In this document: in pieces, positions 1 to 64,000 of the stretch
Layout of the letters: every line of letters starts with the position of its first letter
Position numbering within the stretch: position 1 is the first letter of the stretch
Assembly (NCBI RefSeq): GCF_001447785.1
Contig: NW_015172015.1
Span: 433,418 to 497,417, forward strand
DNA: 64,000 bases
Reading direction: 5' to 3'
From: Gekko japonicus
Taxonomy: Eukaryota
The notes under the pieces: generated by a model
Database searches by the model: none
Told to the model about the DNA's origin: nothing
Seen by the model: only the letters and a program-made list of their open reading frames with translations
Translations under genes and position numbers: made by a program

Positions 1-6
1 TGGTAG

Positions 7-3000
7 GATTCTGCTGATCGAGAAGCAAGGCTTCACCATGACCTTTCAGCTGCCAGTGAAAAAAATCTCCTGCTCAGGAATGAGGTAAGAAAACGGCCCT
101 GAACATCCTCCGGTGGTTCTTTTCCTTGAGACTCCCTCTGGGGACTCCCCACAGACTCAAGCCTTGTCCCAGCGAACTGGTGTCATGTCCCAGGAGCCAA
201 CTGTCCTGTACGGATATTGTGCTCGCCTCTGTATCATGGGAGTGGCTTCCACCTAGGTGGATGAACTGGAAAGAAAGTGCAAAGGGCAGCAGGAGCAGCT
301 GTTTCAGGTGAAGGAGACCCTGACCCACACGACGGCCGAGCTGAAGCTGCGGGCTGTACAGGCTGAAGGTGAGCATGAGTAGTCAAAGGTAAGCCAGAGC
401 CTGGATTGCCTAGGGGGAAAAGGAGAGGGTGTCCAAGCTGCTGGAGCTGTATAGGTAGTCTTCCCTGTTTATCCCCAGAGCGCTTGGAGATGGAGAAGAG
501 GAGGTTCAAGCAGAGCCTTGAGGATGCAGAGTCCCTTCGGCTAAAGGAGGTGAGGAGAGGACGGGTGGGACCTCAAGCAGCTGGGGAGGAATGGACCATA
601 CTAGGAAACTGCAATTCAGTTTCTTTTTCATGAGCGTAGAAGAACTGGTAGAAGCAGCGCTGCCTCAGTCTATTTTGATTACCCTCTCCCTCCGCCATCT
701 TTTGATGTGCAATAGTTGTGTTTCCTCTGCCTTCTTATCGGCAGCCTTTTTTCTCTGTTCTGGCATGAAGGGAGTGGTTGTCCCAAGGAAGGCCCTTGGA
801 ATAGCAAAATGCTTGAAGGGAGGTATCTTTGGCAATTTCGCCAACTATGGTCCTCATTTTCCTGCTCCATACTTTCACAATTGCACCCATATGAGACCCT
901 ACTGCTGAAGGGGGGGAGATTGTGTTCCCCCTTGAGGGATTTCCTAATTTATTTATTTATTATTATTTAATTGGTCTGGAGTCCCTGAAACACTGTTGCC
1001 TGAGGCAGCTGCTTGCCCATCCTTCAAATCCAGGCCCCTCTCTTGCATCAGAAGATCAACTCTGTTCCATTGGTATTGTTCTGCTAAATCTTGGGCTTCT
1101 CCCTCTCTCCCTCCCTCTTTCCTCTGCTCCAAGACTGGTGCTTACTCTAAGCAGAGCAGTGTCCTGCCTTCATCTTTTGTTTGAGCTGAGGTGGTTCCCA
1201 TTTGCTGAAGAGAGAGGCAGATTATAGCAGATTGTGTGTGGTTGATGCTGGTCTGGTCTCCTGATCTGAGCTGTTTGGATACAGGTAGCTCAAATGACAC
1301 ATCACTTGGAGGCAATCGAACATTCCCTGCAGGACAGAGTCCAGAGACTGGAAACTATCCGCATAAGGCTTGAGGAGGTGAGTGGAGGAGAATTGTGTGA
1401 ATATGCTTTTTGCAGAACCCTGCTAAAGGTACATGAGATGTCTGGGGCTTCTGAATCTGGCTGCTTAACTTCCCATTGGATCCAGTCATAATCAGAGATG
1501 TACCAAGATAAGAAAATGACCCTACCTTTCCTGTGGGCCCACAGAAGCAAATGGCAGAAGAACCTGCTGAGGGACAGGTAGCACCAGTGGCTGAAGGCTA
1601 GCACTCCACATAGGGTGAATTGTTATGTGCTTGGACTTTAAAGCTTTAACACTTCTTTTTTGTTCTGCTGTCAACAAACCGCTCTGCCTTAGCATTCCAG
1701 ACATGAACTGCTTCCTGCCACAGCTGAACACTCCATTATTTCCCATCCTCCTTTGCTTTGACATCCTCTAGAATGCTACATCCAAATGCAGTCTGTTGAG
1801 TGAAAAAAATTCTTATTCTCTTCTCTGGTACATTCCCTTTTCAAGGCCTAAAGTTGCCATGCCAAGGAGTTGCAGAAGCTCAAGAAGGTAGGTTTGGTGA
1901 TGATCTTCTTGTGTTGTAACCAGGAACTGAGCCAAGTGAAGGCCGCTGCGGTTGTGGAACAGGGCCGGGTTGAGGAGGAGCTCATCAAAGCCAAACACCA
2001 AGCCAGGTTGGAAGAGGTGAGTGTGGCTGGACAGCTCAAAGGGACTGGCTGCCTTGGATTGTGTTACATGTTGCTGTAAGAAACAGAGAGGAGCCACCAG
2101 AAATGGGTAGCATTCTCTCCTGTCTCTCCCTCACTTACCACATGGCACCTCGACTGCATGGCATGCAGTACATTTCTATTGCACCTCTTCCACCAGGGAG
2201 TTCATGGTGGTGTACTTTTTATTCAAACAACCACATGGGCTGAAAGAGAGTGACTGGCCCCACTGATCATGCAGTGAGCAGAGCAAGGATTTGAACTCAG
2301 GACTCCCCCGTCCCAGTCTGACTCTGTAATCACTGCACCACACTGGTTCTTCCCACCCAGACTCGTAGCAAGCAATGATTTGGAGGAGGGTCAAGAATAT
2401 GCAAAATCTAATGGCACTGGGATGTGCCGTTATATTACATTTTATGGGGAAAGGAGGGGATAACTCAACATAGAGCTGATATTTTACTTTTCTCTGCCCT
2501 CCTCCACATCTAAATTAGCAGATCAGTTAAAAATGCAAAACTAAAGATTGTCCAGCATAAAAAAACCAACATGAGGCTTCCACTGTGTTTTCTTTAGTGT
2601 ATAGTCCTGCCTCTGGAGCACAGCAACATTTCTGTTGCAGAATCATGGAACTGTACAGCTGGAAGAGAATTCTGTGTTATGTTAGCTGTCTATCACATTT
2701 TTGCCATGTCCTTTCTCCAAGAAGCATATGGTGTTTTTTCTGACCCCCATTTTGCCATCGTATCAACCCTGTTCGATAGGTTAGGCTGAGAGAGAGAGTG
2801 ACGAATTCAAACAGCCTTCATGGCTGAGTGGGGCTTTGAATCTGACTCTCCCAGGTTATAATCCAGCACAATAACCATTGCAAGACACTGGCTTTGTTAG
2901 CATGTGAAGACTATAACTGTAGCCCCTCAGCCTCTGTTCTGTTTAATGAAACATGGCTATCTGTTTCAGCTTGTTCTCTTAACTCAGATACAGTGTTCCT

Positions 3001-6000
3001 ATAGATTAGTGAAGCTTGTTGTTTGCAAAGGCTTGTTTCAAGTATCATATTGCAGTGTAGCTTGCCTTTTCTCCCCCTTTTCCTCCCATAAAAGTGGGCC
3101 TAAGAGTTGAGCTGTGGTTTGAATTTAAAATGAAAGATTATGCCATAATAACTCTCAAATTTCTTGGCATTCAAGGGAGATATTGCATTACAGTGCATTT
3201 TTATGTTATTCCTGGCTATGCAGGTTGAGCTGCATGTCATAAGAGTATGCTCTAGATTTCACTGTTGTATCTGGGTGCTCAAGGGAAATATTGCATAACC
3301 ACGTTTCTAGACCCCTTTGGGGGATCAAGCTCTAATTTTAACATGGAATGTTCAAAATGCACACACAAGGTCTTTCTAGATTTCCATCTTCAAGGCAGAT
3401 TTTGTACTATCCTTCTCCTTTTGAAAATGGATGCACAGGCTGAGCTGGTAGTTGAACTTGAAACAGAACTGTCTTGTATGCATGTGTCAAATTTCACTCC
3501 AATATCTCAATATTTAAGGGAGATTTATTCATTTTATTTATTTAAAATCCTTGTATTTCTCCTTTCTGGTAAGGCTGAAGACAGCGATCATCAAGAATTA
3601 AAATACACACAGATATGTTTTGGGTTTTTTAAAGTATATAATTCTCTAAATAAATAAACTCAATCTTTTGAACTTAATTTTTTAATTTTTGAAATAACTA
3701 ACACTAAACAACCATATACAAATACAATAATCTTTAGTAGTTGAATATGTTTGCTATCAATCATGAAAACTGACATCATCTGCCGAATTTGTACCAAATG
3801 TCCTTTGGAACAACAAAAGTATACAGGCTCTTCTAAAAGTGAATAGGGTAGAGGTTTTGACACACAGCCCCTGGTATGGCTGTTCCAGCAGCTGAAATCA
3901 CATGATTCCTAACAGAGGTCATTTGGGCAGTTTGCAGTGATTTCAAGTCAGATCTAAGAGGAAGCACAGGTTATAGGCCTCATCCTGTGAAGGGCTTTGA
4001 AGGTAATAACCAGCTTTTTAAATTGAACTCTGCAGCAAATCAGAAGTCAGTACACTGGTTTCAGCACAGATGTAATATGGTCATGTAACCTTGCCCCTGA
4101 CCTAGAAATTTTGGCTTCTGTAGGGAAAATTAACCTGCATCAGCTCTTACCAGGCACAGGAAACCAGACTTAGCATTTAAATGCAATTCTGTTTAGTGTA
4201 CATGTGTTCCTAAAATACAGCCATTATGAAGGATGTCTCATTTCTAAAGCCCAACACTAAGACTGTCACCAAACTTTCTCTGGTGGCTCAAGGATGGGAA
4301 AGGTGGTCCCTCTTCTGTAACACAAGGATGTCCCATAATGTAATTTAAGCAAGGCTTCAAATGTGCCTTTCTTTATCTTCCTGTCACAAACGCCCATGAT
4401 GCTCCTGTTTGTTTGAGAGTGGTTCAAGTATTGTGGGTTTGGGCTGTGTTTTTCCTCTTCGCAATTTATAGCAACAGCAATTGGACCACCTGAAGGAAAA
4501 GCTGCGTCTGATGGCACAGTCCCGCGATGAGGCGCAGAATTACTGCCTGCAGCAGAAACAAGCTGTGGCTGAGGCACTTGGAAAGGAGAGCCAGCTGAGC
4601 GTGCAACTGGAGGGACTCAAGAGACGGATGGAAGAGCTTCAGCAGGTGAGTGGAGAGAGTGGCTTGAAGGGGGGGGTGTATATGGGAAATGTGCATATTC
4701 CACAGCCAGTAAACTCAGCTTGGATGACAGCTTTTCAAATGGATACAATGTCTGCTCATTGCAGTAGTCTAGAAAAAAGTAGTCTAGGCTGCAGCATTTT
4801 GCACTAGCTGTAGCTTCTGGATTTGGGTCAAGGGCAGCCCCATGTAGAGAGCATTACAGTAGTCCAATCTCAAGGTGACCATCGCATGGATCAATGTCAC
4901 CAAGTCATTGCATTTGAGGAAGAGAACCAACTGCCTAATCAGCTGAGGTGCTAAAAGGCTGATTTGGCAGTGGCTGCTACCTGGGCCTCCATTGTTAGTG
5001 AGGCATCCAGGAGCACTCCCAAGCTCCTGACCTTCAGTGCTGGCACCAATGGCGCCCCATCGAAGGTCAGAAGAGGGATCCCTACCCTTGGGCCACCCTG
5101 GCTCAGGCACAGGACCTCCACCTTCGTTGGATTCAATTTCAGTTGGTTCAGTCTGAGCCAACCAGCTACAGCTTGCAACGCCCGGTCGAGATCTTCCGGT
5201 GTAGAGTCAGACTGGCCGCCCAACAACAGATAGAACTGGGTGTCATCTGCATACTGGTGACTTCCCAGCCCATGCCGCCGGGCAATCTGGGCAAGGGGGC
5301 ACATGTAGATGTTAAATAACATTGGGGACAGCACCACCCCTTGGGGCACTCCACAAATCAGTGGGTGCCTTTGGGATAGCTGCTCCCCTAGCGCCACCCT
5401 TTGTCCCCGACCCTGAAGGAAGGAAGCCAGCCATTGCAAGGCAGGCCCCTGGACTCCAGTGTCGGCGAGGCGGTGGTTCAGTAACTGATGGTCAACCATG
5501 TTGAACGCCGCTGACAGGTCCAACAGCAACATCACTGCCAATCCGCCCCGATCCAGATGCCTCTAGAGGTCATCCGTGAGGGCAACCAGTGCCGTCTCCG
5601 TCCTGTGGCCTGAGTGGAAACCGGACTGGAAAAGATCTAGAATGGAAGTGTCATCCAAAAAGCTCTGTAGCTGAATTGCCACAATTATTTTGCCCAAATA
5701 GGGCAGATTGGAGACCAGCTGGTAATTAGCCAATTTGGCCAGATCCAGAGNNNNNNNNNNNNNNNNNNNNNNNNNNNNNNNNNNNNNNNNNNNNNNNNNN
5801 NNNNNNNNNNNNNNNNNNNNNNNNNNNNNNNNNNNNNNNNNNNNNNNNNNNNNNNNNNNNNNNNNNNNNNNNNNNNNNNNNNNNNNNNNNNNNNNNNNNN
5901 NNNNNNNNNNNNNNNNNNNNNNNNNNNNNNNNNNNNNNNNNNNNNNNNNNNNNNNNNNNNNNNNNNNNNNNNNNNNNNNNNNNNNNNNNNNNNNNNNNNN

Positions 6001-9000
6001 NNNNNNNNNNNNNNNNNNNNNNNNNNNNNNNNNNNNNNNNNNNNNNNNNNNNNNNNNNNNNNNNNNNNNNNNNNNNNNNNNNNNNNNNNNNNNNNNNNNN
6101 NNNNNNNNNNNNNNNNNNNNNNNNNNNNNNNNNNNNNNNNNNNNNNNNNNNNNNNNNNNNNNNNNNNNNNNNNNNNNNNNNNNNNNNNNNNNNNNNNNNN
6201 NNNNNNNNNNNNNNNNNNNNNNNNNNNNNNNNNNNNNNNNNNNNNNNNNNNNNNNNNNNNNNNNNNNNNNNNNNNNNNNNNNNNNNNNNNNNNNNNNNNN
6301 NNNNNNNNNNNNNNNNNNNNNNNNNNNNNNNNNNNNNNNNNNNNNNNNNNNNNNNNNNNNNNNNNNNNNNNNNNNNNNNNNNNNNNNNNNNNNNNNNNNN
6401 NNNNNNNNNNNNNNNNNNNNNNNNNNNNNNNNNNNNNNNNNNNNNNNNNNNNNNNNNNNNNNNNNNNNNNNNNNNNNNNNNNNNNNNNNNNNNNNNNNNN
6501 NNNNNNNNNNNNNNNNNNNNNNNNNNNNNNNNNNNNNNNNNNNNNGCCGGTTCTTTTTTCATCAAAAAACCAAAGATAAAGTACAAGCAAAGACAAGTCT
6601 TACCTTACAGTAATTATGTTTTGTTGTCATAATTATTACTTTGTTTGGTTTTTAATATGTTTTTGCTGTTTTGCTGTTTTATTATCTGCAGTATGTGATT
6701 ATTTTTAAAAGGGAATCTTTTTTGTCTTAAATTTTGTACAATAAAATTTGTCCTATATTCATTAAAAAATCCAATAAAAAGGTGTGCAATCCTTTTATTA
6801 TTATTTATTTATTATTATTATTTATTATTCGCATTTTTATCCTGCCCTCCCCGGAGGCTCAGGGAGGCTCTGGGTCACATCTAACTATGGGGCTGGCTAT
6901 AGGGATGGTGGAGGCCAGATAATAATAATATTTAATGAAGTCCTAGTTTTACATTCAAAACGCTAGCTTATCAGTAGGCTGACATTAAATTGTTCAGTAA
7001 TTTGTCAGTTTTTTGTCAGGTTTTTTGTCAGGTTTTTTGGAATTTTGGTCAGTAAAATCAGCATTTTTGACCCTCTGGCTAGTTTCCACCCCTGCTCTCC
7101 CTCTCATCCCTTTTATTCTCACAAGAGCTCTGAAATGTAGGTTAGCCTGAGAGACAGTAATTGATTCAAGCAAAGATTTGAAACTAGTTATCCCCTGTCT
7201 GGGTCCCGCATTCTTAACTGCTACATCGTAACAGCAGCAGTTGGGACAGGGTTCCAGAATTTGTGACATACAATATATGCCCAATTATATATTGCCTCTA
7301 TAATACTAATGTGCACATGGACATGTACCAGTATTATGGCTACAGAAATAGTTTCTGTTCATCAGCTTCCCAATATAATGGTCTGCCGTACTTCTATTTC
7401 ACTGAGCTGTACGTAGCACATACTAACAAAGCTGAAGGAAGTACATCAGCAATTAGGAGATTCCTTCCTTGGTGACAGGGTAGTGTCTATGACAGGTGTT
7501 GTAGCCTTGCCCTGGAGCACTGCGTGTCCAGACTGTAGGCTTCTCTGACTGCTTTGCCCCCTGTACTTGGATGGCAGGAGCTGAGCAGCAAGGAACAGGA
7601 GAAAGTGGCTGAGGTCAACAAGGTGCGAGTGGAGCTGCAGGAGCAGATTGGACACCTGGAAGCTGAGAGGACAGCGCAGGAAGGCCTGCGAGAGAAAATT
7701 TCAGCCCTGGAGCGGCAACTGAAAGGTACTTGGTTAGGAAGGGGATACTTCTGCTTCTCAGAGAGGATAGGAAATAGAATGTCATCATCTAACAGGACCT
7801 TGGAGCCCATAATGATCTGCTGCTCACTTTTCCAAGTGTAGTTATTTGTTTACTTTAGAGCCTGCCTTTCTCACTGAGACTCACGGTGTGCATGCACACG
7901 AAAGCTTATACCGAGAATTAAACTTTGTTGGTTGTAAAGGTGCCACTGGACTCAAACTTGGTGGAGTACACAGTCTAAGGCAACGCAGTCACTTGGCATA
8001 AGACATCCAACAAACAATGCAATAGGACTAGGATTTCAAAAATTAGAAACAGTGCAATGTGTCATAATGCAAAAACTGGAATAAACAAAAGTAGATAAAA
8101 TGCATTAAGAGTAAGGTAATACGTACAGTGAACAGAGGAATATATTAAAATCCTTTCCTTTATAAAAGCACCGTCCATACCACAGCATTATTCCTTTTAT
8201 AGAAATACCCTCCTGAACAATTCTGTTATAGAGTTTGTGGAATTACAGGAGTGGGGGGGGGGGGCTTCCTGAGCAATTTGGCCAGGCCATTCCACAATGT
8301 GGGGAAAGCATGTGTATGGGCAGCTGTCAGAATGGCACCTTCAGAAGGCTTTGCTCAGATGAGTGAAGCTGGCATTGCATGTCAGGAGAGGCGGTCCAGT
8401 TTCTGTCTCCCAACCAGGCTCAGACCAAAGGAGGCAGGGATGGCTGGATACTGGTCTCAACTTAGGAAGAAATGAGAGGGCTGCTTGGAGGACCCCATGT
8501 GGCTGTGTGTGCCCTAGACCAAGATGAGCACTTAGAGAAAAGAAGAACAGAAGTATTGGTGCATGGGGGGGGGGAAGGATATTGTTTTATTCTAGATATG
8601 GGAAAGTGTATTGCTGGAATGGGAATGGTGGTACTGGTAAGAACCTCTGCAGTTCACCATATGTGGACAAATGTTGCATCCAGCCTACAGTGCTGGGAAG
8701 AGGCCTTGACTTCTGTCTGCCCATTACCCAATGTAGGAATCCCACAAGCAGCAGCATGAATCCTGACTTTTCCACTACACCATTCTAGCTTTAGGCTGTG
8801 GTATCATCTCTGCAAATCAACCCTGTTTTCTGCACAAAGTAAAGCCATATGAATGAGTGGTGGTCTGTTACTGCTCCGTAGAACTTATTTTGTTTCAAGA
8901 GCATTTTTCCTGTCTGAACCAGAAAGCTTGAGTCTGCTGTTTTATTTCTCCTCATATAGTGCTGTCCAGTAATCACCGGGAGGCGCTGTTGGACAAAGAC

Positions 9001-9156
9001 AGTGAAATATCAAGCCTGCTGGAGAAGCTGCGAGTTCGAGAGGCAGAGATCTCCAGGATGAGGGAAGAGGAAGCTCAGAGAGCCAGTTTTCTTCAGAATG
9101 CCATTATGACCTATGTTCAGGGCTCCCCCCTGAGTTCTTTTATCCCTAAGAAGTGA
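7..9156 (+). CDS. LRRC45: Leucine-rich repeat-containing protein 45 (centrosome linker coiled-coil protein), last 8 coding exons; 5' part lies upstream of the window
   Basis: Exons with AG/GT ends and consistent phase: 7-84, 257-368, 479-549, 1285-1377, 1924-2016, 4472-4645, 7578-7725, 8960-9156 (TGA). Spliced translation [33 protein letters not shown]...[24 protein letters not shown]...[51 protein letters not shown] matches the recalled LRRC45 C-terminus. Position next to RAC3 fits known synteny. Confidence 0.95.
3900..4100 (-). mobile_element. Old L2 3' ORF remnant
   Basis: Minus strand reads a degenerate HIT.VL...[14 protein letters not shown], as in the other L2 3' ends here. Confidence 0.55.
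4784..5750 (-). mobile_element. L2-clade LINE reverse-transcriptase fragment (relatively young, frameshifted) in an LRRC45 intron
   Basis: [44 protein letters not shown] and [22 protein letters not shown] are typical L2 ORF2 motifs; the element runs into the gap. Confidence 0.9.
5751..6545. other. Assembly gap (795 N)
   Basis: Run of N next to a young LINE. Confidence 1.
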
Positions 9157-10200
9157 GCAATAAGTCTTGAAGGCTCTTGCCCCAACTTCCATAAACAGGA
9201 GTCCAAGAACGAGGATTGTGGGATATCCTGGATTGTGGCTTGTATCATTGAGAGCTCACAACATTGCATTGGATCTTACCTGAGCTTAGGCTGTCATTCC
9301 AGGACTTGAAGTTGTTATAGAAACCATTTTCATGGCCTGTGGCCAAGCCTAGCCTTGTTGAAACCTACAATCCATGGTTTAAGGCCCTAAAACACAGCTG
9401 TTCATTCAAGGTTCTAATCTGTAGCCCATTAGGGAAGGCCTGTTTTAATGAGGTAGGGACAATAATGTCTCTCTCAGCATATTGGGTAGAACTTACACAT
9501 TATCCCCGTGCGATGATTATGCTGTGATTGTTTCTAGAAAAGCTACATCGGAGTAGCAAGTGAAATCTCCACTGTCACAAATCACTGTTACCATGCGGTA
9601 CTTCCTGTGCCACTGGTTCACTTCCATGGCAGTCGTAGATGTCAACCCTGATACATACAACCTGCATGATCACAAGGTGGGGAATGGTTAAGGCGGGAGC
9701 TGCTTGATATAAATCATTATCCTGATTCATAGCCTTTTTAAAGTGCATATATCATTTATGCTCTGTGCCTGGTCATAGCTCTATTGCTGAAGCTTTCTGA
9801 AGTGCAAGTACAGAGAGCAAGCTACTGGCACCAGCATGTGATTTCTTTAGCCTTCGTACTACAGACTGAGTATCCCAAAAGGCACAAAAGGCTTCCTGGC
9901 TTATTGTTATTGAGAACAGTCACCCCTCCCCTCTTTACATGTGACAGAATTTTAATAGGTGGAATGGGAGTTGAGGGACTGGGTTGACTCCTAGGGTTTG
10001 CTGTGCTTCTTCCTTCCTGCAGGAGATGAACTCAGGGATGGGCAAACTTTCTGTTAAATTCTAACTCCAACTTTTAAATCAGGAGGAAAATTAAATGCTT
10101 ATTTCTGCCTAACGTCAAGGGCCAGTTTACATTTAGTCCCTCTGTCTCTCTGTCTCTCTCTCTCTCTCTCTAGTGCTCTTTATACGTTTTGTCATATATA

Positions 10201-10540
10201 AAGGTAAAGGTTCTCTTGCTCGAAAGCCAGTCAAATCCGACTCTAGGGTTGCGGTGCTCATCTCCGTTTCAAAGCCGAAGAGCCAGCGCTGTCCGAAGAT
10301 GTTTCCGTGGTCATGTGGCTGGCATGACTAAACACCAAGGTGCACGGAACGCTGTTACCTTCCCACTGAAGTGGTACCTATTGATCTACTTGCAATTTCT
10401 TGCTTTCGAACTGCTAGGTTGGCAGGAGCTGGAACTAGAGACGGGAGCTCACTCCGTCATGCGGCAACTCGGGTCTTGAACTGCTAAACTACTGACCTTC
10501 CACAGCCTGCAGTTCAGTGTCTTAACCACTTGAGCTGCTT
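10201..10540 (-). mobile_element. Sauria SINE, near full length
   Basis: aaggtaaagg tail (ACCTTT repeats on the minus strand), conserved body gtggtcatgtggctggcatgact...ttaccttccca, tRNA-like head at the right end. Confidence 0.85.
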
Positions 10541-12840
10541 TATATTTCCATGTGACAACGATATATTTTTAGTCATCTTCTATATGAATTAGGAACATAA
10601 ATCGGCAAATGCATATTTTTTTTTGCAGATTTTAATGGGAAACATCTAAAACCCTTCAGCTTTTTTCTCCTGAGTACATTTCAGTTTCATGGAATATGAA
10701 TCTACAATACAGTGGAATTAAAAAAATTTGCCTATGCTGCTCGTATTTGGGGAAATGATTTCTGAGCAATTTTTTTCATGGGGGAGAAATACTTCCTCAG
10801 TTTTTCAGAAATGTGGACTGTTTTGCCCAAAGCAATTCTAACTTGCTTTCCAAAGGAAAACAATTAAAAAAAAATCATTGTCTCAGGCAAGTAAGGATGA
10901 TACCAGAGGCCTGTGACTGGAACTAGCCATAAAAAGGAGCCACGAGAAGGGGCTGGTTGGGGTCATGGTGCTGGAGAAGGGGCAGGGGCTTTAATTTTTC
11001 CCCAATTGGGAAATCTCTGCCACTGCTCCAGCATGCTTATTCTCAATCAGAGAAATGGCGCGACTGCAAGAATAACCAACCCCCCACCTCACCCATGCTA
11101 CAACACCCTTCCACAAGAGTTGATTCTTATCACCAAATTCATCTGGGGTATGTCAGTCTCTCATGTAGTTTGGCCCTCAGCTTAATTGTTTGTAATTAGC
11201 TAACTGGATAAACAAATTTCTGAAACATACTACACAATCCTAAACAAGAGATATACCCTGCTAAACCCATTGGTCTTAGAAGGGTATAGCGCTTCTTAAA
11301 GTAACATCACTAGTAGCCTCCCTAACCCAAGACAGGTTTGCTCTGTGTGCTTTTCTTCCATAGTCTGATTAATGTTTCCCTTACTGTGCCCCTTGCCAAA
11401 GAAATCACCTTCTCTCCAAAGCCTCAAAGTGTCAACAACCTTCTTATGTCAAGCCACCTCATCTTAAAAGTCTAAGAGGATAGGATTCCTACCTTGGTAA
11501 TGATTGACCCAGGTGGTTTCAGGTGGCCCATGCATTCTATGACATTTCATTGTTTGGGGTTTTTTTAATTGGCTTGTAATCCTTTTGATATTTTTAGATA
11601 CATTACTGGTGCCTGATCAAGACTGCATGGATACTTTGTAGTGTATATAGTGTACAGAGAGCTGGTAGGGTGTAGCAGTAAGATTAGAATCTGAGCGGGC
11701 TAGCTTCAGATCTCCATTTTGGTGGCTTTGGACCAGTCCCACTCATTCTCTTTCAGTCTCTCCTATATTAATGCCTTGTTATGATGGGAAGAACCCTGAG
11801 CTTCTTGGAGGAAAGATGAGATAAAATCCATACTTGAGGTGGAATTCCAAATCTTTGCTCCTTTTACATCTTCAGTAATGTGGGGTCCTGCCCACAAGAA
11901 CAGCAGCAAAGTCTGTGGTAGAAACAAGACAGCATTGCTGAGGGCCTAGCAGGATTGTTTGCAAAGACAGTGTGGTGAGGAAAAGGGCAACACTCGGCCA
12001 CAATTCCCTTTGCTCTTTTCAGAGCTTGCTTTAAGTGGTTCTGGAGGGAATTGGAGTGTAGTTCACTCACGCCTGTCTGGAATAATCAGCACCTGGCAGC
12101 CCACTGGCCAGTAGCAAAGACACTTCCTCTTGCGTGCACATACAGGCAGTGCCCCAGGGCCCTCATTTTATCAGAGTATAAAAGATATCCAATCTGGTTG
12201 TTAATGAGATGTGACTGCTTCTATAGGAAGGCAGAAATTTGTTCCCTCTTGGGCTTGTCCTGCATTTTAGGGAGCTAATACTAAAGGGCAGCAAATCAGC
12301 AGATTTGAGGCTTCTGTGATGTGTGTTAGGGAAGCAGGGAATTTTCACACATGACACTTTGAGCCTCTCTTGCACTTTGCACTTGTGTGTGGTTGTACTG
12401 TATGATGAAGGGCAAAAGCTGTTTTTAATCTAAGATACCTTCTACCCAATATGTGCCTTTTGAGTTACTGATGTGGGAAATGTGAAAACTGGATCTATGA
12501 ATCACATGGAAATTCCCTCAGTATTGGTATGCTGGAAACAGAATGGTTTTGAAGTGGATCTGCCTCAAGTGGCTAGGCAAACTTGTCCCTTAAAGCAAGT
12601 GATTAGATCAATAATTCCCTGGAGAAAGGAGTAATATTTCAGACTTCAGCAGAGAAAGATTCTCTGCCAGTGTTAAAGGCTCCATCTTTCGATATATTCA
12701 AGGTTAAGTTGCAAACAGCAATATATTAAATTGTATGCTGTTATTTTGAAGAAAATATTTTATAACTGTACTAATGGTATCAACACAGGTCAGAGTCACT
12801 TCTTTTTCTAAACCAAAGGGATTGTAAAGCTCATTTAATC

Positions 12841-13019
12841 GTTCAGAATAGATAGTTGGTATATGGAACCAGTGAATTGATAAGAAATACACTTACAGGA
12901 ATGCAAAGGGTTGAAGTATATGTGGGTTCTGACACACATGTACTTTCAGCCCTTTGCATTCCTGTAAGTGTATTTCTTATCAATTCACTGGTTCCGTATA
13001 CCAACTATCTATTCTGAAC
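12841..13019. repeat. Long inverted repeat (84/85-bp arms, 10-nt spacer)
   Basis: 12841-12924 is the reverse complement of 12935-13019, with 3 mismatches and one 1-nt indel. Confidence 0.95.
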
Positions 13020-14704
13020 CATGGCCACAGCCAACAACGTAGTACACGCTTTCAGGAAAAGGTAATACTTTATTGAAGACCTATAGATGCATTAACATAG
13101 GCACTGTTAAGAATGACGGCTGCCCATGGGGCATAATAGGATATAGGGTATTTGTATGCACACACCCCTTGCCCCGGCCAATGAGTCGCCCTCCCGTGCG
13201 CGGGAGAAAGAGCTTCGGCCATTTAGCACTGAAGTTGGGAATGGAACACTCTCCCACGGTTCCCAAGAAAACCAGACGTCAACAAATCCACCTGCCATAC
13301 TTAGAGATAAGCGTTGTAGCAGCAAAGAAGTACAGAAGGAATGCAAAGGCAATTAGAAGACCACCAACCTCCCCACCCCCATGTCAGCATAGCTGACAAT
13401 GTGAAACTTGAGTTCAGTGACTGTAATTCTGGACATATTATCTGGACATACTTCTGGAAGTTCTCTGGTCAGATTAGTAAGGCTGATAAATTCATCCTAG
13501 AGAGTCCACAGTTCTGTGGCTCCTGTGTCCCTTCTTACCAAGATGGGGAGATGGAAATGTGTTTTCAGTTTGGTGCCTGCTTGAGAAGATGAATTGGCCT
13601 CCTAGGTCAGGCCAGGATGGTCCTCTCTGAATGACAGCATGACATCTGCCTCAGCCACAGAATTGTTTACCATTTAGATTTCTGTACTGGCTTGTAATCA
13701 GCATCCTGTTTATCTGTGCACAGAGTGGAAATTGTAACCTCATAGGTTAATGAGCAACCAGTGGAGGCTTCAGATTCAAATCTGGCCTCTCTAGCTACTA
13801 GCCAAGGCAACAAGGGATGTGTGGACATACTGGTGGTGGTCATAGCAATTGAGTTTGCTGGCAGTCTGCTCTGGAGGACAGAGATGGGGGCTGACCTATC
13901 ACTTTCCAGTCCTTTTCAGAGAAGATTGCTCCCCCCCCCCCCACCTACTGTAAAACTAATTGTCATGCAGAGGGTTACTTGAACAGTGAGTAGTGTTGCC
14001 ACTTTCTCCCCATCGGCGTGGGGGGGGTGGGTACCGAGCTGTTAAGGACTCCCCTCCTGCTAAGAAAAGCTTCCCCCTGTAGCCATTCCAGGCAGAAGAG
14101 TGGTCATTGGGGATATATATTACAGGCCGAGTGGTCGTGCCAGAAAAACATGGTGTCAATCCTCCCGGGAAAGAGAAGCTCCACATGCCCGGATCCCTCA
14201 AAGAAGCTGAGGCCTTGTGCCGTTACCCTGCCCAGCTTAAAGATGCCTCTCGTCCGTCCCCACGCGTCCCTTTCTACTGCTGGCGGCCGCCCTGGAAGGC
14301 GCCCGAGCGCTAATGCGTTGCTAAGATACTGGTGGTTGCTCCCAAATTCAGAGGCATCCTGTTGGGTCCTAAAATGCTGGAGTTGGCGACGCTGGAGACC
14401 CCTGGAGGCGGGAGCCGCTCCCTTTGCGCCGCTCCCTTTCACACGACTCCTCTCCCGAGAGTGGCGGGCTTGTTGTGGGGAGGGGCTGCCCGACTCCAGT
14501 CCCTCTCTCTCTCTCTCTCTCCCTCCGTCCCTCCTCCCCCTCCTCCTCTCCCCCCCCCGGCCCCGCCCGGCTCCGGCTCTGTGTATCTATCTCTTGCTCG
14601 CGCGCTCGCTCACTGCGGCTGCGGGCTGCATCCATCGCGAAGGAAGCCGACGAAGGGAGCCGGGCGCCGCCATCCCAGCCCAGCCCACCTCGCTCCCGAG
14701 GCAG

Positions 14705-23482
<8,778 letters not shown>

Positions 23483-24234
23483 GGGCATCTGAGTTCAGCA
23501 TGTTAATGAGTGTCTTCTCCTTGTCTGTTCGAGGAGGGAGCGTTCTCTGGGTGTTCCCGCAGTGGGAGAGGCGGGGGCCCTTCATCATGTACGAAGTCAG
23601 TGTTTTTTAAATGTCTCTTTGATTTAACGTCTGTGTCAATGTAAAAAGGGCCGCATGGGAGAAAGAAGAGATCGATGCTGTCCCACCCCAGGGCGGAGCG
23701 GTGGGAGGGGCATGCTTTCCATGACTCCATGCCAGGGGGTAGTGCGCGAATAGAAAGAGCAGCCCTTTATACTACTTCAAGTTGGTGCTAGAGCACGGTG
23801 GTGGGAGCAGGTAACTTTACCCCACTGGGGGGTGGGAAGACAAATGAGACACAGGTTGAAGGAACAGCCATCAGTGCTTTATTGTGTGAGACACTAGCGA
23901 AGCAGCTCTGTGGCATCCAAAGCTGTCTTTGCCTTCCAGGGCATCAGCCTGTGTGCTGCTCCAGAGCTGGTTTACTGACCATCAGCCCTCCCAGAGATGG
24001 GGAGGAGGAAGGTGGTTGCTTTACCTTGCCCAGTCTGGGCAGGACCGGGCTGTGTGGCAGGAGCCTAAGATGAAAAAGAAAGCAGGTGGGAGGGTGATGG
24101 CCAATCCCTTCCTTTGGTCAGTTGCGATGGATTGGGGGATGGAGCAGGGAGAGCTTTGGAGGGGTTGGGATGGAGACAGGTCCAGTTTTTAATCATCGTG
24201 TAGCGTGATGAGCCGAACACTTCTTATTTTATAC

Positions 24235-24240
24235 AATAAA
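24235..24240 (+). terminator. Probable RAC3 polyadenylation signal (AATAAA)
   Basis: First canonical AATAAA I found after the RAC3 stop, followed by a GT/T-rich tract (gttgtgatttgttt). Confidence 0.6.
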
Positions 24241-24419
24241 CATTTCTCCATAAGTAAGAAGTTGTGATTTGTTTAGGTCCAGCAGGGGAAGGGAGGGGGA
24301 TCTGTATTCTTTCCTCATTCCACAGGTCCTGGTAGTGGATCATTCTCTTTAGCTCCTTTAGGATGGCTAGATAACCAGCTGAGATACATTTCCATAGGGA
24401 ATGGAGCACGTGCTGTGCT

Positions 24420-29656
<5,237 letters not shown>

Positions 29657-30849
29657 CCCGGCGGGCGGACAGCCTCGTTCAAGACAAGACAAGACTTCGC
29701 CTTCGGGGGCAGAAATAACACCGCGGTGGTAAAGGAGGCCAGCCGCCACCGCTCCTCCGGAAGAAACGCCCCATCTGGCCCCTCTCCAAATGGCCGCTTA
29801 GCGTATCTCGCAGACCAAGGAACCGCCCTGTGTTGAGGGACTTCCCTTCTGTCTTAACGCCACCGTCCCCCGAAATGCATTTGGGTCCTGCTATCGATCT
29901 CGTACCCAAACAGCCTTTCTCATTTCCCCACCTCCTCTGAATCCTGTGGCCATTGGACACCCCCCCCCCCCCCCATATGGGGACTAATCTCCGAATAAAG
30001 CCCTTATATCGCGGCAAGAGTAAATCGCGTCAATTATTTTTGCAGCCTAGGTTTGTCAGCTCCAGCTCGTTAAATTCCTGGAGATTTTTGGGATGACGCC
30101 TGTGGAGGGTAGAGTTTGGTGAGAGGAGAGAGCTGAGCGAGGACGTGATATACCTCACAGAGCCCATCCTCCGAAGCTGCTTTGCCGGGAAGGGCGGGGT
30201 ATAAATCAAATAAATACTTTCCTTTGGGGAAACTCAGCTGGTAGCCTGGACAGATCCGTTGTAATTCCTGGAGAACTAAAGGCCCAACCTCGAAGCTGGT
30301 AATTCTATGCAGCTTGGATATCTCTATAGTCGAGTGCAATGCTCTGGGTGTCAGAATATTGTTTCCAGACACTCCCTCTACCCCACAGAATTAGCATGTT
30401 TAATCAAAATCAGATCACATCACAGAGCCAGCATGGTGTAGTAATTCGAGTGTTGGACTAGAATCTGGGACACTCCGGTTCAAATTCCTGCTCTGCCGTG
30501 GAAGCCTGCTGGGTGACTTTGGACCAGACACACAAACTCAGCCTAACCTACCTTACAGGGATGTTGTGAGTATAAAATGGCAGTGAATAATGTAAACCAT
30601 TTTGGGTCCCTATTGGGGAGAAAGGTGGAGTATAAATTAATCACAAGCGATGTCCAGTGCCAGGGATTAAACTAATCTACATTTCTGACCTGTACTGCTT
30701 GTCTGCCCCCCCCCATCTCCCTCTCCCCCCCTTTCACTCCTCAAAGCAGAAGATGGAAGGTACCACTTGGTCTACTTTCTTACAAGTATGCTGTACCAGC
30801 TTGTACAGCTTACTTATTTGGTGGTCCCATATACATAGTTCTCTTAAGA

Positions 30850-30976
30850 ATTCAGGTGAGTAGCCATGTTGGTCTGAAGCAGCAGAACAAAGTTTGCGTC
30901 CAGTGGCACCTTTAAGACCAACAAAGTTTTATTCAAATTGGAAGCTTTTGTGGCCAAAGCACACTTCTTCAGACAA
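30850..30976 (-). mobile_element. Penelope-like terminal-repeat fragment
   Basis: Reverse complement gtctgaagaagtgtgc...aaaagctt...ttgttggtcttaaaggtgccactgga...cagaccaacatggcta. Confidence 0.6.
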
Positions 30977-31228
30977 ATGATTGTATTCCATAATTCTCTT
31001 AACCTACTGTGGCTGGGATGCCCCAGTGTAATAGGGTTTCTTATCTGATTTTGTATTTTTTACTGGCATGCATGATGTTTTGCATGGCTAGAATAGAATA
31101 GGTTGCCTCTTCTACAATGTTCCAGAACTTCCCTGCCCCTATGGCAACACTTGTTACCTACAACAGTTAGTACAAACCTTCCCCTGGTCCATACAGGCCA
31201 GTCTGCAATCCTCAGTCTCTCCCTGTCA

Positions 31229-31919
31229 ATGTTGAGTCGCAAGCAGCTGATGCAGGCAGCAGCACAGCTAGCAGAACAATGTGGCAGATATACAGATGGC
31301 TGCTGCCATGAAGCCTCTTGTGGTGGAAGGCAAGGATCCATTAACCCACGAGGAAAGGTCTCTGAGGCCTATAAATTCCTTCTATAAAAGCGCTGCTGCT
31401 CTTGGTGTCTGCTAAGGCACTCTGTGGAGCAGGGTGTTGGGAAACAGAAACAGCAAGCCCAAGCCTATCTTGAGACCATTAAGAAGGATCTGGAAGCTCA
31501 GTGCTGGGAGAGTCTTAGCCTGTTAGTATACAATGTCCTATTGAAACACTGCAGTGAGACAGATTATGAAAGCAAAGCCTTTTACCTGAAAATGAAAGGC
31601 GACAACTGTTGCTACTTAGCTGAGAGCCTTGCCTTGATGCTAAAGAGACTTTAGTGAAGTCTGCAGAGACAGTCCATGAGGCAGCTCAGGAAATCAGTGA
31701 TTATTGCATGAAACCTACTCATCCCTTGGCTCTACCCTTTACTATGAAGTTGTCAACAACCCTCAACAGGCAACTAGACTAGCAAGGACTGCCTTTGCTA
31801 AAGCCATTGGTGGCCTGGAGAAACTCCGCCTAGAATACTACAAGGAATTCACCGTTATCATGCAGCACCTAAGGGACGACATTATGCAGTTGACCCAACA
31901 ACCACAGCAGGAGGAGTAG
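31229..31919 (+). pseudogene. Intronless, disrupted 14-3-3 protein (gamma/eta-like) pseudogene, probably retro-derived
   Basis: Collinear fragments MLSRKQLMQ..LAEQCGRY / MAAAMK...LTHEER / SEAYK..*KRCCSW...VEQ / KHCSETDYESKAFYLKMKGDNCCYLAE / ETLVKSAETVHEAAQEISDYCMKPTHP / YYEVVNNPQQATRLARTAFAKAI...YKEFTVIMQHLRD cover the whole 14-3-3 fold. In-frame TAA at 31385-31387, several frameshifts, no introns. Confidence 0.9.
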
Positions 31920-32158
31920 CAAGGAAGAGTTTGAAGGCCAACATTGTCCTGAGCCAGCAATTAACCACAGTGAACAGAACCATGGGAGCCAATGATAGGT
32001 AGTTGTGTGACAGATTCCTCGTACTTGCATTCATCCAGGTACCCGATCCATCCTCTAAGCGATTAAGATAGGTGCAGATATCTTCAGTTTCTTAATGCCC
32101 TACTAGAAACAAATGTCTATTCTTCAAGCCCTTTGGCTCCAGCCCGTCAAGGTTCAGA

Positions 32159-32540
32159 TAGGGGTGTCAAACATAAGGCCTGGGGAGCAACCAGTGCAAG
32201 GGAGGGATCAAGAGACTGCTTGGGGGGGGGAGTGGGCAGACCCACTATGATTGTGGCTTCAGCATGGCAGAACAACCTCATCTGCAGCAGTCAAGCAGCA
32301 TAAGAGCATCTGTCCAGTGCTGCACCACTGGCTCCCCAATCCGCCCATATGGGTTTTCCTCGGCACCCCCCTCCCAGACCATGGGGCCTTGCAGTGAGGA
32401 TACAACTCAGTGCTAACCAGCTGCTGTCCTTTATACAGCTTATATGTCCAGTACCAGGCATTATGTTTTATGGCACACATAGCCCGGCAAAGTGACATTT
32501 ATGTCAGATCCGGCCCTCATAACCAATGAGTTCGACCTCT
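32159..32540. mobile_element. Degenerate hAT (Charlie-like) non-autonomous element
   Basis: Left end taggggtgtcaaac; right end ...ccggccc...gagttcgacctctct (degenerate inverted repeat). Confidence 0.5.
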
Positions 32541-35500
32541 CTTCCCGATCATCACCTGATGCTGGGGAGGACTAACACTGCCATCACACTCTACCTCTTA
32601 ACTGTCATGTGCCATCCTTCTGGACTGGTCACAGCCAAAACACAGAATGCAGTGAAGCAATGAGAACTGCCATGTTGGATGGTCAGAGTCAGCATGACAA
32701 TTCTTATGATTTAAATAGAGATTTAGCAGTTTTTTGATTGGAAGAATTTGGGAATTTGATTGGAAGATGTTATTGGGGGCAAGGTAGGAAGTTATATCCT
32801 ACAGCCCAAACCTATGGGAATGCTGTAAGGATCCATGGTAAAATTAATGCAAGATGCTTGAGTAGATCCTAAGAGTTTAATGATCTTTCTCAGAAAGTTT
32901 GGAAATAAATTTTCTCTGTGGCATTACATTCATGCTATTAACATGTTGTCAGGATGGATGTCACTGCTAAAAGCTGCTGTTTGTTTCTAAAGAACCCATT
33001 AAAGATTAAACACCAGAAATTGAATTATCAGATATATATTAAAACTTTCGAAATACAATATATTTGGTGATCAACATTTAGGGTGTATTCTAGTGAATAA
33101 TTTTTAATAAGGAATTTGGGAAGGTTATTAGCAAGGCCCAACATACATTGGGACTCACGTTTCATAGCAGTCTAAACAGGGCACTGAGTCCATTCAGCGC
33201 AAACAGTAGATGCAGGTGAGTAGGCAGTAAGTATAAACAGATAAGTGGCAATTTAGTTAACATAAAAACAGACAATGCAGGAACAGACTGAAGGTGGCTG
33301 TGTTGACAAATTGGGGCATATGAACAACATAATAGTCTCAGTGCCCTTATCACATAGCAAAAACTGGCAATCACCCATTACTGACTGTAGTACTTATCAG
33401 TTTATTTTTCCTGTGCCTTAAAATCATTCTCTGTCTTGTACTGATACCAAACATCAAAATCTGCAACGGGCTTCGTTCTTTGTTGTATTCTGCTAGGCCT
33501 TCAAAGGCCATTATGTTCAGAAAAAGCTTATATTTAAGAAATTATACCCTGAAATTGCTAGGCTCATAAAATGCTACCGCAATGCTGGGTATATACAGCT
33601 GGCTTTCTCAAAGATGATAATAAGAAAATTATGTACTTCTAAAAATATTTATTTGCTGAAAGGAGGATGGGTAATTGTTAGGGTGCTGAGGCTGCAACAA
33701 TCTCATCATATACAAACGCAACTCAACAGTCCAAATCACTTGCTTTAGGTCAGTGCTCTGCACTAACAAAAAGCAGCTACACGCTACAGCTTAGAATGCA
33801 AAATTATGTGCCAAAGAAACCAGATTCTGCATTCAGAATTAGTCATAAAAATATGCCAAATTTGAGAATTTACTAAACCTCAATTTTTGGCGCTTCAAAT
33901 GGAGCAGTGGTGGCGAAAAAGAAAGACATATACAATAGAATAATGGAAAGGGCAGAAAACACAGGACAAGGCAGAGAACACCGCACAGCAGAAGTCCTCC
34001 CACACCCCCAAGATGCATCCTGCCACCCTTAAATGTTTTGAACAGAGGCACACTAACGTACATTTTTCTGCAGTTGTGGGGGTTTAAATTTGATATCAAC
34101 ATCCACATTCCACTGTCACAGCCACATGTATTATAAAAGGCCCAAAGCAAATATTCTGTTCCAAGTTTTGCCTCTAAGTGCCAGTTGTGGCAACATAAGA
34201 GATGCGTCAGCTCTGGCAGGAGCATCTGACATGCAGATTGTACTACATGCTGATGCCACCACAGGGACCAAAAGGAGCTGTACTGTCAAACATCAGCAGG
34301 CTAGCAAGCATAATCACAACTGTTCCCTTGGGGCCTGCAACATGTGGGCACATCTGGCAGTCATGCTCCTCAGAGATTATGTACATAAGGCACAAAAATG
34401 GCAAACACTCCCCCGACAAACATTTAAAGCAATTATTCTAAGAACAGTTTCATTCCTTCTCCTTTGTCCAGAAGTGTGTGCGTGCTGCTTTTTCAGAAAG
34501 GAGAATGGTCAAAGAAAATACTCTTCCAGAAGTTTACACGGCCTCCACCTCTACCAGCTTTTCAATACTGAGTACTTTCTGAAAACAGATTTCCAGCACA
34601 TTTACCTTAAGACAGCTGGCACATCTCATACAAACACATCATATATATACATATGTGTATGATTACCTGCAGAGAACCATTTTAAAGGCTTGGAATATGT
34701 TAGGAGACTGATGCACTCACTTCTGCATAAGCATCCCAATTTTGGTGGATTAGATTTTATGGTGTCTTAAGACATTATTTATAGATTCAGACTATGCTCC
34801 TCTTGACTTCAGTGTTTATGCTTAGAAAGCCAGGGAAGGTTCTATGAAAGGCCTGTTAAGTGACTATTTCATCGCAGGACTATGTACTGTGTTCCCTCCC
34901 CTTGTTCCAGAGTACATCCCCTTTTGGTTGAGTGCTGCCACAGTACTGGCAAGTAGTAGTAACACTCCTTCTATATGATCACTCTTAGGTCAGGAGCTCA
35001 GAAATGTCTTTTATGGTGAGACATGCATCAAACTATGGAGTCCAGCTGCAATAAAAAAGCAAAGATTGTATGGTGGTCCAGCCAACATAATATGGATTTT
35101 GACTGTCTTGAAATAGTGGTTAGAATGTTCAAGGCAAAAATGCTTTGAGTGAAGGTCACAGCAGAAGACTTGTATACGGCATAGCCTGTGAAACATACAA
35201 TAAGCCAAGAGTGACATTTACAGTGGCATCCTTAAGCAGGTCTCCTCAGAGTCAATGAAACTTACTTCTTGGAAAGCAGAACTGCATTATTAATTTGAAC
35301 ATAAGCCAGCAACAAGAGCAAGATGTTTCTGGGAGAATGACTTCTGCATTTGCTAATCTGTTTTATTTGCTTAGTGGGAAGCCATATCTACTACTTCCAG
35401 TGTGATTTTACTGTGATTTAGATGTGGATAAAATAGAAAAAAACACAGGTGAAACTTTCATGATTATGCTGTTGCCCCAGACAGGAACTCTGTTTTCATA

Positions 35501-35834
35501 CCTGTAGTCTCAAAATGAAGTTTTATACTTTGCACACCAAGCATATCTATGACTATCAGCCCTCAACCATATTGCTACGGTACCAGACTGTTGCATTCCT
35601 GAGGTTGTACAAATGCAGCAAAGTAGGGATTCAGCTTTAGATAACTGGACATCCATGAAATTGGGGGGAAAGCCTGTCAAGTTTGGGTTATTACACCCTG
35701 CATAACCAGAGCACTTCCAACAACCCGGGAATTTGCTTGGACCTTATGTTTTGTTCTTCTCCTACAAAGCCAGCCGTAGTTGCTCATTCAAAGAAAGAGC
35801 CAACAGGAGACAAATGTGACGGTTAGGTCAGATG

Positions 35835-38800
35835 TCACTTCACTGTTACAGTGGGGCACCATGCAGTGTCGGGATAGAGTAGACAGTGGACAGATCTGAA
35901 TCTGAAAAGAGAAAGGTAAGAAGTCACAGTCACAGGAGTCAAAGCAACTTGGTCTGGAAGAATTACAAATCTGCCACTGCAGGAACACTGGTTATAATCT
36001 GCTAATATATCTAGCAGAAAAATGCCATTTCCTACCCATTGCTTGGAGTTATCATCAGTGGTCAAGCAAGCAGGGCAAGAGATTTCATTTGGAAAGTAAT
36101 AATGCACTCACCGAGTTGGGTCTTGCTGTACATTGAACATTTCCTCCACACTCACAACATTATGTTTGTTCTCAGGACCCCCATAGCTTAAGGTAACCTG
36201 GGGAAAACACACACACAAACATGCTCAGAAACTACACTTGCTGGAGCATAGCAACCAATACAGGAAATCAGTCTTGTGGGGCAGATGATAGATGCTTTGT
36301 AGTCCTTCCAAGATGAGTAGCAGCAGTCATGGGAAAAGAAAGTAACATAATGCTGCAGTTGAGGCGTTCTGCTGACCCAGGAATGGACTGGGACAGCAGA
36401 ACAGCCCTGGAACAAGCTCAACCAAGGAAATCCTGTAGCACTAGCAGCACTGGAGGGATCACATGGCTCAGACCTCCGCAAGCCTCCACCCACTGGCATT
36501 GTTGCCATGGCCTGGGTTACAGCACTACAAGCACCACAGGGACCACTTGGCTCAGCTTGCTCCTGACCACCAGAAGCCCTCAGGATACTGGCCCATTGGG
36601 AACTTTCTTTGTAAATTATATGGCCAACATACCCCCAACCACTCAGGCCCAAATCAGAGATTCTCAAGGAAACAAGTGCCACCCGTATGGATAACAGAAT
36701 GAAGAACACCAGAACAAAACAGGTCAATAAAATTCCAGCCCCTCACTTTCAAGAGGCTGGTCTTACCACAAACTGTACAGATCACATCGTCACAGATTAG
36801 TTAGTGCAAACAGATTAACTTACCCAAATTTCTGATGCAGTGAATTTCTTCATAATTTCTCCATATTTTCTTATCTCCACTAAAGAACTGCATTTAGGGC
36901 TTTGTAGCCATATAAGAAGTCCAGCTTTTAAGAGGCCCCAATGTAATTTTTAGTTCATCACAACAGTTGAAATTGACCTTGTAATTTAAATCCATCAGGC
37001 TGCCCACATCCATGTCTAATTTAATTTAACCATAAACTCTTTTTAATGGAAATCTATGGAGTAGAAACCTTTGGCTGTCCCATTTAGAGTAGCCAAAGTT
37101 TGCTCATACCTGTTTGAACACCGCTTCACCACGTAGCCGCTGCAGGTTTTCCAGGTGTGAGTGGAACAAGGGGCTGTGGTGCAACTTCACTTCCAACAAC
37201 CCTTCAATGATGTAGCCAATTGTGCAGTCATCAGGGAGGCGAATCCTCTCAGCAGTGCTGATGAAGCTCCCCAAGCTGCCACAAGACAGGAATTGGAGAA
37301 TAACATCTCCCTAGGTTCTTAGAACAAAGGAACATTCTCTAAGCTGTACATACCTAGCCCAGGGACTCATTTTGAGGGCAAGACCTCTGCTGATACAGAA
37401 CCCTGCTCCGCCTGTGGCAAACCAGAACTTCACAGTGGTCTAACAAGATAAATAAAGAGCTGTTAGAAAAACTAGGGACAGTTTTAGCTCAGAAGGACAT
37501 GTCAGAGCCTACCCCAGTAATGTAAGTCTTTGAATGTTTAGCCTTTGTAACCCAACAGTCCTATCAGATTTGCCCACATGGTCCAGATTTCTGTTGAAAT
37601 CCAACAAGAGGACCAATTGAACCATTCATGGTCAACTTTTAAGTGTCCTTAGTAGATGATCTGATCTTTAAGATACACAAGGTCATTATAAAGAGACTCT
37701 CATTCAAAACCAATTATATCCTTGTTGCTGGTCTCTACTCCTGACTCTTAATGCAACTTGCAGCTATGCATATTTGCTTAGAAATAATGCCCACCAAGAG
37801 GACTTCCTCTCATGTAAATGGGCATGGGACTGCAGCCATACAAATACACATTATTGCAGGACAGAATAGTCACTGAAGTCACTTTTGCTTGCAAATTTGC
37901 AGAACACCAGAGGATTGGTTTCATGAAATGATCTGTCCCACAAACTTGTTTCCTGTCCCATATTCCATAACTTAATTCGTTTCCCCTTTTGTCAACTTAT
38001 TAAAATAATATTCTAAGATTGTTGCTGTGCTATGTATCTTCAAACTGTGCATAAGCCTCGATGTATGTACTTTCTAAGCAAGACAGACATCTATAACCCC
38101 CCCACACACACACCTAAGTAGTTTGTGAAAGCACATGGTGCCACATGAATCAGAAGAACCTTGGTCCATGATCCTGGCAACAGTTTGCCTGAAGGTTTGC
38201 ATCAGATAAATTCTCTGCTTATTCCCATATCCTATAGCAGAAGTACAATGCAGTGCAGCACCTACGCAGATCTGAAGGACAGAATCTGCACGCTGAGAAA
38301 GGGAATTACTTTCTAAAGGCACCTTTATTATGTGCTTTCCTAGCCCAGAATTGCAATGGGACCTCTCAGGGATTTCTTTGGGCAGCTGTGCCACTAGCTT
38401 GACTATGAGACACATATGGGGAGGGTAGTAATTCTGTACTTTCCTCCTGAAGGGAGCAATACTATTGCATCATTTATGAATGTCATATTTACACTACAGA
38501 GATGTGTCAGTGATGACTTAAAATCAGGTAGCGTCTATTTCCAGCTGAGTCATAGTTAACACAGCACTCCTGTCAATTGCCATCTGTGTATAGTGGTGGA
38601 TGAAATGATGATGTCTGGAAAAGGATGTAACAAGTACTGAGTAGAAGCACTTGCAGAAATCCATTTTGCACCTGATGTTTCAGTGAAGTATTTCCTAGTT
38701 CTGTGCTGTTGTGAGGCAGGGAAACCTGGCTTCAAATTCCAAAGAAGAGGAAGGAACATACAGTAGGAATAGCATGGGAACAATCCAAGAACAATGCATG

Positions 38801-41800
38801 GGAACAATGTAAGAATCTGATCGGTTTGAATTTTGAGAAAGCAACGACCCAAGCAAAGAATATGCTCACTGATCCATCATTCCTGACATGATCTGCTGCT
38901 TCAATGGGATGATCTAGACTTGGTCTCCCAACATAGACATCTTGGCTGTGTGAAAAGGCAGACAGGAGATGCAGGAGATTTCGCAGATTCACATAGTTGT
39001 CATCATCCATGTGACAAAACCACCTGCAAGAAAAGTAAAAATAAAGCACCAAAAAAAGTCACAAGCTCTCTCTGTTAAGCTATCTTGGAAAAGGATCTTT
39101 ACCTCTCAGAATCAATGCAAAGGGCATATGTGGTTATTAGACTGAGAAGAGACAATGGGAGAATCTCTTCTCAACTCAAGAAAATTAAAACACAAGTCAA
39201 TATCCCTTTGTGGCTCAGCCTTTCAGCCAAATTTGGTCTTCTTTTCCTTTATGCTCACCATCAGTGATTAAAGGAGTTCCTGCTTGGTGTAGTGGTTAAG
39301 TGTGCGGACTCTAAACTGGGAGAACTGGGGTTGATTCCCTACTCCTCCACTTGCGGCTGCTGGATGACCCTGAGCAAACCATAGTTCTGACAAGAGGTGT
39401 CCTTGAAAGAGCAGTTCTCTTAGAGCTCTCTCAGCCCCACCTACCTCACAGGGTGTCTGTTGTGGGGAGGGGAAGGGAAAGGAGTTTGTAAGCTGCTCTG
39501 AGACTCCAAGTGAAGGGCAGGGTATAAATCCAATCTCTTCTTCTTCTACTGGCTCATACTGGAGTCAGAGAAGGTAATATTAAGACAAGCACCAACTGGA
39601 ACAGAACAATGTTCAAATCCAGTGTCACCCTTAAGACCAACCAAATTTTATTCTGGGTATAAGTTTCGTGTGCATGCAGAATAAAACTTCCTTGGTCTTA
39701 AAGGTGCCACTGAACTCAAACTTTGTTCTGCTGCCTCAAAGTCAGACCAACACGGCTACTCACCTGAATCTACCAACTGGAGTAGTGACTCTCACTTACT
39801 TTTGCCCAGATTCAAGAAATTTATCATATTCCACAGACATCTTGCAGCAGAGTGCTTGGCGGGTATGAACAGCTGAGCAGTTGGTGTTGATCATGTGATC
39901 CCCTATAATAGAAAGATAGTTTCATTGGGGAGCCTGCATTATTTGCAAGATAATTCAATCATGAACACTTACTAATAATTAAATTATTACATGCAGGTTA
40001 TGTGTCTTTTAATTGTTGCACTCTTTGTGAACATTTATACACAATATTTATATAAAGAAGCAATTTGATTATTACTTAGTAAGTCTTCACGGTTGTATAT
40101 TTTTGTATTTTTGTGACCTCTTGTTCCATGATTCTCTCGTCGCATTCTTCTGATTTGCAAGAAAAACAGCAAATATAGTGGGAAACTCATGTGAAGAAAA
40201 TAAATCGGATATATTCATGCCACCATGCCACCATCTAGCAACTATAAGACCAGGCCATAAGAACTGCAACCTGAAAATAGGGAATATAATTCCATTGCAC
40301 CCAGTACCAAAAGAGAACAGAACTTTATTTGAACATCAGCAAGGTCTTGTCTGAGCCCTGCTAGACTATAACCAGCCACCACCAGCAACCAACAATACAA
40401 GAGAAAAATGAAACTAAAACAATGGCTTTTACCTTAAGGCATCATGTTAAAATAACTATACCATAGAATAAGGTAATCTTAACAAAGTAATAAGTCTGTT
40501 AAAGTTTATGATGCCACAAAACTCCTTTTTGGCCCCATTGGTGGACCTCCTGATGACACCTGGGATTTGGCCACCATGTGACACAGAGTGTTGGACTGGA
40601 TGGGCCATTGGCCTAATCCAGCACAGCTTCTTTTATGCTGTTATGTTCTTTTTGGCTACAACAGACTAACAAAACTACTCCACTGGATTCTGCAACCAAG
40701 TTTAACTCCGCCTCTTATAGTGAATAACAGATTTTTAATATCAGCTTTCCACAAACTGAAAAAAGAAATTCAGGTATTAGCATCAAGGCTTAATGAAGGA
40801 ATGTGGCATAATCTTCCAAAATGAAGAGAAAACATAATTTTATTTACAATGGGGGTGTGTGTGTAAGGATCTGAAGCAGAGATATCTGGAATGGCTGGAT
40901 TGCCCCTCACAGAAAATAAATGCAAAACCATTTATCATGGAAAGGTAGACACGGCATATTTTAATCCAGGCTCCCCCTTGAAAAAAAACAACCTGCTCAA
41001 TACAAAACAAATGGTGTTCAAGCAGATAAAACCTGTTGAAAGATTCACAACTAAGAATATTAAGAACAGCACTGCTAGTTAAAACCAAAGGTTATTCTGG
41101 CAGGCTTCACCTAGACCAGCAGGTGACTGTAGATTTGGAAGTTACCACAGGAATAATTCATTTCAACTAAAGCAATAATACAGGATTTGTACAGCACATG
41201 CATATTAAAGCATTTCATAAAAGAAATCAGGGGTCTTTTGGTGCCGGAGCGCACTGGAGCACTGCTCCGGCAGCCTGCATGGCGGCAAGCCCTGCCCCCA
41301 GGTTCCCCAAGCCCGCACAGAAGCGCTGCGGCTTGGGGGAGGCCCGGAGAGCCCCGCCCCCGGGTCCCCCGAGCCCGCACGGGAGCGCTGCGGCTGGGGG
41401 AGGCCCAGAGAGCCCCGCCCCCGGGTCTCTCGAGCCCGCGCGTGAGCGCTGCAGCTGGAGGAGGCCCGGAGAGCCCTGCCTCCGGATCTCTCGAGCCAGC
41501 GTGGGAGCGCTGCGGCTGGGGGGGATGCCCAGAGAGCCCCGTTGCCGCACCCCGTCACCGCTTTGGGGACCCTATTTGGGAAGAAAGGCAGCATAGAAAT
41601 GTTTAAAATAAAATACAATGTTTAAAAAGTAAGGTAAAGGTTTCCCTTCCTCAAAAGCCAGTTGAATCTGACTCTAGGGGGCAGTGCTCATCTCCATTTC
41701 CAAGCCAGAGAGCCAGTGCTGTCCTAAGACATTTCCGTGGTCATGTGGCCAGCATGACTAAACGCTGAGGCACATGGAATGCTGTTATCTTCCCACCTAA

Positions 41801-44800
41801 TTGGTACCTATTTATCTACCCTCCTTCTTTCCTGCCTTCTTCTCTTCTTCCCTTCTCTCTTTCTTTACCTCCTACTTTCCTTCTCTTTTTCCCTCTTTCC
41901 TTCTCTCTTTGTATCCCCTCTTTCTTTCCTTCTCTTTCTTGCCCTCTTTCCTTCCTTTCCTTCTCTCTACTCTCTCTCTTTCCTTCCCTCTTTCCTCCTT
42001 CTGTGGCCCAACTCTAGTGAGAAGGGGTTTAAAGTTTAAACCCCCTTCTCTCTTTGCTCCCCCCCAAGGCCAGCTGGGGAAAGGAAGGGGAGGCTTTTGA
42101 AGATGCCTCCCCCCCTTTTGCTTCCCCTTCTCACTTCCGGTGATGTCAGGGAGCGTGGCATATGCTAATAGCCTAGTAGCTCATTAGCATACCATATGCT
42201 AATGAACTCCTGCAGCTCTTTTTCTACGAAAAGACCCCTGAAAAAAAGAAATGCCAAGTGACAGAACAAATAGTTAAAACCTCTGGCACCCCATTTAAAG
42301 GCTGCCATGTAGTAGGGCTCGGGAAAGCCCCTGTCTAACACTTTGACTTACTAGTCAGGGCAGATAATAGAAGGGAGAGTAGATAGTTGGTCTGAATCAG
42401 CCTAAGACAGAGCCTTGTGTTTTGAACCCATCTACCTATAAATACCTGCTATACCTGTCAGAAATGTGGGAACACGCTCACCTGCTCTGTGACGCAGTTC
42501 TGGATCCTCCCAGTCTGTAAATATAAAGGTCTGAGGGAGACAAGAAAAATAAACACTTAATTTTCTGGACAATTTCTGAGTAACACTAGTGGATTGGCTC
42601 CTACCCCTTTTTCACTGGCACTAGAGAGAGGAGCAATCTTGCTTGATTTTCCTCCTTGCTACAGCCCCATCCTATGTAGTATCTTGTCCCACACATGCCC
42701 CACAAGACTTGTGGGAAGTCAGCAGGACCCCTCTTTCTTCTTGCACCTTTGAAAAAACACATGGGACCTAACTCAGTATTGCATTCAATCAGAATACCAC
42801 GGAAGAGGATATCCTTGGTTTCCCGCAGTATTTTTTTAAAAAATTGTATGTGTGTATACGTGCTTGTGAGTCAGGAAGTCATGGAGACTTCTGGTGACCC
42901 CTAGTGGGGCTAGGACATTTCAGAGAGGAAGCTTTGATATTACCTGCCTGTGCTTCCTGGCCCTGGTATTCCTTGGAGGTCACCCTTCCAAGTACTTCCC
43001 AGGGTCAGCCCTGCTTAGCTTCCGAGATCTGACAAGATTGGGCTTGCCTGAGCTATCCAGGTCAGGGCAGTTTCCTGTAGTATTAAGAAAAAAGAGTTAG
43101 AAAGAGAGAGGAAGATGGGTTTCTCTCCTATAGTCAGATCTTTTTACTCGGCACTGAGGCCCAGCACACATTATAGAGGCCTTGTGTCCCCCATGGGTTT
43201 TGTTGATCAGATGTGTGCCTGTAGGTCAGTGCCTGGAACTAATTCCCAGGCACTTGGGGACATCAATCAGATTGGGACTGCATGCCTGGGGACAGGGGGT
43301 ATAAGCCTTCCCCCATGTGATATTTTCATAACCTGAAATAGCTCTGGGAAACTGCTGTTTGCCCCATTGGGGAAGCTTGTCTGTAGCCATCAAGGTAAGT
43401 AAGTTTCCCCAGCAGGACAAATAATAGTTTGCCAGGGCCTTTTCAGGTTAAGAAAATGATGAGTGGGCCTGTGTATCCCTAGGAACTAAGCTCTGAAAAT
43501 GGAACTATAGGCACATGTCTGATCAACAGGAGTCACATGGGGGATACAAGGACTTTATAATGCGTAAATTGGCCAAACAGGTCGAGAGTTAAATGTGGTA
43601 TAATACTGTAAAAAATAACAGAAGCTCAACTCATCTCAACCACTGCTCCCTCTAAGCTGTGGAGTCTTGTGAGCAAAAATTCTACTTTGTGAGCTACTGG
43701 CATTAAAGGTGTGAGCAAGCTACTTGGCTACTGCATAAATTAGTTTGCTCTGGAGCCATCCTTCCTGAGCTAGGACAAAAAATATGTGAGCTGGGGGCTA
43801 AAAAGCTGTGAGCTAGCTCACACTAACTCAGCTTAGAGGGAACACTGATCTCAACGCAGAAAATCACCCACCAAGACAAAGGTCAGGGATTTATTTTCTC
43901 AGAACTCTCTTTTTGTTTAACTTCTGTCTTATGTCCCCAGAATCTGCTTTGTATCAGAGAAAACAGTCAAGCTGATGAGCAGTAGGAAACCCTACCAGCA
44001 GCTGGTACCAGTATCTGGTTTGAGAACTAGACAGCCACCAAAGCTCCTGGGTCGACCTTTAAAAGTCTGTCTGAATTCATAAAGTGATGGAAATGGCTGC
44101 CATTTTCCCCATGCCAGCAGGGGGAAGCTTTCTGGCATTGAGGTAAGCCTTCTGGGGTATCTGATCTGGCACTGTGGGAAGCATAATGATCTGTTGGTAT
44201 GATACAGCAAGGCTCATCTTCTGTTCATTTTGGAGAGACTGCAATCCTGTGCATGCTTATCTGGGCAGAAGTCCCATTGAACTCAATGGAACTAACTATA
44301 CATAGGGCTGGATAGTAAGAGCCTTAAAAGGATATTGTAGCTGATAGAAAAATGTAACTGTTGAATAAATTAATATTTTAACTCTCCAGGAAAAGCACTC
44401 TTACCTGCCCCTGAGCCTGGGAAATCCATGTTTGGAAGAGCAAGTTCAACCTTGTTTTATGGTATTTCCGTGTTGTTTTCACAGCAATAAAGATATCCTT
44501 CAATTCCAACTTTTCCTTAGCAGAGATGTTGTCAGGTCCCACATGATTCACCCTATTGTACCATGGATTACTTGGGCTCTCATTCATCTTGCTGTTAGCT
44601 TTCAGGCTGGATCGCCCAGTGTCTATGACATGAGGGGTCCATTCTTGTATTAGTTCCTCTTTCACAAAGGGTACAATGTTGTTAGTTTCATCATTCAAAT
44701 TATCAACTGAATTTGACTCTGCCTGCTGTGACTGGACCTCACTCTTGTTCGAAGCACTGAAAACTGAAGGTGGATGCGGCTGTGGATAACTTCTAGGTCT

Positions 44801-44902
44801 CCAATTAGCCTGGAATTTGGGGATTAATAAGAGGAGGATTGCGCAAAAGATAACAGAGAGCAGGAAGCAGATCTTACTGAACCAAATGCAGGAACAGCTC
44901 AT
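35835..44902 (-). CDS. RFNG: Beta-1,3-N-acetylglucosaminyltransferase radical fringe, complete, 8 coding exons, 402 aa
   Basis: Exons: 44902-44405, 42530-42482, 39902-39800, 39023-38870, 37439-37354, 37275-37110, 36197-36112, 35901-35835 (1209 nt). N-terminal hydrophobic anchor, [38 protein letters not shown] (DxD), [41 protein letters not shown]. Position beside GPS1 identifies RFNG among the fringe genes. Confidence 0.96.
39283..39548 (+). mobile_element. tRNA-derived squamate SINE (Squam3-like)
   Basis: Highly similar to the copy at 48060. Confidence 0.8.
39600..39775. mobile_element. Penelope-derived fold-back element
   Basis: Inverted arms ttaagaccaa..ttttattctg / cagaataaaa..ttggtcttaa. 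Confidence 0.65.
41289..41540. repeat. GC-rich minisatellite, ~61-bp unit x4
   Basis: Units resembling gccccgcccccgggtcccccgagcccgcacgggagcgctgcggctgggggaggcccagaga start near 41289, 41351, 41412 and 41473. Confidence 0.9.
41630..41820 (-). mobile_element. Sauria SINE fragment nested in a hAT element
   Basis: Near-identical to the copy at 16550. Confidence 0.85.
41820..42002. repeat. Low-complexity polypyrimidine (CT-rich) tract
   Basis: About 180 nt almost entirely C/T. Confidence 0.9.
42850..43070 (-). mobile_element. 5S-rRNA-derived SINE
   Basis: Reverse complement gccctgacctggatagctcaggcaagcccaatcttgtcagatctcggaagctaagcaggg... is the same family as the copy at 60468. Confidence 0.75.
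43641..43847. mobile_element. hAT MITE, 207 bp
   Basis: Imperfect terminal inverted repeats CACTGCTCCCTCTAAGCTG / CAGCTTAGAGGGAACACTG; perfect 8-bp target-site duplication ATCTCAAC at 43633-43640 and 43848-43855. Confidence 0.9.
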
Positions 44903-44946
44903 TCTTCAGCCCAAGGGGCCTTTGCCATGTCGTAAGATTGGGACAT
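44899..44946 (-). promoter_or_regulatory. uORF ([15 protein letters not shown]) in the RFNG 5' leader; its stop overlaps the RFNG ATG (ATGA)
   Basis: Read directly on the minus strand: ATG at 44946, second in-frame ATG at 44928, TGA at 44901-44899; main ATG at 44902-44900. A splice acceptor (ttttctcag) ends at 44970. Confidence 0.6.
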
Positions 44947-46084
44947 ATTTCCAAGTGAAGTAGACGCCTCTGAGAAAAATAGAGATTGATCACAGCTTTG
45001 CACAGTTGTGTGTGTATCAGACAAATCTAACAAATTTCCAGCTATACAGCATCATCTTCATGGCACTCAAACACCACAAAGGCCCACTAAACTTTCAGTT
45101 TCTTTCCCTTGCCTGGCTAATAATAGTACAAGGACTGTTGGTGCCTTTACAGGGCGGGGTCACAGACACAACCTGCAAGCTAATTAATAAATGCATCAAT
45201 TAAAACAAATGCAAGCTTAAAAGTACACATTGACTACACATACTCTGCAAGACTTTGTGCTTGTAATTTAGAATCAGTTGACTCGGTTTCCCATTGTGCC
45301 CAGTATGCTGATATACGTTATAATCTTTTAGACTCAATTTCATTCAATTTCTCAGGCCATTCAGACGCCTTGATGGTGTACCATCTTCTTAACGACTTGT
45401 CACCTGAAATAACTGAAAAAGTAGCCCTATTTTTAAGTTTGGTAATCAAGAACTGATTAAAAATGCTTATATTTAAATTATCCTTGTTACTGCTATATTT
45501 GCTTTCTGTGTGTATGGATAACTTGATATATGCCAATAAAGGCTTTTTGTTGTTGTTGTTGTTGTACACACTGACTAGTAGAGAGATTGAGTTGTTGAAG
45601 AGGTTGGCTGAAAACTAGGCAAATGGCAGCCTTGGGCACCCATACCTTCGATCCTTGTAAACTTGCATGGTCAGGACCCTATTAGCATACCTATTCAGTT
45701 CACAGGCAGCTCAGGCTCAACTAGCTAAGCATGTTTTTTAATGTTATAAAGCTGAACACACTCTAGAATGTTATATACATTAAAAGTGAGCATAAGTTTT
45801 TAAAAGCATCTTTAGCTATACTAAAATAGGAGGGAATGCAACTAAAACAGAGCTCCTTCACTCAAATTCAAGTTATTAAAAAATCTTCCTGTTGCCCTTC
45901 TGTCTCTTGCATGCCAAGTTTAACTTTATTTCAATAATCGCAATCATACATAATTTTAAAGCTGATTGTTTTGTCTAATCCCAAACTCCATCTGCCTAAC
46001 AGCATTGTATTTAAGGCAACAGCATTCATACAAAGAAAGAACTGTGAAAGAACTTTTTTCACTGTATTACTTCACCTGATTTTC

Positions 46085-46420
46085 ACTTTATTTATTTATT
46101 AAAACATTTATATCCCATCTCTCCTCATGGCTCAAGGAAGCTTACAATTATAGCTAAAAACAGTTAAAATCAACTCAGAATAAAATGACAAACCTCAAAT
46201 CCCCCCCCCCCATGCCTACCGTTCAAACCCCTTCAAAAGCCCTGGCAAACAAGCAAGTCTCACCAGGCCTCTGGAAGTTCTTAAAGCCCTCACTTCTTCA
46301 GGGAGCCCATTCCACAGAGCAGGAGCTACAATGGCACACCGAATTCTGTACAACATCAGACTGTCAGTTTCACAGACCAGCCTGGTCAATGCCTGGATGG
46401 AAGTCTGCCCTGGAACTCTA
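46085..46420 (-). mobile_element. L2 LINE 3' end
   Basis: IVAPALWNGLPEEVRA motif, plus a tttatttattt tail with the conserved ggctcaagg segment. Confidence 0.65.
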
Positions 46421-47150
46421 ATCAAGTTGTTTTAAGCTTCCAAACAGAACAGAGGGCCATAAATAAGAGTAACAGAATCAAAGCCAAGTATCTACAATGT
46501 ACCTCCAGTAATCCCAATAACTCCAATGGCAGCTTTCCCCGAAACAGGAGAGAAGATAGCAGAATTGTAGCCTGGCTCAATTTATCTTCAAAGCAACATA
46601 ACAAGCAAAGATGTTGGACATTTGCATAAGCTACCGTACCGTGCCAATAAAATGACGACGACGACAGCATTTTTGTGTGTGTGTATGTTTCCTGGGACAC
46701 TTCAACCCCCACCCACAAGGCCCGTCTAGGGAGACGAGACCAGGAGCTAATGTCTGGGACTCTTCCCAACTGTTTAACCTTCCCAACCCGGTTTGGCATG
46801 ATGACTGCAACCCCGAGCGGTCACCATGGCAACAGGACATGACACACACCTTAACATCCCCCTTCCGCCGCTGGACGAACGCTGCGAGAATTCTGACCAC
46901 CATCTACTTGCCGCATCTCCAAGGAGACTTTCTCTTTCAAGGGGCAGTGAAAGAAGCTAGAGCAGCTGCTGCTCGTCTTGCTTATCAGCTGCTTCGTTTA
47001 GGATCTAGAGCCGGGCAGGAGGGTGCCGCGGCCCCTTTAAAGACTTCACCTGTAGGACGGACGTGATCCAATTAGTTGCGGCAAGCAACCTGGAAGTGGA
47101 AGTTGGTGGGGAGGGTTAGTGACCCGGAAGTGTAAGGTGCGGGGGTCAAT

Positions 47151-62898
<15,748 letters not shown>

Positions 62899-63399
62899 GT
62901 GAGTGCCTATATCTCTGACTCTTGCTGAAAATTTATGGCTCCAGAACTGACTGCTTGACCTGCCTTTTCTCCATGATGCAGTATGCTGCATTGATAAATA
63001 TACACTGTGCAATATAAAAGTAAAGCCTGCATCACATGCCAAAGAAACCTTGAGGCTTTAGATCTGCTGGAGCATCTCCATAGACTGAAGGATTTCTGAT
63101 TTTGAAGGGTAATTGTCTCACCTTCTCCCTTTTGCTGCTGTCTAAAACATTCCTTCCAAGTCCTGCAGAGACGCTCCAGTGAATTCATCTCGGACTCTTG
63201 AAAATCCACTTGTTGCACAGAAACATAATATATTTGGGAATTGATCAGAAATTTGGGAGTATGGCTCAATTCTTTGCTCTCCATGGGCAAACATGTGTCC
63301 TTGATGAAAAAGACTGCATTTTATCATCTACACTAGGCCCGGCAACTGGCTTCCTACCTGTCTCAGGAGGACCTTGCCACAGTAATTCATTCAACAGTC

Positions 63400-63870
63400 A
63401 CCTTGAGACTGGACTACTGTAACACGCTTTATGCAAGGCTACCTTTGAAGGCGCTTTGGAAGCTGCAAGTGGTCCAAAACACAGCTGCCAGATTGCTGAC
63501 AGGAGAGTCCTGGTCAGCGCATATAACACCTATCCTGCGGCAGCTGCACTGGCTCCCAATTAGTTTCCGGTGCCAATTCAAAGTGTTAGTACTTACCTTT
63601 AAAGCCCTAAATGGCCTGGGACCCTCATACCTTCAGGACCGCCTCTCCCAGCGTGATCCTCCCTGTCTTCTCCGATCTTCATTTCAGAATTTATTGAAGG
63701 TTCCTGGTCCATGAACTGCCTGCCTTGTGTCAACAAGGGTGAAGGCCTTCTCAGTAGTGGCCCCTGTCCTGTGGAATCAGCTGCCCGAAGAGGTGTGTGC
63801 CTTGCAGGACCTCCCTAGGTTCCACAGGGCATGGAAGGCTGCTCTTTTTGGGGCATCTTTTGAGTGATTG
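63400..63870 (+). mobile_element. L2 LINE 3' ORF fragment
   Basis: RLDYCNTLYARLP..KLQVVQNTAARLL...HITPILRQLHWLPI..RCQFKVLVLTFKAL. Confidence 0.85.
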
Positions 63871-64000
63871 TGATCCACCAGGTAGCTGGTATGTTTCATC
63901 CACGCATCCTATCCTGCTGGATAGTGGATAGAATTTTTTTAATAACTTTTTAATTGCATTTTATCACCTACATCCTAAAGGGAAGGGGACAGGGGGTAAA

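Follow-up and report, generated by a model that had tools for sequence, protein, structure and literature searches.

The window analysed here, the whole 64,000-nucleotide stretch of DNA from the gecko Gekko japonicus, contains at positions 31229-31941 of the forward strand a dead copy, full-length and intronless, of a squamate 14-3-3 gamma-like gene that we call GL. We are highly confident that this remnant, dead and present once in the genome, belongs to a clade of 14-3-3 proteins that survives intact in squamates and whose ligand groove has been rebuilt. The explanation we favor for the whole, and consider likely, is that a retrocopy of YWHAG became, through changes on the squamate stem, a 14-3-3 subunit with poor phospho-binding, and that this gecko lineage has since lost it.

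We aligned the remnant, allowing for frameshifts, with the intact protein of the gecko Euleptes (P0001). The alignment extends from the ATG at 31229 to 31938, and 187 of its 232 codons are the same in both; identity is 81% to this intact gecko protein, compared with about 51% to the YWHAG of the same genome. Pfam family PF00244 matches the remnant in three forward frames (E 3e-12 and 3e-11), and the pieces score 47 and 44 bits against a curated cut-off of 33.2. These scans of the window covered 438 stop-free stretches of at least 55 codons, a length at which short exons are missed. Compared with solved structures, the middle piece scores highest with gamma (62.9 bits), followed by eta (52.7) and zeta (38). 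A preliminary description made from the letters alone had recognized a full-length collinear 14-3-3 remnant with an internal stop at 31385-31387 and several frameshifts. The alignment bears this out, with the stop, a TAA, where it was placed. Altogether the reading frame is broken by one internal TAA, five frameshifts and three in-frame indels. The end point given earlier, 31919, was too early: the ancestral frame ends at about 31941, and the TAG at 31917 lies inside the last, frame-broken stretch. The features of the remnant are as follows.

31229..31941, + strand: pseudogenised intronless GL coding sequence, from the ATG to the ancestral stop position (now CAA), by frameshift-aware alignment to Euleptes P0001
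31256, + strand: in-frame +3, by frameshift-aware alignment
31292..31299 (~31298), + strand: -2 frameshift at about codons 21-23, by alignment; also in run X3 (gap-free contig 31020-31551)
31355..31362 (~31359), + strand: -7 deletion at about codons 44-46, which restores the original frame after the -2, by alignment; in X3 and X2 (in X2 a gap-free record, 31335-31490, whose short side is 24 letters)
31385..31387, + strand: in-frame TAA at codon 55, where intact copies have Q or R; read identically in X2 (study P1) and X3 (study P2)
31394..31396, + strand: Cys codon where gamma has Arg57, the change that defines the family, readable in the remnant by alignment
31526, + strand: in-frame +3, by frameshift-aware alignment
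31624..31626 (~31625), + strand: -2 frameshift that varies within the species label; seen in the window and X3, not in X1, X2, X4 or X11
31726..31740, + strand: -22 deletion in the N178 helix, by alignment; 16 nt of it polymorphic, retained in X3 and X14 and lost in X1 and X2
31896..31920, + strand: in-frame -6 (31896) and last frameshift (~31914-31920) in the acidic tail, by alignment

The remnant stands head-to-head with DCXR, upstream of the end of a fringe gene. Both flanking genes are on the reverse strand. The position agrees with the earlier placement between DCXR and RFNG, the latter name resting on synteny. We take the neighbors to be RAC3, RFNG and GPS1/CSN1, presumably correct names given the Pfam matches and the human gene order.

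19788..23190, + strand: exons of a Ras-family (RAC-type) GTPase, by PF00071 matches
25890..29656, - strand: DCXR exons, with the ATG at 29654-29656; best PDB match L-xylulose reductase, E 2e-22
29250..30500, no strand: CpG island over the DCXR start, a candidate shared promoter, by CpG observed/expected ratio
37107..44905, - strand: exons of the fringe gene, by PF02434 matches
55309..62925, + strand: RPN7/PCI exons (GPS1-type), by Pfam matches

The ATGs of the remnant and DCXR are 1,573 bp apart. The CpG observed/expected ratio is 0.60-0.85 in 500-nt windows starting at 29251-30001, against 0.09-0.23 over the remnant. Very high-copy repeats lie on both sides of the remnant (30850-31015 and 32150-32400), reaching a depth of up to ~1e7 in DNA contigs, and repeat-like pieces also occur at ~30420-30580, in the spacer between the remnant and DCXR. 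Elsewhere in the window, 4954-5562 on the reverse strand holds a reverse-transcriptase fragment, likely of a LINE (PF00078, E 2e-22), which adjoins an N-gap at 5751-6545. None of the listed runs containing the locus is recorded as RNA. A raw RNA run (X21), of which about 3% was read, gave four reads; every one falls in the 5' flank (31020-31210), outside the coding sequence. Two contigs of possible RNA (X3 and X4) are unspliced, have a depth of 2.5-5 and may be DNA. With no joints or loose ends among these data, they weigh neither for nor against expression or promoter sharing.

GL is intact in 17 squamate species in the cluster listings, to which two further sequences can be added. The holders are Euleptes, Sphaerodactylus, three Podarcis, Zootoca, Lacerta, Rhineura, Elgaria, Varanus, Candoia, Python, Lerista, Tiliqua, Hemicordylus and two Anolis, and thus include geckos, skinks, lacertids, anguimorphs, anoles, a boa and a python. 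With an 88-residue open piece of the remnant as query, nine of 38 candidates were GL, all squamate and 74-83% identical; a profile search returned ten GL proteins among 62 matches, adding Anolis. In both searches GL stood apart, at 73-83% identity (the query's own row aside) compared with 44-54% for all other matches. When HMMER was run against all 50%-identity representatives, one GL representative scored 453 bits and the next protein 320. Other high-scoring representatives (P0074, P0094, P0096, P0122, P0132 and others) were considered as GL and rejected, the non-GL proteins compared all being closer to gamma or eta than to GL. The intact relatives carry PF00244, and no NCBIfam model matched GL. 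Among annotated proteins, none of the piece, profile or HMMER searches found GL in a non-squamate. Because orthologue-like proteins are intact in 17 squamate species, we regard the remnant as the relic of a functional, lineage-specific paralog, which is what the preliminary description had proposed when it suggested that the gene might be intact in other reptiles.

The 20 intact GL sequences that we compared, which include two versions of one Anolis carolinensis gene, are 71-99% identical to one another, whereas exon 2 of YWHAG is 100% identical from this gecko to human. They share 120 invariant columns, 30 of which differ from gamma. Squamate entries named 14-3-3 protein gamma-like or gamma-A-like (XP_056704523.1, XP_044275876.1, XP_016846879.2) are intact members of this clade, and their names in RefSeq and UniRef are automated only. 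We found no published description of GL as a family in the open literature, among the titles and abstract beginnings of the matches listed. In the protein searches GL matches were absent from colubroid snakes, agamids, Sceloporus and eublepharid geckos, a pattern of possible repeated losses. Annotated genomes exist for all four of these groups.

What sets GL apart most clearly is its ligand groove, on which the preliminary description was silent although the fixed change of Arg57 to Cys is the main point about the family. We give groove residues in gamma numbering and, unless stated otherwise, counts among the 20 intact sequences. R57C is present in 20 of 20, and in all 22 sequences that cover the site (of 23), within an ungapped stretch. 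By comparison, Arg57 is kept in 161 of 162 canonical cluster matches and in 137 of the 141 distant representatives that could be aligned there (8 of 149 were unaligned). The canonical phosphate cage K50-R57-R132-Y133 is incomplete in GL: R132 is kept in 20/20 and R57 is Cys in 22/22, while position 50 is K in 14, T in 5 and R in 1, and position 133 is Y in 11 and F in 9. Intact gecko and anole proteins (P0001, P0010, P0021, P0223) have Thr at position 50, and since K50T adds to R57C they are without two of the four cage residues. The canonical hydrophobic and backbone face (L177, N178, V181, E185, L225, N229, L232, W233) is likewise altered, with L225 (to H, R, N, C or Q) and L232 (to Q or H) changed in every sequence, V181 present in 3/20 and N229 in 15/20. 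V47E/K, N51L/F and G54Q/R are also universal. On the other side, R132, L177, N178, E185 and W233 are kept throughout, D129 in 23 of 23 and K127 in 19 of 20, and new basic residues appear (D21K, V62R, L225H/R). Across the whole protein, 33 of 121 sites that are invariant in canonical 14-3-3s have the canonical residue in at most one GL sequence.

The functional reading of these changes draws on mutants of other 14-3-3 proteins. According to PMC8988012, R57 and Y133 are needed for phospho-recognition, and N178 and V181 for O-GlcNAc recognition. In fly epsilon, K50E and R57E are reported to attenuate the binding of phosphorylated substrates (bioRxiv 10.64898/2026.01.18.700201). From the groove changes and from such mutants, which carry a different residue (R57E, not R57C), we infer that GL lost the phospho-specific part of the groove while its backbone and sugar portion was largely retained. 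Intact GL is likely to bind phosphorylated clients poorly, and because the phosphate-gripping Arg has become Cys, its job is likely to be unlike that of the seven usual vertebrate forms. The closest laboratory counterparts are engineered gamma proteins, R57E (PDB 6BZD) and K49E/K50E, which are defective in phospho-binding; R57E lacks the same Arg and has been solved with a GlcNAcylated peptide (PDB 6BZD). GL differs from R57E in being natural, in having Cys rather than Glu and in its further groove changes.

Judged by profile and predicted fold GL is a 14-3-3 protein, yet its sequence lacks the canonical phosphate cage. An AF2 model of the intact Varanus protein has a pLDDT of 92.1 and superposes on gamma with TM 0.90-0.92 and an rmsd of 1.2-1.4 A, a fold that is partly imposed because the alignment contained canonical 14-3-3s. 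GL and YWHAG are alike in an all-helical predicted fold, in the two-residue longer loop of the gamma/eta type and in most of their dimer residues. L13, A14, R19, S59, Y85 and E92 of the dimer face are kept in 20/20 GL sequences, with A17C, D21K and K88T as changes. The predicted complex of Varanus GL with frog gamma scored 0.87, against 0.00 for the best control; since 14-3-3 dimers have been solved many times, this score shows likeness to solved dimers, not binding. Runs agreed on at least 96% of contacts, and the partner had a pLDDT of at least 92. For microbes, the score mark used is reached by 51 of 78 solved complexes and by 2 of 108 mismatches; for eukaryotes, the figures are 71 of 105 for solved complexes and 2 of 126 for unrelated pairs. 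GL is predicted to keep both the 14-3-3 fold and the dimer.

A different reading of the groove is that GL is a 14-3-3 of normal mechanism with shifted specificity, gripping phospho-Ser/Thr through R132, K50, K127 and the new basic residues but preferring other motifs, as the 14-3-3s of Trypanosoma do. R132 (20/20), K127 (19/20), K50 (14/20), N178, E185 and W233 are indeed there for it, and L225, often H or R, together with V62R could rebuild a phosphate site. The T. brucei 14-3-3s I and II also offer a natural precedent: according to PMC3006207 they prefer atypical motifs, bind mode 1/2 phosphopeptides weakly and are mostly heterodimeric. Those proteins, of unrelated origin, however keep their groove residues (PMC3006207), unlike GL. 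Moreover R57 is Cys in 22/22, geckos and anoles have Thr for K50, and 9/20 sequences have Phe for Y133, so that the cage is eroding in several lineages. We therefore regard shifted specificity as unlikely, and prefer the reading in which the phospho-specific part of the groove was lost.

To place GL among the vertebrate 14-3-3s, we built a tree of 40 rows, a chosen subset from which near-duplicates, rows without names and one record carrying a contamination flag were left out. In it the remnant groups with the 14 intact GL rows as a single clade (100/100), whose stem measures 0.9 changes per site, and this clade nests inside the gamma group (97/94). Within it the remnant is sister to Euleptes plus Sphaerodactylus (95/87), with a terminal branch of 0.21 compared with 0.024 and 0.062 for the two intact geckos. 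A 22-row tree without the remnant again joined gamma and GL (91/88). In AU tests, GL with eta was rejected (p-AU 0.02), while GL as sister to all gamma (p 0.16) and GL with SFN (p 0.125) were not rejected, nor clearly was GL outside gamma plus eta (p 0.051). Long stems are placed unreliably in trees. GL also has gamma-type states (EKAY, ALNY, CSET..YES), and YWHAG is its nearest paralog both by tree and by identity (53-58%). On the AU results we take gamma (YWHAG) as the likely parent; the tree does not fix a date. Fourfold sites, tried as a further pointer to the parent, discriminate nothing: the remnant differs from gamma at 19 of 33 and from eta at 16 of 30, and gamma from eta at 53 of 81. 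A Hemiscyllium protein named 14-3-3 gamma-like (P0347) groups with eta and with neither gamma nor GL, so that its name is misleading.

The phylogeny proposed in the preliminary description yields a single long-stemmed clade that probably lies within gamma. Its wording gamma/eta-like can be narrowed to gamma, given the middle piece's best score of 62.9 bits and the nesting at 97/94, with the eta half contradicted by the AU test. Fast-evolving describes the stem, at 0.9 changes per site, but not what followed, when 120 columns stayed invariant in 20 sequences. The stem length, these invariant columns and the 30 among them unlike gamma fit a burst of change on the stem with constraint thereafter.

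The remnant is not the gecko's YWHAG orthologue but a separate paralog, the true YWHAG with its intron lying on C4471. In both YWHAG and YWHAH (C10067) codon 29 is followed by a phase-0 intron, with a GT donor and an AG acceptor, and the remnant runs on continuously across the codon 29/30 boundary, as had been noted at the AMK|V position. The gecko YWHAG intron is ~46 kb long. Retroposition, suggested in the preliminary description on this ground, fits the loss of the parental intron. Its usual hallmarks were not found: no A-run follows the gene, no UTR is shared, and blastn of the remnant against the YWHAG locus matches nothing beyond coding exon 2 (70% over 161 nt) and some repeats. Such hallmarks are not expected in the remnant because its synonymous sites are saturated. 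Over 190 codons, remnant and YWHAG differ with pN 0.30 (dN 0.38), a saturated pS of 0.77 and 19 of 33 fourfold sites, and pS between YWHAG and YWHAH is the same, 0.77. An ordinary YWHAG retrocopy in the same genome served as control, with pN 0.13, pS 0.28 and 3 of 34 fourfold sites different; its alignment to YWHAG ends near codon 160.

L035:5135-5620 (G000:C16785 ~443130-443700), + strand: ordinary YWHAG processed pseudogene with part of the 5' UTR and stops at codons 49 and 57

Exon 1 of gecko YWHAG (L029:3732-3818) differs from human gamma by V8L, E18D, A24V and A26T, which is unusual for a gene that hardly varies; in exon 2, gecko and human are 100% identical. Of these changes A24V is old in the gecko lineage, because the C16785 retrocopy shares V24. 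We think retroposition from YWHAG on the squamate stem quite probable, though unproven. A precedent exists in SFN, for which a retroposed origin is likely. Like GL, SFN is an intronless, lineage-specialised vertebrate 14-3-3 (a single open frame in the gecko genome, G000, L001); unlike GL, which is gamma-type and differs from YWHAG in lacking the codon-29 intron in the remnant and in R57C, V47E/K, N51L/F, G54Q/R and the changes at L225 and L232, SFN keeps a K/R/R/Y phosphate cage and sits with zeta-type proteins.

An older origin would make GL a duplicate arisen at the DNA level: situated next to RAC3 and RFNG, it would be a third gamma/eta ohnolog from the genome doublings of vertebrates, and would have lost its intron and persisted in squamates alone. 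The pS of 0.77, as saturated as that between YWHAG and YWHAH, is compatible with such an age, a position outside gamma plus eta is rejected only at the borderline (p 0.051), and RAC and fringe neighbors presumably belong to a three-way paralogon that includes the chromosomes of YWHAG and YWHAH. The gamma-type states, the nesting in gamma and the absence of an intron speak against it. Annotated proteins hold no non-squamate member, the shark gamma-like protein falling with eta, and many independent losses would be needed in addition to the loss of the intron. We consider the ohnolog origin improbable, more so than shifted specificity, and retain retroposition from YWHAG.

In this gecko the gene is dead. 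Searches of the genome (G000) found no intact GL copy elsewhere, and the remnant is single-copy. The TAA is present in runs of two studies (X2 and X3), and the -2 and -7 near the start are in X3. Other breaks vary under the same species label: the -2 at 31624 is in the window and X3 but absent from X1, X2, X4 and X11, and the 16-nt part of the deletion at 31729 is shared by the window, X1 and X2 but not by X3 or by X14 (organism C). These combinations at 31624 and 31729 need recombination, recurrent change or mosaic contigs. Two related organisms have breaks of their own, B a stop at 31409-31411 and C, among the indels listed, +4, -5, -14 and -1. Between the window and organism B, the differences listed, out of 72 across the contig, include 34 in coding sequence, and 33 of these could be mapped; 23 are nonsynonymous and 10 synonymous, giving an omega of 0.6-0.9 that is not distinguishable from neutral (p 0.19-0.70). 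Change after the loss looks neutral, and 12 of 98 GL-invariant sites have changed in the remnant. The remnant is accordingly a unitary pseudogene: a disabled single copy with functional relatives elsewhere and no replacement, its orthology given by the tree and the single-copy state.

Two simpler accounts of the breaks fail. That the remnant is an ordinary YWHAG processed pseudogene, dead on arrival, would suit an intronless, broken sequence not detectably expressed (about 3% of the RNA run read), but it is refuted by the 81% identity to an intact gecko protein compared with ~51% to YWHAG and by intact copies in 17 species; the remnant is also quite unlike the C16785 retrocopy. The preliminary description had opposed to its own proposal an old pseudogene with dN/dS near 1 throughout and no intact copy anywhere; intact copies exist, and dN is 0.38 against a pS saturated at 0.77. 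That the breaks are assembly errors in a gene still intact in this species might be thought from the two frameshifts missing in some runs, but is refuted by the TAA in X2 and X3 from two studies, the -2 and -7 in X3, the breaks in B and C and the lack of an intact copy elsewhere in G000.

The history that we favor would run as follows. YWHAG mRNA would have been reverse-transcribed and inserted 1.6 kb upstream of DCXR, head-to-head with it, where the CpG-island promoter of DCXR may have driven the inserted GL, a use of that promoter that we hold to be a possibility somewhat short of an even chance. A burst on the stem would have rebuilt the GL groove, with purifying selection after. Intact GL would then pair with canonical 14-3-3s in one-handed dimers that damp the binding of clients with two phosphorylated sites, a dampener role that we propose tentatively; alternatively it may bind phospho-independent or O-GlcNAc clients. 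That GL acts in one of these two ways, as a one-handed partner or through phospho-independent or O-GlcNAc clients, strikes us as conceivable but no more probable. The loss of GL in this gecko would have preceded the losses in the two related organisms or have happened in parallel.

Vertebrate 14-3-3 proteins are usually counted as seven near-invariant phospho-readers. In its strongest form, which we put forward as rather less than probable, our proposal is that squamates have an eighth: either a natural phospho-blind reader of O-GlcNAc or unmodified clients or a dominant-negative poison of canonical dimers, with the cage lost and D129, N178, E185 and the dimer face kept, retained from geckos to pythons and lost repeatedly. 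If true, a conserved eighth isoform in which the key phosphate-binding Arg is permanently lost would amount to a pseudo-reader of natural origin. An evolved protein, instead of an engineered mutant, could then be used to test 14-3-3 roles that do not involve phospho-binding, such as chaperone activity and O-GlcNAc reading, and the effect of one-handed heterodimers in cells would become testable. The squamate gamma-like entries should be treated neither as YWHAG orthologues nor as noise, and the dead gecko GL, with breaks still segregating, records a loss specific to its lineage, to which a trait can be linked.
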